The position numbers were made by a program, and so were the translations under genes. Below the pieces are notes generated by a model. That model was not told the DNA's origin. It made no database searches and was given only the letters and a program-made list of their open reading frames with translations. A DNA stretch of 64,000 bases from Saccostrea cucullata (lineage: Eukaryota), in contig NW_026935030.1 in NCBI RefSeq assembly GCF_032062105.1, positions 372,001 to 436,000 on the forward strand. The letters are read 5' to 3'. This document shows positions 1 to 64,000 of the stretch, piece after piece (the stretch's first letter is position 1; every line of letters begins with the position of its first letter).

Positions 1-556
1 TAATCTTAAAAAATGTTATTTTCTAGATGGTGTCAGAAAAAAAGTTTCCATAATTAAATAAGTACAAATCTCTTTAATTTTACCCTGGATAAATAATTTG
101 CAAAAATCAAAATAAAGTTTTATTTTTCAAAAGTTAAACGTTTTTGATCCCTACTTTTAAAACTGGCGCGAAAAGGGGCGCTAGCTTGGAAAATTAGATC
201 TTGTAAAAATAATATGAATGAAGTTTCAGTTAAAAAATAGGGATGATTTAATTTGTAAAAATTAGTACAAAATTAAATTGCCTCTGACCAATGATACAAG
301 GGAAACAAAATGTGGATAGCTGTAAAATGTCTTTTGTCGTTTGCTAGTGTCAACGAAACCTTAAAAAATGGGGTTGTAGCATAAAACATGATTAACTAAA
401 GTTATGTTCGTCTTTCCAAAATAAGCACATGTAGTATCGTTTTCCCCGTTCTATCATGTAGTTAATAAAACAGATATAGCGATTTTAGGAGTTTTTTACC
501 AATAGAAAAAAAAAAACAAATGTTGGATGATAAAAAATTTGTTACTCTAATGTTAT

Positions 557-830
557 ACTTATGCCCCCTTAAACGAAGCTTCGGGGTATATAGTTTTTTA
601 CCTATCCGTCTGTCCGTTTGTATATTTGTCCGCATAAAAAAATGTCCATATCTTTAGACTGGGTGGGACTATGGCTTTCATATTTCACAGGTGTATTTTT
701 ATGAAAAGACCTTTTTTGTGTATAACCAACTTTGACATTATGACATTGACGTTGAAGTTTGAGACACTTTTACCCCCAAATTCCACGCTTTTACTTTAGC
801 ATTAATTTTTGGACGGTATGTGCTAGGACT
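557..830. mobile_element. Degenerate Helentron-associated (HINE-like) element end
   Basis: T-rich start, short hairpin (GCCCC..AACGAAGCTTCGGGGT) and a TCCGTCTGTCCGT microsatellite-like tract, the usual HINE terminal layout; boundaries approximate. Confidence 0.4.
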
Positions 831-1004
831 TTATATCGAAGTAATAGCATGATAGACAATTAGAGTTCATTAATTTGCAAAGGTTATGTCTATAAAATCT
901 CAGAAGAAAGAGGATGTAACAGCAACCATTGGTCAGATGTCTATGGGCTAAAAAGTGTTGAAAAGGGAAGCATTTTTTTTTATTTATAACACACTCTGAT
1001 TACA

Positions 1005-1535
1005 CACAGAAGTACTCTGAAGTTGACATAAAAAAGTGCTTGAGTTTTTGATTGAAAAAAAATCTATGTAGTTTTTGGAGACCAGGTTTTCAAACAATCT
1101 ATTGGAATTTCTCGTTGTGTTGATTTGATACACAAGAGCATGATCTACGTATAAACATTTTCTTGAACGAGGTAAAACATTGACAAGCAAGTTGATGAAA
1201 CAAGAATATTCGTCATCATTTCGTAAATTCTATGATCAATACAATGACTTTGTCAGCAAATACAGTTTATCATTAAGTTAAATGCTGACTGACGTTTTTC
1301 GTGCTGATTGTTTGTCCATTATTTTTACATTGAATTGACAACTTATTTTTCCTTTATTTCCTGATTATGACAAGGATCACACGGCGGGTGTAACCGGTCA
1401 GCAGGGGATGCTCACTTCGCCATGGCACCTGATCCCACCTCTGATGTTTTGGAGGTCCTTGTTTTTTGCTTTGCTCCTATTTTGTTTTGTTTTATGGACT
1501 TTAATATTGAATACTGTTCGTAATCTCCATATCCT
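1005..1535 (+). mobile_element. Penelope-like retroelement, internally deleted RT fragment plus 3' end
   Basis: Collinear with the 11240-12190 copy (ACACTCTGA..ACAAGTACTCTGAAGTTGAC; TTGACAAGCAAGTTGATGAAACAAGAATA); 3' module ACGGCGGGTGTAACCGGTCAGCAGGGGATGC at ~1374-1477. Confidence 0.75.
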
Positions 1536-3034
1536 TCTTCCATACATATGTAAATGTAAGTTTAAATGTAAGAGCTAAGGGACTTGAATTTACATAGTTA
1601 AATAAGGTTGCTTTTCTTGCTTCTATGCCATGTTTTTGGATTTGTAAAAAATTCAAAGTTTATAGTTATCAGAAACAAATCATGCCATTTTCGGAACAAA
1701 ACCTTTGAAGGATTAAAAATCACCCAAAAATTATAATAATAAATTAATGCTCCTCAATGAATAACTATTCATTGGGACTCTGCAAGCCAAAAATAAATCC
1801 ATACCAGACACATTGATGGTGATGCCGCTATTAAGATATGCATAAAAAAATTTCCCTACTTGCATATGAAAGTATGAAAAAATATCAGGAGACACATACA
1901 TAAGGTTTTATTGTATAAAAGAGTAGGGGTCAAAATTCTACGGGGGTCATTTTTCAACGTGTGTGGAGTCGTAGAATTAAGCGAAAAATGACCCTACTTG
2001 GTATATTGTCCCGGGGTCATTTCACAAAAAAATTAATATTCTACGGGGGTCATTTTTCGTCGTTACACCGGATCCTCCAAAACACAATTTAAGTAATGCT
2101 CCTTACAAGCAAAGTCATTGTTGTTACCAGCTTTATCAGCAGGTACCAGTACATACGGACCGTGTTACTATCTAATTCTTTTTTTTTTTACTTCCATAAA
2201 AATATATTTGAACAAACAATTATGTTATTGTGATTTTTTTTCTCCATTTTTATAGAAATATTAATAACATATTTATTCTCACTAAAAACAAAATGTTAAA
2301 TACAGAATGCATTCTCAATAATTTACTTTTAATTTAAAAGGTGAAGGTAACAAACAGCGACTGCATGGTCCCATAAAAAGTATAAGAAAACAAATTTGTA
2401 CATATGTCATAATTAAATGCGGACCCCGTAATTTCCAGGGTCGGAATCCTTTTGAAACGAATCGCTAGTTTTCATAACGATGCTTTTTGTTATGACAATT
2501 CAAATAGAACTCTTAAAAATATCCATTAAAACCACTTTTACGAACAAACATACAAAATTACCGCGAATTTGACATTTAAAAGCATATTTTCTTATGCAGT
2601 GGGTCGGTAACTAAATAAACAAAATTCTCATTGTTCACCATTACTGTTGATAAATTTACTTATATTGTCAATGGTCACTGTCAGCATACATTGTCAGTCG
2701 ATCAAATTAAGGCAATGCTATTCAAATCTGTCATTTTTGTTGAGACGGTGAATGAATAGGCTATTAATATTGTTTTAGACTTTGATATCTTTGAATTGCA
2801 ATTGGTTTTTATTGTTTAATTTAAAGAAATTTCCAAGCTTCTTATAAATTTTGATTATCTTAACGTATAAAAAAATATTTGACATAATATAGATTAAGGA
2901 TAATTATTGAATTTAAGGTAATCATTTGATTATAGTAAATACGGTGCTCCATATAATTTGCATGTCAGCCCAAACATTTAAACATTTATGGTTTATAGGA
3001 CAAATCACAAGGAAGGTCAGTCTAAGAGAGTGCA

Positions 3035-6000
3035 ATGGTCGACAACAGCAATCGTAAAGTGTTGATCGCTATGGACGGAAGTGAATATTCCGAGGAAGCT
3101 CTGAAATGTTTGTATTCTAATGATGTCCATATAATCTGACTATATAAGCTTATATTGATCGTGAGTTACACGTGGTAGAGTTCATGAAGTCTAATATGGT
3201 TCAACAAATACAATATAATTAGTTTTACTTCTTTTTATATACGTAACACTTTGCACCGTTACCAGGTATCGCCGAAGAATCGTAGCATCATAACCTTTCT
3301 TATCTGTCTTATTCAGCTTAAGTACAAAAATACTGTAGCTTATAAGTTTAATTAATACTGCGCAGTTTAACACCAATGTTTAAAGCTAAACATACGTTAC
3401 ATGAGTCCTAGTTACAAGTATTATTATTATTAACAATGCATGTCATTTTATGAATTTTCAATCTATTATATGTATAAATTTTCTTGAGATTTAATAATTG
3501 GGTCATTAGAATAAAGGACAATTACATATATAGCCACGTCGAAAAAAGGTAAGGTAATGTCGTGCATGTTTGTTTGTATTCGAGAGTGACACCAAATGCC
3601 GGTGGAGTGGTGCAAATTTAGACCTGTACTCGGCACATAGTGCCTTAATTTGAGTAGTGAGGGATCTTTATCTTGCCATCAATTCACCTTCTGCGACACT
3701 CAACCTCAGTTTATACATTCTCATCCGAAGGATCGGTCTTCTTGTCCTGTGGTGTGTTGGATTCGAATCTGCGACGTAAGGACAGACCCCTTACCCCGCA
3801 ACTCTTTAACAAACGCTCTAACCACTGAGGTGTTTAGTTAAAATTTGGTATATGTATACATTCATGAAAAACGTGATTATTGTATATAATTGCGAATCCT
3901 ATCAGAAACGTAGATACCTCATAAAATTTCATCAGAAGACTTCGTTGCAGTGAATTCCAGTCAGGAACGATGGACTGCTTATGAAAAGCATTCATGATAA
4001 TTATGTGTATACATATATTATGCATTTGCAAGAAATTTTATATCAAAATAACTTTATGTATGCAATCGAAAAATATATCAATGAAACATATGGATATAAC
4101 AAACAGTAATCAAGATCAAAAGTCCATAAAACAATACAAAATAGGAGCAGAGCAAACATGGAACTCTAAAAAAAATCAGAGGTGGGATCAGGTGCCTTGG
4201 AGGAGTGAGCATCCCCTGCCTGCCGGTCCCACCCGCCGTGTGCTCCTTGTCATGAGGGGTAAATAAGGGAAAATCCGTCGTCAATTCAGTGTATAAACAA
4301 TGGACTAACAATAAGTATGAAAAACGTCCTTTGACTCAATAATAAATTGTATTTGCTGACAAGGTCATTGTATTGACCATAGAACTATGTCTTTGTATGA
4401 TGACTTTAAAATGAGACTGCTGATATTCTTGTTTCATCAACTTGTTTGTCAATAATTTACCTCTTTTTAAAAATTGTTCATTCGTAGAGATGCTCTTGTG
4501 TATCGAATTAACTGAGATATATAAACTCCATACGCAGGTGACGAAGGTATATTTCTGCATAAGTAAGGAAAGTTGACGATAGAAAAATTAAAGTCATCAG
4601 GTTTATCATAGAGTTTGATTGTTAGAATACCATTAACGTCTTTTTCAAGTAAAATATCCAAATATGAGAGAGAGAGGTGTCAGATACTGTGGTATCTTTT
4701 ATTTAAAATTCAAAAGGATATATCGTATCGTTATAAGAATGGAAACTACCATTGCTAATTGACAGTACGTCGTCAATATATCTAAATGTCGAGTTGAAGG
4801 CCACAGCAAGTGTTTTCTTCTTTTCACGTTTAAGATTTTGGACAAATGCTGCTACATATGAATACAAAAATAGGTCTGCTAATAACGGGGCGCAATTGGT
4901 ACCCATGGGAATTCCAATAGATTCTTGGAAGACCTGGCCTGGGGGCCATAAAACTTAGACGAGCTCACTTTTGATCTCAGTCTCAGTTTTTGCTAAGGAA
5001 TATATAGTGGAAAAGTGAGACTGAGATCAAAAGTGAGCTGGTCTAAGTTTTATGGCCCCAATCAGAAAACAAATATCTTTTTGATGTTAACTACAGGGGA
5101 CTTAAAACAAAATAATTTTGCAAATGACCAATGACAAAGCAAGTAAATTTACGCATACCATTTTTATTGAAAGAGCAGCTATTAATGATATCAAAAAGAC
5201 CTGTAGCCCTTTTCACAAAAAATCTTAAGTTTTTGCTTAAGATTTTAACTTACAAATCTCTTACGACAAATCTTAAATGCTTTTCACAAATGCATTCGTA
5301 GCAGATTGAACTTAAGATTTTACTTACGACAGACTTCATCCTTAGCAACGGTATCAATTTGCTTTATAATCCTTAAATTAGAAGATGAAAATAAAGATAT
5401 AGCTCGGTTTTCATCATTTATCGGCAGAACAAACGTTATTGACAAGAAATAACAAGTGCAATCGATTCTAAAACAAGAAGTTTGAAATTTGACGTCACAA
5501 TCACAAGTATGACGTAAAAGTAGGTCTTACGATTATCTTAAGTGAAACTTACATCGTAAATTTTTTGTAGTGTATTTCATTTCATTTTTCCATTATGAGT
5601 GTGAAAATAATGAAAAATATTATTGGGAGTTACTTTTAATAGTTCTATTTAACATGTAATTTGATTTTTTTGGTTTTATTTTAACAATAAAATCGGTTTG
5701 AAAATAATTAAGAGAGGGTTGGAGCTCTCGTAAAGTTACGATAGATTTTGCACTTAGGACTTTCTTAAGAATTTTTGTGAAAAAGACTTTTACCGTAAGT
5801 TTTCACTTAGGATAAAAATATGTTGTAAGATTTTTTGTGAAAAGGGCTAATGTAATTTTATTTGATATATCGGTCGAAAAGTTGATCGAAAATTTCCAAA
5901 TGGTATCTTCCAAATAGATACATTTACTACTGTTGGAAATGTGCTTTTTGTTACCTCAATCCGACTTCCACTCAAGTAAATATAACATTCAGTCACATGG

Positions 6001-9000
6001 AATTAGGGATTGGGTAGAAGTAGAAGGTTGCAGGCCTTCCTTTTTTCTCTCTCCAAACCTTACATTTTACAATTTACTAGTACGCTTCTGTTAATTGCAA
6101 CTTTTGATATAGCATAGTGAATCCCTCCTACCCGAGTTGAGAACATCCCCGACCACGCGGTTATTACGCTCAACCCCCTTCACGATTGATGGTATGTGGC
6201 TGACAATATTTTTCTATTTCTCACAAAAATTCTGAAATTTATACAACTAGTCTAGTTGTTAAGTTTAGCCCTACTCCCTTCGCTCTGTTGGGTTAGGATC
6301 GATTGCTTTTTTAATTAATACAATAATAAGGCACCATCAAAGTACGATATTAACCTTTTCCTTCGAGTTCGGTGAGTATTGTACTCTTTGGGACGCTAAA
6401 TTATTTGATCGACCTCAAAACAGCGAAAATGTATATTGTTAAAATGAAATATATGGAGATTAACGAACAGTATTCCAGATCAAAAGTCCATAAGACATTA
6501 CAAAAGGCAAACACGGACCTCCAAAACATTAGAGATAGGATCAGGTGCCTTTAAGGAGTGTTCATCCCCTGCCGACCGGTCACACCCGCCTTGTGCTCCT
6601 TGTCATGATCGGGAAATAACGGAAAAATCCGTCCTTAATTCAGTGTATAAATAATGGACTAACAAGCCTATCATATCCCGGTCCCTATTCTTCACTGACG
6701 GCTTTATTTTGATCAGTTCATCTCTATCAGGAATAAAGGACCATGCTTTAGCCTTCTTCACTTCTTTTTTTCACTTCAAACCATTTCGATACTTTCCCTT
6801 TCTCTATCACAAATCAGCTAAAATCTTATCAAAGACTTTTATATATTGTTTATGCCTTATCAATTTTCCTAAAACTTTATTTGTCTACATAATTTTCATA
6901 AGCATTCTCTATGAATGGGATCAAAGGTTTTATCGAACTCAAAGAAATTAATGTATAGTGTATTGTGTCATTCGTATATTTGCCTTACAATGTTGTACAA
7001 TATGAAGATTTTCATTTGAAAGTCAGCTTCTTCATTCTCCGATACTATCAATTAACATCCCTCACAGAATTATGCTCACTATAGACTTTATAGTGAAATT
7101 TCGGTATCTCAATTTTCTTATTAATTTTTCAGATTAGATTTCCCTTTATTAGGCAATTTTATGATAAACCCCTTCCTCAATATTTCAGATATTTTTATTT
7201 CCTCCCATATCTTGTTAAAAAAGGATTATCACATTTTCCTTATGTAAAATAAAACTCGACTTAGTCCATTGATATAGAGCCTGTTCCTGCTAGTGCCTTT
7301 TCATTTTTAGTTTTTTGAAAGCATTTGTTTTTCAATTTCTGCATATGATGGTCCAGTGTTGTTTTCTTTGCTATATGTTTTTCTGTAATTTCGTATTTTT
7401 TTTTTCGACATAGGTCTTATTGGTACAGACAAATTCTAAATGAGGCAAGGCATTGAAAAGCAAGTTGATGAAATAAGGATATCAATATTGTCTCCTTTAA
7501 AATTTTCAAATTCTATGGCTGACTTCAGCAAATATAATCCATCACTCGTTTTTCATACAATTTGTAAGGCCAACATATTTTACATGCTGAATTGTCTATG
7601 AATTTTTCCATTTGCCCAATCATAACAAGTAGGACTTAAAGGGCTTGACAGGTCAACAGGGGATGCTTACTCCTTTATGGTATATGTGGCATTTTAGAGG
7701 GTCGTGTTTGATCTGCTCCTGATTTGCTTTACTGGAGTTTTAAGCCTGATAATTATTTGTTATCTTCAGTTGACATCAGTTGGTTCAGCTTGGTGATTTT
7801 CAACCTGGACTGAATATTATTTTAAAAAATAAATATAATTATGCAAATTTAACATCATCGTTCGTGACTTTAAAGAGCAAGAAGCATAAAATATTTGTGA
7901 ACGAAATATTTCAATAATATATAGTTGGACATGTTGCGATTATACATGTATATTAGATATGCTCGCATTTGGACCCAACAGGTATTAAAACAGATGTATA
8001 TTTGTTTTAAAGATTTCTTTCACAAACAAGTAAATAGATAATTTGCTGTTTTGTAAAAGAAAAGTAACTCATGTGATTGATATAAACTCTCTCTTTTAGG
8101 GTTTGCAAGTAAAGTGTACAAAAATGAAGATGATGTTATTGTGCTCCACGTGACAGATCATAAAGAATCTCTATCCTATTCATGTAAGTAGAAAATACAC
8201 ATGTTATGCTCAGCTTAAACTACTCTGATAATATTCAGCATATCTCACACATAGTCTCCAAACGGATACCAAAGTATTAGAATGAAGGGGAAGTACATGT
8301 ATGTATTAATATTAACTGGTGAGCATGAACAAAGAAGCAGTTCTTCTACTGGCAGATACGTTACGCGGACCTCGTTTGAGCATTTCGTAGATATCATGAA
8401 TGTAACCTAACATTGCGTCGTTTTTTGGCTTACTTGTTTCATACCCATTGTTAGACCTTTGTTTTTTTATGCAGAACTTGACTAAAAGATCTTCTTTTTA
8501 TATATATATTGTATATTTTTTCATTTGCGTTGCTTTACTTTTCATTGTATATCTTTACATATATGGTATAAATATTTCTTTGTACTTTTGATTGTTTTGT
8601 TTCCATATGTATTGTATAATTTTCAGTTTGCATCGTAAAATGTATTCATTTTTATTCTTTAATTTTTCCCTTTCTATTGTATGTTTCAGTGTCTGTTGTA
8701 TAAGTTCTGTTGTACAATTTTCAAAATGAAAAATACAATACAAAAGGTAAAATATTTACTTTATGTTACAGGGGTATGGGAATGATCGACAAAACTCCTG
8801 TCAGTGTTCTTTGAATATTAATTCACAGTGGAGTGACATAATATTTAAGATAAAAACATATTAATCTCACAATTCTATTGGAATAGGCTTTCCCATTTCC
8901 CATCTGCTCATTATATTGTCTATTTTACAAAGTCTATGAATGATGATCAGCTATTTAATACAATGATAATTAAAAATATAATCTCCTAATAAAAATATAC

Positions 9001-10556
9001 CAACAATTGCTCACTTTGAACAATATAATCAAAAATATCTTTGATCATCATAAAAACACATAATCTGATTAACATCAAATTACTTCTAGCAAATATTTCA
9101 TATTGATATTGTAATCAATGATAAATTTACATCCTAAAATAACTTTCTCTCAAAATCATTCATTAACTTTAGTAAATGCAAATGAAAAAGGCTTTTGCAT
9201 ACTATAGGATAAGCATTTAAATAAGAAAATATTAGTAACTTACAAGAGAAGGAAATCTTCAGTCTCAAGTTATTGTCTAAATATATGTCTGATCTGATCA
9301 ACCATGGAACAAAGAATGGTCATAATAAAGCGGGAAAACTTTAGACCAGTCAAGAAAACCAATCGAATCCGAACTTTCAAATCAATAATCAATAAAAAAC
9401 AAAATCACAATGACCACTTCCAAAATACCTGATCAATGGCCTTGGGTATATACAAATATGCACAGGTAATACAGATAAGGGAGAACTAAGGAGTGGATCT
9501 TGGTTTTTAATGACAACTGAAATAAAAAATAAGATAAATATTCTGGCAAGTTCTATAACTGTATTTTACACAAATCCAACACTATTACATTCAAGTTAAA
9601 AATGAACCTTTACTATAAGCAAAAATTTAATTACTGTTTCTACAAGGGATTAATATATTTCCTTTATTTATCAAAAGGATTGAAAATGCTGCTATTATTA
9701 AACATCGATAGTTGTTTTAACTCATTCAAATTAACATCTGTGAGAAGTTGATAAAGCACAAAAAATTCAACCATTTCTCAATTTCAGCCTGGGTGAATAA
9801 TTTGTGGTGATAAAGCAGATTCTTTATAGAAGCGGGTTTTTTTAATTCTAGAACACATTAACCATATTCAGATTCACTTATTTTTCTTCCCACTAGCTAG
9901 TTATTAAATATTAAAAAATAATGTTACGAAATACAGCTTCCAATTTTTGATTTTAGTAAAATGAGGCATCATCATTATGCATATAAAATTATTATTGACA
10001 GCTCCCTGGTTACCTATGGACCCCATGATATTCCAAATGAAAGTAAAGGAGGAGGAAGACAAGGCCAAAGAAACAATCAAGAAAGTGGATGCCTTAATCA
10101 AGGATGTCGGGGTATGATTGTTTCTATACTTTATAGATAACTGAAGTTTTTTTTGGGGGGTGGGGTGGGGTGGGGTGGGGGTGGATATATTGTTCGTTAT
10201 CTTTATCTTTCATCATTTTTTAGCAACAGTATATTTGTAAAAATAATCTTCTTAGTAGTATGTAAGAAAACTAAAATAAAAATTACTTTTATCTATATTT
10301 TGAGTTCTCTAAGATCAGAATTTAATAAATACTGCAACAATATTCAATAATATGGTATTTTTAGATTAAAGCACACGTCATTCGAGCCCATGGCAATCCC
10401 GGAGAACAGATCACTAAAAAGGCTGAAGAACTGGGTGTCAGCATGGTCATCATTGGATCTCGTGGACTGGGAACGATCAGGCGGACTATAATGGGGAGTG
10501 TCAGCGATTTTGTGTTACACCATTCGCACATACCTGTCGTGATATTTCGCCATTAA
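3035..10556 (+). CDS. Universal stress protein (UspA-domain), paralogue 1, 152 aa, 4 exons: 3035-3107, 8100-8183, 10002-10111, 10365-10556
   Basis: All introns GT-AG, phases 1,1,0, frame intact: MVDNSNRKVLIAMDGSEYSEEALKW-FASKVYKNEDDVIVLHV...GNPGEQITKKAEELGVSMVIIGSRGLGTIRRTIMGSVSDFVLHHSHIPVVIFRH*. Contains USP motifs IAxDGS and G-2x-G-9x-GS. Confidence 0.93.
3563..3833 (-). mobile_element. tRNA-derived SINE (degenerate)
   Basis: On the minus strand, box A-like CTCAGTGGTTAGAGCG and box B-like GATTCGAATCC with a (CAAA)n tail; homologous to 47247-47532 (shared TCTCATCCGAAGGA, GTGAGGGAT, ACTCGGCAC). Confidence 0.65.
4075..4938 (-). mobile_element. Penelope-like retroelement, 5'-truncated RT plus 3' end
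   Basis: ORF fragments GIPMGTNCAPLLADLFLYSY..FRYIDDVLSI and IKLYDKPDDFNFSIVNFPYLC..SSPAYGVYISQLIRY; 3' module at ~4143-4246. Confidence 0.85.
4942..5059. mobile_element. Palindromic MITE (~118 bp)
   Basis: GGGGCCATAAAACTTAGAC..TTTTGATCTCAGTCTCA arm with a near-perfect reverse complement ending GTTTTATGGCCCC. Confidence 0.75.
5204..5849. mobile_element. Non-autonomous TIR DNA transposon (~646 bp)
   Basis: 24-bp perfect TIR TAGCCCTTTTCACAAAAAATCTTA / TAAGATTTTTTGTGAAAAGGGCTA; internal repeated CTTAAG/CTTACGA motifs. Confidence 0.75.
6440..6665 (-). mobile_element. Penelope-like element, isolated 3' end
   Basis: Conserved 3' module (AACACGGACCTCCAAAACA..GATCAGGTGCC..CCCCTGCCGACCGGTCACACCCGCC). 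Confidence 0.75.
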
Positions 10557-10869
10557 TGAAATATAGATATATCATATTAATCACGAACAACCCGTACCAT
10601 TACTGTCAAAATCTTATAATGAACAGCTGCCTTTTAGTGTTTTTAATGTTGCTTATGATCATCACTATGAAAAATCAAGCTCTCTACTTGAGTAGAAGAA
10701 TTGATTTTAAGATTTCATAGATCTTGTTGTTCTGTAAGAAATTGGTTCTAAATGCTTTTGAAAGACATATGTTTCATGTACATGAGTTCAAATAATACAT
10801 TTATTTAATAATTCAACACTTACCAGAGATTCTGTATAGTATTGTATTTTGACAGTCCGTTATGAAGTA

Positions 10870-12190
10870 TCATATAACAAAGAAAGATACTTTGCGGGTT
10901 CCAGTTAATGTTCAACCAAGCCTCTTCCTTTACTCCTCACTAAGATATTTCCAGTAATGAAGGAGAAACTTCAAGAGTACTGCGCAACAATATATTCAAG
11001 AAGTGATGTGAATCAGATGTGGATACTTAAAAATTTCAAAGAACTATTGAAATCACAAGATTTTACCAAAATCAACAGCTTAAAAACTTATGACTTTTTA
11101 ACTTAATAAACAACCCATTCCCCACGATAAATTAAAGTCCAGGCTTTTTGATATCATTGACAGCTGCTTTTTCATTTAAATAAAAGTGGAACTTATGGAT
11201 TTACTTACCTGGTATTTGGTCATTTGCAAAATTATTTTATTAAAACACATTCTGATTGACACACAAGTACTCTGAAGTTGACATCAAAGAGATGCTTGAG
11301 GTTCTGATTTACAATATCTATGTGAATTTTGGAGATCAGGTCTTCCAACAATCTATTGGAATCCCCACGGGTATTAATTGCGCTCCTATATTAGCAGACG
11401 TATTTTTGTATTCATATGAAGCAGAGTTTGTGCAAAATCTTATGCGTGAAAAGAAGAAAACATATGCTGTGGCCTTCAACTCGACATTTAGATATATCGA
11501 CGACGTACTGTCAATTAACAATGGTAAATTCCATTCTTATAACGATGAAATATATCCTGGGGAGCTTGAGATACCACAGAGTCTGACACATCTGTTTCAT
11601 TCTTGGATATTTTACTTGAAAAAGACATTAATGGTAATCTAACAACCAAGCTCTATGATAAGCTTGATCACTTTAACTTTTCTATCGTCAACTTCCCTTA
11701 CTTCTGCAGCAATATACCTTCATAACATGCATAAGGAGTTTATATCTCTCAATTGATTCGATACGCAAGAGCATGCTCTACGTATGAACAATTTCTAAAA
11801 CGAGGTAAATTATTGACAAATTGTCAAACAAGTTGATGAAACAAGAATATCAGCAATCTCGTCTAAAGTCATCATTTCGTAAGTTCTATGGTCGATATAG
11901 TGATCTTGTCAGCAAATTCATTTTATCGAGTCAAATGTTGACTGGCATTTTCCATACTAATTGTTAGTGTATTATTTATACACTGAATTGACGACGGATT
12001 TTTTCCGTTATTTCCGGATCATGTCAGAGAGCACACGGCGGGTGTGACCGGTCCGCAGGGGATGCTCACTCCTCCATGGCACCTGATCAACCTCTGATGA
12101 TTTGGAGGTCCGTGTTTGCTCTGCTCCTCTTTTGTATTGTTTTGTGGACTTTTGATTTTGAATATATTCGTTATCTCCATACATCTCATA
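10870..12190 (+). mobile_element. Penelope-like retroelement (probably Naiad-type: RT ends with no C-terminal endonuclease), degenerate
   Basis: ORF 11256-11642 has QSIGIPTGINCAPILADVFLYSYE..FRYIDDVLSINN; the reading frame ends at ..IFHTNC* (~11968) and is followed directly by the structured 3' module; frameshifts present. Confidence 0.85.
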
Positions 12191-12571
12191 GAGAAAGTTA
12201 GAAATTGTTGCTAGAAACATTTTATTATATACCTATTGAGTATCACTCAATTTTACTGCAACCACGTGACGTTGTGATCCACTTTCCGGATCACCAAATT
12301 GTGGTTTTCTAAATCCATATCACCACTCTCTGAAACATGACGTAGTACGCAAAAACATGACGTTATTTTCTTGCATGTTACAAAGTCTTCTGTTTTTATG
12401 CTTTGTTTTATGGATAAAAATTATACAATTGATCTCTAAAGTTCCATTTTGCTACATTTAGCTAGTTATAAGGGGGTATATAATAATGCATAATTCTAAA
12501 TGCAAATTCAAAAAGGGATTCTACGGTGGTATATTTAGGACACGCAATTTTTTTTTTAAATACCACAAAAA

Positions 12572-12972
12572 ATTATCTTGTGAAAACGACATAATTCTCT
12601 TGTGAAAACGAGATATTATCTTGTGAAAACGAAATAATATCTTGTGAAAACGACATAATATCTTGTGAAAACGAGATAGTATTTTGTGAAAACGAGATAT
12701 TATCTTGTGAAAACGACATAATATCTTGTGAAAACGACATATTATCTTGTGAAAACAAGATATTATCTTGTGAAAACAACTTATTATCTTGTGAAAACGA
12801 GATATTATCTTGTGAAAACGACATAATATCTTGTGAAAACGAGATATTATCTTGTGAAAACGACATAATATCTTGTGAAAACGAGATATTATCTTTTGAA
12901 AACGAGATATGATCTTGTGAAAACGACTTATTATCTTGTGAAAACGACTTATTATCTTGGGAAAAGGACATA
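12572..12972. repeat. 21-bp minisatellite (TTATCTTGTGAAAACGAGATA), ~19 units
   Basis: Direct tandem array; explains the SFSQDNI ORF. Confidence 0.95.
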
Positions 12973-13523
12973 TTTTTTTTATATATAAATGTTCTACAAT
13001 ACAACATGATGTAATTGGGACATCTCTGTTCTTTATGAACGTTCCTTCAACGTTAACGGACGCTTAAGCGAAAAATGTACATTGTGTTCTTACATTTAAA
13101 AATTTCAGATGATATTTCATTCAAATACAAGAGGCCCAAGGACCTTATAGGTCACCTGAGTATCATGTAACAACTTTCCAAAAATTGAATTTGGTTCGTG
13201 TTTTAAACCAGAGGCCATGAAATTCACATTTCGCGGTCTACAAAGCGTAAACTGCCCCAAGTTATGGTATATCGTATGACAAAAGTTGAAATAACCTTCA
13301 TTCCTTAATTTAAAGTCATATCTGCAAAATATCGGCTTGTATTAATTATTTTCATGCATTAATTGGATTAAAAAATATACTTTCTTGGGTCCTAAAACGA
13401 AATAAAACATCCTTAAACTTTATGTTCACAGTCATGTAATATATTCTGTGGAAAAACAGTTTTTACGCCTCCTGTAAAGTACCAAAATTCCCATGTACGA
13501 CCTTTCAATTCCACGGTGTCGAT

Positions 13524-13692
13524 ATGTCATTTTCACAAGATAATATCTCGTTTTCACAAGATAATATCTCGTTTTCTCAAGATAATATCTCGTTTTCACA
13601 AGATAATAAGTCGTTTTCACAAAATATTATGTCGTTTTCACAAGATAATAAGTCGTTTTCACAAGATAATTATGTCGTTTTCACGAGACAAT
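13524..13692. repeat. 21-bp minisatellite, inverted copy, ~8 units
   Basis: (TCGTTTTCACAAGATAATATC)n is the reverse complement of the 12572 array. Confidence 0.95.
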
Positions 13693-26055: not shown

Positions 26056-27359
26056 AAGATTTCCTACTAGTACTTATGTGGCTTTATAACGTACATTGTA
26101 AGAGCTAGGGATTTTTCTGTCTTTCTGATCATGACAAGGAGCACGATGCGGTTATGCCCGGTCGACAGTCAAGTCAAACCCTCAATGGCACCTGATACCA
26201 CCCCTAATCTTTTATAGGTCTGTTTTTGTTTTCAATCTGCATTGTTTCAATGAAAATTTGAGCTTGATTTATACCATTTGTTATCTCCATATAATTTATT
26301 CAAGGAGTCCCTTAAAAGTGGATTAGAATCTATTCTCTCTTAACCGCTTAAAAACAGAAAGATCATTGTACTACACAGTCTACAGCTGCAGTAAATGAAC
26401 TTGTTTCTTAAACGGGCTTCATTATATCACTTTATAATGTTGCTGATGTGAACATAACAAACAAGCTACAAACCACTGAAATAATATGCCACACGACCTT
26501 TGCATCACTTCAATTAAAACATGTAGAAAGACAGGGCGAAAGTTGACTTAGGACTCTTTCCTCCCACCAGAAGAAGCGTTTCAAGCTATGGTACCGATCT
26601 TACATATAACTACAGCCACTTAACAATCATAACACTACAGTTTCTAGAAAACGCCAGGATACGCCCCTGAGATCTTACCACGTAGAACTCCGGCTCTCCA
26701 ATCCTCACACTACATGACTCAAATCTCACTCACTCGACTTCAAAATGCTTATTTTAACTAAAAACATTTTACTCTATTTTTTGTAAAAACGACAATAAGC
26801 TGACAATAATGTTGAATTTCCTTCAAAGTTAGACTATATTAGTTTAAATCTAAACAGCAAAAAATATAAACCTCTCGTAAATATAGAAAAATTAAAGAAT
26901 ATAACTGAAAGATCAAACTTTAGGGAATAGAATTAAAACCCTTGGTAATAAAAACGTCTTGTTACAAGCACCGTACACCTTACTGTAAAAGCTCTTACAT
27001 GGTAAAGAAATAGTCCAATTACATGTTCAGGTTATCTGCAGCCAGCGATCTATATTTTAACTTTGAGTGTCACTGCGTAAAATTTTTATGTTCCAATTTA
27101 TACTTTTCACTGTTGTTAAACCTTTTCTACAATTATAGTAATGAATTGCATGTTGATAGAAAACAGTTTGAACAATAAATCTCAAAATTGATTAGAATTT
27201 TTAGTATAGATCTAAATAAGACACAATACATTTCAAATGCTTATCATGGACGGTTACGCATAGAAATTAGGAAACTATTAAGGTTCTATTGATAAGAATA
27301 TATATGATCAGTAGATTCGGACATACAAGCATTATTTTCAGGCTGGGCAAGAACACAAG

Positions 27360-28181
27360 ATGTACTTACTGACAGGACTAACATTATGTACAGTGTCACT
27401 TATTGTTCTGGTAAGTCTTTGCCCCTGAATACTGCTGTTTCATTCTTAATTCTTTTTAGGTAAGAAATATTTGTAAACAAAAACACAACTTTTCTATGGT
27501 ACTTGTACTAACTCGTACGGTTGTTGAAACTAGAATATATTGTAGATAATTTGGAAATGTCAAAAGCAATGAATATTATCAAACAAAGAATTACTTCTAA
27601 TATATTAAAATATTTTAATTTTCTCTATCTGGTAGGGTGCTTTGAGGGATGAATGTGCCTCTAACAGTGATTGCCCCACCACACACTGCTGTGTGACGGA
27701 TTACCACGGGAAGTACTGTTCCGCCTATCAGAACGCCTCCCAGCCTTGCCATCTCCCTGGTCATTCACTTCACCTCTATCATTGTAACTGTGCTCCGGGT
27801 AATTCATGTTTGAATTCTACTCACCTCTCATGTACCAACGTTCTCGAAAATGTATTCGACAATTTTAATGAAACTGCAGTCTTATTGTGTATGCGCAGTT
27901 AAAAGAAAATTATTTAATGCATTATGGTCAGCATTGGTATGGAACCGGTTTTTATTAAACCAAGAAACATGAAAAGTATTCTGTTTTGCATCAAGTCAAT
28001 ATGTCCGCTGCAGTTTGTGAAGTTCTAAATGTGATTATATTAATATATGATATGTTTTGTTGAAGGTCACAATTGCCAACCATTCCATTTATCTGCGGAG
28101 GGGTCAATAGCTGGTGCTCTTCATCAAGTGGAAGAAATCATGACACACACCGGTTTTGGGACATGCGAACCAATTGTATAG
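27360..28181 (+). CDS. Secreted prokineticin/astakine/colipase-fold cysteine-rich protein, 109 aa, 3 exons: 27360-27410, 27636-27798, 28066-28181
   Basis: Signal peptide MYLLTGLTLCTVSLIVLGA; mature Cys spacing C-x5-C-x4-CC-x8-C-x9-C-x11-C-x-C-x5-C-x29-C matches the prokineticin/AVIT framework; GT-AG introns, phases 0,1. Confidence 0.85.
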
Positions 28182-28789
28182 ATCTGCACCATTTGATTAA
28201 ATTTATAAAATATGAAATATCTATACAATTCACTTTTATTTTATTATTAAAATTTTGTATGTCCCTCAACAACTTTACTTTGTCTATTCGAAGACATGTT
28301 CCATCATACGAGATTTTTAATTAGTTTTTAATTTTTTTCCCATCCCAAGGAAAATAGTTATTAATTTTTCTTAGATTTTTATCTAGCAACGATCATCTTT
28401 GGTAGATTTAATATTTTTTTTCTAAAATGAAGGGTTAAGCATCCTATAATACTTACTGTCAAGAAGTACATTTGAAGAATATAAAGAGTGCTTTATCAAA
28501 TTGGCACAAGTGTGAGTGTTTTCCCTTTAATTAATGACCATTTGTTTTATTCTACGTTGCGTACAATTTTGTTACAGAAGGCATGCTGAAGAGATATAAC
28601 ATTTGATTCACAAAATAACACAGTAGGTTTTGTCATATGCTGAAGACTTTTAATGATCGCAGAAATTTGATTTGAAGTGCGTTTATAATGAGGAGTTGCC
28701 CTTAATAATACCCCATGACTATGGAGTATCATTTCATTTAGAATTAAATATTTATGGTTGCTGTTGAATAACAATTGTTCAACTTGGTA

Positions 28790-29879
28790 CAGGTTATCCT
28801 TGATTCAACTGATTCAAGTTTATTTAAATAAAAGATCAAACCATATTCCAAGGGGAGATACAGTTATCAAGAAATATTGAAAATTTGTAGGGTTTATTTT
28901 AAAATATTTACATCCACTGTTATCTTAAGAAACCCCAGAAATAAACTACAGTAGGCAAAATTTTAGTTCCATCAATGGTATAAAGACGTTATCATTAATA
29001 AAATATCTTTTTAATCTACTTTAATTGATTATTTAAACAGATATAAATATAAACAATAAAATGTCTTTCTTTGTTTGTTATTACTGGACAGAAAAAATTT
29101 AATAAACGCGGGTTATGATGAAACTTGTTCAGTCCAGTAATAAGGCTTAAGAACAACTTGGACAAAAAAGATGAAACTTGTTTGAAGGCTTCCTGAGATA
29201 ACGTAGATTCGGTTTTCTTCAAACTAGGCCCCTGGGGTGTATCTAACTTTTTTTTAGAACAGGAAAACTTTTAAAAGACATACCTGTTTGGAAAAATCTT
29301 CAGGTAATTTAGTTCAAGCTTAGTTTAAACATGAAGCTCCCCAGTAGGGGGAGGGGGCGGTTAAAATGCGGCTCAGTGGGTGATCAAAGTCTTACATTAA
29401 AAGTCATAGATATTTTTTTCATGATAGTCATGACTAGTTATGTTTTGTATAGATTCAAATTGTTCATGTCATGAACCTCTTGGGTAGGGTGGGGTCACTT
29501 TGGGCAAGTTTTAATGGGTTTTTACTATGTAGGAATTAGTTTTCAAAAATCTCAAAAACAATAAAGCCATGATCACTTATATAGAAGTACCTTAAGGTAA
29601 TGATCATGACCCCTGGGGGCAGGGTAGGGCCACAATGGGCAAAAAGAATACATAAAAAATATCTTTAATATATCCTATTGTTATACCAGGGTATTTTGCC
29701 GAAAGCATTCTTAGGATTGATTCAAATTTGTTCAAATCATAATCCCAAGGGGTAGGTTGGGGCTACAATTGGTAATCAAATTTTTACATAGGAATATATA
29801 GGAAGAAGAGTCAGCTGATGCAAATCAAGAAAGTCAAAAATTATTCCGGTCAGGGTTGTAGTTCACGAGCCTCTTGTTT
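28790..29879 (-). mobile_element. Degenerate HINE with Cg170-related repeat units
   Basis: Recurrent GATTCAAATTTGTTCAAATCAT..GGGTAGGGTGGGGCCACAAT units, ending in GAGCCTCTTGTT (reverse complement of the ACAAGAGGC HINE terminus). Confidence 0.55.
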
Positions 29880-30083
29880 AAGATACCAGCGTTGTTTAAA
29901 TGTATGCCTTCTAGAATACAGAATTCGAGAATACGATTGGCAAGGTCTTGTCCTTTCTGTATCGTGATTTTAACGTTTTCCGGGTCTGATTAATGACCCT
30001 CTTAGCTACTTAGAATGTTGCGATGTATATATGTAAAACTTTTCGTTTTTATACTGCGTATACGATTGTTTGCTCTGTACAAG

Positions 30084-33000
30084 ATGCTGCGGTGCATATT
30101 TTTTTCGGTTATGATTATGGCAAGTACTTTGTCTATTTTCAGTTCCTTTTTACAATACCATAAGGAACTCTTACTCGCTAATTATTAACTTTTTTGTGAT
30201 CAATTTTTTAAAACTATTTTATATCTTGATAATTTAAAAATCTATTCTTTATTTTTTTTTATTTTACAGGTGTCAATGGGCTCATTGAATCCGGGTCATT
30301 TCTCCCCAGTACCTGCTCCGCCTAGGTCATTTCCGCCCAAGTCATTTCTCTCCTGGGTCATTTCCCTCCATTACCCAGGTCATTTCTCTCCACAACCTAG
30401 GTCATTTCACTCCAACGCAAAAATTATAATGTAATAAGTTTAATTTTAATTAGTTTTATTAATTTCCATCGTTATTGAATTTAACGCTAACTTTATTTAT
30501 TTTATTTTATCTTATATATTCATTTATTAATTCACACATGTATGTTTTATTTATTTATAAGTTCACACATTTATTGTTTATTTTATTCATAATTTTAATA
30601 TTTATGAATTCACTCATTTATTTGTAAATTTATTTTTTTTTTAGAATTCTTTCGTGGTTTAATTCATTCCTTTATTTGTTAATTTTTTAAATTAATTAAT
30701 TTATACAATCTTGAACTAGCTTTTTAAAAGGGCCGAGGCATATGATTATTTATTTTCATTCATTCATTCTAAGACTTGTTTTCTTTCTTTTTAATGGAAT
30801 TAGCTGCAGAACTGTAGCTCTCCGAAAAAATATATAGAGACAGTCCGGCCTGTCCAAGAAAAAAAAATTCGGAGAGCTACAGTTATGCAGCTATAATGGA
30901 ATATAAAATAACTTTAAATGCGATAACAGAAATATTTTATTTTAATCTTCTTTCTTTAACAGTTAAATTCATTATCAAGTAGACTTCAAGTGAATTTGTT
31001 TATTGTCCTGTCATCTGTCGTTTATGGTCTTTATCAGGAATAAATATATGATTGTTAGAATTCGTAATTGTTGTCTTGCGGTTTTATGGTACCCTACAAG
31101 GTGTTTTTTTTATCATCATGCTGGTGCATATGCTTATCCGTAAATTGTCGATTTCACAGATTGACAACACAATATCTCCTTTAGTGTTTAGACAAAATAT
31201 GTCAACTTGTACAAAGATGTGTTCAGCCAGATTATTATATAAATAAGAATTTTCCCCCCACTTTTTATTACATTAGAATAAAAATCTAATATACATGGAC
31301 TGTAATACTTCCTAGCGATCAAAATTTTTAGGCAAGATGACGAATCCTACGTGTGTGCATTGTCACAGTCAAGTAAGTTTTAACTAACTTTTTAGACTTC
31401 ATTTTTTTTTCAAATATTAAGACATGCTTTCTATGTACAACAGTGGAACCTCCCTCCCCCCACCCCCCCACCCCCACTTACAAGTTTATTCTTAGAACAC
31501 AAAATCAATGTGCTGATGCATGGATTTTAAATTTAAAATGTCCCGATTGTTACAAACATTTTTCTGCATTATATTCTGTATGTGCATACATGTAATAGAC
31601 TTCTCATGAATGACTCCTTAATAATAAAACGTAAGTATTGAACAGTCTAAAGATCTAGCTCACATAAGAGTCATATGTCTTTGCTCTTTCAAAAAGCTAG
31701 TTCAAATTTGTGTTATAATTGGAAAATTTTTGTTTGTACTTAAAATTTACGATCTCTGGTATAACAGTGGTATAACAGTGAAAACTGAACGCCATGGATA
31801 AATTGCGTATAAAAATGAGATAATTTTTTGTATTGAATCCAAGAATATGTAAAGTTTTAGGGACAGTAAATTATTTGACATACATGTATACTGAGAGCAT
31901 CAAGATTACTACAATTCCTAAACAACATTTTATACAGTCCTAATAATGTATTCTTTCGTAATTTCGTAAATTACAGATTATTCGCAGATTACATTATATT
32001 GAAAAAGGAGGAGGGATTTAAATAATTTTTTTTACAGAGATTCATACATGTAAGGATCGTTTAAATGGCGTAATATACTAGTATTTTAAACATCTTAAAA
32101 ATTGCAAGCCATTCCCGGCGAAGTTGTGGAGGTGTCTATTGCCACATCGAAATCTTGTAATTCATTTTTTAAAGAGATATTTCTTCCGTTGTTACATTCC
32201 CATTAATTCATGTGATTTGGCTACTTTGTACATATGGTATACCTGGTAAATACCTCGGTATTGCATTTTAGGTTTTTTTATAATATTGATAGCATTTTTA
32301 CGTCTTTGTTTTCTTCGCGTTTTTATTGTTTATAGTTTTATAAATGTACAAATATTCAAAATAATTATTGGTAAATATTTGCATACTTTTACTTGTGTAT
32401 CTGGTTTCATAATATATATTTTGAAGTAACCTTTGTTTTCTAAAAATTATATTTATATTTTTAGCTGCAGAACTGTAGCTCTCTAATAAGAAATGTATCG
32501 ACAGACCTACAGTTCTGCTGCTTTTATTTTATGTCATGTCTATTTTCTCCCCTTTTCCTCCTAAGATCTAAAGTGACATAATATAATTTAAAACTGTTTT
32601 ATTTTTCATTCCCACGTATTTGTATCGTCAAACATTATAAATCAATCAATAAAAGCAAATTTTTATGTATTATTTTTCTAATTTTCGAGTTTGATCATCA
32701 TCAATATAATATTCAGTTTATAGACAAAATTTCATCATCGGCTAGGGTAAAAATTGTTATTTTAACAAATTTCAAAATTATTACCCTTAACAAGAAGGCA
32801 TCCACAATTCAATTCAATTCAATTCAATTTATTCTCTCAAAACCATGTAAATGGTACATGAGGTAAAAAAACATATAAAACATATATACATATAATACAA
32901 GATTTGCCCAATATTTTATCATTCTTGAGTAAATATTTATGTGTAATGGAAACCTACCAGTTTCTCCATAAATCACATAACTCGAAGTGCTACTTTTCAA

Positions 33001-36000
33001 ATTCAGTATATGTTTTAAATAACGTAAATGTACTCGTTCAATAATATCGATATTTTCATACCCCATATTTCACAGCCATATAACAATACTGGTAAAACTA
33101 CTTTATCAAACAAATCCAATTGACATTCGAAGGGGAGATTAAACTGCCTAATTTTACGTATCACACCATACATTGCCTTTTGTGCTTGTTCACATAGGTG
33201 TTTTCTTGCTTTACATAATGAGCCTGTACGAGAAAATACAATCCCTAAATAATTAAAATCCTTAACTACTTCTATGATACTGCCATTATATGTAAAAATA
33301 TTCTTTGGCTGTCTGCCCTTTGAAAAAATAAGTATCTTTGTTTTCTTGATATTCACACATAATTTCCATTCTTCACAATATTTGTAAAATTCATTTAATG
33401 CTCTCTGAAGATCTTCAGCAGTTTCGGCAAGAATTACAGTATCATCGGAATAAAATAAGATAAACAGTTTCATATACAAAAACAACTCATCCTGTATACC
33501 TTTGCTAATACTAGACAAACCAACAATATTCTTTTTTGTCAAAAAATCTTCCAAGTCATTAATATATAATGAGAATAAGAAAGGCGATAAGTTTTCACCT
33601 TGTCGTACACCAACATTACAATTAAAAAATTCAGATGACAGACCATTCATTTGTATTTTAGATTTTATACCACTATACATATTTTTAATAAAAGTAAAAC
33701 ATTTACCATTGACCCCACTTCTAAGAAGTTTGCACCAAAGTCCCTCACGCCAGACTGTATCAAACGCTTGTTTAAAGTCTATAAACGCACAAAACAATTT
33801 TCTCTTGCTGTTAATCAATGTCTGGGATAAAAATTGTAATAATAGGATATTGTCTAAAGTAGAGTAACCTTTTCTGAACCCAGTCTGACTTTCTTTAATA
33901 AGCATAACTTCTTCTGCATAATTTTCTAAACGGCTACCAAATATTCTTGTAAAAAGTTTACCTAAACAGCTTAGAAGGGTAATCGGGCGGTAATTTTCAG
34001 GATGCGTTGGGTCACCCTTATTTTTGTAGATTGGTTTCAGGATACCAATTAACCAGTTTTCTGGTACGATACCAGTTTCAAAAATAAGATTGAAAAAAGT
34101 TTATAAATTGGCAAAAATAATGGCAAAGTTGTTCTTATGTGCTCATTTAAAATATTATCGAAGCCCGGGGTCTTACTGTTCTTTAAATCATTGACAGCTG
34201 ATGAAATTTCCTCCCTGGTAATTGGATAATCTAACAGCTCACTATTATTGTAATTATCTACATGTAAATAGTTAGGCCAATTAACCTCAGTACATTCAGT
34301 ATTGCTAGTTTCATTCATTTCTCTAAAATAATTAAACATCGAGTCTAAATCCGCAGAGCCTTGTTCTGATCTTTTAGTACTGTTAAGAATGTTCCAATAT
34401 TCTTTTGTATTTGTTGTACGTAATTTCATAAGTTTCTGCGATAAGTCTTTTCTGTACTGTTTTATTGAGTTATCCATTACCTTTTTGCAATATTTACTTG
34501 CTTTCTTCAGACTTTCTTTATTTTCAATCGTTTTATTTGCGTTATTTATGCGCTTCGCTAAATGAAATTTTCTCCTTGCTGTTTTACAGTTACCGTTAAA
34601 CCATGGTTTATCTTTTTTCTTTACATTACAAGTTCGAAAACTTTTCCTTCCGAATGATTTCTCAGCAGCATTGAAAAATGTATCACACATTCTTGAAATT
34701 ACATTGTTGACACTTTCATTAGTAACATTATTTGAGGTTCTTAAATCTAATAGTTCTTGTTCGATACTTTTTAAAATAGACTTGTCGATGTTTTCACGGA
34801 AATCGTCTGCTTTGTCATTCGACCAGAGCGTTACACGTGATTGGTTATTTACAGGTGTGTTACTAACGGTAGATATAATTTGCTCAATAACAATGCTAAA
34901 TGAAACAGGGCTATATACGTCTGAAAACATTTCACAAAATTCTAGGATGTCAAAGTTTCTTAACAGTTTGAACATTTCCATACTTGCTAGAACATAATCG
35001 ACTGTGCTAGTATTTTTACAAGTGAGTGCTCCTACATCTCTATCGCTACCTACGCGACCATTGACAATATACACATTATTATTTATACAAAAATCTATCA
35101 TCTTATAACCGAAGTTATTATTTGAAAAATCTTTTACAGTCCTGTCAAGAGGAATGTTTACATTATCAAAAAACGTTTCAATATCGTTATTATCAACGCC
35201 AGAATTACATTGTTTAACATTTGTTAAAAATTCATCTGTTATAATAAAGTCATTCAATTTGCCCACTCTGGAATTAAAATCCCCCAGCAAACAAACATGT
35301 TTACAATCTTTGGATATAGACATGAGCTCTTGTTCTATTTCAGTAAAACAATCTGGGGATGAATACTTGCTATTTTCTGGAGGGATATATACAATACCAA
35401 AATAAATGTCCTCCTCCAGATGAAATAGCGATCTATTACATTTGAACCATAATACATATTTACAATCTGTATTGATTATTTTGATATATTTGACAATGGA
35501 ATATCTAATTAATAAAGCAATGCCACCTGATTTTACTCTAGATAATTTACATCTGTTTTTTAAATTATATCATATGAAGAAATAAGATCATTAAATTCCG
35601 TATACTGAAGTCTTCTATTTACACCACAAACATTTAATGATAAAAGCTTTATTTCATTATTTTCTGTCATCAATATAATATTCAGTTTATAGACAAAATT
35701 TCATCATCGGCTAGGGTAAAAATTGTTATTTTAACAAATTTCAAAATTATTACCCTTAACAAGAAGGCATCCACGTGGCAAGGGCTGGACAACGGTATCA
35801 ATTTATTGTTATTAATATTAGATATTTAATTTTTCACATGTAGATAAAATTCCGAAACACTTTCTCTCGTTCGATTTTTATTGGTCATAAATAGATAAAA
35901 TTAATTTATTTTACAAGATAAAAGTTAATAGCACAAGAATGAAATTGTAAATAATTATATAAGACCAGATTAAAATGGGGTGAAATGACCCAGGTAGGAG

Positions 36001-39000
36001 AGAGAAATGACCTACCGTGAAATGACCTACCGTGAAATGGTAGGAGAGAGAAATAACCTGGGAGAGAAAAAGTTTTAGAGAGAAATGACCTGACACCAAC
36101 GGGCTGTGAAAGTAAGTATTTGCAGTAGTAATGCAGCAGTATTAGGAGCGTATATATATTCTTGACATTTTTTTCAAAAGACATCATAAAATGTAACAAA
36201 TTCTAATTTTGTTATGAATTTTAATTCAGGTTTACAATGCACTAACAGTCCCGTGGATCTAGTGTTCCTCATTGATTCCTCTTCCAGCATTTTTCCGAAC
36301 GATTTTACACGTCAGCTGGAATTTTTGGAAAACATAACAGGAGAAATGGACATCGGTCAGCATTTTAACCAATCCAGAGTTGCGGTAATCTCTTTCAGTG
36401 ATGAACCGCGATTGGAATTTACATTAAGCAATTGCACCGAGAAAAAAGACGTACTGGAGGCCATCAGAAGAATTAGCTACATGTCTGGCGGAACCAACAC
36501 CGCATCTGCCATCCACCTGGCTGTGAACGAGGTGTTTAAATCAAAAACTGGTGCTAGAAAAGGAGTAAAGAATATAATTGTTGTTATTACTGATGGAGAA
36601 AGCTTTTCGGAGTCTGAAACAAAAAAATCGGCTTCGCAGGCAAGACATATGGGAATCAATCTGTTTGCAATAGGAGTTGGAACCAGTGTGAATGTGAAAG
36701 AGTTACGTCTAATTGCTGGAAGTTCCGAACACGTCTACCAAGTGTCGAATTACGAAGATCTTAAAAGTATCAAGGATGCCTTGATCAATAAGACTTGCAT
36801 AGGTCTGTTGAGTCTTTAATATGATAATTTATAACAAATTTAGTAATAAAAATGGGTCTTTCGCATATATGCAGTATGACTGACGTCAGCCGCTGATACG
36901 GATCCGACAGGGCTGTTACAGATCTACAGGGATGATACGTATTTTTATCACACCCTTTGTAGATTTAACAGTTCTTTTTAATGTATAAAATAATATATAA
37001 TAAATACACATTTTATTATTCTTTTATTTATTTCTAGTTTCTGACGTAAATGTGTGGTGCGTGCTATAACTTAGTATTTACAATGTAACAAACAAAACAT
37101 TCCCTTTCCTACATCAAATCCCATATTAGCCCTCGACCAATATCAGCCTTTGTGCCTTCAACTCTCTGGTTGATACTGGTGTGATTGACTGATATAGGAT
37201 TTGATGTGTAGAAGGGTATGTATTACTCTCTATGTACCTTTATGATGTTTATTTTGTACATACATATGTACCAGTCATAGTATATCAACGCATGTAATGC
37301 TGTATGCTTTTGTACATCATCTTTAGAAATTCATCAATCAGCATACACCACGAATTTAGAAGAAAACACGCCATTGGATGATACCGTGGACATGAAAAGT
37401 AAGTGATCTTTATAGAGCAGGTCCAAAGACCATAAATTGAGAACAGACTGGAGTCAATATTTTGATTTTCAATATCTTGAGTTTTATTTAATGAATTTGC
37501 ATAAAAAATTTATGCTTAGCATTATATTTCAAACATGTCACGAAAAAAAAAATTGTTTCATTTTTACATTTTTTCAGAAGTTATATTGATTTGAAATATT
37601 GACCTAAGTCTTTTTTTCAGTGTATGGTCTTGGGGCCAGGTCTTCCAAGTGATCTCAAAATTGCCTACTTAGATTTGTTGGCCCTTGATATTATACTTCC
37701 CCTTTAAAATGTTTATTTATTTCACTATAAAACATTATTTATTAACTCTTCATCAAATTTTCCGTGTCTTTAGAAATTCATCAGTCAACAAACACCACAG
37801 ATTTAGAAAAAGATAAAACGTTGAATTGGACCGTGGACTTTGAAAGTGAGTAGTTTTTGAAGAGCATGTCTACCACCTGTCTAACTTAGGAGATCATTTA
37901 AATATGAGAGACAACTTGATCAAAAGGACCTTAGTTTGTTTTTTTCTTTTAATATAATATTGTCCTTTTCCAGTATTCTATTTATGCTACAACAAAATAC
38001 GGTGTTTTTATTCATGAAATGATCTACCTCTGTGTGATTTGTGTAATTTATGAAATTTTCCTTGTTTTTAGAAATTCATCAATCAAAAAACAACACAGAT
38101 TTAGAAAAAGATAAAGCGTTGATTGGGACCTTAAACTTTGAAAGTGAGTAGTTTTTGAAGAGCATGTCTACTATCTAACTTAGGAGATCATTTAAGTATG
38201 AGACAACTTGATCAAAAGGACCTTATTTTTTTTCTTTTAATATAACACTGTCCCTTTCTAGTATTTATTCTATTTATGCTACAACAAAATACGATGTTTT
38301 TATTCATGAAATGGTCTACATTTGTGTGCATCAATCCATAGAAATACATCAAACAACAAATACTTCGAGCATAGAAGACACGCCACAGAATGAGACTGTG
38401 GATTTTGAAAGTAAGTGATTTTCAAAAAGCTCGTCTTCAAAATAAGTATCTAACTTTTGAGATCATTTAGTACAAATGTCCTTTACAAAAACAATAGATT
38501 TTGTCAATTTAAATTTGTTTTGACAATTGTCAGAATCAAACTTAATTTGATAAAAATCTAATTTTTGTAGAAGACACTATTATAAGGACACATTGATCAA
38601 AAGGACTTGTATAGTTCTGTATGAAATTTGATATCAAAATTCACCTATCTGATTTTGAATTTTTATACATAACTGTAAATATAATAGACCAACTCTTTGT
38701 TAAATGTTGTATTTTTGTACATCTGTCTTTAGAAATTCATCAGTCAACAACTACCCAGATTTTACAAGAAGACACTCCAATAAATAAAACAGTGGAGATA
38801 GAATGTAAGTATTTTAGAAAAAAAATATTTTCTTCTCAAGGAATCGCTTTAAATCCAAGTCAAATTTACAGAAAGTATTTATTAATTGTTTTTATTATCA
38901 CGAGTATTATGTACAATATATAACTGAACGTTTAACAAGGCAAGTTTCATGGTTTAGAAACTTTTAGATTGTAGTGGAAAGCCAGCTGATGTTCTTTTCC

Positions 39001-40251
39001 TGCTAGATTCTTCCAGCAGCATATCTCGCAATGATTTCAAAAAGCAACTTAGTTTCATCAAATCGGTTGTAAATGTATTTGACATTAATCCACAAAAAAC
39101 TGCGGTAGGAGTATCCACTTTTAGTGATGATTTTCGGTCTGTTATCCATCTCAATGAATTCACGTCAAAGGAGAGTATTTTCAAGGCTGTCGACAAAGTT
39201 CCTTATCTCAGAGGCGGGACAGACACAGGGAATGCCCTTAAGAACATAATAGACTTTGATTTTAAATTCGCTCGTCCAAATGTTGCCCACATCCTTATTA
39301 TTATAACTGATGGTTTATCACGTGACCCTTTTGAGACTTTTCTACAAGCGAGCAAACTTAAGAAAACCGGAGTTTCTATTTTTGCGATAGGTGTGGGGCC
39401 TTTTGTGGATCAGAAAGAACTAAAAACTATGGCAAGCCCTCCAAAAGAAGGCCTTGATTTTGTATTCAACTTCTCAACGTATGATGCGTTACATTCTATT
39501 AAGAATCTACTTGCCATCAAAACATGTGTCATTGCTGGACTGCATATGAAAGACCGTCGTAAGTATCCAGTATTTTGAGAGGAAGAATAATTTATTTGAT
39601 AAAATTCATGGGTAATGTATTATTGTTAAATTCGATACTCAATCTAATGACGATCACCAGTAAGGTTAATAATAAAGGAAATTGAAAAATGGATTAATTT
39701 TACTTTCAGCAATTTGCATTTTGAACAAACCCGTTGACATTGTCTTCACCTTTAATGCTGCTACAATTGGAAATCGTGGCACTCGAAGTATTTTGAAAAC
39801 AGTCCAAAACTTTGAAAAATTGAGATTTCAAAATGAATCAGACATGCGTGTTGGCGTCATTTCTCAATCATGTGCTTATGGGGGTGACCTTCCATTACAG
39901 ACCCCAAACAAAAATTTAGCAGTAACATTTGATAAGATGTCTTTCCTCATTAAAAGAACGAAAAGCTATGGATTGACCGAGGAGAATGGTGCCAGAAGCG
40001 AGGCAGTCCACATTGTTGTTCTAATTGTTGACACACTTCTGACAATGGAGGACGAGATAGAGATTCTGGAGTTAGAGGCTATTGTAAATAAAATGTATAT
40101 TGCCTACGTGGGCAACATTCACAATAAAAATTCCATTCTCAGTGTTTCCTCGGCTTCTGTGACAACTCTTTCATTGGTTGACTTCACGGCTATAGAGAGC
40201 CTATCGGGATATCTTCAAGAGGAAATATGTCAAATGGTTCAGATTAATTAA
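30084..40251 (+). CDS. Secreted triple-VWA (matrilin/collagen VI-like) protein A, ~709 aa if reconstructed; exon 2 is interrupted by a transposon in this sequence. Exons: 30084-30119, [30270-30286 + 36098-36111], 36230-36802, 37327-37398, 37774-37845, 38072-38143, 38342-38410, 38733-38804, 38968-39558, 39710-40251
   Basis: VWA1 VDLVFLIDSSSSI..GGTNT..VVITDG; VWA2 ADVLFLLDSSSSI..GGTDT..IIITDG; VWA3 lacks MIDAS (FTFNAATI). Reconstructed N-terminus MLRCIFFSVMIM|VSMGSLTGCE|SLQC uses a GC donor (ATG|GCAAGT). The downstream exons are well supported; the first two exons are inferred. Confidence 0.82.
30801..30893. mobile_element. 93-bp MITE with 9-bp TSD (degenerate sibling at ~32462-32522)
   Basis: TIR TAGCTGCAGAACTGTAGCTCTCCGAA (1 mismatch); TSD TAATGGAAT (30792-30800, 30894-30902). 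Confidence 0.88.
32806..35666 (-). mobile_element. Non-LTR retrotransposon (APE endonuclease + RT, RTE/RTEX-like), frameshifted
   Basis: EN start IKLLSLNVCG, LLGDFNSR, STVDYVL; RT QTGFRKGYST, FIDFKQAFD, GVRQGENLSPFLF, YSDD, PVLLYGCEIWG; 3' tail AATAAA(TTGAA)n; flanked by 108-bp direct repeats. Confidence 0.9.
37327..38804 (+). repeat. Five tandemly duplicated 69-72-nt symmetric (phase 1-1) exons of VWA protein A
   Basis: Each starts AG|AAATTCATCA (xIHQS/T) and ends A/T|GT(A/G)AGT; flanking intron sequence is also duplicated (e.g. 37846-38030 vs 38144-38330). Confidence 0.88.
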
Positions 40252-41225
40252 AAAAGAAGCAAGAAACAGATCAAAACTAGTAAAAAAAGGTATAAATTAA
40301 AAGACATCAAATGAAAATCAAACAATCAAGCAATACTTTTTTTAATTGTTAGTACTTTATTTTCTTCTGAAAAATACATTCACATATAATATGTTTTATA
40401 TAAATGAATAAAAAGAAATAAAACGATTTCCTAAAGGTTGTGTTCTTTTGTCTTTTTGGGAAAAAAATTCAAGAATAAAGAAGCCAAATCCTAAAATTCA
40501 ATTAGGGGGGGGTGTAAATTTAGAGGAAATATGAATGACAAATACTTGTACGTTTATACTGATTGATACAAGATTCAAATCTTAAGACAAAGTAAGTAAA
40601 ATAAATCTTATACATGTGTATATATCTAGACGTGAAAGCATTTACGAGAATTTATAAATACAATATAAAGAAATCTTGTAAACCATATCAGACCCGTAGT
40701 AATTGCATAATTGAATATATTTTAGACACTTATTATTGTCCGTTCATGCTACTTAAGATAGAATCGTGGACTGCTCTAGAAATTTAAAATTCAATGTTGT
40801 AGTAAAAATTCTATGGAACATAATGATTACATATCAGAGAAAAAAAAAAAAAAAATACATATACAATAAAATTGATTTTGAGATTGGTCTAAATGTAGTG
40901 GATGATAGCATGAAAACTAGGTATTATAAAATTTACTAAATTGGGTTTTGGTTTACAATAATGAATGAGATACTGAATACTTGTTAACGAATAATACAGG
41001 GTTTTGAGCCATTGAATTATTTTTAAACATTTTGTATCGAACTTTTAAATTACACTTTATTTTTTATTATTTGTACAAGTCAAACAAAAATAGGTCAATA
41101 TAAACAAATGTCTCTCTTACAAATCCAATAAAGATATTTGATAAAAACAACAGTAAAATGAAACGTTAGATGGTAATTGTAATACGTCTGTACTCAAGTA
41201 GCTAGGAATATAATGAAGAAAAGGT

Positions 41226-44200
41226 TTAGTTATTCAAGCTAAGCACAAATGATCTCTTTATGGCTGTGCAAAGTTTATCGAGAATTCTACTGAAAGATGT
41301 GCTCAGATCGGAGTATTGGGGAACCCGTACAAGAAAATTAAAGTTGGGATCGGACGCCAGATCTGCTGCAAATGCTGTGTTTTGTCGGTCGCCGATGGCG
41401 ATGACCATAAGTTCAAAATTGTTATTTCTCTTCATAAATTCTATAGCTTCTCTCTCCCCAGTCGTACTTTCATCCACAATAAGCACACCAATTCTCTTCA
41501 CATTTGAACTGATTGGAAAACTCTTATTCATCGACTGTAATAACTGCCCTATACCGGGAAATTTGAGCTCTGTGAACAGTTTAGTATCACGTCCTAGCGG
41601 TACGTTACTGTATCGTGGACAATTGTCAGTGATGCGACCAACGTTTACTTTACCAGTCGACAAATCGAGACTGGACACAAGCGTGTGGATAAATCGGCCA
41701 ATAACTTCACTTTTCCTGAATCCAAGACTAGAAACGTCGTACGCAAACAGGACATCTGTTTCTTTGTCTCCACTACATGCTAAAAAGAGGTTGAATACTT
41801 CAATATGTACTTGAAAAAAGTTAATTGGCTTTTTAAACCTGGCCTATTTATATAAGGAAGAAACTCAGAAGGACCTAATTATTGTTTTATCGAGTAGGTG
41901 TTATGTCATTGTTCGTGTTCTTCCGTTAAATCAAGAGCCACTTATTCCTTTCTCATTTTTTGAAAGATAATATTTCTGTGAAATGTAATGAAGTAATTTC
42001 CAATGGCAATAAAAAAAATCTTCCTTCCTCCCTTTTCCGAAATATAATGTTTTAACCTTGAATTATCTTTGTATAAAACTAACGATATTGCCTTATTCTC
42101 TGAAGAAATATGTCTCAAATTTCAAGAGGACTTCTTAAAGATTATAATCACAATGATAAAATAAGGTCAAACATTTAACAAAAAATGAAATAGTAAGTGT
42201 TTATATCCTTTATACTTACTTTGAAGATTTTGTGGAACGTCTGGTATAACAGCACATGTAGAGAGTACCAATAAATCTTTAATTGCATGAAGACCATTAA
42301 AGTCACTGACGTGGAAGACGTGCTTGCTGTTAGGGTCATTTGCTATTCTCTTCAACTCTGTCTTGTCAACTTTGTCCCCAATTCCAATTGCAAAGATGGT
42401 TATGTTTTCATTTCTTGCAAGTTCAGATTGCTCCATAGTTTTTTGAGGTAATCTTGAAATGCCATCAGTCATGACAATAGCAATTTTGATAGCACCAGGA
42501 CGAGTCACCCCTTCTCGGAAGCCGTACTGGCGGACGAATCTGATGGCTTCATTTGTGTTGGTCACCCCTTTGCTATATGTCACGCCACTAATCTGTCTCT
42601 TGAGCTCCTCCCGTGTTCGTTTTGAATCCAGAGCAACAACATTTCGTGTTCTGTTGCTAAACACCACAACTCCTGCCCTGATCCTTCCATGGACGTTGTC
42701 AATCTTCAAATCATCTATCATTGCGTTGACAAAATTTAGTTCTTTATCAAAGTCCACTTTCCAAATGCTACTAGAAGCATCTAGAACAAAATAGATATCA
42801 GCCTCCTTTTTTCCACAATCTGTAAAAAACAAAACAAATACCAGGTACATTTTACAAAATTATTTTCTCCATAGTTACAAAAAAGGATTAATGCCATGCT
42901 CCTTTGTCAATTTAAAGCATATTCAGACAAAGATTATGAAAAGTTGGCATCTTTGCAAGGTTTATCTTTGAGATGTCCGCGTGGATGTACTTCAACAATC
43001 AAAAAGCTGTTTTGTTTCTGTGTTTTAGTTGTTTTGTATGCTCAATTGATTTTTCCCTTGTTATTTGTTTTATTCTATTTTGTTTTCCTTGAATCAGTTT
43101 TGTTTATTGGGTCTTAATGTTTCTTGTTTAAAAATATGTCTCTAATACATATTACATAATTTGGAAAATATTTTTGATATTTTATTTTAGTTTCGTATAG
43201 CGACGTCTGTAACATTTTGGTGATAGGCAAAAGCTTACTTTAGGAGCATGACTATATTTAAATATTGTTCACATTTGATTTCCTAAAATTTATATCAGTT
43301 GTTACATAACTTTTCAATCAACCTTATTTAATGATTATTTATGTATTTAATACAATTTATAAATTATAAAGTGGAAAAAGCAGAATGCTTTATTCGGCTG
43401 CTATTTACAACGGATGTTACGATTTAATCAGCTTTATTCTTTGTGTTATCTGCAGGGAAGCCATTGACTACATGTATCTTTATTGTAAGTAGTCTAAGGT
43501 GCCCTTGTTCTTTCCGTAAACAAAACACTTAAAATTTGGAACAAACTTTAACTTCCTTGTTTTATCATCTTCAAATCATCTTTAAAGGGAAGAAATAACT
43601 TTTACGAGGAAAGCAGCATGCTTATTTAAAAAAAAAATCTTTCTTTATGAGCATCTTGGGATAAATATTTTAGAAAAGAATCCTAAAATGTATAAAGAAA
43701 AAATAAAAGACTAGAAACATCGGGGATAACTCCAATTATAATAAAATAGTCTCTTCTACGCCTTGACAAATGATATTAATACACTGTCTTAAGACACGTG
43801 GGTGGTGAAAACGTAATTGATAATTAAGTTAAAGTGGTCCACTTACAGTCAGCGGGCTTGTCGCTTAAGAACTTGTGGTAATGATTGGTGTTAGGTTGAT
43901 CGTGATACTGGTAATAGTGCGACTTGTAGAACGCCTCTGGCACCGACACGTCCTTGGATGCTATAGCTGTGGAAGGTGGAGGTGTTGTGGTAGTTGTTGT
44001 TGTTGTTGTTGTGGTGGTGGTGGTAGTGGTCACTTTAATGAAAAATTGTAACATTAACAAAACTGACTTTTAAATGGCATTGACTTCTTCTTGATTTTTT
44101 AATTAAACTTAAATTACTCTTGATAATGCAAAAGATTCATCATTTTCCCCCTATTATTTAGAATTGCTTTGTTAACATTATGAATACAATCCTTGATGTT

Positions 44201-45294
44201 AATATAGATCACTGAATTTTAAAAAAGCTATATATTTATTAACATGTACCACAATTCTAAAGAAATCAGATCTCCAATGGGGCATATTCAACCAAAGCCA
44301 AGAAACATATGAATGTTAAAACATCTCAACTATTTGTAAAGCGTACCTTCGCATGCATTCGATGGCAATCTGTCTTTAATGCCACCAAGTTCCGAGTAGG
44401 ATGATACTGTGAAGACATGTTGTCCAATTGGTTCACTCCCAATACCTTCTAGTTCATGAAGATCAAGGTATTTACCAACACCTATGGCAAATATTTTAAT
44501 ACCCTTTTCTCTGGCAATTTTTGCAGCCTCTAGGGTGGATTCCCTATTCTGTGACCTTCCATCAGTGATGATGATTGCAACATGATTAGCGTTCGGTCGT
44601 CCTCCGTACCTTTCATTAAACATATAGCCATATAAAAACTTAAGTGCGGAAGCAGTATTCGTGCGGTAGCCATTTTTGTGCCTGATGTACCGAAGAGCAG
44701 TTTTCACCCTTCTTTTGTCAAGATATGACCGCAGATAAAATTGGGGCCAGAACGTTTGTGCAAAAGTTATTGCACCCACTCTTGTGTCATGTATGTCCGG
44801 TCCAATTTTAAATTCGTCGACAATGTTTTCGACGAAAGCCATTTGTTTTTTGAAGTCTGGTCCCCAGATACTTCTAGAGGTATCCAGAAGGAAGACAAGA
44901 TCGATGCCCTTACAAGGGGCTTGTCCATTTTCTAAAACTATGTTAAAACGAAAGATTACAAAAATAATAACGTACAAGCAACCGTTTCTGGATATTTTAA
45001 ATAGTCATATTTGATTCGTTACTTGTTAGCTGTGTTTTCTTGAGGACTACGCATGGTCATATTTCAATTGCTTGAATTTGTATTTTTTTTTTCTAAATAA
45101 TTGGGATGAAAAATGTTACCTTCATTATTAATGTTCTTGCCAGACTGAAATAAAATAAAATAAGAATTATGAATTATCAAAAAAAAAAAAAAAATCAAAT
45201 CATTTAAGGAAAAAAAAATATCGACACAAATAAAACTCACCACAAAGTTGATAAGTAACAAGGTTGTAAATATTTCACAGAATACCATGTCCAT
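41226..45294 (-). CDS. Secreted triple-VWA protein B, ~669 aa. Exons: 45294-45241, 45144-45120, 44937-44347, 44032-43847, 42819-42220, 41779-41226
   Basis: Signal peptide MDMVFCEIFTTLLLINFVSG; VWA1 IDLVFLLDTSRSI..TNT..IIITDG; linker Thr16-PPP plus His/Tyr-rich segment; VWA2 ADIYFVLDASSSI..VMTDG; VWA3 degenerate (LFAYDVSSLG); GT-AG introns, phases consistent. Confidence 0.88.
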
Positions 45295-47246
45295 AAAAGG
45301 TTACTTGTATCACTGTAGGCAAACAAAAGTCTTGAATTGTCGAACATCGATGAATCTTTTTTTTATATAACCATGTGATCTCTAAGTACCACTCACGTCA
45401 AGGAAAAAGAGGTGGTTATATTTTTAATGCAAATGCACGTAATGTTTGAAAAACAGGCATGCAATTGTTACGACTGATTTGTGATTACGCCTTGATTTCT
45501 GTTATCAATTTTTAGCTTATGTTATACTACATTTCAAAGATGACTCCATATATTCTATTATCAAAATATCAAAATCCAGTATCCAGTCAGTTACCAGACC
45601 TTGGCATATCTTAGTATCATGAAATAAGACAATATGCCCAAGGTATGTCACCTGGACTTGAATTGAATAGCTCCTTATTTCCTTATTTGTATAATATTAC
45701 AATTGAATTCATTTCGTGTATAAAAAAATCTAACCAATTATCAACTCCCATCTCAAACTCGACCTAACGGGCATCACTTGATTTCTGTCCTCAGACATAG
45801 GGCATCTTCCTTTTTTAAGGGGATTGGCAACGAGATAATCAGTAAAAAAATACCTTTCAAAAAAATCACTGACAATGAAACAATATTACACAAGCAAAAA
45901 AAAAAAGAAAAAAAAAAACAAAAAAAAAACGAAAGAAACAAAAAATAATAATCATAATAAAAAGGAGGGAAAATAGAAAGCAACACACAAAAAAACCCAC
46001 AAAGGGACAGACCATATGAATAAAAGGCAAGGTCAGCATTGAAAAAATAACTAACTCTAAATGTGAAAGATAAGGAACAGTGATCGAACTTACTCTAAAA
46101 ATCATGAAGGATACAAATATGTGAATGGGGAATAAAACACGGATCCCGGGAAATTCAAGAGGTGGAATCAGGAGCTTAAGAGGGACCCCATCTCCTGTCG
46201 ACTGGATACACCCGCCCCGAGTCTTATTATATCTATTGATCAGGTAGACAGACTTATCCGTAGTAAATTCTTAAAGAAAAAGTTTTCAGAGATAGTATGA
46301 AACAAGTCAGCCAGAATAAGACCCTATGGTAAGTTATATTTGATAACAAGGTCATTATAAGGAGAATATACTTAATAAAATGTTGAATGGGAATGAGGCT
46401 GTAACATCAACTTATCAGTCAGTAGTCTGCCACGCTTTAAAAAAGTATCAAACACAGAAAAAGCTTTTGAGTAGCGAGCAAGTCAACTGAAGCTGAAGTC
46501 ATTCTGTTTGTTTTGCAATTTAGTTTTTACATGGCCTTTGTTGTCTATAGTTAGTAAAATGTCTAAATATGAAACAGGTGTGACAGACACCTTGGTGATT
46601 TAAAAAAAAAATTTCAATTTCATTAGGATCTATTTAGTCAACGTACGAATAAAAAAACTATTGTGAATTGAAAAAAAAACCACATATGAATGTCGAATTA
46701 AAAGGCCAAATAAGTGTTTTCCTTTCCTCCCATAGAGGTTTTGCTCTACGCATGAAAAATTTTTTTCGGAATACTTTGTTGGAAAACTTGGTCTCTGAAT
46801 ACTACCGGTACATAAAAACCGTCAATGAGAAACTCCAGCACCTTTTAAATATCAACTTCAGAATATATGTGTATAATACAATCAGACTTCAGAGTAGTTT
46901 TTAGCGACGTAATTTTGCTGATGACTAATCACAAGATGTGAAAATGTCCCGCGTTCTTTTTTAATTTTTAATTAAGATGCGGTTGTCTAGGAAATCAAAA
47001 TATCTAGATTTTAATTTTTATGTAATAGAATTTTAAAAAATATATAATACAGTTTGTAACAATACTTGAGAGATTCTGAGTATAAACATCTGATTAACAC
47101 CACTTCTAGAATAAGCTGTAACACAGCGTAACAAATAAAAGGATGCATGAATTAAAATTTTACAATTTCTACGTTCGTGTCATAAGTTGTTTTAGTGTTT
47201 TTTTCCGTAAATATGCATTTGAAACTTGACATCTATTTTATTTGAA

Positions 47247-47532
47247 GATTGATTGATTGATTACAACTGTTGTTTAACGTCCCTCTCAAGAATTTTCCAC
47301 ACATGGAGACGCCACCACTTGCCGATGGAGGTCTACAAATTTTGTCCTATTCTCGGCACTCACGGCCATTGAAGAGTGAGGGATTTTTTGTGCCAAAACC
47401 TACTGCGATTTGGGACTCGGTTTACACGGTCTCATCCGAAGGACCGGTCCCACAGTGGGATTCGAACCCGCGACGTTAGGATTGACTCCTTACTCCGCGA
47501 CTCTAGAGCAGACGTACGCTATTAACCACTGT
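47247..47532 (-). mobile_element. tRNA-derived SINE
   Basis: Minus-strand box B GGTTCGAATCCC, box A-like CAGTGGTTAATAGCG, (CAAT)n tail. Confidence 0.72.
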
Positions 47533-48212
47533 GAAAATAAGAAACGATGATCGATCTCAAAAGAAAAATCTGAAGGACCAAAGTTTTACAAAACTAAAAA
47601 AACACACCTCAAGAACAGCGTTCTGATTGAAAATACTGATATGCAACCATTATCGAAAGTGCAAAAAATACAGTGGGTATTCAAGTAAGGGTCACTAACA
47701 GAGGTACAAGAATGAACATTGTGGTCTAATGGGTCCCTTGATAGAAATGTGTTAAATATTAAATAACTGATTTTTTTTACAGTAAGTCCCATTATATAGC
47801 AATGTCTTCTATGATATTGTAAAAAAAAAGGGGGGATGGGGGCAAACTTTGTTAATTATATGATCATGATGATTCAAAAATAAAACCAATCTTTCTTAAT
47901 TGCTTACATTTGTTGACATCTTTGTCGTGTGCTTTAAGAGAAGTGGGATTAAAATAAATATAATCGATTGTATTGATGTGGAATTTCTTTTATTTATTTT
48001 GATCCGATCTAAAAACATAGTAAAAATGTTTACGTGAAAATTGAGTGCAGGTTTGTAACTATCGGAAGGTCATGCGCAGTTGAATATTATTTACCCAGTA
48101 GTTCCATTTCTTGAATGTTGAATCTCAGCCAATCAGAGTTAAAAATTATATAAGTATATAGTAAAAAATTTAAAGTCAGGTATTTATATAAAATTCAATC
48201 TCTGTAAATATT

Positions 48213-48602
48213 GAATGAAATTCATGAATAACTTTCCCTTTTCCATGTCAGGACTTAACTTCCAATCAATTTTGTAATTAAGCTGTAAAACAATTAAAAT
48301 TGATGCTTAACAACTTTATTTTTATATTTATTTGATAAAAAAATCAATGATCTACATTCATAAAAACTCATATTTACTGAGGAAGTCAGGTTCTTTGTCC
48401 ATGTTTGGTGTAGCTGTGCTTGGAAGTCAGGACTCTGCTGTAAACATAATGTAAACAAGAATGAAATTCATGAATAACTTTCCCTTTTCCATGTCAGGAC
48501 TTAACTTCCAATCAATTTTGTAATTAAGCTGTAAAACAATTAAAATTGATGCTTAACAACTTTATTTTTATATTTATTTGATAAAAAAATCAATGATCTA
48601 CA
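48213..48602. repeat. 144-bp direct duplication (48213-48356, 48459-48602) with 102-bp spacer
   Basis: GAATGAAATTCATGAATAAC..AATCAATGATCTACA occurs twice, apparently identical. Confidence 0.9.
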
Positions 48603-51353
48603 ACGACAATCCTGCAATAAACTTGATCTCTTTATTGCCTAGTTTTGGAAGTCGATTGTTAATAATGTACCGTGTATATTTACTACATTGAAAACAATTT
48701 AAACAGGGAAATTTTCATTTAATATAAAACATTAATGATTAAAATGTGACTTTTTCAGATTCATTTTTCTGTGAAACCTGCAATCTTTGATGCGAACTCC
48801 TGAACGAATTTTGCTGTTAATTGCTCTGTAAGTTTCTGACAAGTTGTTTCCATTTCTTCAGCTGCTTGTTTAATCAAGTCTGCCTTTTCTTTTTCCTTTT
48901 CTTCTAGTTCCTTTTCGAGTTTTCCTCTTTCAGCTGCGAGTCTAGATATTTCTTTTTTATTTTCCTTATCTTTTTCCTTCAGTTCATTTATTTGGTTGTT
49001 TTTGATTTGAATGCGTGTCTTTAAATCTTTGATCGAAAGTTCCAAGCTCTTAACCTTCTCAACATGTTTTTTCTCTGTAGGAAACACGTACATATTATGA
49101 AGTAAAATGTAGGTAATATTTCTGAATGCATTTCAGTGCAATCTTATATCAAAATGTCTCCTACTGCGAATTGATAAGTGACATAATTATGTATTAAGCC
49201 AACTGCAATTACTTTCTTTTAGGGATGTCAACGAGTACCCGGTTAACCGGGTACTCGATCGAACGTCCGAGTATCGAATACTAAAATCGGTACTCGGTTA
49301 CTCGGATGTATATTTTTGAATTTTTCCAAGCTTATTTATTAATGCATTAACCAATTTGTTTTAAAACGTTAAATGTTCATTGCACCTGTACATATAGTAA
49401 TTAGGGTTTCCTACGCCTCTAAATGACCGTTATCGCCTGTGGCCGTGTTTATACAGTAATTATCATGACCAAGCACCTGTTACCTGGCTTTTCTCACCTC
49501 CAGCTGTCTTCTACCCTTATTTTTGGTTTGCTTAATTATTTGTTTTCACTGATCGTCGTTTAAGGTCTATTATGTTTAAACAGTTAGGTGATTTTGTCAA
49601 TTCGCCGAGAAGCCGTAAATTCTCTGGAAAAGAGATAGATGATATTACGTGTGCACGTGCGATTGTTGATGACATGTGGTTGTGTTTGATTACATACCAA
49701 TACAAATGGTTGATGGCAAAGGCTTTCAAAAAACCGATGTCCATCGTTGCACTAAACTACAAAATACCGTCCCTTAATACTATAAAATCTAGGATCGAAA
49801 AGTGTCTGAAAATCGTAAATCCGTTCTGTTAGGAGAACTTTATCAAGTTTAAGTTGATACTGTACGTAGCTCTGATACATGTTCACATCAAACGCAACAA
49901 AGAGTTACATTACAATTACGGAGCAGATTTAAAAAAAAAAAAAAAACACTGTGGACCACTTATGATTTTATTTCTTGTGTTTATCTGATAAATAAATACT
50001 AATGAAAATGTTATATTAAATTTCGTCGGGCGCGAACTGTTCATCATTGTTACAACAGAAATACATTTACGGGTAAACCTCCTATCAGAGCATGTGGCTT
50101 TATTTCTACAAAAGTTTACAATGTTTTACAGTCTTCAATTTAGTTCATATTTAGCTACACTTTACCGAGTACCCGAGTACTCGATCGGAAAAACGTCCGA
50201 GTAACCGAGTAATAAAAATTGACCGATTTGACATCCCTACTTTCTTTATAAAAATTTGAGATTTAAAGTTTGACATGTTGACACATTCTTTATCAAATGA
50301 AATAAGGTATTTTTTATGAAGTCTTTCATTACCTTCATCTTTCGGAATAATGCAGACAAAGTGCTGTTTGTTGATTAAACCAATTCTTATTGCTCTCTCC
50401 GTGGGCTTTGTGGGATAAAATATTACTTCCTCTTCTGACGGATAATATAAAACATTAACGTTTACAGAGAATGCGTCTGCTGTAAACATAATGTAAAACG
50501 GAAGCCAGGAAAATGCAGCTGGTTCATTTATGGTCATATCTTTCCATTCCATCGTTTTGGAAAACTCGCGCAGTATCTGGCAATAAAACATTAGAAATAA
50601 GAAATAAATATATTAACTGAATTGCATAAAAAATATTTTATTTTCATTTGACATACCTTCGTGTTCTTGGCATTAGCAATGGATATTTTTAGGGTTTCTT
50701 TAAGGGATTCCCAAGATGTTAATGTTTTATCCAAAGTCTTTCTTTCTACTTTTTCGATCTGTCTTTGTAACGCGGTATGAAGAGCAATGAATAACGAGTT
50801 TGGTCCACGTTGCTGTCTTGCAGTGTCCGACCTCCATCCATCTAGTATTTCCAGTGATAACTTACCCAGCCATTCTCTTGCAGGCCCATCGTCAAAGATT
50901 CCATCTTCCGGTTTGTATCCAATAAGAACTTGCAATCCATTTTTATTTTCTTGGAAGATAAAATGTTGAATATCTGTAATAAAGAAGGTAATTACAATGT
51001 AAATTGATAGCATAATTCCCTTGCATTTTACTTTTATACATGATTTTAAAATACTTACATTGCCTTCTTACGACATATAACCACGTCATAATTGTACTGC
51101 GGGCTTTCACATTTTTGACCATATTCTTCTTTATGCTACATAATGCATCCAGAGAATTTGTTATTGTTGATGGTCCCATCGGAATAAGATTTTCCTTATA
51201 AAGTGACATCCACAAGCCATGAATCTGTTGCTTATTTTCAAGTGGCGTGACTGTTGTCAGCTCATTGAACATTTTGTCGAGTGTTTGAGTGATTTGCGAG
51301 TATCTTATATTTGGTTTTCCCTCGGCCATTTTCAGAATCTCTTCCAACCACAT
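48598..51353 (-). CDS. Uncharacterised ~388-aa protein: putative death-fold-like N-terminus, OTU-like domain lacking the catalytic Cys, C-terminal coiled coil. Exons: 51353-51059, 50973-50657, 50576-50333, 49074-48778, 48611-48598 (or exon 4 reads through to the stop at 48761)
   Basis: Canonical GT-AG junctions, phases 1,0,1,1, open frame throughout; GPNSLFIALHTAL aligns to OTU DGNCLFxAL; SWLPFYIMFTADAFSVNVNV and IRIGLINKQHFVCI align to the OTU Trp-helix and His loop; heptad-rich KVKSLELSIKDLKTRIQ..KLEKELEEKEKEK. Confidence 0.75.
49220..50239 (+). mobile_element. hAT transposon deletion derivative (1020 bp) in an intron
   Basis: TIR TAGGGATGTCAA/TTGACATCCCTA, 8-bp TSD CTTTCTTT, subterminal CGAGTA/TACTCG repeats; ZBED/hAT-like transposase remnant (..AFKKPMSIVALNYKIPSLNTIKSRI) at 49572-49832. 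Confidence 0.9.
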
Positions 51354-51666
51354 ATATTAATATTCTACCTGAAGTTTTTATTTCTTGTTTCCCTCTTATT
51401 TAAATATCAAGGCTAATAATACAATTTTGTTTCGATTCATAGAGTACCAAATAGACCACAAATAAAAGAAATAATAACGTCCCTGAAATCTGAATTTAAA
51501 AGTTTAAAACCCTTTAAAAGATTCAAGAGTTCATTCTAAATATGTGATATTACCATGTCATTTGACATTTGACATTTGTCTATGTGCGAAACACATATTC
51601 ATGGTGGAAGATACCTTTCCATGCTATGAGATATCATCTGCTGACTAAAATCTATTTTCTGTAAAG

Positions 51667-53280
51667 ATGAATAAAGGTATGTGTATTTATTTGTAATATA
51701 TAGATATATGGCTGTGCACTGATTCTCTTGAATGAAAATCATTGCAAAAAGTTCTATTTACATTTACAAATATTTCTAAATTTCTTATGCATACGTAGAA
51801 AGAGCCAAGGATGAAGAATCTAAAATGATTATAGAGCTGCGTAGAATATTCTTACACGACGAACAAAAATGCTGTGATTCAAATGCTTTGAAGGAATTAA
51901 AAATTCGTCTTAGACACCATATACCACAGACGCTGCAAGGAAAAGGAGCAGAATTTCAGGAAATATTTGAATCATTAGTTCATGACGGAAAAATTACCTT
52001 AGGAAACTATGAGTTCTTGCACAATGCTTTAACGGAAATTGAACAGATAACAGCCGCAAACAAGATAAAAGATTATCAATTAAAGATACAACAAATATTA
52101 TCTTTAAGTAAGTGATTTATATCATTTAAAAATTATACTTAATGACATATTTAACAATGTTTATTATTTCATGAAATGTAACAGGATGCTTACTCCACTC
52201 AGGCACATGATCCTTTCGCGGGTTCGTTTTTATGCCCTGTTTTCAATTCTGTTTTGTTTGGATTATTTGTAGATGGATCAGTGTTTGATCTCTTTTTCAT
52301 ATTAATTAGCCTCTTTACGATAGCTACGGTGCTTCTCTTTTTCAGGGCAAAATAATTAAGTTTGACGAAGTATTTGTTGATAGATAATTAAATGACGTAT
52401 ACTAAATAATTACTTTTACGTCATATTTCACCAAAATACATCATTTTGCCCTGCAAATGAGCAGTATCGCGGTTATCNNNNNNNNNNNNNNNNNNNNNNN
52501 NNNNNNNNNNNNNNNNNNNNNNNNNNNNNNNNNNNNNNNNNNNNNNNNNNNNNNNNNNNNNNNNNNNNNNNNNNNNNNNNNNNNNNNNNNNNNNNNNNNN
52601 NNNNNNNNNNNNNNNNNNNNNNNNNNNNNNNNNNNNNNNNNNNCGTGATGTAAGTCCTGGATATTGGTCTGGATAGCTTAGTCGGTAGAAAGTCTGATGA
52701 CATGCAAATGTCCCATGCTAGGTTCACGTGGTCCAGTCATATATTTTCTCTTTTTCTGTTAAAGTGCAAATCCAGAGGGAGCATTGTGAGTGCACGTTTT
52801 GTCCGTCTATATCAATCTGCTCCTTATTTCTACATTAGTTGTAACCTTGAATAACAAAAAAAAAAAAATTAGCCAAATTCGATGTCAAATAAAAAACTTG
52901 ATCCCAAGTTACTTTTTTGATCAAAGCAAAGCCATAGGAATCAGGGTTCTCATACGCTCCATCTTACACAAGTAAACGTGCGTTATGCTTTGTAAATTGA
53001 ACAGTTTCTTCTTTTTTTAGATTCCAGTTGTGAAGAGGAATTGAAAATGATCTCAGGAAACGGGGAAAATTCTAGCATAAAAACTACAGAATTCAAATAT
53101 CCATCGACTTCTTTAAATGAGAGAAGTTATTCTAGTGTTTCATCATCTTCATCAGGTTACTGTTTAGTGGAAAGTTATAGAGACGACTCCATCTCCTCGC
53201 CACCAACATCGGCGGAAAATTCGAACATATATAGAACGTATGAAATCGAAATTGCTTCAATACTGCGAAGAGGAAGTTGA
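51667..53280 (+). CDS. DED-like (death effector domain) protein with Ser-rich tail, ~192 aa. Exons: 51667-51676, 51799-52107, 53021-53280 (the assembly gap in intron 2 could hide more)
   Basis: Phase-1 GT-AG introns; LKELKIRLRHHIP..EFQEIFESLVHDGKITLGNYEFLHNALTEI..AANKIKDY follows the DED helical pattern (LxxLKxxL..IP..LFxxLxxxGxIxxxNxxxLxxxL..IxxY). Confidence 0.7.
52478..52643. other. Assembly gap (166 N)
   Basis: Run of N. Confidence 1.
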
Positions 53281-55699
53281 ACACCATTGTAGAACTTTTT
53301 AAGAAAAAATGGAGAAGAAATATGTCAGAAAAGAATCTGTAACGGAAGCACAAGTAGCAATAGATAAGAAACAGTCTTCGAATATGACTTTGTCAATGAA
53401 TAAAGTGTTTAATGTCTTTGAATTTTTTTTTCATTTATTTTTATAAGGACTTAAGGTCTTTTTCAAAATTTTCAGTGGATGTTTTCAAAATACAGTTAGG
53501 GTGTTATTTTTATTTTATATGATAATATTTAGAAATTTCTACCGATTAACTAATAAGATCGTTTGATCGTTTTTTTTTTTTTTTGGTTTGGTTTTTTTTT
53601 TTTTTTTTTTTTTTTTGATATGAAAACTTCTTGAAATATTTTTCACAGAAATTCTTTGGAAAAACAACACAAGGGTATAAAAAGGAGTGTGTAATATCAT
53701 ATATTATGTATATATTGATCAGAAATCTGTATTACATTGTATATATATATATTTCTTTACTTCAATAGGCAAAATAAAATTAAGAAAACTAGCTATGAAT
53801 CATATTTAAAATATCAGATATAATACAAATCAGGTCAAATGGCATGCAAGTTCTTTCTACATGCTTTTAATTATAATCAAAACTATGTCTGAACAATCAC
53901 TGAATTTTTTTTAAAGTTTTTAATATTATATGATAGGTAACTGTAGAAGATTCCAATGTTTCACTGAGCGCTCATACAAGAAATTGATGTTTGACCGCGG
54001 AGTGAGATACTAGACCTGTCGCGGTCTAACATCGATTTCTTTTATAAACGATCGGTAAAACTACAGAATATTAAACTTTTCAAGCATAAAATTATATTGG
54101 AAAAATTTTGCAATGCATAATAATATTTTCTGTAACTTTTGACTACATGCAAATATGCTAACGACTTTGTCTCAATAAATATCTTACTGTTACAGTATAC
54201 AAGTTAAACCTTTGAGTTGATTTTAATAGGCATTAATTTACACCCTATACCAAATTAATGCGTTATATTAGACATTGAAAATCACTTATTTTTGCCGTAA
54301 TAAATACATTTATCTTTTTTAGTCCTAATAAAAACGTACACTTAAGTATAAGGGAATAGATTTTCTGACATTACATATTGTAAATTTCTTTATTTTTGAA
54401 ATACTCATGCATTATTTTATTTATTAAAAATGAAGTATCCGTATTGGCGTGTGATCTGGTCCTAAATAGAACATACAGTTGGATCTGACAAAGGGTCACA
54501 AAACCGCGGAAATTTGTACAATCGAACTTATTGCAAATATAATGCATATAAAGAGAGTCTTAAGATACCCGAGTAATTGTCTACCAGTGGATTGAAAAGA
54601 TTCTGTGGAAGTATGACCCTGTGGTAAAAGGTACGTCTACAGTATATTTAAACAACATTTAAAACATCATCACCGTCACTGCTTATTATGTTAAAAATCT
54701 CTACAAATGTAAGAGGAATTATAAATGATATACTAGTATTTTCCTTTTAATATCTAAACCTATCTTGAAATGATGTGTGTGAGAATGATTCCTTGTAAAC
54801 CATGTCAGATCTACAAAATGTGTGAAGTTATTACAGATAAAATTTCTTAACATTATTTGAATTTGAGTATCCAAGCTCAAACATCCATAAAACAATAGAC
54901 ACTTATTGCAATACAACGAGGGGAACAGTCAAACTGTTGTCCCGAGGAAATGGGGAAGACCTGGGAAAATGGTGTCCGACTTGTCATGAAATAAGTGTTT
55001 TATTACCTAACCTACTATATAATTTCTTAAAGTAATGATATAGACACATCGACAAAAGTTTGCATTATTTCTTGTATTATCATGCACGCCCTAATAAATA
55101 TTTATGTATACATGTGCTGTTTAGTAAAAAAAAAACATAAAATGACTTGAAGGTTTGAATATAACACGCTGAGTCGGACGTTTTAAAAGGCAAAGATCTA
55201 ATGAGTGAAAGGGGTCTACAGTTTTCCAAAATTACCCTCAGAAAAGATGTCCTTGGCCTCTTCTTTCAAATGATATCAAATTGAATATATATTTTGTGGG
55301 TATTAGGTTTTCTCTTCAAATGATAATTTCAAATTGAAAGTCATGAAAATGCTTCAATTGATGCATAATTCAGTATTATATAGCTGTAAAGTACGAGAAT
55401 TTAATTATATGACGTCATAATGGTTCAATTCAGCCATGCAAGAGGGAAACAGTCGATTTGTTGGTCCGGAGTGCAAGCTGTTGGCCGAGACCGTAGGTCT
55501 CTTTACTAGGGACTGTTTAGTAGAGGTATAACAATATACAGTTGTTGACTGGGGTAGAGGGAAACAGTCGGTCTGTTGGACCGGAGTGCAAGCTGCTGCC
55601 AACTGTATACGGTTGCATGGTATGCGAAAAACATAAAAATGAATCAGGAAACAGTTCAAAATGCCTAATTACAATTTATATAGTAGGTTAGATAATAAA

Positions 55700-57250
55700 A
55701 CAAAATAGGAGCAGAGCAAACATAGACCTCCAAAACATCAGAAAGGGATTAAGTGAGCATCCCCTGCCGACCTGTCACACCCGCCGTGTGTTCCTTGTCA
55801 TAATCGGAAAAATAAAGGGAAGAATACCCGTCGGCAATTCAGTGTGTAAATAATGGACTTACAAAGAGTATGAAAAACGTTATTCAGCATTTGACTCAAT
55901 GATAAATTGCGTTTGATGACATGACCATTGTATCGACCAAAGAAACTTGTATGTCAATAATTCACCTCGCTTTAGAAATTGTACATACATAGAGTATGTA
56001 CTTGAATACAATCAACTGGGAGATATAAACTCCTTATGCAGGTGATGAGGGTATATTGCTGCATAATTAAGGGAAGTTGACATTTGAAAAGTTAAAGTCA
56101 TCACGTTTATCATTAAGCTTAGTTGTTAGATTACCATTAACGTCTCTTTCAAGTAAAATATCCAAACATGAAACAGATGTGTCAGACTCTGTGGTATCTT
56201 TGTCTCTCCTCAGTATATATCGTATCGACATCAGAATGGAAATAACCATTGTTAATTATCAATATATCGTCGATATACTAGTATCTAAACGTCGATTTGA
56301 AGGCCACAGCAAGGTTTTCTTCTTTTCACGCAAGATTTTGGACAAGTTCTGCTTCATATGAATACAAAAATAGGTCTGCTAATAACGGGGAGCAATTGGT
56401 CACCATAGGAATTCCAATCGATGTCAAATTCAGAGTACTTGAGTGTACAATCAGAATGTTTTTAATGGTTGTGTATAAAGTTGGCTTAAGAAAAGAAGGC
56501 TTATATTAAGTTTTTAACCTGTTAATTTTGGTAAAATCTTATGATTTCAAATTGTCCAAAGTTCCTTGGAATTTTTAAGTATCCACATCTGATTTACACT
56601 TCTTCTTGAATATATTGTTGCACAGTACTCTTGAAGTTTCTCCTTCGCTACTGTTTATATCTTAGGGAGGAGTAAATAAAGTGGCTTGGTTGAACATTTA
56701 CCTGGAACCCGCTAGGTATCTTTGTTTGTAAGGATTATTATAAAGTTTCGGAATCCAATATAGAGATATAGAAATTCAAATCCATTTCGGTTGTTTGGGA
56801 TATTAAATATATTCAAAAAACGACATATGATTATGAGATTTTTCAAAATTTTGGGGAACTATAAGTTGGATTACAACTTGTAGTTCCTTGGAATAAATCC
56901 AACGAATATATTGTTGCACTTACTCTTAAGTTTCTCCTTCACTACTTTTATATCTTAAAGAGGCTTGGTTGAACATTTTTAGGTATCTTTGTTTGTAAGG
57001 ATTATTATAAAGTTTCGGAATCCAATATAGAGATATAGAAATTCAAATCCATTTCGGTTGTTTGGGATATTAAATATATTCAAAAACGACATATGATTAT
57101 GAGAATTTCTTAGAAAGGGAACTATAAGTTGGATTACCACTTGTAGAATAAATCCAAGTTCTTTTAAAATACAATTTATAATCATGTGCCTTACAAACGA
57201 AGACAATGTCGTTAAAAGCTTTGTCAGCAGGGACCAGCACGTACTGATCA
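55700..57250 (-). mobile_element. Penelope-like retroelement, degenerate, with internal tandem duplication
   Basis: RT remnants (IGIPMVTNCSPLLADLFLYSYE; NLTTKLNDKRDDFNFSNVNFP); 3' module at 55706-55795; segment ~56607-56890 is repeated at ~56904-57150. Confidence 0.8.
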
Positions 57251-57944
57251 TGTAATGTATTGTATTGAATTTAATTAATTTTTAAAAGAGGACATTTTAT
57301 TATTTCTGTGTTATCATAATAATGAAATATCCTCTTTTTAATTTCGAATATAACATTTTGCGTAAATATTTTACATTCTTGCTTAATAAAATCAAGTGTC
57401 TACATAAAAAAAAATCGTGAAAAGAAGTCAAGAACTTTAGTTAACATGGGCAATAGCAATCACCCGATATTAACACTGTTATAGAACTACAAAAGTATGA
57501 ATAGGGAAAACAAACTGATGAAGCTATGGGATAAATGGTCCACAAAGTATTTTTCATAAATTGAAGTCCAGATTTTCGACGTCATATACAGCTACCTTTT
57601 TCATAAATATGGAACTCGCATAACCGAGCGTTATCACTGGTCATTTGCTCAATTATTTAGTTAAAAGACATTCTGACCGTACACACAAGAACTCCAAAGT
57701 TGATATTAAAAGATGCTCGATTTTCTAATTGACAAAATAAATGTAGTTTTTAAAAAAACCAAGTCTTCAAATAATCTATTGGAATTCCAGATGGAGCAAA
57801 TGTGCTTATTAAATGTTAGCAGGCCTATTTTTATATCAATTTCACCTATACAATTTTAATTTATTTAAAATCTTACACATGAAAAAAAAAATTGCTGTGG
57901 CCTTCAACCAGACATTTAGAAATATCGACAACGTATTATTGTTA

Positions 57945-58610
57945 TAGCGATAACAAACAGTATTCAAGTTCAAAAGTCCATTAAACTTTACAAATTAGAA
58001 GCAGATCAAACATGCACGGACCTCTAAAATATCAGAGGTGGGATCAAGTACCATGGAGGAGTGTGTATCCCCCTGTCGACGGTCACATCAGCCTTTGCTC
58101 CCTGTCATGATCAGGAAATTACGGGAAAATCCGTCGACAATTCAGTTTGTTAATAATGGTATAACAATAAGAATGAGAAACGTTAGTCAGCATTTTACTT
58201 AATGATAGATTGCACGTATTTACTAACAAGGTCATCGTATCGAGCACAGAACTTACGAAATGATGACTTAAACGAGACTGATGATATATGTATTCTTGTT
58301 TCGTCAACTTGTTTGTTTATAATTTACCTTGTTTTGAATTGTTCATACGTATAGCATGCTCTTGTGTATCGAATGAGCTGGAAGATATCAAATCCATATG
58401 CAGGCGATAGGGGTATATTAATTTCTGCATATTAAGTAATGGAAGTTGACGATTGAAAAGTTAAAGTCATCACGTTTATCATAAAGTTTTGTTTCTAGAT
58501 TACCATTTAAGTCTTCTCTAGTAAAACATACTAATATGAAACAGATGTATCAGACTCTGTGATATCTTTTATTTCAAGCTCACCAGGATAAATCGTGTCG
58601 ACATAAAAAT
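57945..58610 (-). mobile_element. Penelope-like element 3' part
   Basis: 3' module at ~58000-58102 plus RT C-terminal remnant. Confidence 0.75.
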
Positions 58611-59621
58611 GGAAATAGCTGATAAACAAGGATAGAAACCGTCTCATTTGAAGTCATCATTTCGCAAAATCTATCAATGGTCGATACTTGTCAGCAAAAT
58701 TAAGAAGAAAGCTGGGTAACATTTTTCATTCTAGCTGTAAGGTCATTATTTGTCTACGGAATTTTCCCGTTTTTCTTATCTACACGATGAACAGACATCG
58801 AGTGTGACCCGTCGAAATGTGATACTATATGTCCTTGTTTCCTCTACTCCCGTTTGTAACATTTCAATGGTCTTTTGAGACTGATCACTGTTCATTTTAT
58901 CTACTGGACATGAGAAAGGACCATAAGAAAGTAACTTGTGTAAAGATTTTGGATGGGAAAATGATATTATGGCTGAAGAACTTGAAAAATAATTGACCAA
59001 GAATGTTTTCGGAAATCAGATACAAGAGATTATTGTGATGAAAAATGAAGATTTGATTGAAAGCCTTTAAAAAAAACAGGATAAAATGAAAGTTTAATGT
59101 AATATATTTTTCCACATTGCAAAAACATGAATATATTACTAAAAATTAAATCTCTAAAAGCCTTTTCGCAGTTAATACAAATCAATAACAATTTTAGAGC
59201 ATGGTGTTCTAAAGAAGAATAGCTGAGCATAAGAAAAATACACTAAAATGAAAATTATTTTTGAAAAAATTGTCAGGCTAAGGTTTTCAGAGCTACCAGT
59301 ATGTCTTTCTCTGGAAAAGTATACATGTCTTATTGGGTGTACATATATCTGCACTTTGCCACTTACTTTAGAATTTTATTACTGGTGTGGTTTTTCTTTT
59401 CTCCTTTGGGTCTGAACTTGATCAATGGGGTTTAATCAAGTACATGGCGGTTTCTGACCACTAGGAATAGGTGTGTTTCAAATTATGTAATCATGGAATT
59501 CACGTTGCAATAATTGCAAGATGCCACATTCAGATAATCACAGTTATATAATTTATTAAATATCTATTAACTGTTCATAAAAATAACAACATATAAATAT
59601 TTTTTTTCAAAGAGGTAAATT

Positions 59622-61656
59622 TCAAGCAGATATCTGTTTGATCCATTCCTCTAAAGCAAACTTTGTACCAGTACTGACTCTCTCGTGATCTGTGTCTGTA
59701 CCAGACACCCTTAACAGTGGTGCTAAAGGAATGTCTGTTTCAATTTGTTGGTTATCAAAAACATGGCCTCTGCAAAAGGAATAAATTTAAAATGGACTCA
59801 ATGAAGACTTACTTTCTGCAAATATGATTTCGAATTCTCCTGTAATGTAAATGTACCTTATGAAGTCATGATTCCCCTGCTGTTTATTCCCTGAAGTTGA
59901 CGCTTTTTCTTCATCAGCCTGTGTAATACAAGTTACCAGTTCTTTGTCAAACCAGGCACACGCGTCCGTCTCGGACGGGTCCAGTCGCAATTGTTTGTTC
60001 ACTGTGTGGGAGTCTAAACCAGGTTTCAATTTCCCGTACAAGTAGACAACAATATGATGGCGTTTCGGTGGTCCTAGAGTCAACTTTGGCGGGTACACTG
60101 ACTGTGCAAAAAAAAACCAATTATTTCTCAGTATAAAATAGGTCTTTGTTATTTTGAATTATGAGCAAACAAATGGTTACTACTTTTTAAATTTCTTTAA
60201 AAAATCTGACGCACCTCCCATAAAGCCAATACTTTGACATCCTCAGATGTAAAATTTTGAAGGGAAAGATTTATTCCTGTTTCTTCATAACATTCCCGTA
60301 ATCCTGCCTGAATGAACTGCAAATAAGAAGTATATTTATATATAAATATCTGAAAAAAGTCTCTTGTAGCTAGAAAGACTTTTATTCAGAAATAACAGAT
60401 ATAAGAGGGGAGGAGGAATTTCCACAGATCCAACATTACCGTCTCATTTCCCTCCAAATGTCCACCTGCAAAGAACAAATATTTGAAAATCAAATTAAAC
60501 AAGATCATATAAACTTGTATGTAAACAAGAACATGTAAAATTGTTTGGCGTTTAGATTTGAAAGTGACCAAGATTTTCTGGGAGCAATTTTTAATAATGG
60601 TTTCTTGGTTTATTTATTTCGATACATTGGTGTTTAAAGGAGACATATCTGTACCTTCAATCATGATTTGGATCACTTGTACATATTAAGTTCACTTTCT
60701 GTATGAATCATCAAGAATATTCAGGTCCATTTTCAACTTATTAGAAATTCTCCCAAGACTTGTCTTGCTTTAGATTAATTCAATCAATATTTCATTATGA
60801 AAAGTCAATGAAACATATGGAGATAACGAACATTATTCAAGATCAAAAGTCCATAAAACAATACAAAATATATAGGAGCAGAGCATCGAAACTCGGACCT
60901 CCAAAACATTGGAGGTGGGATCAGGTGCAATGGAGGAGTGAGCATCCCCTGCCGACCGGTCACACCCGCCGTGGGCTCCTTGTCATGATGAGGAAACAAC
61001 GGAAAAAACATAATTGGATTGGACATCAGGAAAAGCCTATAATAGTCCTCAAAATGCTGTCGATATCCTTTCATGACTTATGGGGTAAAATGTCTAAACA
61101 AAGTCCATTTCCAGGTGTTTATAAGACTCAATAATAACCAAGGTGGTATAGATGTTTCATTTGTGTGTATACATATAATTAACCTATCACTTTTAGATTC
61201 TATATGTAACCTACATTTTATGGCTGAAATATCAGTCTCAGTGCCATGGGTGAAATAACAGCTTCATTGCCCATAATTCTGAAGAAATTATTATTCTTAT
61301 AGCTATCTTATTACTTGGGGGTGGGTCAAATTTGAATTTGCACATGGATCTTTTCATTTACTGAGTGGTTCTAAAAGAATTTTTTTTTGATTTTGCCGAA
61401 AAAAAAAGAAATATATAAATTATAAGTATCGAAATCAATCGCTACTACTTTTCAGTTGATTGTTATTCTTACCAGGAGGGACCCAAACGCCGGGAAATGT
61501 ACGGAGGGTTTTTGCTCGTCTGGTAAGAAGAACTTTTTCATCTGCAGATTCTAGTACAAGAGCTACTCCTGAATCTATTCCGCGCTTTACTGTGTCTTCT
61601 GGTAACTTGTCACTGGTATCTGATGTTAAATTTGTTACCGGACAAAAGGAAGGGCG
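59622..61656 (-). CDS. NUDT17: Nudix hydrolase 17 (3' exons only; 5' exons are not found in the window and probably lie beyond it). Exons: 61656-61473, 60465-60440, 60316-60215, 60101-59857, 59769-59622
   Basis: [66 protein letters not shown] (Nudix box)..LWE-SVYPPKLTLGPPKRHHIVVY..ERVSTGTKFALEEW; all hallmark NUDT17 segments. Confidence 0.92.
60805..61010 (-). mobile_element. Penelope-like element 3' end in a NUDT17 intron
   Basis: Intact 3' module at 60875-60979. Confidence 0.8.
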
Positions 61657-61714
61657 CTAAAAAGAGAAATAGAAGGAGCTTTCAGAAAAGACAATTGACC
61701 CAGGATCAGAAAAG

Positions 61715-63351
61715 ACAAGAGACCCAGGAGCCTGAAAGGTCACCTGATTTTAATAAAATACTATAAAGGGTCCATAGAAGAGTGAAATGAAACAAACTGA
61801 TAGATGAAGCTACATACGTGTAGGGATGTACAAAATAAAAGAATAAAGCATCTTTACTTTAGATTCAACATACGTTTAGCACTGCCCAACACCGGTACCG
61901 GAACCCATTATCGTAGTCCGAAATATCTGACGTTTTCCAGGATTTTCGCGATTTTTATATTCACATGCCAGGAAGATGTCAGAACCGGTGCCATTGCGAA
62001 AACTGAAAATGATTTAAGGTAGGATTCTTCTCACACAAAACTGTATTTCTTGTATTTAAAAATTAATGATTTTTTTTACAGAATCAAGAAGACAATATCA
62101 CTAAGTGATGGTATCAGTTAGATAAGTTTTGACCGTTCTATATTAAAGTCAAGGTCACGTCAAGGTCATTTCCATTAAGAATTCCCTAAACATTATGACT
62201 GAAAAATACTGCATACAATCATGCGATACGGGTGGTTCTCTTTTCTAAAGATTAAATGTTTTCCTTTTTGCATAAAAAGATGTTACTATATAGTGTCTAT
62301 AAGATGATGTTACCAAATTGAAACAAATAGTTTAACAAAAATGGATTCTGGCTAATCCGATTTTTCTCTGTTTTTCTTATTTTTTAAAGGATATACCGGG
62401 GTATTAGTTATTTTTATATGAGAAGATTTTTAAAGAATTAATGTATTTTCACTATATAAACAATTAAAGAGCCCCGCCCTAACACCAGAACTCCTCACCC
62501 ATGGGCTATAAAATTCACAATTTTAGAAGAGGCATTCTCGGTCATCATAACTATGTACTTAGTTTGTTTGTTTAATACCCAGGAGCAGAGAAGAAGATTT
62601 TCTAAGAATTAATGCATTTTCACTATATAACCAATAGAGCCCCGCCTAACACCAGACCCCCTGACCCAGGGGCCATGAAATTCACAAATTGGGAAGAAGC
62701 ATCCTTCCGTACCATAACAATGTACATAGTTCTTTGGTTAAATATCCAAGCACAGAAGAGAAGATTTTTAAAGAATTTATGCATTTTCACTATATAACCA
62801 ATAGAGCCCCGCCCTAACCCCAGAACCCCTGACCCTGGGGCCATGAAATTCACAATTTTGGAAGAGGCAATCTAATTCAACAAAACTAGGTACTTGGTTA
62901 GCTTATTTAATGCCCAGGAGCAGAGAAGAAGATTTTCAAAGTAATAATGCATTTTCACTATACAGTCTATTTAGCCCCACCTCAGCACTAGCACCCCTGA
63001 CCCTGGGGCCATGAATTTCACAAATTTGGTAGAGGACTCAGTGCTGATTACAATCATGCCAATAGTTTGACTGCTTGATGTCCAGGAGCATAGAAGAAGA
63101 TTTTTAAAGATTGCACTAATTTTAGTGGTTTTGGCCCCACCCCTCAGGCACCAGGGGGGCAGGGACCATGAAATTCACAAATTTTGTTCCTCTTCACCCA
63201 TAAATGCTTTGTGCCAAAATTGGTTGAAATTGGTTGAGCGGTTTCAGAGAAGAAGCTGAAAATGTTCAAATCTTAACGCACAACGCACGACGCACGGCGG
63301 ACAACGACGGATAGCAATAGGTCACCTGAGTTTACTCAGGTGACCTAAAAA
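61715..63351 (+). mobile_element. Helentron-associated non-autonomous element (HINE) carrying a Cg170-like ~167-bp satellite array
   Basis: Start ACAAGAGACCCAGG..GGTCACCTGA; units begin GCCCC at 62471, 62639, 62806, 62974, 63134; end has a CGCAC/GACG microsatellite and the hairpin AGGTCACCTGAG-TTTA-CTCAGGTGACCT-AAAA; an older array with its own terminal hairpin continues to ~63905. Confidence 0.85.
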
Positions 63352-64000
63352 TGTAACGTTTTTTCTACATAATTAATAAGGTCCCGCTCTAGCATCCGGG
63401 GCAGAGATTTTCAAAGAAATACATGTAATGCAAATTCATCATGTTCATAATATATTTAAAGTCCTGTCCTTACACAAAACCCCTTTACCCAGGAGATATG
63501 AATTTCATGAAGTTAGGAGCTAGATGCACCCTTGTTCATCAGAACAATGTACTCAGTTTATCTACCTAATACCTATAGCTATGAGCAGAGAAGATTTTCA
63601 AAAAATTAATGCATTTCCATTGTATTAATTGTCAATAGAACACTGTCCTAAAACAAGAACAAATGACCAAGGGCCATGGAATTCACAATTTTGAAAGAGG
63701 TGCCCTAGCTTGCTCATTATAATTAAGCAGACTTTCACTTCTTGTTTTGTTTGCAGAAGAGAGTAATATTTTTAAAGAAATAGCGCATTTTCACCATATA
63801 TTAAAACTGAATATAATTATTATATCATTAGAGCTCCTTCTGACTCAGGGACCATGAATTCCATAAATTTGTACAAGGTGATCTGGGTGCCTCAGGTGAA
63901 CTAAAAAAAAAATGTTGGTTGCATAAATATTAAATGTTGACAATAGAGCATTGTACAGAGGAGCATCTTCTTCATGTTCTTGCAAAAGAGTATCAATAAA

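What the first reader, a model, noticed from the sequence alone, without database searches (positions are those of the whole stretch)
48598..53280. Head-to-head gene pair of putative death-fold proteins: candidate two-component signalling or cell-death module
Seen: two spliced, open genes diverge with start codons only ~313 bp apart (51353 minus, 51667 plus). The plus gene is a single DED-like domain plus a Ser-rich tail. The minus gene starts with a ~98-aa helical exon that weakly follows DED spacing (PLENKQQIHGLWMSLYKENLI..TNSLDALCSI), followed by an OTU-like domain and a coiled coil. Each putative death-fold domain lies in its own ~300-nt exon ending in phase 1. Known: death-fold domains bind homotypically, and divergently paired immune genes (e.g. 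paired plant NLRs) act as co-regulated sensor/executor units. Inference: a co-expressed heterodimer linking DED (caspase-8/FADD-type) signalling to ubiquitin recognition. I do not recognise this architecture from described gene families.
Basis: partly seen in the sequence, partly recalled or inferred. Interest (0 to 1): 0.75.

Follow-up and report, generated by a model that had tools for sequence, protein, structure and literature searches.

The report
Oyster divergent DED and CARD-like gene pair
Two small oyster genes that point away from each other from a shared start region encode a death-effector-domain protein and a protein with a CARD-shaped head, and the pair has been copied as a unit, but nothing yet shows that the two proteins work together.

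Summary
The two gene models exist as described. All splice sites are GT-AG and both coding lengths divide by three (389 and 192 codons). The N gap lies in intron 2 of the plus gene.

The plus gene is a single-DED protein with a Ser-rich tail. Pfam DED scores E 2.8e-7, just under the curated cut-off. All 6 family members match DED, and the family profile hits caspase-8 DEDs at E 7e-8.

The "OTU-like" middle domain rests on motif resemblance only. Ser replaces the Cys in 4 of 4 homologues. No profile method supports OTU, and the fold could not be tested.

The same divergent pairing recurs at two other loci of this genome. At one of them the DED gene's 10-nt first exon still sits about 0.5 kb from the partner's start, although its intron 1 has grown to about 20 kb. 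Both genes are under purifying selection.

RNA support is thin: a few reads and one splice junction. A DED-DED heterodimer is not supported.

The scan has noted other DED-only genes in this genome, but not this pair.

The parts
51059..51353 (-). Minus gene exon 1 (295 nt, ends in phase 1): 98-aa helical, CARD-shaped domain. The likely start is the Met at 51329-51327 (MAEG), which is conserved in the paralogues.
50657..50973 (-). Minus gene exon 2 (317 nt): first half of the middle domain, with GPNS-LFIAL where an OTU would have DGNC-LFRAL.
   Evidence: Ser in 4 of 4 homologues. Only 1 true homologue (P0001) among 1.84 billion representatives. No Pfam or PDB profile hit. hhalign against own-genome OTUs gave 0.2%.
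50333..50576 (-). Minus gene exon 3 (244 nt, ends in phase 1): second half of the middle domain, with IRIGLINKQHFVCI where an OTU would have its His strand.
   Evidence: ESM Atlas leads to OTU (0.89) and otubain (0.85). AF2 failed, pLDDT 38.9. hhalign 0.2%.
48761..49074 (-). Minus gene exon 4 with stop: Lys/Glu-rich, coiled-coil-like tail.
   Evidence: Only sub-threshold Pfam hits to coiled-coil families. RNA reads at 1-3x and the exon 3-exon 4 junction. No coiled-coil predictor was run.
49220..50240 (.). High-copy repeat element (about 1 kb) inserted in minus-gene intron 3.
   Evidence: Read pile-ups with loose ends at 49219/49220 and 50239-50242. 19-nt inverted repeat at 49291-49309 / 50193-50211.
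51354..51666 (.). 313-bp spacer between the two ATGs (28% G+C): putative bidirectional promoter plus 5' UTRs.
   Evidence: Its plus-gene end (51639-51697) is the only non-exon block that aligns with the C16552 paralogue (59 nt, 85%).
51667..51676 (+). Plus gene exon 1: ATGAATAAAG, 10 nt, donor GTATGT, ends in phase 1.
   Evidence: Conserved with its donor in C16552. The phase-1 acceptor TAG|A of exon 2 is kept in 3 of 3 loci. No RNA read seen here.
51799..52107 (+). Plus gene exon 2 (309 nt, phase 1 at both ends): death effector domain.
   Evidence: Pfam PF01335 E 2.8e-7, 31.1 bits, under the 35.9 cut-off. 6 of 6 family members match DED, best 3.7e-10. Family profile against PDB: caspase-8 DED1 and DED2, E 7.3e-8.
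52478..52643 (.). Assembly gap (N) inside plus-gene intron 2; not filled.
   Evidence: Intron length is comparable with the gap-free paralogue.
53021..53280 (+). Plus gene exon 3 with stop: Ser-rich tail (23 S of 85 aa); the core RSYS.VSSSSSGYC.VE is kept in the C16552 paralogue.
   Evidence: No Pfam hit.

Best explanation
This is a real, lineage-restricted pair of protein-coding genes transcribed in opposite directions from a spacer of about 0.3 kb.

The plus gene makes a protein of about 192 aa: one divergent death effector domain followed by a Ser-rich, probably disordered tail. By analogy with small DED-only proteins, it most likely docks onto or caps FADD/caspase-8-type DED assemblies, with the tail as a regulatory part.

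The minus gene makes a protein of about 389 aa in three parts:
- a CARD-shaped helical head;
- a middle domain whose motif order recalls an OTU papain-like fold, with Ser in place of the nucleophile Cys;
- a coiled-coil tail.
It most likely acts as an oligomerising scaffold that is recruited through its head and is non-catalytic, or at best atypical.

The pair was duplicated as a unit, and the shared start region has been kept. Co-regulation is therefore plausible. I infer that the two proteins feed into the same cell-death or immune network through separate homotypic partners (DED with DED, CARD with CARD), not by binding each other's death fold.

Shown: the gene models, the DED, purifying selection, and the repeated pairing. 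Inferred: the CARD fold, the OTU likeness, co-regulation, and every functional step.
For: Gene models: consistent GT-AG splice sites, and coding lengths that divide by three.

Selection: dN/dS is 0.20-0.71 over 12 exon-pair comparisons, with dS 0.5-1.3. Splice phases are kept in the paralogues.

DED: Pfam E 2.8e-7. 6 of 6 members match. Caspase-8 DED1 and DED2 hit at E 7.3e-8, 9 distinct caspase-8 sequences in all. Orthologue P0003 carries a precomputed PF01335 hit.

CARD shape: AF2 pLDDT 72.4, pTM 0.60. In VIA wide, 19 of 50 listed rows name a CARD. By my reading of the aligned chain ranges, 5 more align to the CARD ranges of Apaf-1, CED-4, Dark and cIAP1. None names a DED, death domain or pyrin domain.

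OTU motifs: Ser at the Cys position in 4 of 4 homologues and His kept in 2 of 2. The best local hhalign pairs are the expected ones, in the expected order. The language-model search points to OTU and otubain.

Pairing: the same divergent orientation is found on C16552 (with its haplotig C14231) and on C9250. No ORF of 120 aa or more lies in the spacers. The mini-exon with the ATG is conserved about 0.5 kb from the partner's Met on C16552, although DED exon 2 lies about 20 kb away. By dN, both genes group the window copy with C16552 and place C9250 outside.

RNA: reads on the last minus exon and one exon 3-exon 4 junction.
Against: - The window copy's DED score (31.1 bits) is under Pfam's cut-off of 35.9. 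The same profile also hits calbindin D9k at E 2.5e-4.
- The position of the RxDL motif (recalled from memory) reads QITA in the alignment.
- OTU: no Pfam, PDB or hhalign support, and the exon 3 model failed.
- Expression is very low in the two runs read, with no reads on minus exon 1 or plus exon 1.
- The mini-exon was not found on C9250.
- The copies decay independently.
- Conserved linkage after a segmental duplication can be passive.
- Linkage in other species could not be tested.
Confidence: 0.45

Rival explanations
1. The two genes are only neighbours. Two unrelated lineage-specific genes happen to share a bidirectional promoter, as many animal genes do. A segmental duplication copied both, so the repeated pairing is inherited rather than selected, and there is no functional link.
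For: The spacers differ greatly between loci: 0.3 kb between the ATGs here, and 9-21 kb between the domain exons elsewhere. The copies decay independently: the DED is broken on C14231 only, and the C9250 partner has no detectable exons 3-4. A more distant DED paralogue on C13488 has no partner within the 10 kb fetched. The two death folds show no likeness.
Against: At synonymous divergence of about 1, the first-exon adjacency and a 59-nt 5' block are still kept on C16552, while the rest of the spacer no longer aligns. Both genes carry domains of the same signalling superfamily.
Confidence: 0.35
2. One reading: the two N-terminal death folds bind each other, forming a heterodimer that links DED signalling to ubiquitin recognition by a pseudo-OTU.
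For: Both domains are probably death folds. The head-to-head pairing recurs. Ser replaces Cys in all 4 homologues while the His is kept.
Against: The minus head models as a CARD, not a DED. hhalign between the two domain families gives 0.7%. From established knowledge, death-fold binding is as a rule within one subfamily. The OTU fold and ubiquitin binding are untested.
Confidence: 0.1
3. The pair is a decaying or silent gene family: open frames persist, but the genes are barely expressed and on their way to loss.
For: Depth was at most about 3x, and on one exon only, in two oligo-dT runs of which about 45% was read. One haplotype has a broken DED. The C9250 partner is truncated. The family is tiny, at 3 loci.
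Against: dN/dS is well under 1 in all exons. Splice sites and phases are kept. The window copy has no stop or frameshift. Immune genes are often silent without a challenge.
Confidence: 0.1

Closest known systems
PEA-15 and other small DED-only regulators (c-FLIP short, viral FLIPs, DEDD)
   Same: The plus gene encodes one DED and little else. Like PEA-15 (recalled), the DED is followed by a flexible tail rich in serines that could be phosphorylated. The DED profile matches caspase-8 DED1 and DED2.
   Different: There is no sequence orthology to any named DED protein. The RxDL position reads QITA (alignment; the motif is recalled). FLIPs have two DEDs. The family was found only in bivalve-type fragments (P0003, P0004) and in own-genome paralogues.
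CARD plus coiled-coil scaffolds (CARD9, CARD11/CARMA family)
   Different: A domain of about 190 aa sits between the head and the coiled coil. There is no sequence match to Pfam CARD. The coiled coil is short, at about 100 aa.
OTU deubiquitinases of death and NF-kB signalling (A20/TNFAIP3), and OTU-like pseudoenzymes (FAM105A/OTULINL, recalled)
   Same: The motif order recalls an OTU: G-x-N-S-L-F-x-A-L, then a helical stretch, then W...V.V.V.YY, then I.I.L....HF. The nucleophile is replaced, as in pseudo-deubiquitinases.
   Different: No profile or structural evidence for the OTU fold. Ser in place of Cys in 4 of 4. The Asp of DGNC is missing. There are no zinc fingers or UBA/UIM parts.
Head-to-head paired immune genes (e.g. 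paired plant NLRs)
   Same: Divergent orientation with a short shared start region, and duplication as a unit.
   Different: No sensor or executor domains of that kind. No evidence of interaction or co-expression. The copies decay independently.

Membership tests
Death effector domain (Pfam PF01335), plus gene exon 2 | Significant match to the DED sequence profile | tested here: met
   E 2.8e-7, but 31.1 bits is under the curated 35.9 for the window copy. 6 of 6 family members match at E <= 0.01, best 3.7e-10. The family profile hits caspase-8 DED1 and DED2 at E 7.3e-8. Caveat: calbindin D9k at E 2.5e-4 in the same search.
Death effector domain (Pfam PF01335), plus gene exon 2 | Six-helix death fold | not tested
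Death effector domain (Pfam PF01335), plus gene exon 2 | RxDL motif in helix 6 (typical of most DEDs; recalled from memory, not from a call) | tested here: not met
   In the alignment, the column just after caspase-8 ...FRINR corresponds to QITA in the window copy. The paralogues also lack R-x-D-L there.
   No Pfam DED hit at E <= 10 for 3 of 3 members. hhalign against the plus-gene DED family gave 0.7%. No DED among the 50 VIA rows.
CARD (death-fold superfamily), minus gene exon 1 | CARD-type helical bundle | tested here: inconclusive
CARD (death-fold superfamily), minus gene exon 1 | Match to the CARD sequence profile | tested here: not met
   No CARD hit in Pfam at E <= 10 or in PDB sequences.
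OTU cysteine protease (Pfam PF02338), minus gene exons 2-3 | Match to the OTU sequence profile | tested here: not met
   No Pfam hit at E <= 10 for 4 of 4 and 2 of 2 members. Nothing in PDB by profile. hhalign against 12 own-genome OTU domains gave 0.2% for each exon. The exons were searched apart, which weakens all of these tests.
OTU cysteine protease (Pfam PF02338), minus gene exons 2-3 | Catalytic Cys at the start of the first core helix | tested here: not met
   Ser in 4 of 4 homologues (N-S, H-S, D-S, N-S).
OTU cysteine protease (Pfam PF02338), minus gene exons 2-3 | Catalytic His on a C-terminal strand | tested here: inconclusive
   A His in (Q/N)HFVCI is kept in 2 of 2 homologues. Its equivalence to the OTU His rests on reading by eye; hhalign did not align it.
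OTU cysteine protease (Pfam PF02338), minus gene exons 2-3 | Papain-like OTU fold | tested here: inconclusive
The exon 3 model failed (pLDDT 38.9). The only lead is from the ESM Atlas: OTU 0.89, otubain 0.85.
Co-regulated divergent gene pair | Start sites under 1 kb apart on opposite strands | tested here: met
   313 bp between the ATGs. About 0.5 kb on C16552.
Co-regulated divergent gene pair | Arrangement conserved beyond one locus | tested here: met
   The same orientation is found at 3 of 3 distinct loci holding the partner gene. First-exon adjacency is shown at 2 of 3 and was not found on C9250. Other species could not be tested.
Co-regulated divergent gene pair | Correlated expression | tested here: inconclusive
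   Depth was too low in the 4 runs laid.

The most novel reading that the evidence does not exclude
This is a bivalve-specific two-gene death-fold cassette that has been duplicated and kept as a unit around a shared bidirectional promoter. One gene encodes a Ser-for-Cys OTU-like ubiquitin reader with a CARD-type head and an oligomerising coiled coil. The other encodes a DED-only adaptor. Together they couple ubiquitin-chain sensing to caspase-8-type activation. That architecture and wiring appeared in no paper I could find.
Probability: 0.12. Interest if true: 0.7.

Novelty: new variant of a known kind. Interest (0 to 1): 0.4.

Why it matters
Bivalves have greatly expanded and reshuffled death-fold and ubiquitin-system genes, and few of the resulting architectures have been studied.

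This pair offers a small, tractable case: a DED-only protein next to a CARD-shaped, OTU-like, coiled-coil protein, copied together. It allows two direct tests. One is whether gene order reflects function in invertebrate cell-death signalling. The other is whether a Ser-for-Cys OTU-like domain binds ubiquitin without cutting it.

If the two proteins are unrelated in function, the finding is just two more lineage-specific death-fold genes.

Tried and rejected
- **EndoGI lead.** The single-sequence search of minus exon 2 hit the Drosophila EndoG inhibitor (3ism, E 0.002, both repeats). I read passages of PMC2790893: that domain is a helical solenoid. The hit vanished with the 4-sequence profile, so I dropped it as chance.
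- **Calbindin D9k.** The plus DED hit it at E 0.085 as a single sequence and at 2.5e-4 with the profile. I rejected it as the main reading. DED scores 3-4 orders of magnitude better, Pfam lists no EF-hand or S100 family, and the would-be calcium loop is two residues short in the alignment. A structure would settle it, and none was left.
- **AF2 of minus exon 3 alone** failed (pLDDT 38.9). I did not search with that model.
- **ESM Atlas for exon 2** gave penicillin-amidase fragments at low recognition, which I treat as noise.
- **Bridging to canonical OTUs.** hhalign against 12 OTU domains from this genome's transposons gave 0.2%. The OTU set was not diverse (10 from one family, 2 from another). 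Profile searches of the own genome found no more distant members of the partner family.
- **Homologue searches.** Minus exons 1 and 3 found nothing. Minus exon 2 found one 126-aa fragment, plus one spurious bacterial repeat protein (P0002), among 1.84 billion representatives.
- **Linkage in other species.** Two metagenome scans were blank. The contigs on record for P0003 and P0004 are under 1.4 kb.
- **Mini-exon on C9250.** No match with up to 3 mismatches.
- **Literature.** Three searches were seen as listings and abstracts. Passages of PMC8195603 were read: OTU does not occur in its main text. I found no description of a CARD or DED plus OTU-like architecture in bivalves. Supplementary files were not seen and may list such architectures.
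- **Coiled coil.** This was judged from composition and sub-threshold Pfam hits only.

Full report
**What is there**

The region holds two open, spliced gene models on opposite strands.

| Gene | Exons | Coding length |
|---|---|---|
| Minus | 51353-51059, 50973-50657, 50576-50333, 49074-48761 | 1170 nt (389 codons plus stop) |
| Plus | 51667-51676, 51799-52107, 53021-53280 | 579 nt (192 codons plus stop) |

- All introns start with GT and end with AG, and the phases fit (arithmetic on coordinates only, since I never joined exons).
- The ATGs are 313 bp apart. The paralogues keep only the second Met (MAEG), and one has a TAG just upstream of it. The real minus start may therefore be 51329, which gives 337 bp.
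The DED exon has phase 1 at both ends.

**The N gap**

The gap (52478-52643) lies inside plus-gene intron 2 (52108-53020). The model does not need a frame across it. On C16552 the same two exons lie about 847 nt apart with no N, against 913 nt here, so nothing suggests a hidden exon. The left flank of the gap is high-copy in a DNA-like run, which suggests a repeat. Continuity across the gap remains unknown. I did not fill it.

**Plus gene**

- Exon 2 hits Pfam DED at E 2.8e-7, 31.1 bits. That is below the curated 35.9.
- I aligned six family members: the window copy, paralogues on C16552, C9250 and C13488, and database fragments P0003 and P0004 at 66-68% identity. All six match DED, best E 3.7e-10.
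- The family profile finds nine distinct caspase-8 sequences in the PDB (E 7.3e-8 to 4.9e-5), with both DED1 and DED2 aligned.
- The same search lists calbindin D9k at E 2.5e-4.
- In the caspase-8 alignment, the place of the RxDL motif (recalled from memory) reads QITA, so this is a divergent DED.
- Exon 3 encodes a tail with 23 Ser in 85 residues. Its core is conserved on C16552.
- The own genome holds at least 19 exon matches to this DED profile.
- Earlier notes of this scan describe other DED-only genes in the same genome (s1-729485). I did not check them.

**Minus gene, head**

- Exon 1 has no Pfam or PDB sequence match. It has no homologue in the 5.8-billion-protein search.
- hhalign against the plus-gene DED family gives 0.7%.
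- AlphaFold on the three paralogue sequences gives five helices, pLDDT 72.4, pTM 0.60.
- Foldseek against the PDB finds nothing below E 1.
  - 19 of the 50 listed rows name a CARD.
  - By my reading of the chain ranges, 5 more align to the CARD ranges of Apaf-1, CED-4, Dark and cIAP1.
  - None names a DED, death domain or pyrin domain.
- My reading: a death fold of CARD type, at about 55-60%.

**Minus gene, middle and tail**

- Read by eye, exons 2-3 follow the OTU order:
  - GPNS-LFIALHTAL against DGNC-LFRAL;
  - a helical stretch;
  - SWLPFYIMFTADAFSVNVNVLYY against the helix and strand after the variable loop;
  - IRIGLINKQHFVCI against the His strand.
- The Ser is kept in 4 of 4 homologues and the His in 2 of 2.
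- Statistics do not back this reading:
  - no Pfam hit at E <= 10;
  - nothing in the PDB by profile;
  - hhalign 0.2% against 12 OTU domains taken from this genome's own transposons. The best local pairs there are exactly the expected ones.
- The language-model search lists an OTU cluster (0.89) and an otubain cluster (0.85) for exon 3. That is a lead only.
- The exon 3 model failed (pLDDT 38.9). Folding the joined domain was barred.
- An exhaustive HMMER search with exon 2 found one true homologue, a 126-aa fragment at 46% identity, among 1.84 billion representatives. The family is therefore very narrow.
- Exon 4 is Lys/Glu-rich with only sub-threshold coiled-coil-type Pfam hits.

**The pairing**

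The partner gene occurs at three distinct loci only: the window, C16552 and C9250. C14231 mirrors C16552 at 98-99% identity over about 37 kb, so I count it as a haplotig.

| Locus | DED paralogue | Distance between domain exons | Notes |
|---|---|---|---|
| Window | divergent orientation | about 0.45 kb | both intact |
| C9250 | divergent orientation | about 9 kb | mini-exon not found; partner exons 3-4 not detected |
| C16552 (haplotig C14231) | divergent orientation | about 21 kb | mini-exon kept near partner's start; DED broken on C14231 only |

- No ORF of 120 aa or more lies in the spacers.
- On C16552 the 10-nt first exon of the DED gene, with its ATG, its donor and a 5' block (59 nt, 85% identity), still lies about 0.5 kb from the partner's Met. 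DED exon 2 is about 20 kb away, so the head-to-head start region was kept while intron 1 grew.
- On C9250 I could not find the mini-exon, and exons 3-4 of the partner are not detectable.
- On C14231 the DED exon carries a stop and a frameshift. Its C16552 allele is intact.
- dN/dS is 0.20-0.71 in 12 exon-pair comparisons, with dS 0.5-1.3. Both genes have been under purifying selection since an old duplication.
- By dN, both genes group the window copy with C16552. This fits co-duplication, but with three loci the agreement has a one-in-three chance.

**RNA**

I laid two oligo-dT raw-read runs of the same species label (about 45% of each read) and two sets of Logan contigs.

- Depth is 1-3x on minus exon 4 and below 1 on minus exons 2-3.
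- Depth is zero from 50836 to 51705, which covers minus exon 1, the spacer and plus exon 1.
- One run shows single reads on plus exon 2 and on the plus 3' end.
- The reads differ from the window by a few percent at fixed places, as a second allele would.
- Two 61-nt contigs of an RNA library end at 49076. Their 12 loose letters match the end of exon 3 with one mismatch, which supports the exon 3-exon 4 junction.
- No other junction reached the listing threshold. Co-expression cannot be judged.

**Reading**

The observation largely stands. There are probably two death-fold proteins, and the pairing is inherited across copies with its start region kept. But the two folds belong to different subfamilies with no detectable likeness, so a homotypic heterodimer is unlikely. 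The ubiquitin link rests on motifs. Conserved linkage after a segmental duplication can be passive.

I put 0.45 on a co-regulated pair acting in the same network through separate partners.

**Comparison with known systems**

- The plus protein works most like PEA-15-type single-DED regulators. It is a member of the DED family by profile and not an orthologue of any named one.
- The minus protein resembles CARD plus coiled-coil scaffolds with an inserted OTU-like, probably non-catalytic module. It fails the sequence tests for both CARD and OTU, so I do not file it as a member of either.
- I found no paper describing this architecture (listings and abstracts; passages of PMC8195603). Supplements were closed and may list it.

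**Limits**

- Earlier notes of this scan call the organism a rock or hooded oyster. I did not verify this.
Linkage in other species therefore stayed unchecked.

Noticed in passing
window 49220-50240: A high-copy repeat of about 1 kb sits in intron 3 of the minus gene. Reads and contigs pile up on its ends, with loose ends at 49219/49220 and 50239-50242, and a 19-nt inverted repeat lies at 49291-49309 / 50193-50211. It looks like a non-autonomous DNA transposon.
   Followed up: partly
window 36214-44977: A cluster of at least four exons or ORFs encoding von Willebrand factor A domains on both strands (Pfam VWA E 1e-38 to 1e-45, plus one weak hit) lies upstream of the pair.
   Followed up: partly
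window 33015-35323: A LINE-like element: a reverse-transcriptase ORF (RVT_1, E 1.8e-31) follows a 424-aa ORF with no Pfam hit. A second RT fragment lies at 11256-11642.
   Followed up: no
G000:C16552 and G000:C14231 (L019-L020, L025-L030): The two contigs are mirror images at 98-99% identity over about 37 kb, so they are probably haplotigs. The DED exon is intact on C16552 but carries a TGA and a frameshift on C14231. This is either a possible pseudogene polymorphism or an assembly error.
   Followed up: partly
whole genome G000: At least 147 matches to Pfam OTU above the cut-off, most of them inside open frames of 2,000-2,800 aa. This fits the transposon-borne OTU domains that earlier notes of this scan describe.
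   Followed up: no
window 51639-51697: The only non-exon block that still aligns with the C16552 paralogue includes GCTGACT upstream of the plus-gene ATG. It could be a 5' UTR or promoter element. I did not test it against any motif library.
   Followed up: no
window 12573-13007: A 144-aa minus-strand ORF made of a repeated SFSQDN(I/K/M) unit. It is a tandem repeat read as protein, probably satellite-like DNA.
   Followed up: no
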